A DNA stretch of 63,484 bases, the filler included, from Octopus bimaculoides (Eukaryota), in assembly GCF_001194135.2 (NCBI RefSeq). It is 5 parts of 5 records of this genome, joined end to end, with 100 filler letters (N's around TTAATTAATTAA, not from the genome) between each part and the next. Parts side by side here need not be neighbours in the genome. Positions count along the whole stretch, not along the records: positions 20,609 to 43,310 come from NC_068989.1; 4 more parts are not named here. One strand, written 5' to 3'. Both the position numbers and the translations under genes were made by a program. The notes below the pieces were generated by a model. It was not told the origin of the DNA. It saw only the letters and a program-made list of their open reading frames with translations, and did not search any database. Of this stretch, positions 1 to 63,484 are shown one piece after another (positions within the stretch are counted from its first letter, which is position 1; each line of letters opens with the position of its first letter).

Positions 1-75
1 TGATGTAAAACAGCGCAGAAGAAAAATAAGAAAATAAACAATTGGAATTATTCAAATTGGTTTAGAAAAAAATCA

Positions 76-79
76 CATG

Positions 80-135
<56 letters not shown>

Positions 136-437
136 CACTTATGTAGTGGGTGTATATATTTGTATGTATAAACAAGAAAAATTAAAGACAACAATGAACT
201 GTTCCTTACCTGTTGTTTAAAGTTGATGGTTAAAACAGTTCCATTATATATACATGTGAGTATGTATGTATATATATATATATATATGATATACAGATAT
301 GTATGTGTATATATTATTTATTTCATATATATTCAATGCATATATATTTATACAAACAAGCACATATATGTATATATAACATAAATATATATAAATAATA
401 TATATAGTGTATGTATGTATGTATGTGTGTCTGTATG

Positions 438-472
<35 letters not shown>

Positions 473-540
473 GTGTGTGTATATATATATATAGGCTATG
501 AATGTGTATGTATATATAATATGTATATATATGTATATTT
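76..540. repeat. (TA)n/(TATG)n compound microsatellite region
   Basis: Long pure and interrupted TA and TATG runs. Confidence 0.9.
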
Positions 541-729
541 TTAGTAATGAGCCCAAGTTGGTAATATAGTATTTTTTTTTAATAGAAAACCCAAGAAGCG
601 AAATAAAACTAAAAAAAAAATGCAAAAGCAGCAGCAGCAGCAGCAACACGACGGTTATCCGTTATAGAAGCAGTCGAGGTTATTATTGTGATAAAACCAA
701 GGATCTGTGGCTAGAACAGGTGCCAGAAT

Positions 730-746
730 TGTCAGAGCCAAAGAGA

Positions 747-783
<37 letters not shown>

Positions 784-2305
784 GAGTATGAGAGTTAAGG
801 GGGGAAGGGGAGGGAAAGTGATAGATAAAGAATAAAAGAGCGAGTGGGGGGCAGAAGTTGAAAGAAGTGATAGAGTAAAAGAATAAAAGGGAAAAAGGTG
901 GTGGTGGTGGTGGGGAAGGTTATAGACAGGCAGAGTAAAAGAGCGAGGGAAAGAATTTAAAAGAAGTGAGAGAGAGAGAGAGAGTATGAGAGTAAAGGCA
1001 GAAGGGGAGGGAGGGAAGTAGACAAAGAGTAAAAGACGGAGGGAGAGAAGTGAGAGAGAGAGAGAATATGAGAGTTAAGGAGGAAAAGGGAGGGAAAAAA
1101 AGAAAGAGATGTGTTAATGGTGGAGGGGGAGTGATTTGAAAGGAGTAAAAGCTATTGAGAGAGGATGGGAGGGTTTTAAAAAAATAGAGACACAAGTGGA
1201 AAATATTAGACGTGTGTATATATATANNNNNNNNNNNNNNNNNNNNNNNNNNNNNNNNNNNNNNNNNNNNNNNNNNNNNNNNNNNNNNNNNNNNNNNNNN
1301 NNNNNNNNNNNNNNNNNNNNNNNNNNNNNNNNNNNNNNNNNNNNNNNNNNNNNNNNNNNNNNNNNNNNNNNNNNNNNNNNNNNNNNNNNNNNNNNNNNNN
1401 NNNNNNNNNNNNNNNNNNNNNNNNNNNNNNNNNNNNNNNNNNNNNNATATATATATAGGTGAGTATGTGTAGTTGTGTATATGTGTGTATATGCTCTTTT
1501 ACCTTTAATCTTTCTCTAGCTCCTGCCTGAGAGCTGCGGCCATGCTGGAGTACCACATACACACACACATATACACATATACACATACACACACATATAC
1601 ACATACACACGCTTTTATACACACTTTTTTTTTCTCTCTCTCTCTCTGTCTCATATATGTGTTCGTGTGTGTGTGTATATGTGTCTGTGTGTTCGTGCGT
1701 GTCTGTGTGGAAAGCGGGATAGAGAGAAAGGAGAAGAGAAAGGTGAGAAGATCGTCGGAAGAATGGATAGAGAGCGGGAAAGAGAGAGGGAGGGAGTGCA
1801 TGGGGTGAAGGCGAAGTTAAGAAAGGGGAGAAAGAAAGCTATAAAGAGGGGCGGAGGAAGTTAGAAAGCCAAAAATATACATACACACGTACATACACAC
1901 AGAAACACGCTCACAAATGCATTAACACACATACACACACGCAGACATATATATATATATATGAGAGGGAGAGAGAAAGAGAAAGATACAGAGAGAGAGA
2001 GAGAGGAAGAGTAAAATATAGAGAGGGAATGGGATTAACTGGGGATAAGGGAGAGAGAGATACAGAGATACATAGAGAGAAATTGGAAAAGTACAGAGAG
2101 CAGAGAGATACAGTCAATGAGAGAGGGGGAATGGAAAGAAGATTGGGAGGAGGAAGTGGAGGAAGAATTAGCAGACGATAGAAATATGGAAAGTTGTAAA
2201 AGAGCGACCGTTGGAGGGGGAGGAAGGTAAAATAAGTGAGAAATTGTATGGGGTGGGTGGAGGTAACGAATATTTATCTATCTATCTATCTAGAAAGAAA
2301 GAAAT

Positions 2306-2336
<31 letters not shown>

Positions 2337-3200
2337 AGGGAAAACGACAACGATAGAAAGACAGATTCAATAGTGAAACTTATGGAAAGGAAGAGAGTAT
2401 TAGAGAGAGAGGGGGAAGAGAAAGAGAGAAGAGAAGAGAAAGAGAGAGAGAGAGACCAAAGAAGAGAGGGAAAGAAAAGAAGCGAGGGTGAGAGAAAGGA
2501 GCGAAGAGAAATACATGGGAATAAGAAGGGAGAGAAAGGTTAAAAATTAATAGGGAGTAGTGTTAGATATACTGATATATAAGACTGGGGACGTGGTGGG
2601 AGGAAGGGTAGAGAAAAGAAATTATGTAAGGAGAGAAAGAGAGGGGGAGGGTTTAAAATCGGTTTTGGGAAAAGAAAGAGGAAAAAGAAAGTAGAAAGAA
2701 AGAAGGAAAGACGTAAGAAAGAAAGAAGGATTGAATGAAAGAATAACATGGATTGCAAGAGAGTAAGAGAGAAAGGGAAGAGATAGGGAAAATGAGGGAG
2801 AAGGAATGGTGGGGAAGAAAGAGAGGAGGAGAATGGGAAAGGGTGATATATGAATTGAAAGGGAAAAGGTAAGAGAGTGAAAGAGAGGGAGGGTGGAGAA
2901 GACGATGTAAAGTTTGTGTGAGTGAGAGTGAGAAATTGAGAAATGATTTGGAGAAATATAGAGCGATGAGAACAAGGGAGAAAGAGAGAGAGAGATTAAG
3001 GATGAACTGAAGGGGTAAAAGAACGAGAGGGTGAGCAAGAAAGAAAGAAAGAAAGAAAGAAAGTGATGGAGAAATAGGAGTAGAAAAACGAGGGAGAGGG
3101 AGGAGAAGCTAAGAGAGAGATCGAAAGAGAAAGAGAGATGAATGTAAGGTGGGGGTGGGATGCAGGAGGAGGGGGAGGAGAAGAAAGGGGGGAAGCTGGA
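730..3200 (+). repeat. Purine-rich (GA/GAAA/GGA) low-complexity tract with degenerate minisatellite units
   Basis: Plus strand is mostly A/G outside TA/CA interruptions and a gap; motif GAG(T/A)ATGAGAGT(T/A)AAGG recurs near 783, 984 and 1065. Confidence 0.8.
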
Positions 3201-3371
3201 GCTGTTTGTTGTTAATAGTGTTTGCTATAGAGTTTAGCAGTCGGTTCGTTGTTGAGTAAAGTGATTTTTAAGGGGAGGGGGAGGTCGTAGTAGTTGTAAT
3301 AGTAGGGTGCCGGTGGTAGTAGAGGTACTAATGGTACTTTCTCTCTCACACACACGGCATTACCATGTTAT

Positions 3372-3403
<32 letters not shown>

Positions 3404-3560
3404 TATATGTATATACACACACACATCTGTATACACATGTATATACATATGTGTATACATTCATATATTTATACACATATTTAGGCACATGAACACAAAT
3501 ACACACACATATATACACATGTATTGTACATATCTACATGGATATATTGTGTGTATATAT

Positions 3561-3893
3561 ATCGACCCCAGGACTTATTCTTTGTAAGCCTAGTACTTAT
3601 TCTATCGGTCTCTTTTGCCGAACCGCTAAGTTACGGGGACGTAAACACACCAGCATCGGTTGTCAGGCAATGCTAGGGGAGGGGGGACAAACACAGACAC
3701 AAACACACACACATATATATATATACATACGACAGGCTTCTTTCAGTTTCCGTCTACCAAATCCACTCACAAGACTTTTGTCGGCCCGAGGCTATAGTAG
3801 AAGACACTTGCCCAAGGTGCCACGTAGTGGGACTGAACCCGGAACCATGTGATTGGTAAGCAAGCTACTTACCACACAACCACTCCTGCGCCT
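3561..3893 (-). mobile_element. tRNA-derived SINE family A (3'-truncated)
   Basis: Minus strand begins AGGCGCAGGAGTGGTTGTGTGG (A box) ... GGTTCAGTCCC (B box), then GCACCTTGGGCAAGTGTCTTC (CORE-like), an internal TA/TG microsatellite and a conserved body shared with more than 10 copies in the window. Confidence 0.85.
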
Positions 3894-4019
3894 ATGTATA
3901 TATATATATATATCGTATATATATATAGTATATATGTACAATTGTATAACTCTCTTTTTCTCTCTCTCATATTTTCCATCTTCTCTCTGTCACTCACCCT
4001 CTCTCTCTTTCTCTCTACA

Positions 4020-5520
4020 CATACGTGATGACTATAGTGGTCGTGGTTGTGGTGATAGTGGAAGTAGAGGTAGTAATAGAGATTATGATGGTAGGAGGAG
4101 TGATGGTGGTGATAGTCACAGTGTGGTGGTAGGGAAAGAAGTCATAGAGTTGTTAGCAGCGATAGCGGGGCGGTGACAGTGATTTGGGGGGGGAAGTTGT
4201 CATAGTAGTGGTGGTGGTGGTGGGTACTTCGCGCCTCTTTGTGCTTACGATGGTGATTTTAGTAGTGATGATGGTTACGGTTAGAGTAATTATGACGATG
4301 GTGGTGATGGTGGTGACAAGGGTGGTGTGTGAGGGCAGGCGATGGAGATACCAACTGATGACAGTGGCGGTGGCGGTGGTGTAATAACAGCTGTAGAAGT
4401 AGTGGTGGTTGTGGTGGCGGTGGGAGTCAGCTGAGAGGAGGAGCTAAGTAGAACTGAGAGAGGAGGAGAAGAAAGAAGAAAGATGAGGGAATGAGTAGGA
4501 GGGAAATCACCACCTCCACCAACACCGCCACAACGACGATACAGTGTAACAGTTGTTGATGATGATGATGATGATGATGGATGTCATTCTTAGGGTGGTG
4601 GTGATGGTGGTGGTGCTCCCATTGAATACGGTGGCGATGTTGACGGGGCAGGCGATAGAGGTGGTGGTGGTGGTGGTGGTGGTAGTGGTGGTGGTGGTGG
4701 TGGTGGTGGTGGTCATGAAGTGAACGCGCATGGTGGTGACATTGATGCTTATGATGATGATGGTGGTGGAAACGTGGCCCCTCCCCCCATTTAAGTCAGA
4801 GAACGAAGACAAATAGGAGGGAGGGGGGAAAGCTGTAAGTGGGTGAAGGCGATGGCGGTGGGAGTACTGAAGCCAACGAAGTCGGCGTTCTGTGTGTGTG
4901 TCTGTGTGTGTGTGTGTGTCCCTGTGTGTGCGTGCGTGTGCGTGTGTGTCTTGGTGCGTGTGTGTGTTTCTGGGTATGTGAATGTGTGTTTGTGCGTGTG
5001 TATGTGTGTGTGTGTATGTGTGTTACCGGGGATGTGTATGTGCGTGTACGTGTGTGTGTGCGTCTTCGTGCGTATATGTGTGTGTGAATGTGTATGTGCG
5101 ATGGTGTGTACGTGTTTCTGGGTATGTGTATGTGCGTGTGTGTGTGTGTATGTGCGTGTGTGTTTGTGCGTGTGTGTGTTTCTGGGGGACGTGAATGTGT
5201 GTGTGCGTGTGCATGTGTGTAGGCGCTGAGGTGAGGTCCAGGTCGTGATGCTGATGAGGGCAGGGGGTGGTAACAATAACGGTGACGCGGAAAAAGGATA
5301 ACGGTGGTGGTGGTGGTGGTTGATGATGATTATGATGCTGTTACTGCTGCTTACGACGATGATGATAATAGCAATATTACTGTAAAGTGAAGATGGTGGT
5401 GGTGGTGGTAAAGATGGCGGTGGTGACAGAGGGGAAGATAGTGATGACGACGACAATGACGATGATGTTGATGATGATGGTGGTAGTAGTAGTGACGGCA
5501 GTGGCTGTGACGTCATCGTT
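4020..5520 (+). repeat. (GGT)n/(GAT)n/(GT)n compound low-complexity region
   Basis: Alternating trinucleotide and GT tracts; explains the His/Thr/Val/Cys-rich ORFs. Confidence 0.85.
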
Positions 5521-5720
5521 TTTAAGTGTGAGTTAACAAGTCATGGTCAAAGGTGAAAGATTCTTTCAAACGCCTCCCCCCTCACCGCCACGGTCCCCCC
5601 CGCCACCGATATCATACCATCACCTTCACCATCACGACTGTCAAACCGTCCCACGACGACCACCACCACCGGTAACAGCAGCCAAAGGTCCCTCTAACCA
5701 CCCCTACTATCTTAATAATA

Positions 5721-5988
5721 ATTCTTTTATTCTTTATTCTTTTACTTGTTTCAGTCATTTGATTGCGGCCATGCTGGAGCAAATCGACCCCGGGACTTAT
5801 TCTTTGTAAGCCTAGTACTTATTCTATCGGTCTCTTTTGCCGAACCGCACGGTGACGGGGACATAAACACACCCGCATCGGTTGTCAAGCAATGCTAGGG
5901 GGACAAACACAGACACACAAACATATACACACACATACATATATACGACGGGCTTCTTTCAGTTTCCGTCTACCAAATCCACTCACAA
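5721..5988 (-). mobile_element. SINE family A, partial copy ending at a 10-N gap
   Basis: Same tail (ATTCTTT)n and body as the other copies; shares private variants with the copy at 5999-6377. Confidence 0.8.
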
Positions 5989-5998
5989 NNNNNNNNNN

Positions 5999-6377
5999 TT
6001 TTATTCTTTATTCTTTTACTTGTTTCAGTCATTTGATTGCGGCCATGCTGGAGCAAATCGACCCCGGGACTTATTCTTTGTAAGCCTAGTACTTATTCTA
6101 TCGGTCTCTTTTGCCGAACCGCACGGTGACGGGGACATAAACACACCCGCATCGGTTGTCAAGCAATGCTAGGGGGACAAACACAGACACACAAACATAT
6201 ACACACACATACATATATACGACGGGCTTCTTTCAGTTTCCGTCTACCAAATCCACTCACAAGGCTTTGGTCGGCTCGAGGCTATAGTAGAAGACACTTG
6301 CCCAAGGTGCCACACGGTGGGACTGAACCCGGAACTATGTGGTTCGTATGCAAGCTACTTACCACACAGCCACTCCT
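5999..6377 (-). mobile_element. SINE family A, near full length
   Basis: tRNA head with A/B boxes at the right end and TCTTT tail at the left end. Confidence 0.85.
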
Positions 6378-6400
6378 ACATATACATACACACATATATA

Positions 6401-6640
6401 TTATTCTCTTATTCTTTTATTCTTTTACTTGTTTCAGTCATTTGACTGCGGCCATGCTGGAGCACCACCTTAAGGGGTTTTTAGTCGAAGAAATGGGCCC
6501 CAGGACTTAATCTTTGTAAGCCTGATACTTATTCTATCGGTCTCTTTTGCCGAACCGCTGGATTACGGGGGACATAAACACACCAACATTGGTTACCAAA
6601 CGACGGTGGGGTTACAAACTCAAACACAAAGACACGCACA
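6401..6640 (-). mobile_element. SINE family A, 3' half
   Basis: Tail and body match; runs into (CA)n and a gap. Confidence 0.75.
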
Positions 6641-6654
6641 CGTAGATACACACA

Positions 6655-6710
<56 letters not shown>

Positions 6711-7175
6711 NNNNNNNNNNNNNNNNNNNNNNNNNNNNNNNNNNNNNNNNNNNNNNNNNNNNNNNNNNNNNNNNNNNNNNNNNNNNNNNNNNNNNNNNNN
6801 NNNNNNNNNNNNNNNNNNNNNNNNNNNNNNNNNNNNNNNNNNNNNNNNNNNNNNNNNNNNNNNNNNNNNNNNNNNNNNNNNNNNNNNNNNNNNNNNNNNN
6901 NNNNNNNNNNNNNNNNNNNNNNNNNNNNNNNNNNNNNNNNNNNNNNNNNNNNNNNNNNNNNNNNNNNNNNNNNNNNNNNNNNNNNNNNNNNNNNNNNNNN
7001 NNNNNNNNNNNNNNNNNNNNNNNNNNNNNNNNNNNNNNNNNNNNNNNNNNNNNNNNNNNNNNNNNNNNNNNNACCAGCATATAAAAATATAGACCTATTA
7101 AGGTGAAATCATAAGCACAATTATAATTAAGAGCAGAGAAAAACGAATTTTTTTCTATGCCTTTAATTATATATA

Positions 7176-7546
7176 CAGGGTGATTCAAAAGTCTCCATAC
7201 AGAGGAGAAATTTATTTTTCTATAAGAGACAGTTTGTAAGATCCCCTAGATCCTCTGATCTGACCCCCTCTTGATTTCTATCTTGGGGGGCATTTGAAAG
7301 GCATGGTGTATCGCGGAAAGATAAAAGACTTAAATCATTTGAAGGAACACATCACCAACTCCTTTGCACACGTATCACCAGATGTGTTATTACGAGTTCA
7401 CAATGAGTGGGGTAAACGTATTGCAATGTGTATTCAAAACAATGGTAACCATATAGAGCCTGTTAAATAAAAAAAACTGTTCTTATAAACTGTTTCTTAT
7501 AAAAAGATAAATTGTTCCTCTGTAGGGTGACTTTTGAATCACCCTG
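7176..7546 (+). mobile_element. Internally deleted Tc1/mariner-superfamily element (maT/rosa-like) with both TIRs
   Basis: TA|CAGGGTGATTCAAAAGTC ... GACTTTTGAATCACCCTG|TA with ~50-bp imperfect TIRs; interior translates PPRSSDLTP(fs)LDFYLxGHLKGMVY...RIAMCIQNNGNHIE*, a transposase C-terminus. Confidence 0.9.
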
Positions 7547-7744
7547 TATAATGATATCCATGGGGCAGCTGATGATGGAGGTACGTTGGATTGTTGGTAT
7601 AGCTGTGGAATAGTATTATAACACATCCTTTTAGTATATATATATGTATAAACTGAATAGCGTAACCAGTCATTGAGCGATGACGGAAATATCATAAGAG
7701 AGATTTGTCACCCATGTCTGTTCGCAGCGTCTGCCTTTCCGGTC

Positions 7745-7790
7745 TCTGCTGCTGAAGAGAAGGTAAGTATTCCGAAATGCGTCCCACAGT
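7745..7790 (+). ncRNA. Candidate degenerate minimal hammerhead ribozyme motif
   Basis: CTGAAGA 7752-7758, weak stem II (GAA/TTC plus an extra C), GAAA 7774-7777, TGC-GTC triplet to 7783; stem I only 4/6 paired. Confidence 0.3.
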
Positions 7791-7981
7791 CTGGTTAGGG
7801 AGCGCTGTGAACTGACTTGGAGTGTTTGCAATAATTTGTCGACAGTGAAAAATTTTCTCCATCACAAAATACAGTGAATGACTTTCTTACGGGTTCGAAT
7901 ATGCTTTAGGCATATTTGAACTGGTAACACGTTTGTATTTATACATATTAGTACTTAGTGCTGTTCCATCACGCGCACGCG

Positions 7982-8017
<36 letters not shown>

Positions 8018-9007
8018 NNNNNNNNNNNNNNNNNNNNNNNNNNNNNNNNNNNNNNNNNNNNNNNNNNNNNNNNNNNNNNNNNNNNNNNNNNNNNNNNNNN
8101 NNNNNNNNNNNNNNNNNATCTATCTATCTATCTATCTATCCTAATATGCTAAATGTAGACTCCATATGGTCTGACCACCAAGAAAAAATTTTCTTAGTGG
8201 TCAGACCGTTTGGGGTCTATCTATAGCATATTTGGAGTCCACTTAGTGGTCATTCCTCTTATATGTATGTAATATAATTTTCAGAATCTTCAGATTTTTT
8301 TCAGTATGCTAGACCACTGGTTTAAATTGATATNNNNNNNNNNNNNNNNNNNNNNNNNNNNNNNNNNNNNNNNNNNNNNNNNNNNNNNNNNNNNNNNNNN
8401 NNNNNNNNNNNNNNNNNNNNNNNNNNNNNNNNNNNNNNNNNNNNNNNNNNNNNNNNNNNNNNNNNNNNNNNNNNNNNNNNNNNNNNNNNNNNNNNNNNNN
8501 NNNNNNNNNNNNNNNNNNNNNNNNNNNNNNNNNNNNNNNNNNNNNNNNNNTATATATATATATGTACACAAACACACACATGTATATACATGCATATATA
8601 CATATATACATTATATATACAATATATTATATGTGAGTGTGGAGGGGTGTTTACAAGCTGATTTCCAATCATGAATTGAAGCACGTAGCAATCTCGATGT
8701 GCTGTGTGCTTACTTTTGCTCTCAGAATTGCTTGTTGTTTAATGTATGGAACCAATCTGGATGTATATATAATATTAATATATATACACATATAAACATC
8801 ATACATGCAGACCTGTGCTTACAGAGAGATACATATATGATCTCTCTAAGTATCTCCCTACATAAAGCCCCAGCTTTCTCTCTCTCTCTCTCTCTCCCTC
8901 TCTCCCTACCAAGCCAGTCCATCCAACCATTAAATCCGTCCATCGCATCTATTATCTGTTTATACAACCAACCATCCAACCATCTGCCATATACCTGCCA
9001 TCTATCC

Positions 9008-9046
<39 letters not shown>

Positions 9047-9430
9047 CATTCCTTCCTTCCTACCTTCTTTCTTTCTTTCTTTATTTCTTTCTTTCGTTCT
9101 TTCTTTCTTTTTTCTTTCTTGTTTTCTTTCTTTCTTTCCTCCTTCCAAACTTTCTTTCTTTAAACTTCCAAATCTTCAATATATTTAACAAAAATCTGCT
9201 AGGGCTCTGCTCAGTTACTCCCAGATTACGTGCATGAATACACTCACAAGCTCGTGTACGTGTGCATACATGCATAATTATTTCTAACCAATTTCTTTTT
9301 ACATGCACACACACACACACACACACACAAGTATGTAGATATGTAAAAATACACACACATGCATGTATATGTATAAACATACATATAGACTGTGTAAATG
9401 TGCTTGTCAGTGTGTTATAGTCATCTCTCA

Positions 9431-9462
<32 letters not shown>

Positions 9463-9586
9463 GTCTGTTTACTTATCTATCTATCTATCTACCCACCCAC
9501 CTACTTACCTACTTACCTACCTACCTAACCTCCCACCTATCTATCTATCTATCTATCTATCCATCCATCCATCCATCCATCCATCC

Positions 9587-9622
<36 letters not shown>

Positions 9623-10260
9623 CTCTATCTATCTATCTATCTATTTATCTACCTATCTATCTATCTANNNNNNNNNNNNNNNNNNNNNNNNNNNNNNNNN
9701 NNNNNNNNNNNNNNNNNNNNNNNNNNNNNNNNNNNNNNNNNNNNNNNNNNNNNNNNNNNNNNNNNNNNNNNNNNNNNNNNNNNNNNNNNNNNNNNNNNNN
9801 NNNNNNNNNNNNNNNNNNNNNNNNNNNNNNNNNNNNNNNNNNNNNNNNNNNNNNNNNNNNNNNNNNNNNNNNNNNNNNNNNNNNNNNNNNNNNNNNNNNN
9901 NNNNNNNNNNNNNNNNNNNNNNNNNNNNNNNNNNNNNNNNNNNNNNNNNNNNNNNNNNNNNNNNNNNNNNNNNNNNNNNNNNNNNNNNNNNNNNNNNNNN
10001 NNNNNNNNNNNNNNNNNNNNNNNNNNNNNNNNNNNNNNNNNNNNNNNNNNNNNNNNNNNNCACCTATCTATCTATCTATCTATCTATCCATCCATCCATC
10101 CATCCATCCATCTATCTATCTATCTATTTTAATATTTTTTTTTAATCGTTTTATTTTTGTTCCTGCTGGATCCTACTTGTCTGTCCATGACAGCTTTCCT
10201 TTCAATTCAGCTGCAATCACTTTCCTCATTTTCTCAACGTTCATCCCCGGGATGGAGCAA

Positions 10261-10845
10261 AAGTTTAGCTGAACTTAAAGAACACATTCTACTTAGCCAT
10301 GCAGGAGAGAACTCCTGAAATGCTTCAGAATGTCTTTTGCAATGCTAAGGATAGATTTGAAAATTGCAGCGATACAGACGGAGCACATGTTACTCTTTTA
10401 CACTTTTACTTGTTTCAGTCATTTGACTGCAGCCATGCTAGAGCATTGCCTTTAGTCGAGCAAATCGACCCCAGGACTTACTGTTTGGAAGCAAGCCTAG
10501 TACTTATTCTATCGGTCACTTTTACTGAACCACTAAGTTACGGGGACGTAAACACACCAGCATTGGTTGTCAAGCAATGTTGGGAGGACAAACACAGACA
10601 CACAAATATATACACACACATACATACATATATATACATATACATATATATATATATATACATATATATGATGGGCTTCTTTCAGTTTCCATCTACCAAA
10701 TCCACTCACAAGGCTTTGGTCGACCCGAGGCTATAGTACAAGACACTTGTCCAAGGTGCCACGCAGTGGGACTGAACCCAGAACCATGTGGTTGGTAAGC
10801 AAGCTACTTACCACAGAGTCACTCCTATGCCTATGAACAAAAATA
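10261..10845 (+). pseudogene. Tc1/mariner-superfamily transposase C-terminal remnant split by a SINE
   Basis: SLAELKEHILL(fs)AMQERTPEMLQNVFCNAKDRFENCSDTDGAHV before the SINE and EQK* after it, matching the LKxxI...RxxxCIxxxGxHxE terminus. Confidence 0.55.
10391..10832 (-). mobile_element. SINE family A, full length
   Basis: Complete head-to-tail match to the other copies. Confidence 0.88.
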
Positions 10846-11134
10846 AATAACAAAAACAATAAGGCCTTGTTTATAAAAGAATTTTGGGCCTGGTTTTGCA
10901 CCCCTTAATCAAATTTCCTTTCCAAGTCAGGGGCAGTCATAGGAAAGGGAGTTTGGATGAGGAAATGATGATGCTGTCAGGACACAAATAAGGTGGAGGT
11001 GCAGTCCTGGCTGTGGCGTGGGTTGCAGCTATGGCGCAAAGGCATAGGTGAAGAGTCTGAGCATGTGAAAGATTGAATGAAAGTACCCACTTCAGCCAGC
11101 GACACATGCAGTGGTGAGGAGTAGGTGTATAAGA

Positions 11135-11234
11135 GCAAGCATGGTTGGTGATGGGAAAGGCATCCAGCCATTGAGAATCTGCTTCAACAAATTCTGTCCA
11201 ACCCATGCAAGCATGGCAAAATGAACATTAGAAC

Positions 11235-11291
<57 letters not shown>

Positions 11292-11330
11292 GATGATGAT
11301 GATAATCATGGTGATGGTGATGATGATGAT
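11135..11330 (+). mobile_element. (GAT)n-tailed retroposon family H, 3' end
   Basis: GGTTGG..GGGAAAGGCATCCAGC ... GTCCAACCCATGCAAGCATGG ... (GAT)n, shared with copies at 13.5, 15.1, 16.6, 17.6, 18.1, 18.6 and 30.9 kb. Confidence 0.7.
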
Positions 11331-11666
11331 GTTGGCGACAATCATATTTATTATAACTTAAACGTAATAATTTAATTAAATTTTTAAAATATAACTTCTA
11401 ATCACTCATATTTACTAAACAGCTTAATTAAAACTCTCATTTAATTAGATGTGTTCATCATATTATAACTTAACGTGGGGATGTAATTGTGTATCTCTGT
11501 GTGTGTATGTGTGTGCGTGTGTGTGTATGTGTGTGTGAGAGAGAGAGAGAGTGTGTGTATGTGTTGCGATGTATGTGTTAATGTTTTATGTGTGTGTGTG
11601 ATTGTGTGCATGTATGTGTATTTGTATGTGTGGAGTATGCGTGTATATGGGTATATGTAAATATGA

Positions 11667-11697
<31 letters not shown>

Positions 11698-12044
11698 CTG
11701 TATCTTTGTGTATGTACACGTGTGTTTGTGTGTGTCTGTATCTTTGTGTATGTACAAGTGTGTTTGTGTGTGTCTGTATGTGTGTGTCTGCATGTGTGTG
11801 TATGTCTATGTGTGTGTCTGTGTTTGTTTGTTTGTGTTTGTGAGTTTGTGTGTCTATGTGTGTGTGTGTGTTTGTGCATGTATGTGTGTGAGTGTGTGTA
11901 TGTGTGTGAGTGTGTGGTGTGATGTTTGCATCAAAATTTTATGTGTATATATATGTGCATGTCAGTGTGTTCATGTATAGGTAATTTTTGTATGTATGTG
12001 TATGTGTGTGTATGCGTGTGTCAATGAGTGTATATCTGTATGTT

Positions 12045-12077
<33 letters not shown>

Positions 12078-12560
12078 CCAGAATAAATTCTCAAATTGGA
12101 GGAGGGCAGTAAAGATAACTTTCAAAGGTTGACAGAGTGACCAGCTCCACTACCCTACCCCCGCCAACTCGCACCACTGGCCCCTCCAGCTCCCTTGACT
12201 GTTCCTGACGGAAGTTGTTGAAGTCCCAGTAATGCAGCCTGGTTTATGTGAACAACGAGATTGAAGTGAAGCGGGTGACACAACTGTAACAGCTCTCCCA
12301 GGAAGGGATTCGTCACCTGACAAGCATCACTTTCACGACACACACACACACACACACACACACATGCATATACACATATATATGTATGTATATATATATA
12401 TATATATATATATGCATGTATATACATATATATATATATATATATANNNNNNNNNNNNNNNNNNNNNNNNNNNNNNNNNNNNNNNNNNNNNNNNNNNNNN
12501 NNNNNNNNNNNNNNNNNNNNNNNNNNNNNNNTATATAAATATTTATACACAGACACACAC

Positions 12561-12608
<48 letters not shown>

Positions 12609-13454
12609 GTGTGTGTGTGTGTACATATATATGTACACTCATATATGCATACATATATACATACGTATCTACATTTATATGTATGTATACTTAAAAGTTT
12701 TCTGCGAAAGATACCAAATACAGTCACACAATATTTGAAGAGAGATTCTCTTGGCTTTTTAGCATTTAAACTGGTCACATCCAGTTCAAACCAAGCAGAT
12801 CCAGCCTCTCACACCTACCCTGCAATGTCATTCTAAAAGCAAACAATCCGATTGTTGAAATTTAGAAAGTGCAAAACAATGCACTTTTGATGCAGGATTA
12901 ATTCAAAACAATGTGCATAAATGACCATCACCCTTGACTGAGAGTCATCTGCATGCTATAGTGTCAAAATGGAAATTATTAACTATTTATGTAATGTCTC
13001 AGATAACCAGAATGACACAAACCTGCTGGTCGTGCCACCCCACATCTTCTGCATCCCTGAATCTCCTCTGATTTATGGCTCTTTGTTCATCCACCCTTCA
13101 TCCTTAAACCATTCTGGCGTTCCATCTTCCCTTTTCCCTCCCCTCATTCTCTTTCCCATACAATCTTTCAAACCGATTCATGAGGTCACCCTGTGTCCTG
13201 TTGGGGCCACTAAACCACACTATTGCCATCATCTATCTCTTGCAGGTCCCTACTGATGATTTTTCTCTTTCTCGCCCCTTCTCCTACAAGATGTGAGTAG
13301 CCATGCAGATCTCCTACAAGAACCTGCACTACTCACCTCCCCACTGCCCACGTCCACTTCTCATTGTTCAATTCTTGTGTCCCCCCTAGCATGAAACTGA
13401 CCCCCACCCAAAGAGTTTTGTAGTTCTGCAAACTGCATGGCAACTGCAATAGTG

Positions 13455-13640
13455 CCAGTGGCATGAAAAAGAAAGCATCCAGTCCACACTGTGAAGTGGT
13501 TAGCATGAGGAAGGGCATCCACCTGTTAAAACCATACCAGAGCAGACACTGGAGCATGATGCAGTCCTTGGACCCAGAGGATCCTGTCAAACTGTCCAAC
13601 CCATACCTGTACGGGAAAAGGATGAAGACACCTGATTGTT
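13455..13640 (+). mobile_element. Retroposon family H fragment
   Basis: GAGGAAGGGCATCCACCTG ... CTGTCCAACCCAT motifs. Confidence 0.6.
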
Positions 13641-15099
13641 GCAACTCAGTTTGAAGCAATGGCATCACTTGATTGTTCTAACAAAGCCACATGGATGTGG
13701 CATTTCAGTCCTGCTAGGGACCTACACTCTCTTGCCCAGATGTGACAACGATGATGGGTAACTCTTGCAGGATGTGTTCAGTGAGCTAGCACCCATGTTG
13801 ATGCATGTCTTCATTTCATCATGGAAGTTTTCATTGGCTATCTTGTCCTTTTTGGTTAAGCCTACCTATAGTATGCAATGCTTAACAGAGATATTTAAAA
13901 TCACTCTACATACATACACTTCAATACATACATGCATACATACATACATACATACATACATACATACATTCATGAATACATACATACATGCATACATACA
14001 TAAATGCATACATACATAAATGCATGCATACACATATGCACACACATACATGCATACACATATGCACACACATACATGCATACCCTTCAATAGATACATA
14101 CATGCATACATACAAGCATCTATACATACATGCATACATACATATATGCATACATACATACATACATACATTCATGCATACATACATGCATACATACACA
14201 TATGCGCACACAAACATGCATACACGCGTACATACATGCGTACATACATGCATACATCTCAATACATAAATACATAGATATATATATATATATTATTTTG
14301 CTTCGACATTGTGATACTAATAAACTGGTATTAGAACTCCTTATATCCGTATGCTTCAGGACAAAGCATCAATCAAGTAGAGAGCAGTAATAAGAAATTA
14401 ATTAAATGAGAAACAGAATAAAATATTGTCATGAACTGCATTAGCTTACAGCTGTTTCTGCTGTAACATGCAATGCACTCATAGCTGAGTGCCTGAATAG
14501 CATCATATAACTCCACTGGAGCTTCAAAAATGATGTATATATATGTATGGATCAGGCATGTGCCATCAGTAATTACTCAGGGCAGGCAGTTGGTGGTTAT
14601 GTAGTAAAATACACCAAAAAGATAAGGGAAACACAAGTGTACGACTGAGTTGAAGGCAGATTTACTTCTGCTTTTATAGTACTTAAAGAAAACGTTGTTG
14701 TAGGAATGTACGCAGCATGTGTACTACAGCAGTACTATGTGTAGCTTAAATACTGAGATTGAAAAGTAGGGGCGAATTATGCCTACCTAATCTACAAAAA
14801 AAAAAAAAAGATATTTTGCATTTTATGCAGAGTAATCAGAGTAACCTTCATAATTTTATTGAATTAGCTGCATATTTTGCAATAAAAGGAAAATGTTGAT
14901 ATTGATCTATCTTATTCAAGGTAGGCACTGCCTACCTTGCCTACCCAGGCGGCATGTTCCTGGTATGGATGTGTGTGTACAAATATAATATACATTTTCA
15001 AATACATATTTGCATATCTTTAACTTGCACGCATGCACACACACACACACACACATGCACATACACACACATTCCTTATTTCTATTTTATACACGCACA

Positions 15100-15285
15100 T
15101 GCTGGTGGCATGTAAAAAGCATCTGCTACACTCTCAGAGTGGTTGGCATTAGGAAGGGCATCTAGTTGTAGAAACCTTGCCAAATCAGATTGGAGCCTGG
15201 TGCTGCTTTCCGGCTGTCCAACCCATGCCAACATGGCAAGCAGATGTTAAATGATGATGACGATGATGATGATGATGATGATGAC
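15100..15285 (+). mobile_element. Retroposon family H with (GAT)n tail
   Basis: TAGGAAGGGCATCTAGTTGTAGAAAC ... GTCCAACCCATGCCAACATGG ... (GAT)n. Confidence 0.72.
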
Positions 15286-15324
15286 ATATAAATATAGTTC
15301 TCAGACAATTTGCTCAATAAATAA

Positions 15325-15649
15325 CTGGCGCTTTGTCGGTTACGACAATGAGAGTTCCAGTTGACCTGATCAATGGAACAGCCTGCTCCTTAAAGTAGCA
15401 TGTTAATGGCTGAGTACTCCACAGACACGTGCACCCTTAACGTAGTCCTCAGGGAGATCCAGCATGTCACAGAGTGTGACCAGGCTGGCCCCTTTGAAAT
15501 ACAGGTACAACTCACTTTCGCCAGTTGAGTGAACTGGAGCAATGGGAAATAAAGTGTCTTGCTCAAGGACACACCACACCAGTGGGAATCGAACTCATGA
15601 CCTTGGAATTGCAAGCCAAATACGTTCACCATTAAGCCACATGCCTTCA
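15325..15649 (-). mobile_element. tRNA-derived CORE-like SINE family C
   Basis: Minus: GGCATGTGGCTTAATGG (A box) ... GAGTTCGATTCCC (B box), GTGTCCTTGAGCAAGACACTT (CORE-like), then a 3' region shared with family B. Confidence 0.8.
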
Positions 15650-16168
15650 TTAGATCAATCACTAGAGTTAAAGTGACATGCAATATTCCAATATTTAACA
15701 CCCCATCTCACCCCACAGCCTTCTTTCACTCAATAATGGCACTGAACATAATCAGCTCTCATTTTGTTTCGATTAACTCAACATTTTATGTAGTTATATG
15801 GAGTATTACATATTTGTAGAACGTTTTATGTATTACACTCTCAATAAACAGCGAACTTGAAAGACATCACAGACTTTGACAAACGTCAGAACTGTCGTCA
15901 TTTTTACCGAATTATACATGGATCTTCATGCATTTAATTAACATTTTTATAATAAATTGGGAATTGCTTGCTGTAAATTTTTAATCAATAATTAATATTT
16001 ATAGTCTCTTTTACTTTCAGCTGGCTCTGCATATTTTGCCTGCACAGACTGCACATCCCTGGGGTATATATGTCTGATTGTCTGTCTGTCTGACTGTCTC
16101 TCTGTCTGTCTGACTGTCTCTCTGTCTGTCTGTCTGTCTATCTCACAATCTCTCTCTTTCTCTGCGTG

Positions 16169-16242
<74 letters not shown>

Positions 16243-16626
16243 NNNNNNNNNNNNNNNNNNNNNNNNNNNNNNNNNNNNNNNNNNNNNNNNNNNNNNNNNN
16301 NNNNNNNNNNNNNNNNNNNNNNNNNNNNNNNNNNNNNNNNNNNNNNNNNNNNNNNNNNNNNNNNNNNNNNNNNNNNNNNNNNNNNNNNNNNNNNNNNNNN
16401 NNNNNNNNNNNNNNNNNNNNNNNNNNNNNNNNNNNNNNNNNNNNNNNNNNNNNNNNNNNNNNNNNNNNNNNNNNNNNNNNNNNNNNNNNNNNNNNNNNNN
16501 NNNNNNNNNNNNNNNNNNNNNNNNNNNNNNNNNNNNNNNGACAGTTTTGTTTAGAAGGGAAAAAAAATTCTTTTAATAAAGCATATTACTCTACTTCTGG
16601 TATTCAAGTACTATTTTTCCCCACCT

Positions 16627-16921
16627 TCATCATCATCATCATCATCATCGTTTTATGTCTGCTTTCCATGCTGGCATGGGTTGGACGATTTGACTGAGGA
16701 CTAGTGAGCCAGGCGGCTGCACCAGGCTCCAATCTGATCTGGCAAAGTTTCTACAGCTGGATGCCCTTCCTAACGGCAACCACTCTGAGAGTGTAGTGGG
16801 TGCTTTTACGTGCCACCGGCACGAGGGTCAGTCAGGCGGGTACTGGCAATGGCCACACTCAAAAGGTGTTTTTTACGTGTCATGCACAGGAGCCAGTCCA
16901 GCGGCACTGGCAACGGCCTTG
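16627..16921 (-). mobile_element. Retroposon family H (longer copy)
   Basis: (CAT)n at the left end, reverse-complement family H body. Confidence 0.75.
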
Positions 16922-17629
16922 TGCATTTATTTGCTTACTTTGATATATGTATATATATATAGATATGTGTGTGTGTGTGTGCGTGCGTGTAATCCAGTGG
17001 CGACTCTGGCACTTGAGTTATTCGGGCTTAGTCCGAATATAAATTTAGTAAAGTCAATGTGTATTTGCAAGCTGATTTAATTTCTGCCAACACTGACTTT
17101 AACTATGCAATCACAGCCAATAACTCGGTCTCCTTTTATTAAACCTGGTCACAGTTCATTTATTTTCATTCAGCGTCTGGCAGTCATCTTAGAGGTGCCC
17201 TGTGTCAAAAAATATCCTTCGTAGCAGATGTCCTCTTGGCATCGTTCACACGTGCCTGACTCAAGCTCCGAAGTTACAGCCCGAGTTGTTATCTATAATC
17301 GTAAAAATTAAAAGTAATTCAAATTCAATGTTTTCTTGAAACAATAAATTTCTATAGAGATTAGGATTTAAATTGCAATCTATGACAAGTTTCCATTTTA
17401 CAATATTCTTAAAGAATCAAAGAATTATCCAGCAAATCAGGCTAATATGAATGAGCCTGGTATAGGTGTAAAAGTCTAACTGGGATCTCTTTTGAAGAGT
17501 ACAGGTGACAGTCTGATTGCTGATGTTTGGGTCTGTTTTGGCTACTCACAGCTGGTGAGGCTTTTATAAGAACAGAGTGCAAATCCTACTTCAACCTCAT
17601 TTCATTGCCTTTTGCATGGTTTTTGGTCT

Positions 17630-17915
17630 TGGTGACCCTGTGAGTGCAGGTGCCACTTAAAAGCACCCAGTCCACACTGTAAAGTGGTTGGTATTTGGAA
17701 GGGCATCCAGCTGTAAAAACCTTGTCAAAACTGACCTCGCCTGTTCTTGTGCCACGTAAAAACCACTAAGTTCACTCAGCTGGACAGTTGGTGTTAGGAA
17801 GGGCATCCGGCTGTAAAACTCCTGCCAAAACAGTCACAGAAGTCTGGTGCAGGCTTCTGCCTGGCTGGCTCCTACCAAACCGTTCCACCCATGCCAACAT
17901 AGAAGGCAGACAATA
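17630..17915 (+). mobile_element. Retroposon family H with internal tandem duplication
   Basis: GAAGGGCATCC(A/G)GCTGTAAAA occurs twice (~17700 and ~17800). Confidence 0.6.
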
Positions 17916-18034
17916 TGCACACATAGATATGCACACATGTTCAATTATGTGCATGTTGCATATAATAATTAAACAATTTCACACATTCACACACACCAAT
18001 ATACACTGAGACAACTAACCACATAGATATACAA

Positions 18035-18079
<45 letters not shown>

Positions 18080-18080
18080 A

Positions 18081-18420
18081 ATCATCATCATCATTTAGCA
18101 TCTGCTTTTCATGCAGGCATGGGTTGGACGATTCAACTGAAACTGGTAAACTGGGGAGCTGTACCAGGTTCCAGTCTGATTTGGTTTCTACTGCTGGATG
18201 CCCTTGCTAATGCCAACCATTCCAAAAGTATAATGAGTGGTCTTCTTTACATGCCACTGGCACAGGTGCCAGTTACATGCCACTGGAATTGGTCATGTCT
18301 ACAGTTTCACTTGGCTTGAATGGTCTTCTAAAGCACAGCATATTGCCAAAGGTCTCAGTCACTAGTCATTGCCTCCATGAGGCGTGACATTTGAAGACCA
18401 TGCTTCACCACTTTGACCCA
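18081..18420 (-). mobile_element. Retroposon family H, diverged
   Basis: (TCA)n tail then CATGGGTTGGACGA ... CTGGATGCCCTT. Confidence 0.65.
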
Positions 18421-18550
18421 TTTTCCCCAGATCTGTCTGTCTGTGAGTCTGTGTGTGTGTCTGTCTGTCTGTCTGCCTGTCTGCCTGCCTGTCTGTCTGT
18501 CTATCTATATACATACATATACATATAGACATATATATACTTCATATTCA

Positions 18551-18655
18551 TATCATCATCATCATCATCATCATCATCGTTTAACGTCCGCTTTCCATGC
18601 TAGCATGGGTTGGACGATTTGACTGAGGACTGGTGAAACCGGATGGCAACACCAG
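18551..18655 (-). mobile_element. Retroposon family H, short 3' fragment
   Basis: (CAT)n CGTTTAACGTCCGCTTTCCATGCTAGCATGGGTTGGACGATTTGACTGAGGAC. Confidence 0.75.
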
Positions 18656-19366
18656 ATACATAAATATACATATATACATATATGTATATTTATGCACACA
18701 TATACATAAATGTATATACACAAGCATACAAATATGCATACTTATACATCAACAAGTATATATATCCTTGCCTGTTTGTATGTGTATATTTCTGTGTATT
18801 AGTGTGTGTGTGATTATATGTAAATACACATATATAAATACACACACACTCTCACACACACATACACTTATATATGTATGTATGTTTATATTCGTGTGAC
18901 GTGTGAGTGCTGTGTTCGTGTGAATGGTAATTGAAGTCAATCTGTTAAAGACTGGGTTTTTTTTCTTGTTTTTCTGTTTATTATCCTTTTTTTTTTTTTA
19001 AATATATTCTTTTTTATATCATTGTCGAAAAGCTATTTCAATTATGCAAATACTAAACAACAACATTGATAATAACAACCACCACGACCACCACCACCAC
19101 CACAACAACAACAACAACAAAAGCAATGACAAGCTATTGCCATTCTGATTGGTCGATAAAATTACCCAACGTTCGTTCACTTTTACATATACACGGACAT
19201 GTGAAAATGTAATTATCTTCTGTGTAGAGATAAATACATATGTATTTTATGATGCATATTATCTATGTCTATGTATATGCGTGTGTGTGTGTGCATGCAT
19301 GCGTGCATGTGTATGTATTTGTACATATGTATATATGTATGTGCATGTGTATATATGTATCTATCT

Positions 19367-19440
<74 letters not shown>

Positions 19441-19638
19441 GCACATATGTATGTATATGTATAAATATGTGCATGCAATACATTTAAATTGACGTGTATA
19501 TGTATTTGTGCGAGTGTGTATGTATATGTATATCTATATATATTTTAAATGCATATAAATATGTAAATATATGTAAATATATTCATGTGCAGATATATAT
19601 ATATATATATACATATAAACACATGCAAAAACATTGTG

Positions 19639-19682
<44 letters not shown>

Positions 19683-19768
19683 TATACACATATACATAAA
19701 AATGTATGCTCTCTCTCTCTATATATATATATACATTATTTATACACATATACATAGAAAATGTATGG

Positions 19769-19807
<39 letters not shown>

Positions 19808-20462
19808 CTACATATGTATGTATGCATATATGTATATATGATTATATACATATAGATCCATGTGTATATACATATATGTGTGAAAGTGTGCATATATATA
19901 NNNNNNNNNNNNNNNNNNNNNNNNNNNNNNNNNNNNNNTATATATATATATATATATATATTGAGAGAGATAAAGGGAAGAGAACGACAGACAAGGAAGG
20001 AGAGGTTGGAAAGAGAGAGACTGAGGTGTGCATGTGATAAAAACGATATCTTAACGGGCCACAAGCACTTATAAAACTGTCCACTTTGAATAGATCCGGA
20101 TTTAGTCGCGTTAAACGGTTGAATGTGGAACCTCCTACCTGTCTCCCCGCGGACGTTGACAGTCTATTGCCGGTAACATTCCCGGAAGATTCTTCTACAT
20201 ATTTCCGACAGCTATGTGAACTTCAAAATTATTGAGGTTTCGGATGTTGCTGACATTGTTGTTGTTGTTGTTCCTGTTGTTGCTGATGATGACGATGATG
20301 ATGATGATGCTGGTAATATTGTGGCTGTTTATGTTTGTGCTGTTGCTTTTACTACTGCTATTTAAGTTGACATAATTGTGTATGTATGTGTGTGTGTGTG
20401 CGTGTGTGTGGATGGGTGGGTGTGTATGTATATTAATATACATATATTCGTATATATATATA

Positions 20463-20508
<46 letters not shown>

Positions 20509-20608
20509 NNNNNNNNNNNNNNNNNNNNNNNNNNNNNNNNNNNNNNNNNNNNTTAATTAATTAANNNNNNNNNNNNNNNNNNNNNNNNNNNNNNNNNNNN
20601 NNNNNNNN
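20509..20608. other. Synthetic scaffold linker (44N-TTAATTAATTAA-44N)
   Basis: Exactly 100 bp; identical at four places; stop codons in all six frames. Confidence 0.92.
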
Positions 20609-20681
20609 AGATGAGCTGTCGAAATATCGTTCAAACAAATAAACAATTTATTACAGTTGCATCACACTCTTCTTCTTCTTC

Positions 20682-20770
<89 letters not shown>

Positions 20771-20771
<1 letters not shown>

Positions 20772-22215
20772 GAGTTTGGACTCTCAAAATGTGCTATGAT
20801 GGTGATGAGATAAGGAAAGCTTGCCAGGACAGAAGGCATATGGCTGCCAAGTGGTGAAATGATGAAGGCAATTCAATCCCAATCCAGTTATAAATACCTG
20901 GAAATACTTGAGGCAGATGGATTCAAATATCGCAACATGAAGGAAAAGATGAAAAGGGAGTATGTGCAGCAAGTAAGAAAAATATTGGCTTCTAAGCCGA
21001 ATGCAAGAAATATAATTTCATCAATAAATTCGTGCACAGTCACAGTAGTTCAGTATGGCGCTGGAATCCTGAAGTGGACAGAGGAGGAGCTAAAGGAGGT
21101 GGACAGAAAGTCAAGAAAGCTCCTAATGATGCTCCTAATGAAGCCCATCATCCACATGCAGACATTGATTGCGTATACATGAAGAGAGCAAATGGCGGAA
21201 GGGGACTGATAAGTGTAGACGACTACATGTATATCAAACTCAAGAGCTTAATGAGATTCCTAGGCTAAAGTAAGGAAACCTTGCTAGTGACAGTTAAGAA
21301 CAAAGGAGTATTGAGAGCAGAAAAAAAGGGAAGAAGTACAAACAGGACATGAAGAAGAATTGCACAACAAGGGTCTACACATTCAATTCCATGGAGCCAC
21401 AACAGAAGTTGCTGGAGAAAATAGGTGGGATTGGCTGATGAAAGGAACCCTAAAAAAAGAGACAGAGAGCACTAATACTGGCAGCACATGACCAAGCTTT
21501 GGCCACAAACTGGAGGGTCAACCTTAGGAATGAGCAAGTGTCCCCACTGTGCTGCATCTGCAATAGAGTGGATGAAATCATTGCCCATATCAGGAATGAA
21601 TGCCCTAGACTTGCCTAAAACCAATACAAGTTGTGGTGACACAACCAGGTAGTGTAAGTGCTACATTGGAAACTGTGTGAAAAGTGGGGGATAGAGAGAG
21701 GCAAGATGTGGTATGAGCACAAACCACTGTGAGCAGTGGAGTTGAAGACTAGCAAAATCCTCTGAGATTTCCCACTCAAAACAGATTGGGTGCTAAAGCA
21801 TAATGGATCAGTCCTAGTGGTGGTGGACAAGGAGCACCACATAACTATATAGTTGATGTTTCAAGCCCCTTTGACCCATGTGTAGTCAAGAAGGAAAAGG
21901 AAATTATAGATAGATACAACCCTCTTAAGTACAAAATACCCCAGCTATGGTAAATGAAGAAGGTGAAGACAGGGCCAATTATTGTTTGGTCCTTGGGAAC
22001 AATATCAGAAGGCATCAAGAGGAATATAAAGGAAATTGGAATAGAGTGCCCAGTAGTACTACACAAAAGGTTTGCCTCCTTGGCATGGCCAAAATAATCA
22101 GGAAAGTATTAGATAGCTGAAAAGAACGAATAGTATGGTACCATAGGCTGCAGGTAGTAAGCCCGCTATGCATGCAAGACTCCAGGAGCTACAACAAAAC
22201 CTGTGGTAAAGAGAA
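20771..22215 (+). mobile_element. 5'-truncated R4/Dong-like non-LTR retrotransposon (RT C-terminus, CCHC, restriction-like endonuclease), decayed, within a (TAA)n array
   Basis: EFGLSKCA...SYKYLEILEAD...WTEEELKEVDRKSRKL, GGRGLISVDD, CCICNRVDEIIAHIRNEC (~21550-21603), degenerate RLE motif, ending IIRKVLDS* at 22120; (AAT)n on both sides (20683-20770 and ~22215-22241). Confidence 0.88.
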
Positions 22216-22242
22216 AATAATAATAATAATAATAATAATAAT

Positions 22243-22436
22243 GGTTTCAAATTTTGGCATAGAGCCAGCAGTTTTTGAGTGGAGGAGTAAGTTGATTGCA
22301 TCAATGTCTGGACTTGATTTTAATGACCCTAAAAGGGTAACGGGCAAAGCCAGCCTTGGAAGGATTTGAGTTCAGAACATAGAAGCAAAATGTCGTTATG
22401 CATTTTGTCTGGTCTGCTAATGATTCTGCCAGGACA
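22243..22436 (-). mobile_element. tRNA-derived SINE family D
   Basis: Reverse complement of CTGGCAGAATCGTTAGC...GAGTTCAAATTCC...GACTTTGCCTTTCATCCTTTCGGGGTCGATAAA...; (ATT)n tail. Confidence 0.7.
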
Positions 22437-22618
22437 CAACCCTAATAATAATAATAATAATAGTTTCAAATTTTGGCACAAGGCCAGTAATTTCAATTAA
22501 ATTGACTTTGGTGCTCAACTAGTACTTATTTTATTGCTCTTGAAAGGATGAAAGGCAAACTCAACTCCAGCAACATTTGGACCCAGAATATAAAGATGTC
22601 GGACAAAATACTTAGGTA

Positions 22619-22791
22619 ATACAGTTCTATATTTAAGAGATGAGGAATTATGTACATTATTTACATTCGATGGATATTTGTCCTCATCTTGTTTGTTGTT
22701 AACACAATGTTTCAGCTGATATACACTCCAGCCTTCTTCAGGTGTCTTGGGGAAATTTCGGACCAGGGTTCTAAATACTAAGGTATTTTTC

Positions 22792-22829
<38 letters not shown>

Positions 22830-22932
22830 CATTGTTGTTGTTGTTATTGTTATTGTTCAGGTCATTGCTTGGAATCAAACTCAGAATCTTGGGGTTAGTA
22901 GCCCGCGCTCTTAACCACTACGCTATATGCCC
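22619..22932 (-). mobile_element. SINE-like family E: tRNA-like head + (AAT)n + minimal hammerhead module
   Basis: Minus: GGGCATATAGCGTAGTGGTTAAG (A box) ... GAGTTTGATTCC (B box), (AAT)n, then GACAC-CTGAAGA-A-GGCTG-loop-CAGCT-GAAA-C-ATT-GTGTT. Confidence 0.8.
22701..22746 (-). ncRNA. Minimal Type I hammerhead ribozyme (Penelope-type)
   Basis: Stem I GACAC/GUGUU, core CUGAAGA, stem II GGCUG/CAGCU, GAAA intact; helix III ACAU instead of the palindromic ACGU, consistent with CpG decay. Confidence 0.7.
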
Positions 22933-22936
22933 AATC

Positions 22937-22982
22937 GATTCTGAGTTCGATTCCAAGCAGTGACCTGAACAATAACAATAAC

Positions 22983-23016
<34 letters not shown>

Positions 23017-23156
23017 TCGAAAAATACCTTAGGAATGAGAACCCAGGTTCAAAATTTCCCCAAGATACCTGATGAAAGCTGGAAGGTATATCAGCCAAAA
23101 CATTGTGTTAACAACAAACAAGATGAGGACAAATATCTATCGAATGTAAATAATGT
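22937..23156 (+). mobile_element. Second, inverted and truncated copy of family E
   Basis: Starts inside the tRNA head (GATTCTGAGTTCGATTCC) and mirrors 22653-22888. Confidence 0.85.
23064..23109 (+). ncRNA. Minimal hammerhead ribozyme, degenerate
   Basis: GATAC-CTGATGA-A-AGCTG-loop-CAGCC-AAAA-C-ATT-GTGTT; G12 mutated to A. Confidence 0.6.
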
Positions 23157-23235
23157 AAAATACTTAGGTATTTTGTCCAGCATGTTAAAGATTCTACCAG
23201 CTTGCTACCCTCATCCTAATAGTGATAATAATAAT

Positions 23236-23421
23236 GATTTCAAATTTTGGTACAATGCCTGCAATTTTGGGGGAGGAGGATAAGTGCTTGACTGGTATTT
23301 ACTTTATCAACCCCGAAAGGATGAAAGGCAAAGTCAGTTTTGAACTCAGAATGCAAAGACAGATGAATTGCCACGAAGCATTTTGCCCTGCATGCTAATG
23401 GTTCTGCCAGCCTGCCACCCT
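23236..23421 (-). mobile_element. SINE family D
   Basis: Third tandem D copy with CCCCGAAAGGATGAAAGGCAAAGTC. Confidence 0.72.
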
Positions 23422-23924
23422 CACCCACATAATAATTAAAGAACAATAATAACATCTGTCTTGACTTACTTTCAATAGGAGGCGGGGCGCACTTCTCTGA
23501 ATCTTCATTATCAGCTATTTCCTGAAAATTGATTAAAGCAAAATGTTAAGGGTTTCTGTGGTGGCATCATTTTCTCTACACTACTTGAAACACACACACA
23601 CACACACACACGCACACATGCACACACACACACACATACATACATACACAATGAAAACCAGTACAAAATAAAGCTCATGATTTCTGGCCTATTGAAATGA
23701 CTATATTTATGTTACGTAGATGCCTTTCTATTAGTACCTTTGAGAGACTGAGACTGATAAGGCAAAAGAAAGAAGGTTATTATGATGTATGTATGTATGT
23801 ATGTACGTATGTATGTACACATATATTTACATTTACAGACAAATAGATAGATACTTAGAGTGAAAGAGAGAGAGGAGAGAGATAAATGGTACGTAGGTAC
23901 ATAAATATGTACATAGACAGATAT

Positions 23925-24126
23925 TACTCTTTTACTTGTTTCATTCATTTGACTGCTGCCATACTGGAGCACTACCTTTAGTCAAGCAAACCGACCCCGG
24001 GACTTATACTTTGTAAGCCTAGTACTTATTCTATCGGTCTCTTTTGCCGAACCGCTAAGTGACGGGGACATAAACACACCTGCATCAGTTGTTAAGCAAT
24101 GCTAGGGGACAAACACAGACACACAA

Positions 24127-24165
<39 letters not shown>

Positions 24166-24340
24166 CATATATACGACGGGCTTCTTTCAGTTTCTGTCTA
24201 TCAAATCTACTCACAAGGCTTTGGTTGGCCCGAGGCTATAGTAGAAGACACTTGCCCAAGGTGCCACACAGTGGGACTGAACCCAGAACCATGTGGTTGG
24301 TAAGCAAGAAGCTACTTACCACACAGCCACTCCTGCACCT
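23925..24340 (-). mobile_element. SINE family A, full length
   Basis: A/B-box head at the right, ACTCTTT tail at the left. Confidence 0.88.
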
Positions 24341-24805
24341 ATATATAAGAATGTAGATAGATAGACAAATGAATGGATAAAATGATAAATAAGTGGATAG
24401 ACAGATATATAAGCAGACAGACAGACTTATCTATAATAATAAATGCCAAAAGGAATTTCTGTGTGTCAGTTTGTCACACTTTGACCCCCCCCCCTCTCAC
24501 TATTCAATGACACATTAAAATCAATGACCCATTAAAATCAATGACACTTCTACTCACTCTTCTTGTTGGGGTGAGAGTAATAGTAGGCATAGAGACGGTG
24601 AAGGCAGTAGTAGATTGACAATTGAGATGGTAATAGGGTGATAATAATAGTATGAGCTGGTGGTGGTGGTGGTGGTGGTGGTGGTGGTAGCTGAGGTGGT
24701 CAAGCATGATGGTGATAATAAGGAATATGAAAGTCAAAGGTGTTGATGGTGGGCATCAGTAGTCTGAATGGTGTGTGTATGGTAGTTGTGGTAGCGATGG
24801 TGGTA

Positions 24806-24896
24806 GCACTGGGGATGGTGATGGTTGAAAACAAACAACAGAAAGGGGATTTATTTCCCTGCTATTGATATAAACTAGTGCATTTTGCACCAAAAG
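24806..24896 (+). repeat. Orphan fragment of the ~350-bp HHR repeat
   Basis: GGGGATTTATTTCCCTGCTATTGATATAAACTAGTGCATTTTGCACCAAAAG matches the monomers at 26.5-27.3 kb. Confidence 0.65.
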
Positions 24897-25028
24897 AGGT
24901 TAGACAGAAAAAAAAAAAAATTGTGCTGACCTCCCGAATGGGAAAACAAAAAAATGTCACTTGTCATGAAGCTTTGCAATATATCCTTATTTTGACGAAA
25001 ATTGCTCATTGCTTGAAAAATATTGGTC

Positions 25029-25167
25029 AGCTTGCTTACCAACCACATAGTTCTGGGTTCAGTCCCATTGCATGGCACCTTGGGCAAGTGTCTTTTACTA
25101 TAGCCTCGGGCCGATCAAAGCCTTGTGAGTGGATTTGGTAGACGGAAACTGAAAGAAGCCCATCGTA

Positions 25168-25216
<49 letters not shown>

Positions 25217-25424
25217 GTGTGTATATGTTTGTCCTCCCGACATCGCTTGACAACCGATGCTGGTGTGTTTACGTCCCCGTAACTTAGCGGTTCAGCAAAA
25301 GAGACCGATAGAATGAGTACTAGGCTTCCAAAGAAGAAGTCCTGGGGTTGATTTGCTCAACTAAAGGCGGAGCTCCAGCATGGCCGCAGTCAAAAGACTG
25401 AAACAAGTAAAAGAGTAAAAGAGT
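25029..25424 (+). mobile_element. SINE family A (A box missing)
   Basis: B box GGTTCAGTCCC, CORE-like block, internal (TA)n, tail GAGTAAAAGAGTA. Confidence 0.88.
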
Positions 25425-25597
25425 ATGTACTCAATGCATGATGTGTCACTATTGGGCTCAAGGCCCAATGAAGAGCCCTCGACTGGAGTTAGCTTAAAAG
25501 CCGCCCTATTGGGTGGCTTTTAAGCTAGTAGATAGTCAGGAAGATAGATATGCTTAGCTACATAGACAGACAGTCAAACTGACAAACCAAGTGTTAA

Positions 25598-25645
<48 letters not shown>

Positions 25646-25694
25646 CTAGATAGATAGATAGATAGAGAGGTAGATAGATAGATAGATAGAGAGG

Positions 25695-25751
<57 letters not shown>

Positions 25752-26404
25752 GAGTAGGTAGGAAGGCAGGCATGCCAGCAGATATGTTGATTGGTCAACA
25801 GAAGCATTGATATAAGCATATGCAAATAGATTATGAAGATATTATCAACATACTGAGTTCTTCTTATTATAATGGTATTAAAATTTGAGGAGGATCTTAT
25901 TTCCATTGCATACACTTTTCAGGAACAACACTGACTTTCCAGACAATGATGGTCTGGAACCGCTTGTAATTTGCATTGATTTGTGCATAGGAACTTCAAA
26001 TTCCTGTGGCTGCCAGACTAGTTTACTGGTACTTTACAGTATTAATAAATTTGTATCATTTATACTAATGTACAGGTACCTACATGTCATTTAATTTGTA
26101 GGTAAATTTAATATTTGTTTAATTTAGAGTATGCTGACCAAGATGACCATCTGTAATTTGGAAAGGCTTTGGAATCAAAAGTTCCAGAAAATCAATGATA
26201 TACTTTTATATGTTATAGAGTTCTGAACATACACAATGAGAGGTAATATCTATTCTCACTTAAATATGGATGTTCTGTTTGAACAAACTTAACTGCAGTT
26301 GATACCATGAGAGAAACTCTCATATAGGCTTTTGGTGCAAAATGCATGCTTATTTATATCGGTAGGAAGGGGAGATAAATCCCCGCCATCCCCAGCACTA
26401 AGAC

Positions 26405-26450
26405 TACCAGCTCACGTGATTTTGACCTTCCTTGGTCTCATCAATGATGG
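26405..26450 (-). ncRNA. Type I hammerhead ribozyme, degenerate (inverted copy)
   Basis: Minus: CCATCA TTGATGA GACC AAGGAA GGTC AAAA TCACGTGA GC TGGTAG; perfect stem II and palindromic helix III core. Confidence 0.65.
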
Positions 26451-26832
26451 ACACTCAACCATGGATGGAATGAAGGAAGGTTGAAATCTGATGGTCTGAA
26501 GGTGATCTGAAGGTGATCTGATGGTCTTGGCACTAGAGGTGGTGGGGATTTATCTCCCCACAAATGATTTAACCAAGAGTGCATTTTGCACCAAAAGCCT
26601 ATATAACAGTCTCTCTCATGGTGTCTACCACAGTATAGTCTGTTCCAACAGGACATCCATGTTTAAGTGGGAATAAATATTACCTCTTGGTATTAATACT
26701 GTCTCTGTTGCTAATATATATATTTTTAACAAGCTCACTGGCTAATCACGACACCAGTGACTGTTCTGGGACTGATTTTCTATATATTGCTGGCTGGGAA
26801 ATAAATCTTTGCTACCTCTGGCTGTCGAGTGT

Positions 26833-26879
26833 CCATTGTTGATGAGACTAAGGAAGGTTAAAATCATGTGATCTAGTGA
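26833..26879 (+). ncRNA. Type I hammerhead ribozyme, degenerate
   Basis: CCATTG TTGATGA GACT AAGGAA GGTT AAAA TCATGTGA TC TAGTGA; predicted AUC cleavage after 26873. Confidence 0.62.
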
Positions 26880-27179
26880 TCTTGATGCTGGAGTGGGGAT
26901 TTATCTCCCCACTAGTGATATGAATAGCTGTGCATTTTGAACCAAAACTCTTTGAGAGTTTCACTCATAGTGTCTACCACAGTAAAGTTCGTTCCAACAG
27001 AACATCCATGTTTAAGTGGGAATAAATATTACCACTCAATATTAATACTGCCTCTGTCGTTAATATATATTTTTTAATGAGCTCACTGGCTAATTGCAGC
27101 ACCAATGTCTGTATGACATTGATTTTCTATATATCACTAGCATTGAGATGAATCACTGCTATATCTAGCGGTCGAGCAG

Positions 27180-27226
27180 CCATCATTGATCAGAGCAAGG
27201 AAAGTCAAAAACACATGATCTGGTGG
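27180..27226 (+). ncRNA. Type I hammerhead ribozyme, strongly degenerate
   Basis: CCATCA TTGATCA GAGC AAGGAA AGTC AAAA ACACATGA TC TGGTGG; stem I fully paired. Confidence 0.5.
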
Positions 27227-27980
27227 ACTTGGAGCTGGAGTTGGTAGGGACTTATTTCCCTGCTACTAATATAAACAAGTGTGCATTTTGCACCAAAAGC
27301 AAACATGAGAGTTTCTCTCTTGATATCTACTGCTGTATAGTTTGTTCTAACAGAACATCTGTGTTCATGTGAGAATAAATATTACTTCTTGATATTAATA
27401 TTGCTTCTGTCAATAATACATATACTACTAAATTTTGGACATTAAACAGAAAGCCATACACCAACTCTATTTTAAGACATTATAGAACATTAGGAAAAAT
27501 TTAACAGAATAAACACAATTATTACTCTGCAGAAAACCTCACTACTGCAGCATATTGCTTTAGAAATGATTCCAATAGCCAAATAGAAAGAAACCAAAAG
27601 TCAATATACAATTAATACAATGAGAAAATATAGCTACATTTTTGACAATGTGTGAGGAAATCCCAAATCTGGAAACAGCCAATGGAAAGCAAGGACTGTA
27701 ATATAACATTCTGTTGTAGCTATCTTAAGTTTATTCTATTAATTCTATTGTATTAAACAGAAATCTATTGAACTGAATTAATTCCAAAGGTCAGCAATGC
27801 CCTTAAGGCAATGAAGATTTGCAATCACTAAATAACATTATACACAGTGGATAAATTTTATTCTTATTCCAAAGATATACAAAAGAATGGGGAAATGGGG
27901 AAGAAAAAAATTTTTAAATTGTAAACAAAGATGTCTCTAATTGCTCTTTCTTTTTCTCCATCTCTTTCACTGTCCTGTTC

Positions 27981-28029
<49 letters not shown>

Positions 28030-28221
28030 NNNNNNNNNNNNNNNNNNNNNNNNNNNNNNNNNNNNNNNNNNNNNNNNNNNNNNNNNNNNNNNNNNNNNNN
28101 NNNNNNNNNNNNNNNNNNNNNNNNNNNNNNNNNNNNNNNNNNNNNNNNNNNNNNNNNNNNNNNNNNNNNNNNNNNNNNNNNNNNNNNNNNNNNNNNATAT
28201 ATATATATATATACACGCACA

Positions 28222-28967
28222 CAGGGTGTGGATGGTATTTGAGGACACATGCATTTTCAGTCATTATTTTATTTGACTAATTTTTATTGAACTTCTATTT
28301 CAGAAAATAACAATGGCAGGCCCTATGCTTGCTAATGAAATGAAAAGGCATGCTGTGATTGTAGTTTTGAAGGCTAAGCATAGTAATTTAGAAATTTTCT
28401 GAAAGTTGTTAGCAATGAAGAACATGTGATGCCACCTCACCTTTTCCCACATGGCCTCAGGGTGAATGCTGCTGCATATATTGAGGTTCTTGATAAAGTT
28501 GTTAAGCCTTGGATCAACAATGTATCCAATAGAAGGCTTTATGCCTTTCAACAAGATTCTGCACCATCACACAAGGCTCAAATGACACAAGAATGGATGG
28601 CCAACAATTTGCATGACCACGTCACTTCCAACATTTGGCCTCCTAATTCTCCAGATCTCAATCTACTGGACTACTATGTATAAAGCATCTTTGAGAAAAA
28701 TGTCAATGAATACCCCCATAGTACCAAAGATTTTTTGAAAGCCGCCATAGTTTGAATCATGTCTGGTATGAACAAGGATCACACAATCTGAGCTTATAAA
28801 CTATTTTGTTCATGTGTAGAAGCAATTATTGATGCTTATGGTGATCTTATTGAATGAAATTATTAAATTGATAATTTAGCTTTATATTTATGTTATTTTT
28901 ATAAAAATAGTTTTTTTCTGTTATTATATAAGCGTTTTTTTAAAATCATAAATCTGTCATCAAATAC

Positions 28968-28970
<3 letters not shown>
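28222..28970 (+). mobile_element. Internally deleted DD37D (maT-like) transposon
   Basis: N-terminus MKRHAVIVVLKAKHS joined to VMPPHLFPHGLRVNAAAYIEVL...QQDSAPSH-WPPNSPDLNLLD with 37 residues between the two Asp; partial TIR similarity CAGG...GTATTTGA(G/T)GACA at both ends. Confidence 0.85.
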
Positions 28971-29010
<40 letters not shown>

Positions 29011-29599
29011 NNNNNNNNNNNNNNNNNNNNNNNNNNNNNNNNNNNNNNNNNNNNNNNNNNNNNNNNNNNNNNNNNNNNNNNNNNNNNNNNNNNNNNNNNN
29101 NNNNNNNNNNNNNNNNNNNNNNNNNNNNNNNNNNNNNNNNNNNNNNNNNNNNNNNNNNNNNNNNNNNNNNNNNNNNNNNNNNNNNNNNNNNNNNNNNNNN
29201 NNNNNNNNNNNNNNNNNNNNNNNNNNNNNNNNNNNNNNNNNNNNNNNNNNNNNNNNNNNNNNNNNNNNNNNNNNNNNNNNNNNNNNNNNNNNNNNNNNNN
29301 NNNNNNNNNNNNNNNNNNNNNNNNNNNNNNNNNNNNNNNNNNNNNNNNNNNNNNNNNNNNNNNNNNNNNNNCTTGAAAATTTGCCATGCAATGAAAGCCA
29401 GTTAGAAATCCTTTTTAATCCTCCTTATACACATCTATATTAAAATATGCTTTCAGTTTAGCATTCTACCTTATTATTATTTTTTATTTTCCTATTATTT
29501 CTCCATGTGCGGTTAACACAACCCCACCATTTACTGACTTATATATATATATAAACTTTTAAATCAGTTCAAACATGTTTGGGACATATTTGACCTGTG

Positions 29600-29774
29600 A
29601 AAAGGCAGCCTCCACTGTGGCTTACCAGGCCAGACTCCAAAAGTGGCAGGAATGCTGAGACTGGTGTATTGTTGTGCAAGGTGACTATCTCAAAGGAAAT
29701 GATGTTAAAATTTAGGTAAATAAGTTACTTTTTATTAAACATGATTAGTCCAGGAATCTTTTGATACCACCTCG
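29600..29774 (+). mobile_element. Mariner right end with TIR
   Basis: QKWQEC*DWCIVVQGDYLKGNDVKI* then TAGTCCAGGAATCTTTTGATACCACCTCG|TA; TIR matches the one at 40082. Confidence 0.7.
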
Positions 29775-30914
29775 TATATTTGTGTGTGTGTGTGTATAGT
29801 ATGTAGATAGGGTTATAATCCAAGCTGTGTCTTCTTGAAGTAGATCTAGTTATTCAAATACAACAAAATTATATGTAGATGTTATATTTGTGTAAGGTAT
29901 GCATAAGAGTTGAAAAGTACTGGACAATGATTTTGCTGAGTAATTACATATCAAAAGAAGAAATTAAAAAAATATTCTTGTTTTAAACAATAGATGTCAC
30001 AACACCATTACTTATCTTAGATGCTCTTCGGTAGACTGATAAATACATTTCTAGTTATTTAGCAATCATCAGTACCAGATACTACACAGAGTTGACAACC
30101 CTGAAATAACTTAGAAAGCTACAAGTTCCTTCATAACAATCAGTAAAACCTATTTTCTGACTACATGTGATCAGCCACCAGACTTGAATTGTATATTATG
30201 CACACTAAGCAGTGTTATGAAATGAACAAATTTTAAAACCATTTATCAGTCTACCAGAGGGTGCCCTGAGATGACTTATAGTGTTTTGATATTTGTTGCC
30301 TAAAGCAAGAATTTTCTCCATGAAAAGCTAAAGTGAAAAATGACGTTTTTTTCAGGTGAAATACACACAAACATATTTGAACTGACTTGTATGTATGTGT
30401 GTGTGTCACTGTGACCAAATAGTGTGCATGTGTATAGTGTATGTATGTGGGTGAAAGTTATCTTTGTCTATGTGTACTGCCTGTATGTGTATGTGTGTGT
30501 GTATGTGTATATATAGTCTGTGTTCAGATAGTATGTGCTTGTGTGGAAGTATACATTGTCTGTGGTCAGGTATTATGTGCTTGTGTAGGTGTGGGAGAGT
30601 GCATGATGGTGTGTGGTATGTGTACTGAGTTACACAGTGTGCGGCTGCTCATATAGAGGTATGTGTGGTGATGCTATTGAAGATTGTGTGTACGCGTGGA
30701 TGATGGTGTGTTGTATGTGTGCTGAGAAGTGTGTGTGGAGTGGGACGGTGTTCTGGGTGTGTGTGTAATGGTGTGTGATGTGAATGGGGATCCGTGTGGG
30801 ACTGGGGTAAAATGAAGAGAGGAGGTGAATTGAGCCCATGTGGTGCAAAGGAATGAAGAGAGAAGATTAATTCCTGTTCATGGCAATATATGTGACACAT
30901 AAAAGGCACCCATT

Positions 30915-31101
30915 GCAATGGCATGTAGTAGGCACCCACTAGACTCTTGAAGTAGCTGGCTTTAGGAAAGGAATCCAATCATAAAAACCTAGCCAAATCA
31001 GACTAGAACTTGGTAATGCTCTCCAGCTTATCAGTTGCAGTCAAACTGTCTAACCCATGCCGGCATGGAACGCAAATGCTAAATGATAAGGATAATGATG
31101 A
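30915..31101 (+). mobile_element. Retroposon family H, diverged
   Basis: TAGGAAAGGAATCCAATC ... CTAACCCATGCCGGCATGG ... GAT tail. Confidence 0.55.
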
Positions 31102-31160
31102 CATATACACTTATGTGTATACACATACAAAACAAAACAAACTCACACACACACACAGAT

Positions 31161-31361
31161 ATTTTCTTTTATTTTTTTATTCTTTTACTTGTTTCAGTCA
31201 TTTGACTGCAGCCATGCTGGAGCATCACCTATAGTTGAACAAATTGGCCCCAGAATTTATTCTTTGTAAACCTGGTACTTATTCTATCAGCCTCTTTTGC
31301 CAAACTGCTAATTTACAGGGACTAAACACACCAGGGGGGACAAACACAGGCACACAAATGC

Positions 31362-31425
<64 letters not shown>

Positions 31426-31481
31426 GTATGTATGTATGTATGTACAACGGGCTTCTTTCAGTTTCCATCTACCAAATCCAC
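31161..31481 (-). mobile_element. SINE family A, 5'-truncated
   Basis: Tail and body present, tRNA head absent. Confidence 0.8.
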
Positions 31482-31876
31482 ACACACACACATAAATATA
31501 TATATTTACATATACATATACACTCACATACTTACACTTATACATACATATTCATTCTTACACTCATACATATACACATAAATACATACACACCCACATA
31601 AACACACACACACACACATACATACATACATACATAAATACATACATAAATACATACATACATACATTCGTACATACATTCATACATACATACATAATCA
31701 TACACATAGAAAGATACAAACCTTTTATATATATATTTTAAAACAATTGCATAAAATTTTATGCATTATTGCATATGTTTGTACTTATACACATATATAA
31801 GGACAAATACTTACTCTGAAAAAAAAAATAGATAAATCAAAATTTCTGATATATGTCCATCATATCAAGACTAGCT

Positions 31877-32000
31877 GCACATATGGTTTTGATGTATGTG
31901 CCTGACGTACCCTTATCATACACTAAGTTATGATGGGTATACTGGGCTTTGTATATTTTATCCCAGTGTCACTTTGATGGCATGCACTGCTCTCTCACTC
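31877..32000 (+). mobile_element. Family G 3' fragment ending in (AAT)n
   Basis: ...GGCATGCACTGCTCTCTCACTC-AATAAT, identical terminus to the longer copies. Confidence 0.75.
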
Positions 32001-32060
32001 AATAATAATAATAATAATAATAATAATATTAATAATAATGATAATAATGATAATAATAAT

Positions 32061-32614
32061 TGGCCTGATGCAGTGCCAGACACTGGCTTTCATAGCTTCT
32101 TATCTTAACTGATTGAAAATGTTATCATGTACATATTTTGTCTTGGTATAAAAGATGGGTTATAGCAAATATTCTGCTCAGTACCACTGATTTGCTTGTC
32201 AGTTGCTTGACCTTAACCAGTTGAGCATGTCTCTTGGTGGCTGATGATATGTGCATCTCTGATCCTGAGCAGAAGAAGTCGGGGAGCATCATAGCCATGT
32301 GTTGAGAGGAATTCTTTGGGGTTTGAATAATTTACCTCTGAAAACATAGGTGTTTTATTCAACATCCTTAAACAACCCTTATTCAGGGACCTTTATAGCA
32401 GTATAGGCTACTTGATTTGAAGAAAATTCTAACAGGGCTCTAACTGCAAGGTCATGCGCTGTTTATCTTGATATAAGGCCACGATGTCGTGCACATATGA
32501 ATATGATGCATGCGCTTGGTGTACCCTTATCAGACGGGTAGTTATGATCGTTATAATGGGTTTTGTATATTTTATCCCAGTGTCACTTTGATGGCATGCA
32601 CTGCTCTCTCACTC
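32061..32614 (+). mobile_element. Family G ~550-bp non-coding element flanked by (AAT)n
   Basis: Collinear with 56023-56573 over its full length; no tRNA head and no ORF. Confidence 0.8.
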
Positions 32615-32638
32615 AATAATGATAATGATAATAATAAT

Positions 32639-33087
32639 GATTTCAAATTCCAGCACAAAGCCAGCAATTTTGGGGTAGGGAATAAGTCAATTACATCGAC
32701 TCCAGCGTTCAACTGGTACTTATTTTATCGACACCAAAAGGATGAAAGGCTAGGTTGACCTTGGTGGAATTTGAACTCAGAATGTAAAGACAGACAAAAT
32801 GTCACCAAACATTTTTCCTAGCATGCTAATGATTCTGCCAGCTTGCCATTTTGATAATAATAATAATAATAATAATAAATCCTTTCTACTATAGGCACAA
32901 GGCCTGAAATTTTTTGGTGGGGAGGGGACTAGTCAATTACATAGACCCCAATGTTTTACTGGAACTTGATTTATCAACCCCGAAAGGATGAAAGGCAAAG
33001 TCAGCCTCAGCATAATTGGGACTCAGAACCTAAAAGACATGAAATACTGCTAAGCATTTTGCTCGGCATGCTAACAATTTTGCCAGC
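32639..33087 (-). mobile_element. Two tandem SINE family D copies
   Basis: 32639-32847 and 32879-33087, separated by (AAT)n. Confidence 0.75.
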
Positions 33088-33123
33088 AATATTAATAACG
33101 ATAATAATAATAATAACAATAAT

Positions 33124-33160
<37 letters not shown>

Positions 33161-33184
33161 TAAGAACTTTACAATAAAATTTAT

Positions 33185-33269
33185 ATAAGTCCTTGGTTTG
33201 TTTTTTTCTACTGAAGGCAGTGCTCCAGCATGGCTGCAGTCAAATGACTGAAGCAAGTAAAACAAAGAG
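33185..33269 (+). mobile_element. SINE family A 3' fragment
   Basis: GTGCTCCAGCATGGCTGCAGTCAAATGACTGAAGCAAGTAAAA. Confidence 0.65.
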
Positions 33270-35032
33270 ATATACATATATACACATACATATANNNNNN
33301 NNNNNNNNNNNNNNNNNNNNNNNNNNNNNNNNNNNNNNNNNNNNNNNNNNNNNNNNNNNNNNNNNNNNNNNNNNNNNNNNNNNNNNNNNNNNNNNNNNNN
33401 NNNNNNNNNNNNNNNNNNNNNNNNNNNNNNNNNNNNNNNNNNNNNNNNNNNNNNNNNNNNNNNNNNNNNNNNNNNNNNNNNNNNNNNNNNNNNNNNNNNN
33501 NNNNNNNNNNNNNNNNNNNNNNNNNNNNNNNNNNNNNNNNNNNNNNNNNNNNNNNNNNNNNNNNNNNNNNNNNNNNNNNNNNNNNNNNNNNNNNNNNNNN
33601 NNNNNNNNNNNNNNNNNNNNNNNNNNNNNNNNNNNNNNNNNNNNNNNNNNNNNNNNNNNNNNNNNNNNNNNNNNNNNNNNNNNNNNNNNNNNNNNNNNNN
33701 NNNNNNNNNNNNNNNNNNNNNNNNNNNNNNNNNNNNNNNNNNNNNNNNNNNNNNNNNNNNNNNNNNNNNNNNNNNNNNNNNNNNNNNNNNNNNNNNNNNN
33801 NNNNNNNNNNNNNNNNNNNNNNNNNNNNNNNNNNNNNNNNNNNNNNNNNNNNNNNNNNNNNNNNNNNNNNNNNNNNNNNNNNGTGTGTATTTCTGTGTGC
33901 ACGTGTGTGTGTCTGCGCATATATTTCTATGTGTGTGCTTGTGTGTGTGTATTCGTGTGTGTGTGTGTGTGTGTGTGCGTGTGTGTGTGTGTGTGTGTGT
34001 GCGTGTGTGTGTGTGTGTCAAAGATAGAATTAAAATTTATTTCAAGAAAAAAGTCAGGTCATTGTTATAGTTGTTGAGAGAAATAGGGGGAGAGGGAGTG
34101 AGTGTGTGTATGTGCGCACATATGTGTATGTGTGTGTATGAAAGATAGGTAAACTGTTGTCATGATAGTAACTAATGAGACTTTCACTATATAACAGTCT
34201 ACAATTACAGAAGGTGCGTGCATGATTAACCAATATTTTTATGGGCAGCATAGCAATAAATTAAGACCTAGTTTTACACAAAGTTTAGTTCCCTTTGTAA
34301 TTGGTGCAAATAGGGTTGTGTGATTAAGAGGTTCATTTCACAACCAGCTGGTTTCATGTCTTGTGAGTAAATTTGGTTGGTAGAAACTATGTGGAAGTCT
34401 GCTGTTTATATATTTGTACGTGCGTGTGTGTTGTGTATATGGAGCATGATGCAGTTTTGTGACTTGTTAGATCTTGTCAAAACATCCATCCCTACCAGCA
34501 TGGAAAACAGAAATTAAATGATAATCATGATGATGGAGATGATGACGACAACGACGACGATGATGATGATGATGGTGATGTGTGTATGACTGTGCACGTG
34601 TGCATGTTTTTCTCTATATGTCTTTACACTGTTTGACAGTTGGTGTTGGTTTGTTCACATTCCAGCAACTCAGTGGTTCAGCAATGAAACTAATAGAGTA
34701 AAGACCAAATTTTGCTTTAGATATATGTATTGGTATGTATTGCAAGAAACAGTTAGGTTTCTTTCTCTAACATTTTACATAGTTCAACCTCCAAAGGGTC
34801 TCTGGACTAACATTAGCCAACAGGGTGTGTAGCTTGAAGATTAGGGAGTCTGTATATATCGAGCTGCTACTTCTCTGAAATGAGAGGTTGCAGCTCTAGC
34901 ATTATGGACGTGTAATTTAAATGCTACAGTAAAGAATTGCAATTCAGATTCTTTAAGCCAAGCCAGCTGGCAGAAGACCTAGAAGTAGACAGTGAATGAG
35001 ATGATTAGATAATATTTATACTCTCAGTAAAG

Positions 35033-35243
35033 TGGCAAGCTGACAGAATCATTAGCATGCTGGGAAAAATGCTTAGCAGCATTTCAACCATATTTACATT
35101 CTGGGTTCGAACTCCACCAAGGTTGACTTTGCTTTTCATCAGTTCAGGGTTGATAAATTAAGTACAAGTTGAGTACCAGAGGCTGATGTAATCAACTTAA
35201 CCTCTCCCCTGAAATTGCTGGCCTTGTGCCAAAATTTGAAATC
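35033..35243 (+). mobile_element. SINE family D
   Basis: GCAAGCTGACAGAATCATTAGC ... GGGTTCGAACTCC ... GACTTTGCTTTTCATC ... GGCCTTGTGCCAAAATTTGAAATC. Confidence 0.75.
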
Positions 35244-36271
35244 GATATCTGTAATCTCAGTTGAGCATGCTTGGGAATCCAGCTGGAAAATTTCATGATA
35301 GCTACTTCTGATAGGATCATACAGACCCCAACAACCCACCAAGGAATAGTGGACAGAGAAGATGGATGGATAGATAGATAGCCTTACATTTCACAGCAGA
35401 TTTTCTTTTTCAACCATATTAAGAATCATATCATATTTGCCTGTAATTCACCTACAGCATCTGGTTTAGTAGAAATAAGCAGTCATCTTTTCATGTCCCC
35501 ATAAAATAAAATTGAAACAATTTCCAAATTTAAAAACAAAAATTAATAAACAATGATAATAAACTTTTTAGCTGACATCAATAAGATCAATGCACCAGGT
35601 TTCCAAATGTTCTTAACAGATTAATTCTGTCATCTATAGACCTAATGTTTAAAAAAAAAAGCATTTAAAATCTTGACTCAATGTTTTATTGATGGTTATA
35701 GCATTGCAGATCAAACATTTAATATCAATAATAACAATAACAAAGCTATTGAAATGTTATTTCAGAAATATTTAATTTGAGGATGAATTAAATATTTTTT
35801 TTAAATATTTCAATATCATTTTAATATTTTTTTCTTTTTTCTTTTTTGTGCAATTATTGATTTTTGATGTTTGATCTGCATTGATATGGCCTTGTAAAAT
35901 ACATTGATTTTTGTGCATATTTCACAACATTTCAACATGAGCACTTTATAATGGTCCTGTCTGTCTGTGTGTATGTATGTATGTATGTATGTATGTATGT
36001 ATGTATGCATGTATGTGTGTATGAATTTTCTTTGAGTTTTATTTAAGTTCTTAGGAGAGTTCAAGCCAGTCACCAACAAAATGACAAGACTTCTTGAACT
36101 AAGAGGGTTCCTGGTGTTTGTAAATATGTGGTTGAGTTGGTGTGTTGGTTGAAATATCAATACATACATCAAAGTGTGTGCAGCTATTCACATAAGAATG
36201 TCACAGGGAGCATTTTTGGAATGTCTTACAAATCTTCACTGTGCCACTAACACATTGCATTTATATGTGTA

Positions 36272-36474
36272 TGAGTGGATTTGGTAGACAGAAAACTGAA
36301 AGAAGCCTGTCGTACATATATATGTATATATAAATATATGTATGTATGTATTTATGTATGTATGTATTTGTGTGTCTGTGTTTGTTCCCCCCACCATTGC
36401 TTGACAACCAATGTTGGTGTGTTTAGTCCCTGTAACTTAGCGGTTTGGCAAAAGTGGCTGATAGAATAAGTACC
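36272..36474 (+). mobile_element. SINE family A internal fragment
   Basis: GAGTGGATTTGGTAGAC ... internal microsatellite ... GATAGAATAAGTACC. Confidence 0.75.
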
Positions 36475-36753
36475 TATGCATAACTTTCTACAGGTATACT
36501 GAGTATTTTCCCCAAAGTCTCTGTTTCGGTAGGTCAGTCCAGCCACCCTTGGTACACTCATAGCACTGGGTCAGGAGCTTTTCGCCCAATCACATAATGT
36601 CATTACCTACACTGATGAGTATACACATGATGTTGTCATTTCTTTCTTTATTGTTCAATGTGTGTTATCAAAAATGACTATCATCTAACAATGTGGGGCA
36701 ATCATCATTGTTGTCATATACATACATCATACATACATACATATATACATACA

Positions 36754-36784
<31 letters not shown>

Positions 36785-36804
36785 GCATGTGAAAACATAC
36801 ATTA

Positions 36805-38125
36805 ATGTGAAAACCCGGAAAATACTAACTAGCACACATTATTTCCATATAAGCAGTGACATAGACTGCCTCAACCTAAAATGCAAACAAAGTGGCAGAG
36901 GCTTAACATCAATCCAAAATGCCTTTGTGTGTCGTATCATAACCTTTCTGCAACATCTTTTAACCACTAATTGTTGAAGTGAATCCCTTGACCAAGTTTA
37001 CATACATGAGGCTGATAACATCATAAAACTTGAAAGGCAGCTTCTTGAGCAGCATTCCTTGTCAGATAACCTTAAATACATGCCCAAAGAAGTTGCACGA
37101 CTCTACCCCAACGTATCATCAGATGAAACAAATGAGCATATATGAGCAGAAGCCCATGCATGGATATGTTAGTAGAAAGCTCAGAGATGACAGTAACATT
37201 GATCACTAACTGCATACCCACTTTGGAGGGTATGCATTTGCAATAAAGGAACAGGAAATATCAACCGAATACTTGATGCACAAAAGGGACAGGGATGCAA
37301 CAAAAGCAATAAAATGTGACAACTAGTTCAGACTTTGTGGAGTTAACACCAAAGATATTACCCATGTCATAAGCAGTTGTCTGAAGATGTCATCACTGGA
37401 TTATCTACTGATGAGACATGATGTTGTAGCTAGGACACTGTGTAACAAGATCTGTCAAAAGGATAACCCCCAAGGACAAAGAAATAAGAACTCACAGTAT
37501 GATGGAAGCTATAGCCACTCATAATAAAAAGGAGTACTGGTGGAGTGTTCCAGTGAAATCCTCAATAAAATGTAAACACAATAGACCTGATATAATGATT
37601 TGGGACAGAGAAGAGAAACTGTGTAGTTGTAGAAATCAGCTTCCCAGCAGATGTTAACATAAAGCTAAAGATCAGTGAAAAAGAGAGTACCTACACTGAA
37701 CTATTGAGAAATCTGCAGTTACTCTATCCAGATTACAAGTTCAGGTTTATACCTATAATTATTGGAGCACTGGGATATGTAACACACTGCCTAAATGCTA
37801 ATCTTGAGAAATATGGCTTCTCAAAAGCAGAAAGGAGCAAGCTGGTTCGAGGACTACAGATCCAATCCATCACTAGAACTGTAAAAATCTGTGAAACTTT
37901 TCAGAAGTTTATCATTTAAGTATATATGAGCATGTCAAGATATGCAACTATATGCATGAGAATACACACACTAAACAAAACATACAAATCTGCACATATA
38001 CATACATACATACAAAAATACCTTGATGTTGATGTTGAAATTTCAGTGAAGGAGCCTTGGATCTAGGTTAGAAACCAGCTCTTTCTGTATTGGCAAGAAA
38101 CCTTGAAATAAAACTGAATAATGAC
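36805..38125 (+). mobile_element. Second R4-like RLE non-LTR retrotransposon remnant, associated with (CATA)n
   Basis: KTRKILTSTHYFHISSDIDCLNLKCKQSGRGL, RLCGVNTKDITHVISSC, HNRPDIMIWD...EISFPAD, PIIIGALG, ends at TAA 37919; 3' UTR ends ATAAAACTGAATAATGAC followed by (ATAC)n; (CATA)n also upstream (36718-36785). Confidence 0.85.
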
Positions 38126-38191
38126 ATACATACATACAAACATACATGCATACATACATACATACATACATACATACATACATACATACAC

Positions 38192-38222
<31 letters not shown>

Positions 38223-38349
38223 TACATACACACACACATACATACATACATACATACATACATACATACATACGTACATACATGCATGCATACATACATA
38301 CATACATACATACATACATACATACATACATACATACATACATACATAC

Positions 38350-38460
38350 AAAGTACCCTATTGTTGATGTTGAAATTCCAATGAAAGAGCCTTGAGTCAA
38401 TGTTAGAAACCAGCTCTTTCTCTATTGGCAAGAAATCTTGAAATAAAACTGAATAATGAC
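38350..38460 (+). repeat. Duplicate of the LINE 3'-terminal ~110 bp
   Basis: TGTTGATGTTGAAATT...GTTAGAAACCAGCTCTTTCT..TATTGGCAAGAAA..TTGAAATAAAACTGAATAATGAC repeats ~38015-38124. Confidence 0.85.
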
Positions 38461-38711
38461 GTATATATAGTGTATTTTGCATATATAAATAAATGTATGG
38501 CTATTACTGTTAAGTTTAGAGCTTAGCAGAGATCATCATTGTCCAGTCTGCTCCCAGTATAGTGATTAAACAACTACTATACTTGGTACTATTACTAGTT
38601 ATTATATACATAGCAAATGTGGGAGAAATTATAACAAACACAGTTTATATCATTATTAGTTCCTACATATGTTTCACTATTGTGGTTCGTTGGGAACTTT
38701 GCCTTGAATGT

Positions 38712-38953
38712 TATCTTCTTGAATCATACAGACTCATAAGGGTCAGTTTTCCAGTTTCCATGGTGCATATATACCCCATCTGGATGGGACACCAGTTCAT
38801 CGCAGGATTACCCCTTTTTGCCAGCTGAGTAGACTGGAGCAACATAAAATGAAGTGTTTTGCTCAAGAATACAACACATTGCCCAGTCCAAGAATCAAAA
38901 CCACAATCTTGCGATCATGAGTCCAACACCCTAACCACTAAGCCATGCACCTC
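38712..38953 (-). mobile_element. tRNA-derived CORE-like SINE with a different 3' tail
   Basis: Minus: GGTGCATGGCTTAGTGGTTAGGG..., TTCTTGAGCAAAACACTT..GCTCCAGTCTACTCAGCTGGC, then CCTGCGATGAACTGGTGTCCCATCCAG. Confidence 0.7.
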
Positions 38954-40081
38954 AACACCACAATGGAAGGATCACCAGGGAATACTTTATTGCATTATGT
39001 TACAGAGAAATGTTTTAGTTCTCTGAAACTTGGAGGATCCGATGTAGAATTCCAAAATAACTACATTGGTGAAAAATAAGCAGAAACTAATAATAATGTA
39101 TACTTTTGTTTATCTTAATTTCTCCTGTACAAACACACACACAGACAGAAAGATAGATAGATAGATAGAGGTGTGTGTGTGTGTGTGTGTGCGTGTGTGT
39201 GTCTGTGTGTGTGTGTGTGTGTGAGTGTGTGTGTGTGTGTGTGTATGTGTGTGTATGTGTGTGTGTGTGTATGTGTGAATATATGTCTGTCTAGTTTATG
39301 CACAACACAGCATAGATCAAAAGAACAAATAAACTGTCTACAATCGCTTTGATCAAATGCTTGTCCAATCAGGTCTAGACAGGGCAAAACAACAACAGCT
39401 ACAACAACAGCAACAACAAAAGCTACATCAGACTTTCAAGATACATTGATATATTGGTGAAGTCCCTCATATTGGCATAAATTCTTAAATAAAATAAATA
39501 AAATAAAATAAAATAAAATAAATAAATAAGTTCTCCACTATCCAACAGTTCAACAACCTGTCAGTAGAAAAAATATATTTTCTTTACACTAAAAAATATA
39601 ATCAACTGGCCAAAAAAAAACCCACAAAAAATTGAGAAGACATAATTTGTCAGTTATATATTTATATAAAGTCCATCAAATGAAGATGTTGCTGTATTTG
39701 AGATGTATTTGAGATGTGTGATACAATGTTGTCCAGATTAACTCTGTATTGCTTACTCACTACTAAACAGATATCTTCATTTTTTTATTTTTTATTCTTG
39801 TTTATATATATATATTCTTGTATTCTAATATTCATATATAGAGTTTCTTGTTCTCTTTCTCCTTATTTATTTATTTATTTATTCATTCCAATATCATTTG
39901 ATGATATTGTTATATAATTCGTATTTGTCAGTTTCAATTCAGTTGAACTAAAAATGGTAAACACAATTATTTTTTTGTATATGTACACATACATACACAC
40001 ACATGTGCACATAGGCACACATATATATATATTAACATACATACATACACATACATACGTACATACATACACACATACATA

Positions 40082-40925
40082 CAAGGTGGTATCAAAGAGT
40101 TCCTGGACTAGTTATGTTCAATAAAAGGTAAATTATTTTATTCTTTTATTCTTTTACCTGTTTCAGTCATTTTACTGTGGCCATGCTTGAGCACCGCCTT
40201 TCGTCGAGAAAATTGACCACAGGATTTATTCCTTTTAAGCCTAGTGCTTATTCTATCAGTTTTTTATTCCGAACTGCTAAGTTATGGGGACGTAAACACA
40301 CCAGCATTGGTTGTCAAGTGATGTTGTGGGGGACAAACACATACACACACAGACATGTTTTAACATCATCTCCTTGGAAATAGTCATCTTGCACAGTGTT
40401 CCTTCTACTTTTGGAATTTGGCCTGAAAGTCATTTTCCATGAGTTAAGGACCTTCTGCAATTTGCTCTTGATCTCGACAATGGTGTTAAAATGGTGACGT
40501 TTGGGCTGCATTTTCATCTTGGGGAAGAAATAGAAGTCTACAGGTGCTAAATTTGGTGAACAGAACGGGTGCAGAAGCAATATCATGTTGTTTTTTATGA
40601 GAAACTCATGAGTAAGGAGAGCTTGGTGACAGGGTGCATTGTCATCATAAAGAATCCAATTCTTTGCATTCCACACAAATCTGATTGCTTTCATCGAAAG
40701 TTCTCTCTCAAACGCTTTAAAATATCACTGTAGAACTCTCGATTGATGGTCTGGCCCTGGGGAACAAATTCTCAATTCACAATACTGTGGATGTCAGCAA
40801 AAATGATGAGCAGCCTCTTAACTGAGCTGTGACTCTGTCATGCCTTTTGAAGCGTCTGTGCCACTCAAGGCATTGTATATGACCCATTGAACCATCGCTG
40901 TAAACTTGCCAAAGCATGCTCTCAT
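40082..40925 (-). mobile_element. Internally deleted mariner (DD34D) with right TIR, interrupted by a SINE fragment
   Basis: TA|CAAGGTGGTATCAAAGAGTTCCTGGACTAG TIR; minus translations QCLEWHRRFK, EFVPQGQTINREFY, WILYDDNAPCH...HPFCSPNLAPVDFYFFPKMK, QDDYFQGD. Confidence 0.88.
40135..40352 (-). mobile_element. SINE family A 3' half nested in mariner
   Basis: TCTTT tail and body match. Confidence 0.78.
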
Positions 40926-40949
40926 TTTAACAGATATATTTACCAAAAT

Positions 40950-41580
40950 TACATAAAAATAACTTGAAATACTAAAGAGTAAATTTATTCAATAAAATCA
41001 CCATTGGCTTCAACCATGTCCTCCAGATGACTTCAAACTTTCCTGCAACTCTGATGGATGGTTTCCTTGTTTAAGTTGGTGAATGCTGCCATAATCCTTG
41101 CCTTCAGTTCATCTTTGGTGTTACAAGGAGTTTTGTTAGTCTCTCACTGAACTGTACCCCACACATAATAATCAAGGGTGTTGCAGTGTGGGGAGCTAGG
41201 TGGCCAGATGTTAGGGGTGATGTGGTCACAGAAATTGTCTGACAGCCATGACTGGGTTCTCCTCCTTGTGTGGAATGGAGCAGAATCCTGTTACCAGACA
41301 GAGGGCCTTCCAGCAGCCACCCTCTTGACTAAGGGCAGCACTACCTTCTCCAGGCACTTGATGTAGGCTTCTCTGTTGAGTAGAAGGCCGTGCAGGAAGA
41401 TGAATGGAGGCACAACGTCACCATCACTAAAGATCATTACTCCGAACACCATGATGTTGACTGGATATTTGATTTTGATCTCTCTTGGTACATGTTTTGG
41501 GGACACGGCAAACACTCAGATTGACACCCAAACACTCTGAAATGTTCATATTGGAGCTTCCATCACAACATCTTGATTCT
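40950..41580 (-). mobile_element. DD37D (maT-like) transposase remnant
   Basis: IMVFGVMIFSDGDVVPPFIF...AYIKCLEKVVLP...W*QDSAPFH...WPPSSPHCNTLDYYVWG. Confidence 0.82.
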
Positions 41581-42803
41581 CTCTAGCACGTTGCTTAGCA
41601 ATCCAAAAATATCTCATGCCGCTCATCTTCAATTTGAAGAATACACGAAAACTTCTTTCTTTCTGCTTCTGGGTTTAGATTTCATTCTAGCCATTTGAAT
41701 TTTAATCTCCTGCCTCTCTTTCTTCCAATCAGTCCAAACCTATCTCTGAGCTCTGATGGATTTATTCAAACCACCACGACCACCACCACCAACAACAACA
41801 CCATATGATCTTATGCCAACCACAGGACTGTGTTGTAGGCCTCCACAGGCTGGAATAAGGACATGTTCAGCTTTTTATTATATTATGAGTCTCTATTTCC
41901 TTCTCTTTTCCAACATAAGCATTGACATAACTTTTTAGAATCTAAACCTGGACAAGGACTCTTTTAGCTTCCATTGTCATTTGTTTCTGAGTCCTTCAAG
42001 CTCTTCTTCCAAAGTCATGTGAAGACCTATAACCTTTATGACCATTTACCAATCTTACTTCATGGTTAGAATAAAATCCAGCTCACATGTGTGTTTGCCT
42101 GATTAGTAAGTCATCAGGTGACTGGCTGATGTGTGTGTGTGTGTATGTGTGTGTGAGTGTGTATGAGTGGGGGTATGCTTATAAGCAGCCCCCTCCCACA
42201 TCATTCTTAGGAGAAGTGACGGGTCATGTTCAAGCATATATACACACACACATATATATACACACACGCACACACACATATACAAAGAGAGAGAGAGATA
42301 GTTAGATTTACACATATTCATATATATATATATACATACATGTCAGTGTGTGCAAAGTTCTGTTTTCTTGTTTATATGTTTAATATGGCTTTTGACCACA
42401 TTATAGTAAATTGATAATTGATTATCAATAGAGATATTTTAAATGTAATTACATGTATGCATATAATGTTGATTGACCTAAATTTATTGTCGGTTCCAGC
42501 TTATTTGGCTCAGCATCAAACATGAACTATATTATTCTACAGAGATTTTCATATTTGTGCAGAAATGAAAACATTGATAAATGGAATATAAAACAAAATT
42601 ATGGATTTTAGTCCATCATTGAAAATATGAATTAATTATTTATTTAACAATTTCTTAAAGGTTACTCCAAAATAGCAATCCATTAATTGTTAGTCTTCAC
42701 CACAACAAGTGTAACCTACTCATACCCAATATGTTGTGTGTGTATGTGAGTGTGGGTGTGTGTATGCGTGTGTTTGTGTCTGTGTGTGTGTGTGTATGTA
42801 TAT

Positions 42804-43225
42804 AGGCATAGGAGTGACTGTGGTAAGTAGCTTGCTTACAAACCACATGAGTCCAGGTTAAGTCACACTGTGTGGCACCTTGGGCAAGTGTCTTCTACTA
42901 TAGCCTCGGGCCAACCAAAGCTTTGTGACTGGATTTAGTAGATGGAAACTGAAAGAAGCCTGTCATATATATTTATATATATATATATATGTGAGTGTGT
43001 AAGTGTGTGTGTGTTTGTGCATGTCTGCGTTTGTACCGCCAACATCGCTTGGCAACTGATGCTGATGTGTTTACGTCCCTGTAACTTAGCAGTTCGGCAA
43101 AAATGTCCAATAGAATAGCTACTAGGCTTACAAAGAATAAGTCCTGGGGTTGAGTTGCTCAACTAAAGGTGGTGCTCCATCATGGCCACAGTCAAATGAC
43201 TGAAACAAATGAAAGAATAAAAGAA
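42804..43225 (+). mobile_element. SINE family A, full length
   Basis: AGGCATAGGAGTGACTGTGG head through (GAATAAAA) tail. Confidence 0.85.
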
Positions 43226-43255
43226 TATGTATATATATATGTATATATTTATATA

Positions 43256-43310
<55 letters not shown>

Positions 43311-43410
43311 NNNNNNNNNNNNNNNNNNNNNNNNNNNNNNNNNNNNNNNNNNNNTTAATTAATTAANNNNNNNNNNNNNNNNNNNNNNNNNNNNNNNNNN
43401 NNNNNNNNNN
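43311..43410. other. Synthetic scaffold linker
   Basis: 44N-TTAATTAATTAA-44N. Confidence 0.92.
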
Positions 43411-43598
43411 GGTGGTGGTGGTGAGGAAGTCGGGTGATGATGATTACGGTGATGATTTTCTTTACCCACAAAAGTTATTATTAATTACTTAGAAAAGGAG
43501 GAGCAGGAACTATGACTCCTGTTGGCCGCACAGACAGACGACATTGATACGGTTGATATTCAGTTTGAATTCATGTAAGACGGCGCCTGTGAAAATGA

Positions 43599-43639
<41 letters not shown>

Positions 43640-43914
43640 GGCAAGGAGTAAATGCTTAAGGATGTATATCTGAGAAATGGAGTATGAGGATGAGACACAG
43701 TAAGAGATGAGGAAAAGTGTATGCATTGAACGATTCAGAGCAAACACCAGCGCTGATCAAACAGATCTCATCGAAAGTATTGCAGTAATCATCATCCCAT
43801 TTTTTTGTGTTGGATGTAGGATTATATTCCTCAATATGTCTTTTCTTTTTCTTTTTTTTTCGTTAATTTAAATTGGAACAGAATGATTTGGGGGAATATG
43901 AGATATTCTTGCGC

Positions 43915-44140
43915 TGCTGTTTTGACGCCGCTCATTTGACGTCACTGATTCGATGCTGACTTATGTGACATCAGACTTTAAATGTCTTTCTCGTTCTCCC
44001 TTCTCACTCACTCACTCACTCGCTCACTCACTCACCCACTCACTCACTCACTCACTCTCTATCTCTATCTCTGTTCCTGTATATGAACATATTTCTTTTT
44101 ATGTTTGAGGAGAGGAAAAGTTGACATAGACGTCAAACGG
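43915..44140. promoter_or_regulatory. Cluster of CRE/ATF-like sites
   Basis: Perfect TGACGTCA 43937-43944, TGACG at 43923, TGACATCA at ~43966, AGACGTCA 44128-44135, in non-repetitive DNA. Confidence 0.4.
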
Positions 44141-44214
44141 CTTCACTAATAAATTATAGTATCTCTTTTTCAATGTTCTTCCTCCATCTGTTTTTGTCTG
44201 TATGTCTACCTGTT

Positions 44215-44293
<79 letters not shown>

Positions 44294-44419
44294 TTCTCTC
44301 TTTAACTCTCTCTCTCTCTCTTTATCTCTTTATCTCTCTGTTTGAGTGTGTGTGTGTTTGCACGCGCGCGTACAGTGATTGCTTCCAGCGCTAATAATTA
44401 CTGTCATCAGAACAGCCCG

Positions 44420-44616
44420 AGTGTCAGTCATCCGTACCAGATCGTAGGCGTCCAAACAGCTGCGCTCAGTCCGAGTGATTTTAGAAAGTGTTGTCTGTTA
44501 TTTCTAGCAAGCTGAGCCACCATACAACAACTCGCAAAGGTGTTGTATTTCCACTAAAATAAGCAGAGAAAAAATACAGCACGCCTGAGTCCAGCAGTTC
44601 TAGTATTTTGGTGAGT
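44420..44616 (+). promoter_or_regulatory. Candidate TSS and non-coding first exon
   Basis: Inr-like TCAGTC at 44424 and 44466 downstream of a (CT)n tract, CpG-enriched unique sequence, donor G|GTGAGT at 44610/44611. Confidence 0.35.
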
Positions 44617-45070
44617 CGATTAGCTAACATATCGTTTCCTTTGAAAGAAGTAATCTAGGATATTATATTTATAACAGCACCATACTAAAGCAAATTCTGG
44701 TCCTGTTGGAAGCCCAGCCTCTAAGGAATAGGTTTAGCTGTGTAATATATAAGAGTATGCCAAAACAGATCATGACACCATGAAAGACTGAAGGCTTAGC
44801 TTTTGTAATCTCTGTGGAGATTTTAATGTTTATGCTGATTAATACGCTAAGAGGGAATATTAGAATAGTTCTTAATTTGGGCGATAGCGCTCCCTTGGAG
44901 ACGTTCGGAGCTCACAAAGCAACTGCATATGTCAAACATCCAGAGGTCACAGGTGTGGTGGTGGTGAGGATCACTGGGTGTTTCAGGAAATCGTGGTTTT
45001 TCTTCATTTAAATAAGGCACATTTTCAAAAGATATTTTTCGGGATTAAGCAATAATTTACACATAACATT

Positions 45071-45452
45071 TTGTTGTTGGCACTCCGTCGCTTACGACGT
45101 CGGTTCCACTTGATCCGATCAACGGAACAGCCTGCTCGTGAAATTAACGTGCAAGTGGTTGAGCACTCCACAGACACGTGTACCCTTAACGTAGTTCTCG
45201 GGGATATTCAGCGTGACACAGTGTGACAAGGCTGACCCTTTGAATTACAGGTACAACAGAAACAGGAAGAAAGAGTGAGAGAAAGTTGTGGAGAAAGAGT
45301 ACAGCAGGGTTCACCACCATCTCCTGCCGGAGCCTCGTGGAGCTTTAGGTGTTTTCGCTCAATAAGCACTTACAACGCCCGGTCTGGGAATCGAAACTGC
45401 GATCCTATGACCGCGAGTCCGCTGCCCTAACCACTGGGCCATTGCGCCTCCA
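45071..45452 (-). mobile_element. tRNA-derived SINE family B, full length
   Basis: Minus: GGAGGCGCAATGGCCCAGTGGTTAGGGCAGCGGACTCGCGGTCATAGGATCGCAGTTTCGATTCCC ... GACGGAGTGCCAACAACAA. Confidence 0.88.
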
Positions 45453-45519
45453 CAACACATAATATAATCAGTGATAAAATAATAGGTTCCAGTATAATTT
45501 TGATACTTAAAACTTTAAT

Positions 45520-46241
45520 AATTTTCACAAAAATTTGACATAACGTGCAATAATTGATGCTGATATCTACAGTGGGACACTGCAACTTTTCTGGACTGTC
45601 TCCTTGCTTAACTTGGTGAACGTTGCCATAATGCTTCTCTCCAGTTTATCTTTGATGTTACAAGGAGTTTGTTTGTCTCCCGCCCAACTACGCCCCACAC
45701 ATAATAACGAAGGAGTTGCAGTCTGGGGAGTTAGCTGGTTAGATGTTAGGGGTGATGTGGTCGCAGCCGTTCTCTGACAGCCATGGCTGTCTTCTCTTGC
45801 TTGTGTGGCATGGTGCAGAGTACTGTTGCCAGAGATAGGGTCTTCTAGCAGCCACCCTCTTGACCCAGGGCAGCACTACCTCCTCCAGGCACTTAATATA
45901 GGCCTCCGTGTTGAGAAGATGAATGTAGGCATAACGTCGTCATCACTAGTGGTCACTCCAAACACCATGATGTTGACTGGATGTTTCATTTTTATCATTC
46001 TCAGTACATGTCCTTAGATTGGCACCCAAATACTCTTATTGTTCGTATTGGAGCTTCTGGCGCGAATAGCAAGTAGTACAGCATGTCGTTTCCAAATTTC
46101 TAGGAGAGTGAAATGGTGCTGTTTTTCTCACTGGCCGTGCCCAACTGACCCTACTATACTGTGTAGTCGATAAAATTAAAAACAAACAATACGCATGCAT
46201 GAAATTAAAAATATAAAATGGCAATAATTTACCCATCGCAT

Positions 46242-46245
<4 letters not shown>
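45520..46245 (-). mobile_element. DD37D (maT-like) internally deleted element with 5' TIR
   Basis: Same family as 40950-41580 (shared ATATTGGAGCTTC and QQDS...CDHITPNI motifs); terminus CAGGATGCGATGGGTAAATT at 46245. Confidence 0.78.
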
Positions 46246-46313
<68 letters not shown>

Positions 46314-46524
46314 CGTGTGTGTGTTTTTGTGTATATGCATACACATAATAATCTCTCTCCATATCGCGGTTCACCTATCGCAGTTTATAATTTTAGCTTA
46401 CGTCGATTCCTTCGTGGAGTTGTTTTGCATTTATAATAAAATAAATATATACAAATTATAAAAATAATTTTAAAAAATGTACAGTACTGTTTCTACTTCG
46501 TGGATTTTCACCTATCGCGCAGGG

Positions 46525-46798
46525 TTTGAGTGGATTTGGTTGGCGGAAACTGAAAGAAGTACATCATGTACATGTGTTAACATCAATGCATGCGATTCCC
46601 CCTTCAACCACTGCTTGACAAATGGTGTTGATTTATTTATGTCCCCATAACCTTGCAGTTCGGCCTAAGAGATAGATAGAATAAGTACCAGGCTTTAAAA
46701 GAATGAGTACTTGGGTCGATCTGTTCAACTTAAACTCTTCAAGGCGGGACTCCAGTATGGCCTCAACGCAATGACTGAAACAAGTGAAAGATAAAAGT
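46525..46798 (+). mobile_element. SINE family A, diverged 3' part
   Basis: GAGTGGATTTGG..GGAAACTGAAAGAAG ... GATAGAATAAGTACCAGGC ... ATGACTGAAACAAGT. Confidence 0.68.
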
Positions 46799-46960
46799 TA
46801 TATAAAACAAGTGCATTATTTTCTTTGCGCACCTAGCTACATCCATGCCACTCAAGTGTGCGACGGTGCGGAGTTTACGAACCACTGTCTTCAGGAAACT
46901 GATCTTTCAAACACCTTCTTTCTTAAGTTTCGTTTTTCTTTCAATATTCTGCTCGTTCTA

Positions 46961-47558
46961 AGGCATCGAGCTGGCAGAAACGTTAGCACGCTAGGCGAAA
47001 TGCTTAGCGGTATTTCGTCTGCCGTTACGTTCTGAGTTCAAATTCCGCCGAGGTCAACTTTGCCTTTCACGCACTGGGGCTGATGTAATCGATTTAATCC
47101 CTTTGTTTGTCCTTGTTTGTCCCCTCTATGTTTAGCCCCTTGTGGGCAATAAAGAAATAAGAAACGTTAGCACGCCGGGTAAAATGCTTAGCGGTATTTC
47201 GTCTGTCTTTACGATCTGAGTTCAAATTCTGCCGTGGTCGACTTTGTCTTTCTTCCTTTCGGGGTCAATAAATTAAAAAATACCAGTTGCGTACTGGCAT
47301 CGATCTAATCGACTGGCCCCCTCCCCCAATATTTCGGGCCTTCTGCTTAGAATAGGAAAGAATCGTTGGCACGCCTGACAGAATGCTTAGTAGAATTTCT
47401 TGTCTTTATTTTTGATGTGAGTTCAAATTCCGCCGAGGTCCACTTTGCCTTCCATCCTTTTGGAGTCGATAAAATAAATACCATTTGAACACTGGGCGTC
47501 AATATAATCGACATATCCCACCCCGAAATTGCTGGTTTTGTGCTAGAATTTAAATCTA
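46961..47558 (+). mobile_element. Head-to-tail trimer of SINE family D
   Basis: Units 46961-47160, 47161-47357 and 47358-47558. Confidence 0.85.
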
Positions 47559-48157
47559 ATATTTTACTTGTTCTAGTTTTTAAAAAAATCTGCTGTTACC
47601 ACTGCACTTCGGCGGTTCTTTATCTAAATAATCTTTTCTGTGAAACACTGGGAGAAGAAAATGAATTATAAAACTTTGTTTATATAACTCGGGATAAAAA
47701 CAAAACCCACTTGTTAAACAAGCTAACTAGGCGACAAGCAACTGTGTGACATGATAAATGAGCGACAACTAATCTTGTTATGCAGATGGAACAAAATTAT
47801 ATCCCACGCTCTTTAATGGAATCTGACCAGTGTCCTTGAATTCTAGATAGCACGGAAGTGCCTTCTTTATTCTTTACATTTCTTTTTATTTCTACCTTGT
47901 TTCCTTGCGTGTGTTCAGCCTGATAATTTGATGGTCAATGTTAACATGAAATATAGCAACCCACCCCCAACTTCTCCCTCTCTCTCTTCAATCATCCCCT
48001 ATATCTATATATACATACACACATATTCCTGTGTGTTTGTAATAACAAGGCTTACTGATACAAAATAAGAATTAAGTGCTGAATATATTTACAAGCACGC
48101 ACACACACATACATGCATGCGTGTGTATATGTCGCTCTCTCTCTCTCTCTCTCTCTC

Positions 48158-48220
<63 letters not shown>

Positions 48221-49325
48221 NNNNNNNNNNNNNNNNNNNNNNNNNNNNNNNNNNNNNNNNNNNNNNNNNNNNNNNNNNNNNNNNNNNNNNNNNNNNNNNN
48301 NNNNNNNNNNNNNNNNNNNNNNNNNNNNNNNNNNNNNNNNNNNNNNNNNNNNNNNNNNNNNNNNNNNNNNNNNNNNNNNNNNNNNNNNNNNNNNNNNNNN
48401 NNNNNNNNNNNNNNNNNNNNNNNNNNNNNNNNNNNNNNNNNNNNNNNNNNNNNNNNNNNNNNNNNNNNNNNNNNNNNNNNNNNNNNNNNNNNNNNNNNNN
48501 NNNNNNNNNNNNNNNNNNNNNNNNNNNNNNNNNNNNNNNNNNNNNNNNNNNNNNNNNNNNNNNNNNNNNNNNNNNNNNNNNNNNNNNNNNNNNNNNNNNN
48601 NNNNNNNNNNNNNNNNNNNNNNNNNNNNNNNNNNNNNNNNNNNNNNNNNTATATATATATATATATATATATACACACGATGGGTGTATGGAAAGTTTTG
48701 AGCCTTCATGGCCTTTGAGCCTTGAAGTCTTGTACCATGTTTTTTTGGGGTTTTTTTTTTTTTGAGGCTCAAGACTTTTCATACACTCCTCGTATATATA
48801 TATATATATATATATATACACAAATACACACACGCTGGGTACTGTCTATTGCTACCATAAACACATGCTCTGCTTCTACCTCTTTCCCTTGACTCTTCTC
48901 TGTCACCTACCCCTATACCCTTTCCTCTCCATCGTCACCTAACATCCGCCATTTTATTTGATTATTTTATTAACATGTCTTCTTCATCGAGCTAAGGCAT
49001 AGTATCTCCTAAAACGGAATTTTCCCATGCGTTCGTTGACTGGTTGCTCACATGTGATAATTATTAAAATTGCTATGAAATGTATTGTAGACTTAATATA
49101 GTTAAAGTCGCTTCATTAATTGTTCGTGTTGATTTTGTTTGTTATTTTTGTGTTGCTTTTATAGATGTTAATATTCTTGTTGTCATTGCTGTTAGCGTTA
49201 CTGTTTTTTTTTTCATGTTGTCATTATTTATATATATTTTTTTGGCATGTTGTCATAATTTATGATATTATTCGTGTTATCATTTACTCGTATTACTATT
49301 CATGTTATTATTATTATTATAATTT

Positions 49326-49562
49326 AGGGCAGCGAGCTGGCAGAATCGTTAGCGAAACCGGGAGGAATATTTAGCGGTATTCTGCCCTTTGCTTCATTCT
49401 GAGTTCAAGTTCCGCCGAAGTCGACTTTGCTATTCATCCTTTCGGGGTCAATTAAATAAGTATCAGTTACGCGCTGGGATCGAAGTAATCGACTTAATAT
49501 CTTCCCCCTAATTTCAGGCCTTGTGCCTACAGTAAAAAGGTTTATTATTATTATTATTATTA
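49326..49562 (+). mobile_element. SINE family D with (ATT)n tail
   Basis: AGGGCAGCGAGCTGGCAGAATCGTTAGC ... GAGTTCAAGTTCC ... GTCGACTTTGC. Confidence 0.82.
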
Positions 49563-49569
49563 TATGTTT

Positions 49570-49939
49570 GACTTTTTCTTTACGTTTGTACAAGTTGGCT
49601 CCAAGTCTCACCCAGAGACCTCAAGTTAAAAGTTGATGTTGGTGTTGTGCCATATATTTGGTTTTGTACTTAGTGTTGTTCTAGAGAATACCCTTACTCT
49701 TTGTACTCTTTTACTTGTTTCAGTCATTTGACAGCAGCCATGCTGGAGCACCGCCTTTAGTCGAGCAAATCGACTCCAGGTCTTATTCTTTGTAAGCCTA
49801 GTACTTATTCTATCGGTTTCTTTTGCCGAACCGTTAAGTTACGGGGACGTAAACACACCAGCATCGGTTGTCAAGCGATGTTGGGGGACAAACACAGACA
49901 CACAAACATATACACAAACACACACACACACACACACAC

Positions 49940-49977
<38 letters not shown>

Positions 49978-50310
49978 GACGGGCTTCTTTCAGTTTCCGT
50001 CTACCAAATCCACTCACAAGGCTTTGGTCGGCCCGAGGCTATAGTAGAAGACACTTGCCCAAGGTGCCACGCAGTGGGACTGAACCCAGAACCATGTGGT
50101 TGGTAAGCAAGCTATTTACCACACAGCCACTCCTGCGCCTACGATGTTTCAGAAACCATAAGAAAAGTATGTGTTTGTTTCAAAATTTGAGATTACATAG
50201 ACAGTATTTTACGTAGGATATAGGCTGTTCCCATGGGCACTATCTTTTGAATTTCTGCCATTTTGGGGTTTCCTGATATCTGAGCTAGGTAGCAATCAAC
50301 CCCTTTTGCT
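49570..50310 (-). mobile_element. 3' end of an R4-like LINE interrupted by SINE A
   Basis: Minus: DCYLAQISGNPKMAEIQKIVPMGTAYILRKILSM* (typical LQKxxLLGTAHILRKVL terminus); the presumed 3' UTR continues left of the SINE. Confidence 0.65.
49695..50140 (-). mobile_element. SINE family A, full length, well preserved
   Basis: Closest to the window consensus; intact A/B boxes. Confidence 0.9.
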
Positions 50311-50339
50311 ATCATTCATATGATCGTTAGATGATCGTT

Positions 50340-50830
50340 AGATGGAGCGAGATCAGGAGTGTAAAGAGGATGAGACAAAACTTCCATATTTTATACCATG
50401 CTCTTTCCTGGGTAATTTGGGCAACTTGTGATCTTGCATAATCACGTGAAGAACAAGACTCCTTTAGCATTGACCAACCAAAGGCTCTCATCTGCAATTT
50501 TCTGCGCAGTGCTTCCAATTGACGGCATCACTTCGCATTAACTGTTTCTCATTAAAGGTTTAACAATTATGTTGAGTATGGATAAACGACACTATCCGTA
50601 CCCCACAAAACAGAGCATAACTTCTTCCGGGTTGGGAGTGGCGTTTCCCTTTTCATTGGTGCTAACCATTGTCATTTTAGTTTGATACAGTTACAGAGTA
50701 TCCACTTTTCATTACTTGTGATGATTCTACCCAGGAAAGGTTTGGCAGCAAGTTTACTCTTCGATGACGAGCAGCTCTTTGATTAAACTGAAATGCAGTC
50801 AGCTGATGAGGAAGCCAGCTGACCCAGTTT
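50340..50830 (-). pseudogene. Mariner transposase remnant
   Basis: WLPHQLT...PFLGRIITSNEKWILC (WVPHEL...TGDEKW), RDYARSQ (HDNARPH), EVLSHPLYTPDLAPSNDH (YSPDLAPSD). Confidence 0.8.
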
Positions 50831-51208
50831 AGATACTTTTTTCTCGTTCATGAAGGTGTTTTATAATCGAAGTGTAACTAGAATTGTAATGTGCTTATTC
50901 TCGTGCAGTTTGCTTTGGATTTTACTCGGATATGCTTTTCAGAAGCTCAATATTGCTAGAATTTGGTCTTATTTAATTTGCTTTGCGGGAGCAACTGTTT
51001 TATCGAAAGCGTATATCGTTATTAAATTGTCGAAATATGAGAGTAGAAAAAACAGCCAACAACTGATGAAGGGTCGTTCTTTACGTTGTTTGTCTTGTTT
51101 TCCATTTGTGTCTTTCGTTGTTCGAAAAAGTAGTTCATATTCCATGTACTCGTACTTCATATTTTTTGTTGTACACGTTTCGTGACGTCCTGTGCCCACA
51201 TATGCATA

Positions 51209-51244
<36 letters not shown>

Positions 51245-53187
51245 CGTATAGATGTATGTACATATACGTATGTATATATGCATATATATATTATTTATAT
51301 TATATTATAGTATATCATATTATATCATATATATATATGGAAAGAAAGAAAGAGAGAGAGAGAGAGAGATGAAAATACATGTGGCAGTAACGTATATGTA
51401 TATACATGTATGTTATTGCCACAGAAGCAATACCGAATAACTATCTTTATATTCTATTAAATATAGATGTGTTAATGGAATGTGGAATACTGCAATATTC
51501 GTCTTGATAGATCCTCTGATATTGACGTACAAAGCGACATAGACACGTATTATCAGACGAGAATAGTCTGGCATGACCATTCGGCATTAATACCGCATCC
51601 GTCACTAATATCTATTTTTTAATAAGCCTGCTGGCTATGTGCCAAGTCAAGGACTAAAATGTCGCTGCTATTCCATATACCGTTGGCAGCGAGATTTGGC
51701 TTGTATACGGCGAGTAGACAACTGCCACTGAGGAAGTGCGATACAAGGAAATTATATGGTCCGACAGTACCGGTGCCAATGCTGAGCGTTTGTATGCTAA
51801 TATGCATGCTCGTATATAATGCAATATCTTTTAGTATAAGTATACAGATATTATATAATCAGTGTGACATTAGGCCATACAATAAAATGATATGTTTTCA
51901 TATACAGTGAAATGTTTATCTCTTGAAGTGACATGTATTCTCATAGTTCTGCCAGAATTTTTAAACATAGAATACTTTCTCAATTATAATATGCAATTAA
52001 TAGTTTTGTTGCTCTTGTCTCAATATCAAGTCTGCCCAAACTGAGCAGGTCTATGATCGAAGATATTCTGGCAATTAGATTTTCGGGCATTGCATATCTA
52101 GGGATAACCGTACGTCAACTAATGTTGCATTACATTATTAAAAAGAGCAAAATGTAGTTGAAGGAAGAATTAAACAAGCTCTTGGATTTTCTACCTTTCA
52201 TACAGCGAAACGTCTAGGATGTGATAACAGGAGGGAAGAAGGGTTGTACCAACACCAGGTTGCACTAGTTACAGTTAAGCTGACTGGAACAATATAAATT
52301 GAAACACCTTCCTCAAGGACAATGCGCTTTTCAGTCTAGGAACTGAACACGCATTATGATCATAAACCGAAAACTCTAACCACTGAGCCATGCGCCTTTA
52401 CAGCATGTATAGAAGTGTACCAATGTAATGTGATGTGCTGCAGTCTGGCGTGGTGTCAGTGTAGTGTGGTAGCAATGTTAGTACTTCCTGTCAATACTTA
52501 TGCCTGAAGGCTGCAACTAATTCCATTATTTTTGCACATATTTACATAACTACTTGTATTTCAGTATATTTATATTACTGGAGGAAGCCTCTAAATGGTT
52601 TCCTACTCCGCGAGAAATACCGGCTAATTTTCACTTAAACTACTTCCTAACTTCTTAAAGTTTGAAGGACACTGTGGATAATGTAATCATAGCTGAAATA
52701 TGACATGACAAAAAAATGCGATGGTCATGTCCGAAATGTCTTTGGTCTTGGCTATGCTTAATCAAGGTTGAATTGGGGATAAATAAAGCCAACAAGATGA
52801 GATCGAGGACAAAAATATCAACAACAACAGTGAAAAGCGCCACAAAACAAAAAATAAGCCCTCGGCAAACTAATGCCGCGACGGTTACGACTTCCTCTTG
52901 AAGCCATATAATTCCACTTCCGTTGCTAAATCCTCTTAGTAAGAACTAAGTGTCATAATATCACAACTTTGCCAAATGTTCTAAAAGCATAATGCCTGGT
53001 GTTTTGTCAAAATAAAAGCCATGTGGTTAACAAGGTCCATTCAAAACCTCGTAATTCAGCTTTCGATCCCATTACAAATCATATTAGGAAAGGCTGTCTT
53101 CTAGTTCTAACATAAGCTCGATTGGAACATGTATGTGTATGTATGTATGTATGTATGTATGTATGTATGCACGCATGCATGCATGCA

Positions 53188-53225
<38 letters not shown>

Positions 53226-53234
<9 letters not shown>

Positions 53235-53395
53235 AACCTCGTGGATATCGTTGGCGATTTTTTCTTTCTCCGTCTTTCCCTTCTTTGGACTTTCTTTGTT
53301 TCCGACGAAGAGCTCCGCCCGAAACGTCAAATTCTCTTTCTTTCCTTTCCCGAGCATCTAGTAACACAATCTGTATCACGTCCTCATGTTGTTGC
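53226..53395 (+). mobile_element. Pyrimidine-rich repeat family F carrying a minimal hammerhead
   Basis: Contains TTT-CCGACGA-A-GAGC-TCC-GCCC-GAAA-CGTC-AAA; extent is approximate. Confidence 0.45.
53296..53335 (+). ncRNA. Minimal Penelope-type hammerhead ribozyme, degenerate
   Basis: Core CCGACGA (U4 to C) 53302-53308, stem II GAGC/GCCC (one mismatch), GAAACGUC 53321-53328 with palindromic ACGU, stem I UUU/AAA. Confidence 0.55.
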
Positions 53396-53499
53396 TTTTT
53401 TTTTNNNNNNNNNNNNNNNNNNNNNNNNNNNNNNNNNNNNNNNNNNNNNNNNNATATCCATATCCATTTAGATATATGCATATTTATGCAAATGTGTAT

Positions 53500-53815
53500 G
53501 CGCAGACGTGGGCGTGTGGTAAGAAGGTTCTTTCCCAACCACATGGTTCCGGGTTCCGTCATACTGTGAGGCACCTTGGCAAGTGTCTTCTACTATGGGC
53601 CTCGGGTCAACCAAATCCTTGTGAGTGGATGTAGTAGACGGAAACCGAAAGAAGCTCGTCTTATGTATGTATATATGTATATATATATGTATGTGTGTGT
53701 GTGTGTGTGTGTGTATGTGTGTGTGCGTGTGTGTGCGTGCGTGATTGTGTCTCTGTCCCCCACCACCGCTTGACAATCGATTACTTCCCCGTAACCTAGC
53801 GGTTCGGCAGAAACC
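53500..53815 (+). mobile_element. SINE family A variant, 3'-truncated
   Basis: GGCGTGTGGTAAG ... GGTTCCGGGTTCCGTC ... GCACCTTGGCAAGTGTCTTC. Confidence 0.78.
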
Positions 53816-53984
53816 AGCAAATCGTACCAAACGCCGAGTTCTGTCGTCAAAGGTAATTGAGGTCTAAGCAAGTGTAATTGTCAAGTGTAATTGAGGTCTA
53901 AGCAAGTAATTAGACATTGTCTTGTAATTGTTACATACGTTCCAGCAACTTGAAATCCAGTTTATCCGTTAATAAATTGGATTT

Positions 53985-54297
53985 TGAATAGCTTGAACAC
54001 TTTGCATACAGTCCATATCTCACCTCTTTTGAATATCAACTCTTTGGACTGCTCAAATATTTTAAAAGATGTTGTTGATTTGTTACGGACGAAGAAGCGC
54101 AAGATGTGGTGAGTAAATGGATGCCAAACCAGCCGAAAACCTTTTTTCCGATAGAATAAGCAAGCTTATAGACCGCTGGCAGAGGGACATCGAAAAGCAA
54201 GAAGACAGTGTCAAAAGTCAATGTAATTGTTCTATCCCTGCTTTTGTTTTGATACATTACTGAAACCAGAATACGTATAATGTTTGACTTGCCCCAC
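53985..54297 (+). pseudogene. Mariner transposase C-terminal remnant
   Basis: LEHFAYSPYLT..YQLFG...DEEAQDVVSKWMPNQPKTFFSDRISKLIDRWQRDIEKQEDSV. Confidence 0.7.
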
Positions 54298-54324
54298 CTC
54301 TCTCTCATTTATATATATATATCG

Positions 54325-54698
54325 TGGCACTCCGTCGGTTATGATGACGCGGGTTCTAGCTGATCAGATCAACGGAACAGCCTGATCGTAAAATTAACGT
54401 GCAAGTGGCTGAGCACTCCACAAACACGTGTACCCATAACGTAGTTCTCGGGGAGATTCAGTGTGAAAGAGTGTGACAAGGCTGGCCCTTTCAAATACAG
54501 GTACAATAGAAACAGGAAGAAAGAGTGAGAGAAAGTTGTGGTGAAAGAGTACAGCAGGGTTCGCCACCATCCCCTGCCGGAGCCTCGTGGAGCTTTAGGT
54601 GTTTTCGCTCAATAAACATTCACAACGCCCGGTCTGGGGATCGAAACCGCGACCCTATGACCGCGAGTCCACTGCCATAGCCGCTGGGCCATTGCACC

Positions 54699-54702
<4 letters not shown>
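54325..54702 (-). mobile_element. tRNA-derived SINE family B
   Basis: Collinear with 45071-45452. Confidence 0.87.
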
Positions 54703-54770
<68 letters not shown>

Positions 54771-54771
54771 C

Positions 54772-54821
<50 letters not shown>

Positions 54822-55916
54822 GCCGGTCTCCCGATCTACGAAAAACGGTTTTGAGATCCTTTGCAGCGTGATTTAATGTTCTTACTGTACCTTATGGTCA
54901 CTTCTTCCATCAATTCCAAGTCATCGCAGAGCAACGTGAAATGAAGTTTTCCACTCACGAACACAACGCACCACCTTGGCCGAGAATCGAAACCACGATT
55001 TCACGCTCGCGAGAGCGACATCCTAACTATCAGGGAAAACACCCTCATTTTACACACACACACACACACGCACACACACATTTGAAGACTGCGAACGAGG
55101 TAGCATGTTTCTTCTACGCTCTGATACATTATATAGGTATATGTAAATGTGTGTGTCTGTGCGCACGCGCGTTTGTGTGTGCACATACATACATGCATGC
55201 ATTCATATATACATACATGCATGTATACATACATACATACATACATACATACATACGTGCAAATTAAACAGTAAGTATTCTAAACTTCCTCATGTATATG
55301 ATTTAAACTTTTATATCACTTAATAAAAATAAGAATTTTAGACGATTTCCTTTATTTTGTCAGGATTTATGCTTGGCAGGACGACGTCATCGGAGACACT
55401 TGTACTTCCCGAGTTAAGATATCACTGCCATATCATATAGACTGATAAGTGTTGCTTACTAAAGGTTTCAAGATAAAATACACCGGAAACAGTGGAACTG
55501 TATGGATTAGACCTTCGATAGAAACAACAACAACAATAATACCACCACCACCACCACCACCACCACCACTCACAACAGCAACAATATCAACAACAATTGC
55601 GATAACAAATAAGTAAATGTATTTATCATCAATCTAACGTTGGGAAAGATTTTTCTTCTTTTCAGCTGGGTGGGGGAATGCCATGGGAAAATAAATATTA
55701 TTTCACCGGTTATTTAGAAAAAGAATTGTTTTTAACATAGGTGCAAGGCCTGGAATTTTGGCGGGAAGGAGATTAGTCGATATCTTGAACCCTCCGCTGC
55801 TTGACTATACTTTATTTTATGGAGCTGGACACACGAAAAGTAAAGCTGGACACAGGATAGTTAAGAACCAGGAGAAATACCGACGCTCTATGCTGCTACT
55901 GCAAGCTGCTGCTGCA

Positions 55917-55974
<58 letters not shown>

Positions 55975-55992
55975 ATAATAATAATAATAATA

Positions 55993-56022
<30 letters not shown>

Positions 56023-56023
<1 letters not shown>

Positions 56024-56573
56024 ATGCCCGGATGCAGTACCAGGCAGTGGTTCTCATGGCTTCTGATCTTGATTGATTGGAAGTGTTATCATGTACATTG
56101 TTTTGTCTTGGTATAAAAAGATGGGCTACAGCAAATATTCTGCTCAGTACCACAGATTTGCTTGTCAGTTGTTTGACCTTAACCAGTTGAGCATGTCCCT
56201 TGGTGGCTGACGATATGTGCATCTCTGAACACGAGCAGAAGTAGTGGAGGAGCATCAAAGCCGTGTGTTGAGAGGAATTCTTTGGAGTTTGAATAATTCA
56301 CCTTTGGAAACATCGGTGTTTTGCTCAACATCCTTAAACAAACCTTATTCAGAGACCTTTTGAGCGGGATGGACTACTCGATCTGAAGAAAATTCTAACT
56401 GGGCCCCCACCTGCGAGGTCATGCACTGTTTATCCTGATATGAGATCATCATGTCACGCATATATATGGTTGTGATGCATGTGCCTGGTATACCCTTATC
56501 AGTCATGGTGGATATACGAGGCTTCGTATATTTTACCCGTATCACTTTGGTAGCATGTACTGCTCACTCACTC
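56023..56573 (+). mobile_element. Family G ~550-bp element flanked by (AAT)n
   Basis: Same 5' start (GATGCAGT(A/G)CCAG) and 3' end (CTCACTC-AATAAT) as 32061-32614. Confidence 0.82.
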
Positions 56574-56614
<41 letters not shown>

Positions 56615-56789
56615 TAATGATAATAATAATAATGATGATGATGATGATGATGATGATGGTAATGATGATGATGATGATGATGATAATTACCAAGAAAGAG
56701 AGGGGGGAAAGGACATATTGGATGCGAACACAGCATTAGAGCAGAAGAAAACAACATAGCATGGTATGTAAAAATTGCCACAGAACCTT

Positions 56790-58267
56790 CCATCATCGTT
56801 CACAGGTGGTCTTCGATATATGCACGGACGAACACAAGATGCTATGTTCATATGTCAGGACATATGGAAAACCAGATTTTTTTGTCACTTTCACCTGCAT
56901 TCCTAAATGGGAGGAAATAAATTCTTCCAGTGTTGCATCTTCTGGTATTGCAGCTACCCTCCTCAGTGGGGTAAGAACTTCTCATTCCATGTTCAAGCTC
57001 CTTCTTAAGATTGCAACGAAAGAATCTCAAATGTACATTTCCAAAAACTTTGCAATGGCAGCAGTTCTTCAACATACTTGCGTCATTGTTTGGGGTGAGT
57101 GCACTATGCCACATCGTGGAGATGTGGAGGTACTTGGACGTACCCTCCAAGACATAAAAAACAATAGCACGCTCATGAGAGGAGTAACAGTTCTAGCAGG
57201 AGATTTTCACCAAACGTCGCCAGTTATCCCCAAAGGATCAAAAGCTGATGAGGTCAATGCATGCTTACAAAAATCGTACCTTTGGAGACATGGGAGAAAA
57301 CTTCATTTTACAAGCAACATGCAAGTACTTCTACAAGCTGATCATACGAGCTTCTTAACATTGGTAATGGGATATTAGCATTCAACTCAAGACTTCAGCT
57401 ACATGAAATCACATGCGATCAAATGATACTTTCTCTTAGGGATCTTATGAATAAATTATTTCCTAATTTATCTGCTAATTACACTGGTGTAAACTGGCTA
57501 TGTGAAAGAGCTATACTGGCTCCAACTAATGAAATTGTCGATAAACTCAATTATAGAGTTCTTCAACAGATACAACAGAAATGACTTTTCGATCAACTGA
57601 CAACAGTCGATCACAGTCAGGTTGTTCAATACCCTATTGAATTTCTGAACACACTTAAATCCACTGGGATGCCACCGCATAACTTGGCACTAAAACTGAG
57701 TGCTCCCATTATGTTGCTTAGGAATCTTAACCCATCTCACCTGTGTAATGAAATTCGCTTAATTGTTACTTCCATGAAGCCCCATATCCTACAGGCAACA
57801 ATCATAACAGGTAGTTACAAAAGAGAAAATGTCTTTATTCCCAAAATTCCTCCCATACCTACAGATTTTCCATTTGAATTTAAGAGGCTTCAGTTTCCAG
57901 TCAAACGAAATTTTGGTCTTTCAATTAACAAATCTCAGGGTCAATCCCTCAAGGTAGTTGGACTTGATCTCTCTACTACATGCTTCTCCCACGGTCAACT
58001 CTATGTTGGTTGCTCGCGACTTGGAAGCAGCAACAATTTATTCATTTCGATACCAACAAAAAATTACGCAATGAATATTGTTTACCCCGAGGTGCTTCAA
58101 CATTGACAGATTTTCTAATCTAAATTCTATTATAATTACAATTTTAATATTTCTTCATAAAATATAGATATTTCGAAATAATTATTAAGGATATATCTTT
58201 ATATTTATTGTTTACTAGTCTGAATAAGCACAGAAGTAACCCGGGCAACGCCGGGTCATTCAGCTAG
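56790..58267 (+). mobile_element. Internally deleted Helitron (Rep fragment + PIF1-family helicase) with canonical 3' terminus
   Basis: SFTGGLRYMHGRTQDAM(fs)SYVRTYGKPDFFVTFTCIPKWEEI (Rep), VASSGIAATLL, VWGECTM, LAGDFHQ, PIMLLRNLN, SINKSQGQSL, FSHGQLYVGCSR; hairpin ACCCGG-GCAACG-CCGGGT 58239-58256 then CTAG|T 58264-58268. Confidence 0.92.
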
Positions 58268-58590
58268 TATATANNNNNNNNNNNNNNNNNNNNNNNNNNN
58301 NNNNNNNNNNNNNNNNNNNNNNNNNNNNNNNNNNNNNNNNNNNNNNNNNNNNNNNNNNNNNNNNNNNNNNNNNNNNNNNNNNNNNNNNNNNNNNNNNNNN
58401 NNNNNNNNNNNNNNNNNNNNNNNNNNNNNNNNNNNNNNNNNNNNNNNNNNNNNNNNNNNNNNNNNNNNNNNNNNNNNNNNNNNNNNNNNNNNNNNNNNNN
58501 NNNNNNNNNNNNNNNNNNNNNNNATATACACATACACACATATACATATGTGTGTGTATACATATGCATACACATATATGTGTATGTTTG

Positions 58591-58624
<34 letters not shown>

Positions 58625-58955
58625 TGTATGTATGTATGTATGTGTGTATTTATAAACATTGCACTAAATTAACACCAGGTTTAGCGATGTGTCCATGACA
58701 TTACATCTCCAGCAATCATAACTGTTTACATTCCGTCTGAAAGCAGCTCCTGCCACCGGCTACATTCTCTGTACCTCGAACACAAACACACAGAAACACA
58801 CAAGCATACCTTTATAGAAATATTTGATAAATACTTACGCGAATGCACGCACGCAATCATGATAACGTATATCTAGAACGTATATACACATACATGCTTA
58901 TATAACTTACAAAGACATACATATGCCCACCGACATACATATATACATATATATA

Positions 58956-59055
58956 NNNNNNNNNNNNNNNNNNNNNNNNNNNNNNNNNNNNNNNNNNNNT
59001 TAATTAATTAANNNNNNNNNNNNNNNNNNNNNNNNNNNNNNNNNNNNNNNNNNNN
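58956..59055. other. Synthetic scaffold linker
   Basis: 44N-TTAATTAATTAA-44N. Confidence 0.92.
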
Positions 59056-60645
59056 ATATATATATATATACATACACACATATACACACTGTGTGTCTAA
59101 CATTTATCATGTTCCTACTGCATTAGTGGTAATAATTTGTCTCAGGAAGAAATTGGTAAATAGAACAGCTATTTGAACGAAAGCCGAGTCACGCTAGAAT
59201 TAGACCCACTTGAAAAACCTTTAGACTAAACTACCCCTGTGTATTATATTTAGAATTCGTATACAAATGTGGAACAGCTCTTGCTCAAATATTTTGTCTC
59301 GGAGAAAATTTCTCAAGAAGATTTGTGAATTAAAACCGCAGACCTTCACTTAGGGCACCAGTAAATCGCCAGGTACGGTATTTCAACTTGATTTGTTTTG
59401 TGTACACATAATGTATATACAAACAGGATACTACTCACATATATATATGTACACACGTGTTTATTTATGCGTGTGTGAATAAACACATATTTATGCGTGT
59501 GTGAATGCTTGAAAAAGAAAAGGCGGATATAAAATGTGATTAATTACTTTAGTGTCCCAAGAATCTTGGTGGTTATTCTGACGTGGGCCGTAAACCAGTT
59601 AAATGCTACTGGGTTCTATGTTTGGCTACGCATAACATTTTTTTCTCTCTCTGAGCTGCTAAATATCTATTCTGGGTAGCACACAACTAATAAAATATAT
59701 GTTATTTGTTATTCTGGGTAGAGAATAAGCAAACAACAGAAATAGAAACAAAGCAAAACAACAACAACAACAGCAGCAGCAGCAACAACAACAACGGAAT
59801 TGGAATATGAAATAATAATTGCATTCACTGTAGCAACATTGTGAAATAACTCGTGTTTGTTTATTTCTCGTAATGGAAAAACAATTGGACTTCCTTATTT
59901 ACTAGACTATTTTCAGTAGACACATGACTAAAGTTTTGTTTTTTTGGAGTAGGGTAAAGTTTAATCGATATAATCGGTATCAGTGACAAATGCTTGATTT
60001 ATTGACCTTTGAGGTAGGAAAAGCAAAAAGCAATCAAAATTTGAATCCGAAAGGACGGAAAACTAAATGTCCCGATGTGTTAAGGTAGGTGCCCAACTAG
60101 ATCGACTACCGTCATCGATTTCGTGTCGCAGCTGTTAATGTTGATCCCCTATAACTCGGCACATAATTTAGTGAAATCGAAACAGTGTATTATTAATATT
60201 TATGAATTTCATATCGGATGGATTCAAAGTCAAAATCCACCCTGGTGGAATTGAATTGCGGAACTAAAAATATAACATTCAGTAGTTGAAGGTATTTAGT
60301 ACTTTATTGCAACCATTTCTGTGAAATCTGGCAATAGAACAAGTAAAATAAATTTGTTTTTATTAATTGCAAGTGCAAATTTTATGGGAGGGCGGTGATA
60401 TATGATTTAACCAACTCCAGTATATTACTGTACTTATTTTATCGATATCAAAGGCGTTTGTAGTTTGACTCGAACAAGAAGAAACATTTATGATTCGTTT
60501 TATTTATGATTTGTTTTATTTTATATAGTAATTGGCGGACATTTTAACGATGTTTGATACAATTAATGATGAGAGAATTACTATAAGATGTTAGGCGGCT
60601 TATACTTAATGATCTGAAACCCTGTTAGAAATTATCATAATATTA

Positions 60646-61010
60646 ATTTCAAATTATGGCACAAGATCAGTAAGTTCAGGGGGTGGGGTGGGGAGTAAGT
60701 CGATTACATCGACTCCACTACTCAACTGATACTTATTTTATCGACTCCGAAAGGATGAGAGGCAAGGTCGGCCTCGGCTGAATTTGAACACAAAACGTAT
60801 AGACAAACGAAATACTACAAAGCATTTTGCCAAGCCTACTAACGATTCTGCCAGCTCACCGCGTTAAAGATTATCATAATATGTTTCAAATTTTGGCACA
60901 AGGCCAGCAATTTCGTTTCCTTCGACCCCAGCGTTCAACTGGTACTTATTTTATCGATTCTGAAAGGATGAAAGGCAAAGTCGATCCCGACAGCATTTGA
61001 ACTCAGAACC
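60646..61010 (-). mobile_element. Two tandem SINE family D copies
   Basis: 60646-60861 and 60883-61010. Confidence 0.75.
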
Positions 61011-61023
61011 TGAACAAAGATGA

Positions 61024-61143
61024 GACTGATAGAATAAGTACTAGGCTTACAAAGAATAAGTCCTGGGGTCGATTTCTTCGACTAAAACCCTTTAAGGCTC
61101 CAGCAAGGCCGTAGACAAATGACTGAAACAAGTAAAAGAATAA
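61024..61143 (+). mobile_element. SINE family A 3' fragment
   Basis: GATAGAATAAGTACTAGGCTTACAAAGAATAAGTCCTGGGGTCGATTT. Confidence 0.75.
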
Positions 61144-61627
61144 TATTAGTTTCCGTAAATTTTGAGTAGAATTACAATTGACTGAGTCACTAAGGGGTGT
61201 AGTATCGTATCACTGGTGTTGAGCTGAGTCTCTGGAAAAGGCATTTAACTCACCGAAGCAGAATATGCAAACAGATATCAAGAGAGGCACGCATAGCTCT
61301 GCAGCAGAAAGCAGGAGAAATGAATAATCAGTGAAGATTTCATTAGTTGGCAGTGCTCCGCTCGAATCTTGCCATGAAAAAGCCAAAAAATGAAAAAAAT
61401 ATATAAAAAATACTCCAAGAACAAATTAAAATATTGCTTCATTAAGAAAAATCGGTGCTGACTTGGCATTAATGTAGACAGGCAAGCAATATACTAATAG
61501 TAATTACATTAACTGTACATCTTTTCTATTTTCTTGTAGCTTGGAAAGAGATTTATGTGGTCTAACACAGTTGCATCGTAGTGTAAGTACTTTTAGCTGT
61601 TTAAAGCCTGTGTGCGCGCACACACAA

Positions 61628-61729
<102 letters not shown>

Positions 61730-62223
61730 CTCGTTCCCAAAAGTACATAGTAATTAGTAACGAAATTTCTTTGAGCATACATTTGCAACTTTAGGCATTG
61801 ATACTCCATTCCGTTTTATCTCTTCTATATCACAGTGAAATTGGGGTATTACAGACTAAGTCGTAAATTTATGACAGCAGGGCTTCAACATATATTTAGC
61901 CAAATGGGATCTTTTTTAAAACGGGGGCCACATTTTTCATTAATGTTTTACGTAGTGTTTTTGGTACCGAAAGACTTTCAAACTTCGTATACTTATCTAT
62001 TTTGTGTTATAGAACAGAAAAATATTTTTGTATTCGAATTTATTTCATGTAAAAAATTGTCTTATTTCGATAATTTCAACCAATCACTGACAAGTATTCA
62101 GTTGTTTATATTTACTCCTTTGGCTGATTAAGCCATAGCTTCGTTTTATTTGCTTTTTTCATTTTAAATTTGCTGTTTTACCCTAACCCTATCACCGATA
62201 GAATTGTTTCAGAATCGTTTGTT

Positions 62224-62323
62224 NNNNNNNNNNNNNNNNNNNNNNNNNNNNNNNNNNNNNNNNNNNNTTAATTAATTAANNNNNNNNNNNNNNNNNNNNN
62301 NNNNNNNNNNNNNNNNNNNNNNN
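62224..62323. other. Synthetic scaffold linker
   Basis: 44N-TTAATTAATTAA-44N. Confidence 0.92.
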
Positions 62324-62403
<80 letters not shown>

Positions 62404-62554
62404 GCACACATAAATATATGACTCAAAAACTAAAAATGTAGGGATTCACGAACACGGTGACAGGCGGCAGGCGGGCATGCACCGATAGATGTCTGGTACA
62501 GATGGTGATGGTGTTGATAATGAAGCAGATGCTACTGATTATGGTGTTGCAATG

Positions 62555-62587
<33 letters not shown>

Positions 62588-63318
62588 GGTGGTTGTGGTT
62601 GTGGTCTGACGTGGGGAGAAGAAATCTGGAATGCGTCAAATCGAATGAGTAGGACAGGATAGAGTGGGATGGCAAGAGAGCGAATGACGAAGGACAGAGA
62701 AAAAGACAGATAGAGAAGAAGGAAGTGATGAGATGTAAGTAACTGAATTGAGTTGGTGCATTTATTTCTATAGCAATTCAATCATCAATTACCTGGGTTA
62801 ACGGCATTATTTAACGAATATTTATCTGCACCACAAAGAAAAAAAATATCTCCAGAAGGCACATACATATACATATACACTTATTTGACGAATTCGATTA
62901 CGCATAATGACACTATATATATAGATGCATATATGTATATATATATATATAAATATATATAAATATATATATATATGTATATATATATACATATATATTT
63001 ATACACAGTCGTAGATATAAATACTACTCACAATAATAACTGTGGATATAAAGAGTAAGTAATGTTTGAATTATTCATAAGGGCCGTATAACGGTTCAGA
63101 AATAGTAATGTAGAGAACACCGTGTTACGAAAGCTGCGGTGATTCAGCTGGTTGTATGCTTGTTGTGTTTGCTTGGTTGATACTTTGCGAGCGGAATATT
63201 GCGAGCTTGGCTTGGTCTTGCTTTAATCTAAGTCCTCATGATTTGTCTTGATTGATGTACATGTTTTACGTGTGCATTATTTTGCTTATAAACGCAAGTT
63301 ATAAGCAACGGAATAAAT

Positions 63319-63484
63319 AATCCTTTCCCTTATAGACACAAGGCCTAAAATTTCGGAGAAGGTGATAAGTCGATTACATCGGGCCCAGTACTTCACTGGT
63401 ACTTAGTTTATCGACCCCGAAAGGATGAAAGGCAAATTCAACCTCAGCGGAACTTGAACTCAGAACGTGAAGACGGATGAAACA
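63319..63484 (-). mobile_element. SINE family D, running off the window end
   Basis: ATCGACCCCGAAAGGATGAAAGGC ... GAACTCAGAACG. Confidence 0.8.

What the first reader, a model, noticed from the sequence alone, without database searches (positions are those of the whole stretch)
22605..23170. Single insertion event produced a head-to-head inverted dimer bounded by a 14-bp TSD in a hairpin target
Seen: arms 22653-22888 and 22937-23156 are inverted copies of family E around a 48-bp spacer. The direct repeat AAAATACTTAGGTA flanks the whole (22605-22618 and 23157-23170). Removing it restores a continuous SINE D whose target reads GGACAAAATAC-TTAG-GTATTTTGTCC, a perfect 11-bp hairpin. Established: L1 twin priming inverts without duplicating, whereas PLE insertions often carry inverted partial terminal copies. 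Inference: a PLE-like fold-back or template-switch integration, possibly at a cruciform-prone site. Its transcript would form ~230 bp of dsRNA, a possible A-to-I editing or siRNA substrate.
Basis: partly seen in the sequence, partly recalled or inferred. Interest (0 to 1): 0.7.

Follow-up and report, generated by a model that had tools for sequence, protein, structure and literature searches.

The report
Inverted Penelope-type SINE pair in octopus
A short octopus retroelement with a tRNA-like head and a hammerhead-ribozyme-type tail was inserted in one event as two copies facing each other, which is the known signature of Penelope-like retrotransposons, so the finding is real but of a known kind.

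Summary
Two inverted copies of one element lie inside a single exact 14-bp target-site duplication (22605-22618, 23157-23170). Removing the insert restores an older SINE and a perfect 11-bp hairpin.

The 48-bp "spacer" is not a spacer. It is the 5' part of the tRNA-like head (A and B boxes) of a full-length minus-strand copy (22619-22932). The plus-strand copy (22937-23156) lacks about 45 nt of that head. It also lacks the last 34 nt.

The element's 3' module fits the minimal hammerhead ribozyme described for Penelope-like element (PLE) repeats. There is one hit in the piece and none in 200 random pieces.

The one-sided 34-nt "tail", the head-to-head 5'-truncated partner, the palindrome at the junction and the short duplication are all published PLE hallmarks. 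Two related loci from other assemblies repeat the architecture. One has a 12-bp duplication, a tail on one end only, and a quasi-palindromic target.

Best reading: one PLE-type integration of a tRNA-headed, ribozyme-bearing non-autonomous element. The two DNA strands were probably primed separately, at the two known reverse-transcription start sites.

It is a new member of a known kind. No autonomous PLE partner was seen, ribozyme activity was not tested, and no genome-wide census was possible.

The parts
22436..22618 (-). Host SINE D copy, part left of the insertion. D lies on the minus strand and has an (ATT)n tail.
   Evidence: Aligns with other D copies across the junction.
22601..22618 (.). 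Left part of the target palindrome GGACAAAATAC-TTAG-GTA. It includes the left target-site duplication, 22605-22618.
22619..22652 (-). 34-nt 3' 'tail' of the full-length copy (CATAATTCCTCATCTCTTAAATATAGAACTGTAT). It is absent from the right arm.
   Evidence: Conserved in L008 9522-9551 and in the Octopus bimaculoides peptide P0001 (...HNSSSLKYRTI).
22619..22932 (-). Full-length copy of family E: tRNA-like head, (AAC/AAT)n, 3' module, tail.
22702..22745 (-). PLE-type minimal hammerhead motif: ACAC-CUGAAGA-A-GGCUGG..UCAGCU-GAAA-CAU-U|GUGU.
   Evidence: Only descriptor hit in the 22.7-kb piece; 0 hits in 200 random pieces. The MFE fold gives helices I and II. The consensus of 9 copies is a perfect motif.
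22638..22689 (-). Stem AGAUGAGGA/UCCUCAUCU closing a loop that holds the internal 3' terminus. The 3' strand of the stem lies in the tail.
   Evidence: The same fold appears in the L008 copy.
22795..22857 (-). Internal microsatellite, (AAT)n(AAC)n in element sense.
   Evidence: Also found upstream of the module in L004, L007, L019 and L024.
22855..22932 (-). tRNA-like head. A box TAGCGTAGTGG at 22915-22925, B box GAGTTTGATTCC at 22871-22882.
   Evidence: The A/B-box pattern matches once in the window and 0 times in 100 shuffles. ARAGORN and Rfam do not call a tRNA.
22933..22940 (.). 8-bp palindrome AATCGATT at the inverted junction. CCCAA at 22930-22934 is possible microhomology with CCCCAA of the element.
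22937..23156 (+). Inverted partner copy. It is 5'-truncated (lacks about 45 nt of the head, including the A box) and tail-less (ends ...AATGTAAATAATGTA).
   Evidence: B box at 22943-22954, microsatellite at 22968-23015.
23065..23108 (+). Decayed hammerhead motif of the right copy (CUGAUGA...AAAAC; G12 lost at a CpG).
23157..23170 (.). Right target-site duplication AAAATACTTAGGTA.
23171..23214 (-). Host SINE D copy, part right of the insertion. 23171-23178 completes the target palindrome.

Best explanation
Family E is a non-autonomous retroelement of an octopod genome. It has four parts: a tRNA-derived head with pol III A and B boxes, an (AAC/AAT)n stretch, a 3' module of the kind found in the terminal repeats of Penelope-like elements (PLEs), and an optional tail of 30-34 nt. 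The module holds a minimal hammerhead ribozyme motif followed by a stem-loop.

The structure at 22605-23170 is one PLE-type integration into the anticodon-arm-like quasi-palindrome of an older SINE.

Shown:
- One 14-bp target-site duplication bounds the whole structure.
- One full-length copy carries the tail.
- One head-to-head copy is 5'-truncated and tail-less.
- Both outer ends lie at the family's two recurrent 3' termini.

Inferred mechanism: the PLE enzyme nicked both strands 14 bp apart and each 3' end primed reverse transcription of an E RNA. The plus-strand end started at the distal site, which keeps the tail, and ran to the RNA's 5' end. The minus-strand end started at the internal site, which gives no tail, and stopped about 45 nt short of the RNA's 5' end. 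The two cDNAs were then joined at a short palindrome or microhomology (AATCGATT, CCCAA). The arms have since diverged by about 5% each, much of it at CpG sites.
For: One event:
- The duplication is exact at 14 bp and the empty site is continuous in paralogous D copies.
- There are no nested duplications at the inner ends.
- Derived changes are roughly balanced between the arms when polarised with relatives.

PLE type:
[quoted passage not shown] These are the features listed in PMC4209133.
- It is the only descriptor hit in the piece, with 0 hits in 200 random pieces. The consensus of nine copies is a perfect motif.
- The 34-nt tail sits on one end only and is conserved in L008 and in P0001.
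- Among 34 related peptides the match ends at profile position 41-45 in about 19 and at 51-52 in 10. That is two discrete ends.

Published hallmarks:
- An inverted 5'-truncated copy at the 5' end and a 30-40-bp tail at one end (PMC8557442).
- A palindrome at the inverted junction and a TSD of 8-10 bp (PMC3846280).
- A purified PLE protein nicks and extends both strands. It starts reverse transcription at two internal sites whose interval is the tail (PMC11167929).
- Paired min-hammerheads on opposite strands, 100-700 bp apart (PMC4209133).

Recurrence:
- L008 has a 12-bp duplication. One end is an inverted 82-nt copy with the tail. The other end is a long tail-less copy ending ...AATGTAAATAATGTA(T).
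- L019-L022 have a full-length copy abutted head-to-head by a copy lacking about 11 nt of its 5' end.
Against: - No autonomous PLE (RT plus GIY-YIG) was seen in the piece or linked to E. None of 93 peptide relatives is longer than 195 aa.
- Rfam reports no hammerhead at E <= 10.
- Covariation on nine decayed copies is no better than shuffles.
- Ribozyme activity is untested, and the right copy's core is broken.
- No tRNA is called by ARAGORN or Rfam.
- Arm mismatches cluster in the middle of the element (16/83 against 3/106, p = 3e-4). This is not expected for uniform decay of identical arms.
- No other E copy lies in the piece, and the host genome could not be searched. The frequency of dimers is therefore unknown.
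- The tail-less end here is 0-6 nt short of the commonest terminus in relatives (...GTAAATAAT).
Confidence: 0.7

Rival explanations
1. The integration is PLE-type, but the second arm was made by self-priming. After reaching the RNA's 5' end, the first cDNA folded back on itself at a short complementary stretch and copied itself.
For: - The centre of symmetry is at the element's 5' end.
- There is an 8-bp palindrome AATCGATT and a possible CCCAA/TTGGG pairing at the junction.
- Palindromes at inverted junctions were read as self-priming in PMC3846280.
- Derived changes are roughly balanced between the arms, which fits identical arms at the start.
Against: - A fold-back copy should run on through the tail of its template. 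Instead it stops within a few nt of the family's recurrent internal terminus, the same place as in L008 and other loci.
- The predicted fold-back product reads CCCAAGATTC, but the sequence has CCCAATCGATTC.
- A purified PLE extends both strands on its own (PMC11167929).
Confidence: 0.15
2. LINE-driven twin priming, or template switching between two SINE RNAs, with no PLE involved.
For: - E has a tRNA-like head like LINE-dependent SINEs.
- A 14-bp duplication is in the LINE range.
- Twin priming gives 5' inversions (PMC2912911).
Against: - Twin-priming overlaps are small (median 12 bp), and inversions are very rare for short elements (0.02% for Alu) (PMC12016303). Here about 236 bp are present twice.
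- There is no poly(A) or microsatellite 3' end.
- The 3' module fits a PLE-type hammerhead motif, and the ends show the optional tail.
Confidence: 0.05
3. A ready-made inverted dimer elsewhere in the genome was transcribed and copied here as one unit (a read-through or 5'-transduction transcript).
For: - One duplication bounds the whole structure.
- The arms are 10% diverged while the duplication is perfect, though the chance of that is 0.23 even for one event.
- PLEs use longer-than-unit templates (PMC4209133).
Against: - The 5' end of such a transcript would have to fall exactly at the internal start site of the antisense arm.
- Derived changes are roughly balanced and many are at CpGs, as expected for decay in place.
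- It only moves the origin of the dimer to another locus.
Confidence: 0.05
4. Two independent insertions that happen to abut, a DNA-level inverted duplication, or an assembly artefact.
For: - SINEs are dense here.
- Another inverted SINE pair lies 750 bp away.
- The scaffold has N runs.
Against: - There are no inner duplications. The inner ends abut to the base and the outer ends share one exact 14-bp duplication.
- The arms are diverged, so this is not a hairpin artefact.
- The nearest N run is 5 kb away.
- The same architecture occurs in unrelated assemblies.
Confidence: 0.04

Closest known systems
Insertion architecture of endonuclease-positive Penelope-like elements (Penelope/Poseidon, Neptune, Naiad; rotifer Pen2a)
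   Same: - A head-to-head inverted 5'-truncated copy at the 5' end.
- An optional 30-40-bp tail on one end only.
- A palindrome at the inverted junction.
- A short target-site duplication.
- A minimal hammerhead in the repeat.

Sources: PMC8557442, PMC3846280, PMC4209133, PMC11167929.
   Different: - There is no RT/GIY-YIG ORF and no direct pseudo-LTR.
- The unit is about 320 bp, with a tRNA-like pol III head and an internal microsatellite.
- The duplication is 14 bp, against 8-10 bp in the rotifer examples.
Sm-alpha / Sj-alpha SINE-like retroposons of schistosomes
   Same: A tRNA-derived, SINE-like element that carries a hammerhead ribozyme (PMC2770079, which cites Ferbeyre 1998 and Laha 2000).
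   Different: - The phylum and the sequence differ.
- Sm-alpha has a canonical, active type I hammerhead. E has the minimal PLE-type motif, whose activity is untested.
- Inverted dimers inside one duplication are not, to my knowledge, described for Sm-alpha.
Animal non-LTR retrozymes
   Same: They are non-autonomous, hammerhead-bearing derivatives of PLE terminal repeats (bioRxiv 10.64898/2026.07.22.740005). Distant relatives of the E module occur as tandem units of about 129 nt, seen at peptide level.
   Different: Retrozymes are tandem arrays thought to pass through circular RNA. E is dispersed, tRNA-headed and bounded by target-site duplications.
L1 twin priming (5' inversion)
   Same: Both strands of a staggered break prime cDNA synthesis, and the junction is resolved by microhomology.
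   Different: In twin priming one RNA is copied once and the overlap has a median of 12 bp (PMC12016303). Here almost the whole element is present twice, there is no poly(A), and the ends are PLE-type.

Membership tests
PLE-type insertion (pseudo-LTR architecture) | Inverted 5'-truncated copy immediately adjacent to the 5' end of a longer copy | tested here: met
   Left copy 22619-22932 is full length. Right copy 22937-23156 lacks about 45 nt of the head. They sit head to head.
PLE-type insertion (pseudo-LTR architecture) | Optional 30-40-bp tail at one end only, reflecting two reverse-transcription start sites | tested here: met
   The 34-nt tail is at 22619-22652 only. It is conserved in L008 and P0001. 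Relatives show two classes of 3' end.
PLE-type insertion (pseudo-LTR architecture) | Minimal hammerhead motif in the repeat: CUGANGA, an extra nt before helix II, a long helix II, GAAA, a palindromic 15.2-16.2, a short helix I | tested here: met
   Motif at 22702-22745. One descriptor hit in the piece and 0 in 200 random pieces. The consensus of 9 copies is a perfect motif. Covariation is inconclusive. Rfam reports no hit.
PLE-type insertion (pseudo-LTR architecture) | Short target-site duplication around the whole complex unit | tested here: met
   14 bp, exact. 12 bp in L008.
PLE-type insertion (pseudo-LTR architecture) | Dependence on a PLE reverse transcriptase with a GIY-YIG endonuclease whose repeat matches the element | not testable with these tools
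   The host genome is not in the searchable collections. No long protein is among the 93 relatives.
PLE-type insertion (pseudo-LTR architecture) | Direct partial tandem (pseudo-LTR) | tested here: not met
   There is no direct second copy at this locus. The literature describes inverted-only arrangements too (PMC3846280).
tRNA-derived SINE | 5' region derived from a tRNA, with pol III A and B boxes | tested here: inconclusive
   The A/B-box pattern with 25-45-nt spacing matches once and 0 times in 100 shuffles. No cloverleaf is called by ARAGORN or Rfam.
tRNA-derived SINE | 3' end shared with a partner LINE, or a poly(A)/microsatellite tail | tested here: not met
   The 3' end is ...AGAACTGTAT with no A-rich or repeated tail. 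The 3' module is PLE-type.
L1-type twin priming | An inverted 5' part and a direct 3' part of one RNA, with little or no sequence present twice | tested here: not met
   About 236 bp are present in both arms. The published median overlap is 12 bp (PMC12016303).
Foldback / MITE-like DNA transposon | Symmetric terminal inverted repeats with a duplication of fixed short length | tested here: not met
   The ends are unequal, with 34 extra nt on one side. The arm unit also occurs on its own contigs or in peptide form. The ends coincide with the two retroelement termini.

The most novel reading that the evidence does not exclude
A PLE enzyme acting as a dimer prefers palindromic or hairpin-forming targets and primes both strands at once. 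Each strand would use its own RNA, and each would start at either of two sites. In octopods a tRNA-headed SINE exploits this machinery. Each such event would then plant a ready-made dsRNA hairpin of about 230 bp, a systematic source of ADAR or small-RNA substrates in animals known for heavy RNA editing.

Two independent full sites support the target preference. The window site is a perfect 11-bp stem. The L008 site is a 17-nt quasi-palindrome.
Probability: 0.2. Interest if true: 0.65.

Novelty: new member of a known kind. Interest (0 to 1): 0.4.

Why it matters
How PLEs build their tandem and inverted structures is still an open question (PMC8557442). The first in vitro system was reported only in 2024 (PMC11167929).

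This insertion is only 538 bp and is fully resolved, so it works as a natural record of one event. It shows both 3' start sites used at opposite ends, a full-length arm and a truncated arm joined at a palindrome, and an intact duplication with a reconstructible target. That pattern fits two-strand priming better than fold-back.

It also shows that an octopod SINE-like family carries a PLE-type module. I found no paper in the held library that says this for cephalopods.

The palindromic targets at two loci give a testable idea about how the nuclease recognises its site. The predicted long hairpin RNA is relevant to cephalopod RNA editing, but that link is untested here.

Tried and rejected
1. 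Other E copies in the piece. There are none apart from microsatellite matches.

2. Scans of metagenome, genome and viral collections with a 21-nt E motif gave nothing. A SINE D motif gave three unrelated contigs.

3. ARAGORN and Rfam found no tRNA and no hammerhead in the window or in the related loci. Rfam models need a helix III, which min-hammerheads lack.

4. Reading the module as the N-terminus of a PLE ORF.
   - An ATG-initiated frame stays open to the element's end in three copies.
   - Against this, all 93 relatives are 195 aa or shorter. By my own count from the alignment, 10 of about 14 nucleotide differences between the arms change the amino acid, so there is no sign of coding constraint.
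   - The best-conserved peptide positions (P-[DE]-[DE]-G and P-K-x-C) are simply the translated ribozyme boxes CUGANGA and GAAAC.
   - I dropped the ORF reading.

5. Covariation of the hammerhead helices on nine copies. 78% of cells are paired, against 18-43% in the slid controls, but covariation does not exceed shuffles. The result is inconclusive.

6. Arm mismatches cluster (p = 3e-4). I first read this as evidence for two different templates. Polarising with relatives shows roughly balanced derived changes, many at CpGs, plus one three-base templated event. It therefore does not discriminate.

7. P0001 and P0020 could not be used to fetch Octopus bimaculoides DNA.

8. The nearby inverted repeat 23924-25418 is two separate copies of another SINE family.

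Full report
**Observation**

- Two inverted arms are found at 22653-22842 / 22968-23157 (190 nt, 89% complementary) and at 22811-22888 / 22937-23014 (78 nt, 92%).
- In the pairwise alignment the arms differ by 19 mismatches in 189 non-microsatellite positions, and by 15 nt of microsatellite length.
- AAAATACTTAGGTA occurs exactly at 22605-22618 and at 23157-23170.
- Joining the flanks gives a sequence that aligns without interruption to four or five other copies of SINE D in the piece. Each of these holds the duplicated stretch once.
- The restored site GGACAAAATAC-TTAG-GTATTTTGTCC is a perfect 11-bp hairpin (-10.8 kcal/mol, z = -7.7). The same position in other D copies forms weaker hairpins (-1.4 to -6.5 kcal/mol). 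The palindrome is therefore partly inherited from D's tRNA-like region and is sharper in this copy.
- The arms are diverged and the nearest N run is 5 kb away, so an assembly hairpin is unlikely.

**Anatomy**

The arms are not equal and the "spacer" is not a spacer.
- On the minus strand, 22932 to 22619 is a complete unit. It has a head with an A box (TAGCGTAGTGG) and a B box (GAGTTTGATTCC), then (AAC/AAT)n, then a unique 3' part of about 175 nt.
- The A/B-box pattern with tRNA-like spacing occurs once in the window and never in 100 shuffles. Neither ARAGORN nor Rfam calls a tRNA.
- The plus-strand copy starts just before the B box (22937) and so lacks about 45 nt of the head.
- It ends at ...AATGTAAATAATGTA (23156). 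The left copy runs 34 nt further (22652 to 22619).
- The junction holds the 8-bp palindrome AATCGATT (22933-22940).
- There are no inner duplications.

**What family E is**

- A peptide read through the 3' part matches one UniRef entry from Octopus bimaculoides at 83% identity (P0001). The host is therefore an octopod.
- A profile of this stretch finds 93 short ORFs and no long protein.
- Their best-conserved positions, P-[DE]-[DE]-G and P-K-x-C, are the translations of C-CUGANGAN-GG and CC-GAAAC. These are the two catalytic boxes of a hammerhead ribozyme.
- In the left copy the RNA reads ACAC-CUGAAGA-A-GGCUGG...UCAGCU-GAAA-CAU-U|GUGU.
[quoted passage not shown] These are the traits that define the minimal hammerheads of metazoan PLE repeats (PMC4209133).
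- A descriptor with these traits hits only this place in the 22.7-kb piece, and hits nothing in 200 random pieces.
- The consensus of nine genomic copies is a perfect motif, and the unconstrained fold gives helices I and II.
- Limits: Rfam reports no hammerhead, covariation on the nine decayed copies is inconclusive, the right copy has lost G12, and activity is untested.

**The tail and the two ends**

- The 34 nt found only on the left are part of the family. They recur in L008 (CATAATACCTCATCTCAGAAATATAGACAG) and in P0001 (...HNSSSLKYRTI).
- Among 34 close peptide relatives the match stops at profile position 41-45 in about 19 and at 51-52 in 10.
- In DNA, L004, L007, L009, L019, L024 and the L008 plus copy all end tail-less, within a few nt of the right arm's end.
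- A 9-bp stem (AGAUGAGGA/UCCUCAUCU) closes a loop that contains the internal end. Its 3' strand lies in the tail, and the L008 copy folds the same way.
- The literature describes an optional 30-40-bp tail at one end of PLE insertions (PMC8557442, PMC3846280). It shows that the tail is the interval between two internal reverse-transcription start sites in a stem-loop (PMC11167929).

**Recurrence**

- In L008, an ENA assembly contig carrying a distant relative, a 12-bp duplication ATGAATCAAGGT (9510-9521, 10164-10175) bounds two copies. One is an inverted 82-nt copy with the tail. The other is a longer copy without it.
- The L008 target AACC-ATGAATCAAGGT-T is a 17-nt quasi-palindrome.
- In L019-L022, one locus seen in four Logan runs, a full-length tRNA-headed copy is abutted head to head by a copy lacking about 11 nt of its 5' end. 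The contig starts in the (TTA)n of that inverted partner.
- In L028 an inverted partner lies 335 nt away.
- Three of the four loci where a 5' end is visible thus have an abutting inverted partner.

**Mechanism**

- Shown: one duplication bounds the whole structure. One arm is full length with the tail. The other is 5'-truncated without it. Both outer ends lie at recurrent family termini.
- Inferred: a PLE enzyme nicked both strands 14 bp apart and each 3' end primed cDNA synthesis on an E RNA, one at the distal start site and one at the internal one. The cDNAs were joined at a palindrome or microhomology.
- A purified PLE protein does nick and extend both strands (PMC11167929).
- Fold-back self-priming, proposed in PMC3846280, remains possible. 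It would not by itself explain why the second arm stops at the internal start site instead of copying the tail.
- L1-type twin priming does not fit. Its overlaps are about 12 bp, and it is nearly absent in short elements (PMC12016303, PMC2912911).
- Polarising the arm differences with relatives gives about 5 derived events on the left and 6-7 on the right. Both halves of the CpG in CCGAAAC decayed, one in each arm. This fits equal age from near-identical arms.
- The perfect duplication has a probability of 0.23 at this divergence.
- The clustering of mismatches (p = 3e-4) is not explained.

**Comparison and novelty**

- The architecture is the published PLE one.
- The element type, a tRNA-derived SINE-like retroposon with a hammerhead, has a precedent in schistosome Sm-alpha and Sj-alpha (PMC2770079).
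- Animal retrozymes are now regarded as PLE derivatives (bioRxiv 10.64898/2026.07.22.740005).
- I found no paper in the held library describing this for cephalopods.
- It is a new member of a known kind.
- The RNA of the dimer is predicted to form a hairpin of about 220 bp (-318.8 kcal/mol, z = -36.8). Editing and small RNAs could not be examined.

**Not done**

- No autonomous partner was identified.
- No genome-wide census was possible.
- No orthologous empty site or long reads were examined.
- The organisms behind the Logan and ENA contigs are not known to me.

Noticed in passing
window 22773-22788 (minus strand): The left copy reads AAATACCTTAGTATTT. The right copy and relatives L007, L019 and L004 have ...CTTAGGAATG. 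Three clustered changes turn a half-site into a perfect 6-bp hairpin, which looks like a templated quasi-palindrome 'perfecting' mutation.

The result is 16/17 identical to the target hairpin on the minus strand. The ancestral element already shared 9 nt (AAAATACCT) with the target. This may be chance or it may bear on targeting; it is unexplained.
   Followed up: partly
L008 9506-9522 and 10164-10176: The reconstructed target of the second TSD-bounded insertion, AACC-ATGAATCAAGGT-T, is a 17-nt quasi-palindrome (8 pairs, one mismatch). My rough estimate of the chance is about 0.02.
   Followed up: partly
window 22214-23445: Three SINE D copies lie head to tail on the minus strand (22214-22435, 22436-23214, 23215-23445). 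Each abuts the (ATT)n tail of its neighbour, which suggests repeated insertion into earlier tails.
   Followed up: no
window 23924-24308 and 25031-25418: An inverted pair (about 385 nt, 86-87%) of another abundant SINE family with at least 7 copies in the piece. The copies are 722 nt apart. They are separate insertions, not a PLE-type dimer.
   Followed up: partly
window 40139-43227: Inverted repeats of about 190 nt (40139-40326 / 43040-43227) flank an ORF (40314-40694) with a weak DDE_3 match. This looks like a mariner/Tc1-like DNA transposon.
   Followed up: no
window 20859-21182: A 107-aa ORF that looks, by eye, like the C-terminal part of a LINE ORF2 protein. It has no Pfam hit.
   Followed up: no
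P0020 (Octopus bimaculoides, GCA_001194135.2): A 94-aa model annotated as dystrobrevin beta isoform X1 contains the E-module peptide EGWRVYQPKCCVNNKQDEDKYPS. An E fragment seems to be exonised, or mis-annotated, in that gene.
   Followed up: no
L009 641-758 (minus strand): A 5S rRNA-like sequence (56 bits, above the gathering score) lies about 450 nt from an E-like module, on a contig seen in at least 24 sequencing runs. It may be a 5S-headed relative or an unrelated SINE3.
   Followed up: no
P0002, P0005, P0013 and others: Distant relatives of the module occur as tandem 43-aa (about 129-nt) units, QTPEEGRRTYRPKRCGNNNKDEDNSPK.LNDKNHQASSQKFRQ. This is the arrangement expected of retrozyme-like arrays. 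The source organisms are not known.
   Followed up: no

What the first reader, a model, noticed from the sequence alone, without database searches (positions are those of the whole stretch)
26185..27420. Retrozyme-like ~350-bp tandem repeat with one Type I hammerhead ribozyme per monomer
Seen: 355-bp and 347-bp monomers plus a partial third. Their junctions align to CCATCA-(T)TGATGA-GACC-AAGGAA-GGTC-GAAA-TCACGTGA-TC-TGATGG. Stem I is CCAUCA/UGAUGG, extended past a UCUUG bulge by AGUGU/GCACU; stem II is GACC/GGUC; helix III is the palindrome AUCACGUGAU; the cleavage triplet is AUC. Many substitutions keep pairing through G-U wobbles, and intact GAAA survives at 26483-26486. Established: metazoan non-LTR retrozymes (newt/axolotl satellite 2, schistosome Sm-alpha, coral, Mytilus) are tandem repeats of a few hundred bp with Type I HHRs that can dimerise through palindromic helix III and yield circular RNAs. 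Inference: this is a cephalopod retrozyme family. I know of no description of it but cannot check. Local copies have C3-to-U and mostly G12-to-A changes, so they are probably dead.
Basis: partly seen in the sequence, partly recalled or inferred. Interest (0 to 1): 0.9.

Follow-up and report, generated by a model that had tools for sequence, protein, structure and literature searches.

The report
Decayed hammerhead-bearing tandem repeat in octopus
This is most likely a dead, mutated copy of a known kind of small mobile repeat (a "retrozyme") that carries one self-cutting hammerhead RNA motif per ~350-bp unit, found in an octopus-like genome; the type is ordinary, but it may belong to a family not yet described in cephalopods.

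Summary
The repeat is real. Units of 355 and 347 bp and a 204-bp partial third run from 26519 to 27424, measured between predicted cleavage sites. Each unit junction carries a type-I hammerhead-like segment with the canonical metazoan layout: helix I 6 bp, helix II 4 bp with G10.1-C11.1, short palindromic helix III, AUC cleavage triplet. No extant copy has an intact core. Rfam hammerhead models find nothing, even at E<=10 on 74-81 nt. A generic hammerhead model gives only 11.6 and 10.8 bits (E about 0.2-0.3). The copies show no covariation and no extra conservation of the motif, which fits neutral decay in a CpG-depleted genome (o/e 0.24). A CpG-aware reconstruction restores G12 (GAAA) but leaves U at C3 in the founder, so 10 of 11 core bases. 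Shuffles give 0.0025 matches that good per piece. Tandem copies plus an inverted 5'-truncated copy are the published signature of Penelope-like-element insertion. Flanking repeats match Octopus vulgaris at about 80-85%. I found no relatives outside the window, so the family consensus stays untested. Verdict: a probable dead non-LTR retrozyme relic, a new member of a known kind, of modest interest.

The parts
26237..26460 (-). Copy A: an inverted partial monomer comprising a hammerhead-like segment plus about 175 nt of body. It is 5'-truncated at the inversion junction, and its outer end is at 26237.
   Evidence: Inverted repeats I1-I7. blastn gives 78-81% identity to the direct copies. Homology ends at 26237-26239.
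26404..26450 (-). Hammerhead-like core of copy A: CCAUCA UUGAUGA GACC AAGGAA GGUC AAA AUCACGUGAG C UGGUAG. It has three core deviations (U3, A12, G16.1). The predicted cleavage site lies between 26410 and 26409.
   Evidence: Generic type-I hammerhead model R1: 10.8 bits, E=0.33, full-length match. Sequence read.
26459..26464 (.). Head-to-head junction between the inverted and direct arms, centred on the palindrome CCATGG.
   Evidence: Inverted repeat I7: arms 26418-26451 and 26455-26488, 3 nt apart. Sequence read.
26460..26518 (+). Copy B junction hammerhead. It is 5'-truncated and damaged (GGAUGGAAUG AAGGAA GGUU GAAA UC ...), and is the only copy that keeps G12. It contains an 11-bp microduplication, TCTGAAGGTGA x2.8, at 26495-26525.
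26519..26873 (+). Direct unit 1, 355 bp, measured from predicted cleavage site to predicted cleavage site.
26833..26879 (+). Hammerhead-like core of copy C: CCAUUG UUGAUGA GACU AAGGAA GGUU AAA AUCAUGUGAU C UAGUGA. It has two core deviations (U3, A12). The predicted cleavage site follows C at 26873.
   Evidence: The only site in the piece that passes the strict descriptor. R1: 11.6 bits, E=0.19.
26874..27220 (+). Direct unit 2, 347 bp.
27180..27226 (+). Hammerhead-like core of copy D: CCAUCA UUGAUCA GAGC AAGGAA AGUC AAA AACACAUGAU C UGGUGG. It carries U3, C8 and A12, and helices II and III are broken.
   Evidence: 13 of 18 target pairs.
27221..27424 (+). Direct unit 3, partial. It ends about 35 nt further along the monomer than the outer end of the inverted arm.
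24845..24896 (+). Solo fragment of the same family, matching the monomer segment GGGGATTTAT...GCACCAAAAG. It is about 90% identical to copy D and is followed by an A13 tract. Possible further homology upstream to about 24797 is unresolved.
   Evidence: blastn, pairwise alignment, sequence read.

Best explanation
The locus is one old, neutrally decaying insertion of a non-autonomous retroelement of the metazoan non-LTR retrozyme type: a ~350-nt unit carrying one type-I hammerhead ribozyme.

Inferred life cycle of the family, taken from published relatives. Multimeric transcripts of tandem units fold so that two neighbouring hammerheads pair through the palindromic helix III (AUCACGUGAU). [quoted passage not shown] A host tRNA-type ligase circularises these. 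A Penelope-like-element (PLE) reverse transcriptase/GIY-YIG endonuclease then copies the circular or multimeric RNA by target-primed reverse transcription, which yields tandem cDNA copies.

Shown here:
- the tandem units;
- the per-unit hammerhead-like segment with canonical metazoan helix lengths;
- the inverted 5'-truncated copy abutting the partial tandem, which is the PLE-type insertion signature;
- both outer (3') ends falling in the same AT-rich part of the unit rather than at the cleavage site, so priming was internal;
- star-like 75-84% pairwise identity among the four copies, consistent with one event;
- neutral decay since insertion.

Inferred:
- The founder had G12, since the CpG decay pattern CA/TG/TA/CA favours an ancestral CG by roughly 15:1 on my rough rates.
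- The founder had U rather than C at core position 3, so the RNA that was inserted was probably already catalytically impaired.
- All present copies are inactive.
For: - Tandem structure.
- Inverted arm and head-to-head junction.
- Hammerhead architecture in register at every junction: 85% of pair cells are paired, against 22-48% when partners are slid.
- A strict descriptor hit exists only inside the repeat. Chance expectation is 0.031 per piece at <=2 core mismatches and 0.0025 at <=1, and the reconstructed founder has one mismatch.
- With a generic hammerhead covariance model, copies C and A rank 2nd and 3rd in the 22.7-kb piece, both as full-length matches.
- CpG o/e is 0.24 with TG/CA at 1.4, and many repeat columns show CG/TG/CA mixtures. 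This justifies restoring GGTCGAAA, CACGTG and the stem CpGs.
- Monomer GC is 37-40%. Monomer RNA folds better than shuffles (z=-3.07).
- The helix III self-duplex is -14.3 kcal/mol.
- Literature: canonical metazoan type-I hammerheads have helix I of 6 bp, helix II of 4 bp and a short palindromic helix III, and act as dimers in tandem repeats (PMC4209133). Retrozymes are ~150-450-bp low-GC tandem repeats, including 350-390 bp in the mussel (PMC7229834). PLE insertions are partial tandems with an adjacent inverted 5'-truncated copy (PMC8557442). Animal retrozymes derive from the pseudo-LTRs (pLTRs) of PLEs (bioRxiv 10.64898/2026.07.22.740005).
- Octopus-like host.
Against: - No Rfam hammerhead family matches any copy, even at E<=10 on 74-81 nt.
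- The generic model scores are individually non-significant (E about 0.2-0.3), and an unrelated chance site scores higher (13.6 bits).
- No extant copy has an intact core. The founder still has U3 opposite G8; the natural core variant documented is the covarying U3-A8, not U3-G8 (PMC4209133, PMC3088659).
- There is no covariation beyond chance and no extra conservation of the motif.
- The hammerhead fold is not the thermodynamic optimum of the reconstructed founder (-15.0 against -25.0 kcal/mol).
- CCAUCA is also complementary to the adjacent UGAUGA, so helix I is partly ambiguous.
- No other family members could be retrieved.
- No PLE coding relic was noticed next to the array: none by eye in a six-frame translation of 24300-26236 and 27425-28029, none in the seven more distant ORFs scanned against Pfam, and no relatives for ORFs within the array. 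The flank translations themselves were not scanned against a domain library.
Confidence: 0.7

Rival explanations
1. It is an ordinary local tandem or inverted duplication (a minisatellite-like repeat or a fragment of some other transposable element) whose resemblance to a hammerhead is coincidental and has been enhanced by composite or CpG-guided reconstruction.
For: Rfam hammerhead models find nothing. Generic model E-values are 0.19-0.33, and a clear chance site scores higher. There is no covariation. The hammerhead fold is not the minimum-free-energy structure. The ideal consensus exists only as a composite of copies. No further family members were found.
Against: A site with <=2 core mismatches and all three helices is expected only 0.031 times per piece, about 5e-4 per monomer, yet one lies exactly at the unit junction. 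The helix lengths of 6 bp, 4 bp and a palindromic helix III, the G10.1-C11.1 pair and the AUC triplet all match the specific metazoan type (PMC4209133). Unit size, GC content and the PLE-like inverted-plus-tandem layout fit independently. The G12 restoration follows from the same CpG decay seen at many other columns.
Confidence: 0.15
2. The units are pseudo-LTR (pLTR) or terminal fragments of an autonomous Penelope-like element whose coding part was lost to 5' truncation, rather than a separate non-coding retrozyme family. The mechanism is the same, but the parent is different.
For: The inverted 5'-truncated copy plus partial tandem is the classical PLE insertion structure, and hammerheads sit in PLE pLTRs (PMC8557442, PMC4209133). 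Retrozymes and pLTRs are reported to be homologous (bioRxiv 10.64898/2026.07.22.740005).
Against: There are 2.6 complete head-to-tail units with no intervening or adjacent reverse transcriptase or GIY-YIG relic. ORFs within the repeat have no relatives, and no such relic was noticed in the array flanks or in the scanned ORFs of the piece. The hammerhead is of the canonical type (4-bp helix II, 6-bp helix I) that PMC7229834 assigns to retrozymes, whereas metazoan PLEs typically carry minimal variants with a long helix II (PMC4209133).
Confidence: 0.1
3. It is a C/D-box snoRNA-like or SINE-like (Sm-alpha-type, pol III) retrogene array. Here UGAUGA would be a C box and CUGA a D box closed by a terminal stem.
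For: A weak snoU83B alignment over the UGAUGA region (13.9 bits against a gathering score of 35, E=0.99). Copy B reads CUGAUGG.
Against: The D-box CUGA occurs only in copy B; the majority and founder state is CUGG. The C-D spacing of about 33 nt leaves no guide region. There are no tRNA-like or pol III features (ARAGORN found 0). This reading leaves GAAA, helix II and the helix III palindrome unexplained.
Confidence: 0.03

Closest known systems
Metazoan non-LTR retrozymes, especially the Mytilus galloprovincialis 350-390-bp repeats (Cervera & de la Pena 2020, PMC7229834)
   Same: Non-coding, low-GC tandem units of about 350 bp with one type-I hammerhead per unit. The host is a mollusc. The repeat is presumed to depend on PLE machinery.
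   Different: The copies here are decayed, with 2-4 core defects. The founder has U3. Only 2.6 direct copies plus 0.6 of an inverted copy are present. Nothing is known about expression, circular RNA or self-cleavage. I found no sequence similarity to any described family, and none could be tested.
Newt satellite 2 / axolotl HHR_Amex retrozymes (dimeric hammerheads)
   Same: A weak helix III with a palindromic centre predicts activity only as a double hammerhead between neighbouring units. The unit size is 330-350 bp.
   Different: The helix III palindrome here is longer: AUCACGUGAU, which forms a 10-bp intermolecular duplex of -14.3 kcal/mol. The host is an invertebrate. The loop 1-loop 2 tertiary contacts were not assessed.
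Penelope-like element pLTRs with hammerheads (Cervera & de la Pena 2014, PMC4209133; Craig et al. 2021, PMC8557442)
   Same: The insertion architecture is the same: a partial tandem with an adjacent inverted 5'-truncated copy, and hammerheads on opposite strands 100-700 bp apart.
   Different: There is no reverse transcriptase/GIY-YIG ORF. The hammerhead is canonical-type (4-bp helix II) rather than the minimal type with a 7-8-bp helix II. Whether the '30-40-bp tail' applies is only hinted at by the 35-nt difference between the arm ends.
Schistosoma Sm-alpha hammerhead SINE-like repeats
   Same: A dispersed or tandem ~330-bp non-coding repeat with a type-I hammerhead in an invertebrate.
   Different: No pol III promoter or tRNA-like features were detected here.

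Membership tests
Hammerhead ribozyme, type I (Rfam RF00163 / canonical metazoan type-I hammerhead) | Conserved core C3 U4 G5 A6 N7 G8 A9 / G12 A13 A14 / A15.1-U16.1 / H17 | tested here: not met
   No extant copy has it. A carries U3, A12 and G16.1. C carries U3 and A12. D carries U3, C8, A12 and A15.2, with broken helix pairs. B lacks the 5' half. The CpG-aware founder has 10 of 11 core bases, with U3 and H17=C.
Hammerhead ribozyme, type I (Rfam RF00163 / canonical metazoan type-I hammerhead) | Three helices around the core with helix I open-ended. The metazoan canonical form has helix I of about 6 bp, helix II of about 4 bp closed by G10.1-C11.1, and a short helix III with a palindromic centre. 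| tested here: met
   Descriptor hit. 85% of pair cells are paired in register, against 22-48% when partners are slid. Full-length matches to the generic model. The architecture is as described in PMC4209133.
Hammerhead ribozyme, type I (Rfam RF00163 / canonical metazoan type-I hammerhead) | Score at or above the Rfam gathering threshold for a hammerhead family | tested here: not met
   There is no hammerhead hit at gathering, nor at E<=10 on 1.6 kb, 81 nt or 74 nt.
Hammerhead ribozyme, type I (Rfam RF00163 / canonical metazoan type-I hammerhead) | Covariation or conservation supporting the helices and core across copies | tested here: not met
   One double change, no better than shuffles. The motif is 73-80% identical between copies and the body 75-83%. 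Conservation shows no heterogeneity (p=0.17). This is what neutral decay of one insertion predicts, so it is uninformative about the family.
Hammerhead ribozyme, type I (Rfam RF00163 / canonical metazoan type-I hammerhead) | Site-specific self-cleavage after H17 | not testable with these tools
   This needs in vitro transcription of monomer and dimer constructs.
Metazoan non-LTR retrozyme | Head-to-tail tandem units of about 150-450 bp with low GC (<45-50%) | tested here: met
   Units of 355 and 347 bp plus a 204-bp partial. GC is 37-40%.
Metazoan non-LTR retrozyme | One type-I hammerhead per unit | tested here: inconclusive
   There is one hammerhead-like segment per unit junction, and all of them are mutated (see the rows above).
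Metazoan non-LTR retrozyme | Non-coding, with no LTR, primer-binding site or polypurine tract | tested here: met
   Only short ORFs are present, with no real homologues: none scored, and the three weak hits (E 4e-5 to 7e-4, long multi-stretch proteins) were judged spurious and not examined. There are no terminal direct repeats other than the units themselves.
Metazoan non-LTR retrozyme | A multi-copy family dispersed in the genome, co-existing with PLEs | tested here: inconclusive
   One extra solo fragment lies at 24845-24896. There is none in 20 kb of Octopus vulgaris chromosome (L049) or in six other loci. No whole-genome search was possible.
Metazoan non-LTR retrozyme | Expressed as unit-length linear and circular RNAs | not testable with these tools
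   No transcriptome data are accessible.
Penelope-like-element-type insertion | A partial tandem with an adjacent inverted 5'-truncated copy | tested here: met
   The inverted arm 26237-26460 abuts the direct arm 26460-27424. The arms are about 80% identical, so this is not an assembly foldback. The feature is as described in PMC8557442.
Penelope-like-element-type insertion | Reverse transcriptase plus GIY-YIG endonuclease ORF between pLTRs | tested here: not met
   There is no such ORF in the array: its ORFs are short and have no relatives. In the flanks, none was noticed by eye in a six-frame translation, which was not scanned against a domain library. The element is therefore non-autonomous or a fragment.
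C/D-box snoRNA | C box RUGAUGA and D box CUGA brought together by a terminal stem, with a guide region | tested here: not met
   CUGA occurs only in copy B, and the founder reads CUGG. The Rfam snoU83B match is 13.9 bits against a gathering score of 35.

The most novel reading that the evidence does not exclude
The relic marks a still undescribed cephalopod retrozyme family whose younger copies elsewhere in octopus genomes keep a working dimeric type-I hammerhead and produce abundant ~350-nt circular RNAs. In the boldest version, the U3-G8 core seen in the founder of this insertion is the family's natural, functional state: a wobble variant of the C3-G8 pair not documented in natural hammerheads.
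Probability: 0.2. Interest if true: 0.5.

Novelty: new member of a known kind. Interest (0 to 1): 0.3.

Why it matters
If the family is confirmed genome-wide, it would extend hammerhead retrozymes and their ribozyme-made circular RNAs to cephalopods. These animals are notable for unusual RNA biology and for genomes rich in transposable elements. It would also give a clean example linking a retrozyme array to the PLE-type "inverted plus tandem" insertion scar, which supports the recent proposal that animal retrozymes are mobilised by, and derived from, Penelope-like elements. The locus itself is a dead copy with no plausible present function.

Tried and rejected
1. Rfam scans at the gathering threshold and at E<=10 on 1.6 kb, 81 nt and 74 nt found no hammerhead family. 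The only matches were chance hits (blv_FSE on the GGGGAUUUAUCUCCCC hairpin, miRNA and snoRNA models).
2. I looked for relatives through spurious ORFs.
 - A chimeric 699-aa query made from all open frames of the units gave 8000 word candidates, none of which scored.
 - An exhaustive HMMER search with the antisense frame across the hammerhead (26311-26481) gave only three weak hits (E 4e-5 to 7e-4, long multi-stretch proteins), which I judged spurious without inspecting them.
3. DNA pattern scans.
 - A two-block pattern found nothing in metagenome or genome contigs.
 - The 18-nt conserved block gave 48 metagenome hits, all confined to the seed and therefore chance.
 - The reconstructed hammerhead pattern found nothing in genome or viral contigs.
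4. Exact-protein look-ups of two window ORFs were not on record. A mariner-like ORF found no homologues.
5. I fetched 20 kb of Octopus vulgaris chromosome and six other loci through a LINE-tail homologue. None contains the repeat, although L049 shares many other repeats with the piece, which confirms an octopus-like origin.
6. Thermodynamic folding does not favour the hammerhead fold in the founder or in a cofolded dimer. I treat this as uninformative for dimeric, co-transcriptionally acting hammerheads.
7. I considered the snoRNA and SINE readings and rejected them.
8. I found no convincing target-site duplication. The best candidate, GAACATACACAA at 26225 against GGACATTAAACAG at 27438, matches at only 9 of 13 positions.
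9. A literature search for the motif sequence itself returned only unrelated primers. The paper on C3-G8 exchanges (PMC1986816) is not held.
Full report
**What is in the sequence**

Tandem Repeats Finder reports one long-period array in the piece: 26514-27424, period 349, 2.6 copies, 76% matches. The repeat finder and blastn confirm three direct copies with spacings of 347-353 bp. When unit boundaries are placed at the predicted hammerhead cleavage sites (after C at 26518, 26873 and 27220), the units are 355 bp, 347 bp and a 204-bp partial third.

It is 78-81% identical to the direct copies. It meets them head-to-head at a CCATGG palindrome (26459-26464).

The first direct copy (B) is 5'-truncated inside its hammerhead-like segment and carries an 11-bp x2.8 microduplication at 26495-26525. 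A 52-bp solo fragment of the same sequence lies 1.3 kb upstream, at 24845-24896.

**The hammerhead-like segment**

The copies read as follows:
- A (minus strand): CCAUCA UUGAUGA GACC AAGGAA GGUC AAA AUCACGUGAG C UGGUAG
- C: CCAUUG UUGAUGA GACU AAGGAA GGUU AAA AUCAUGUGAU C UAGUGA
- D: CCAUCA UUGAUCA GAGC AAGGAA AGUC AAA AACACAUGAU C UGGUGG
- B: keeps only ...AAGGAA GGUU GAA AUC ... GAUC UGAUGG

The topology is type I: helix I is open, and helices II and III are closed. The dimensions are helix I 6 bp, helix II 4 bp beginning with G10.1-C11.1, a helix III that is a short stem within the palindrome AUCACGUGAU, and the cleavage triplet AUC. These are the dimensions given for canonical metazoan type-I hammerheads that act as dimers in tandem repeats (PMC4209133).

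No extant copy has an intact core: each has 2-4 deviations.

**Is it more than chance?**

- A strict descriptor (<=2 core mismatches, helix I >=5 of 6 pairs, helix II >=4 bp, helix III >=3 bp) finds one site in the 22.7-kb piece, copy C. In 1200 dinucleotide-preserving shuffles, such sites occur 0.031 times per piece, sites with <=1 mismatch 0.0025 times, and perfect sites never.
- I built a generic type-I hammerhead covariance model from 60 synthetic sequences that obey only the textbook consensus. It ranks C (11.6 bits, E=0.19) and A (10.8 bits, E=0.33) second and third in the piece, both as full-length matches. The top hit, 30036-30078 on the minus strand (13.6 bits), has no helix II or III and is chance. 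I chose the model's loop and stem lengths knowing the candidate, so these E-values are somewhat optimistic.
- Rfam's curated hammerhead models report nothing at the gathering threshold or at E<=10, even when only 74-81 nt are searched.

Taken alone, the extant copies are marginal. The case rests on the position of the motif at every unit junction, on its specific architecture, and on the reconstruction described next.

**Reconstruction and decay**

The piece is strongly CpG-depleted: CpG o/e is 0.24 and TG/CA are at 1.4. Fifteen or more repeat columns show CG/TG/CA mixtures.

At the G12 position the copies read CA, TG, TA and CA. On rough, hand-estimated rates (about 0.06 per-lineage transition probability and about 0.75 CpG loss), an ancestral CG, meaning GGUC-GAAA, is favoured over CA by roughly 15:1. 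The same logic restores CACGUG in helix III, CCAUCG in helix I, and AGCGU/GCGCU in the distal extension of helix I. It also shows that several apparently compensatory changes are simply CpG decay on both arms of a stem.

Position 3 is T in all three alignable copies and is not in a CpG, so the founder of this insertion had U3. The founder therefore has 10 of 11 core bases.

The documented natural variant at this pair is the covarying U3-A8 (PMC4209133, PMC3088659). From general knowledge of hammerhead mutagenesis (not checked here), a single C3-to-U change is strongly deleterious. The inserted RNA was therefore probably already impaired.

Among the copies:
- there is no covariation beyond chance;
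- the motif is no better conserved than the body, 73-80% against 75-83%;
- conservation is homogeneous along the unit (p=0.17);
- pairwise identities are star-like at 75-84%.

This points to one insertion event followed by neutral decay. Such data cannot test selection on the family.

**Structure prediction**

A decayed unit RNA folds more stably than its shuffles: z=-3.07 on the plus strand and -2.31 on the minus strand. The hammerhead fold of the founder is not its minimum-free-energy structure, at -15.0 against -25.0 kcal/mol. One reason is that CCAUCG can pair with the adjacent UGAUGA. The helix III palindrome can form a 10-bp intermolecular duplex of -14.3 kcal/mol. This agrees with the dimeric mode described for newt, axolotl and PLE hammerheads (PMC4209133, PMC7229834).

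**What kind of insertion**

A partial tandem with an adjacent inverted 5'-truncated copy is the published hallmark of Penelope-like-element insertions, whose pLTRs carry hammerheads (PMC8557442). Hammerhead pairs on opposite strands 100-700 bp apart are also noted in PMC4209133.

The outer (3') ends of both arms fall in the same AT-rich part of the unit, about 35 nt apart. They do not fall at the cleavage site. This implies internal priming on a circular or multimeric RNA, as proposed for retrozymes (PMC7229834).

The array itself encodes no reverse transcriptase or GIY-YIG endonuclease. Its ORFs are short and have no relatives. I noticed no such relic by eye in a six-frame translation of the flanks, though I did not scan those translations against a domain library. 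Seven more distant ORFs of the piece gave only a weak DDE_3 match in Pfam.

Unit length, GC of 37-40% and the canonical (not minimal) hammerhead match the non-LTR retrozyme definition (PMC7229834). [quoted passage not shown]

**Host**

A LINE-tail relic at about 37.6-37.9 kb has as its closest named relatives Octopus vulgaris and O. bimaculoides proteins, at 79-80% identity over the aligned half. Twenty kilobases of O. vulgaris chromosome OX597824.1 share 47 repeat matches with the piece, the strongest at about 80-85% identity. An octopod origin is therefore supported.

**Relatives and prior knowledge**

I could not retrieve any other member of the family from the protein, metagenome, prokaryote-genome or viral collections, nor from about 140 kb of fetched eukaryotic loci.

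In the searchable literature I found no description of cephalopod retrozymes. However, the giant squid genome paper lists 235 Hammerhead_1 Rfam hits (PMC6962438), and retrozymes are described in another mollusc, Mytilus (PMC7229834).

**Verdict**

The specific evidence offered for it, G-U-preserving substitutions, does not hold. The founder's U3 and the negative Rfam results are genuine weaknesses. This is a new member of a known kind, of modest interest.

Noticed in passing
window 24845-24896 (possibly from about 24797): A solo fragment of the same repeat (the GGGGATTTAT...GCACCAAAAG segment). It is about 90% identical to copy D, is followed by AGGTTAGACAG plus A13, and sits next to an inverted SINE. 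Upstream, TGGTGGTAGCACTGGGGATGG resembles the sequence just 3' of the predicted cleavage site. That region is TGG/TGGTAG-repetitive, so I could not decide whether the fragment starts at the cleavage site.
   Followed up: partly
window 30036-30078 (-): The best hit of the generic hammerhead model (13.6 bits, E=0.041): CUGGUA CUGAUGA ... GAAA ... UAUCAG. It has an intact CUGAUGA and GAAA but no helix II or III, and it is not in a repeat. I judge it a chance match.
   Followed up: yes
window 26495-26525: An 11-bp microduplication (TCTGAAGGTGA x2.8) inside the damaged junction hammerhead of copy B, right next to the inversion junction.
   Followed up: partly
window 26542-26568, 26893-26919 and equivalents; also GTGCATTTTGCAC and GAGAGTTTCTCTC in each unit: Each unit contains several short, perfect hairpin palindromes. 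The GUGGGGA-UUUAUC-UCCCCAC hairpin gives a weak chance match to the blv_FSE model (24.1 bits, E=0.061). TGCATTTTGCACCAAAAG is the best-conserved block, but not significantly so (p=0.17).
   Followed up: partly
window 23924-24342, 25029-25425, 40145-40351, 42802-43221 and others: Multiple copies of an interspersed repeat containing ...GGGACTGAACCC..GAACCATGTGGTT..., probably a SINE. They match the Octopus vulgaris locus L049 at 80-85% identity. ARAGORN calls no tRNA in them.
   Followed up: partly
window about 37611-37919 (+), 36693-36977 (+), 20859-21268 (+): Relics of the C-terminal region of a non-LTR (LINE) reverse-transcriptase protein. The 106-aa stretch at 37.6-37.9 kb has Octopus vulgaris and O. 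bimaculoides proteins as its closest named relatives. Pfam finds no domain in these fragments.
   Followed up: partly
window 28426-28683 (+), 40314-40694 (-), 41291-41515 (-): Relics of Tc1/mariner-type DDE transposases. Pfam gives DDE_3 at E=8e-5 for the first. The others look mariner-like by eye but have no Pfam hit and no homologue hit.
   Followed up: partly
window 28030-28196, 29011-29371, 33295-33882: Runs of N, which are assembly gaps, lie inside the piece. The source is a draft assembly, and microsatellites flank the gaps.
   Followed up: no
whole piece 20609-43310: Strong CpG depletion (o/e 0.24, with TG and CA at about 1.4) at 36% GC. This implies heavy methylation-driven decay and matters for any ancestral reconstruction in this genome.
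   Followed up: yes
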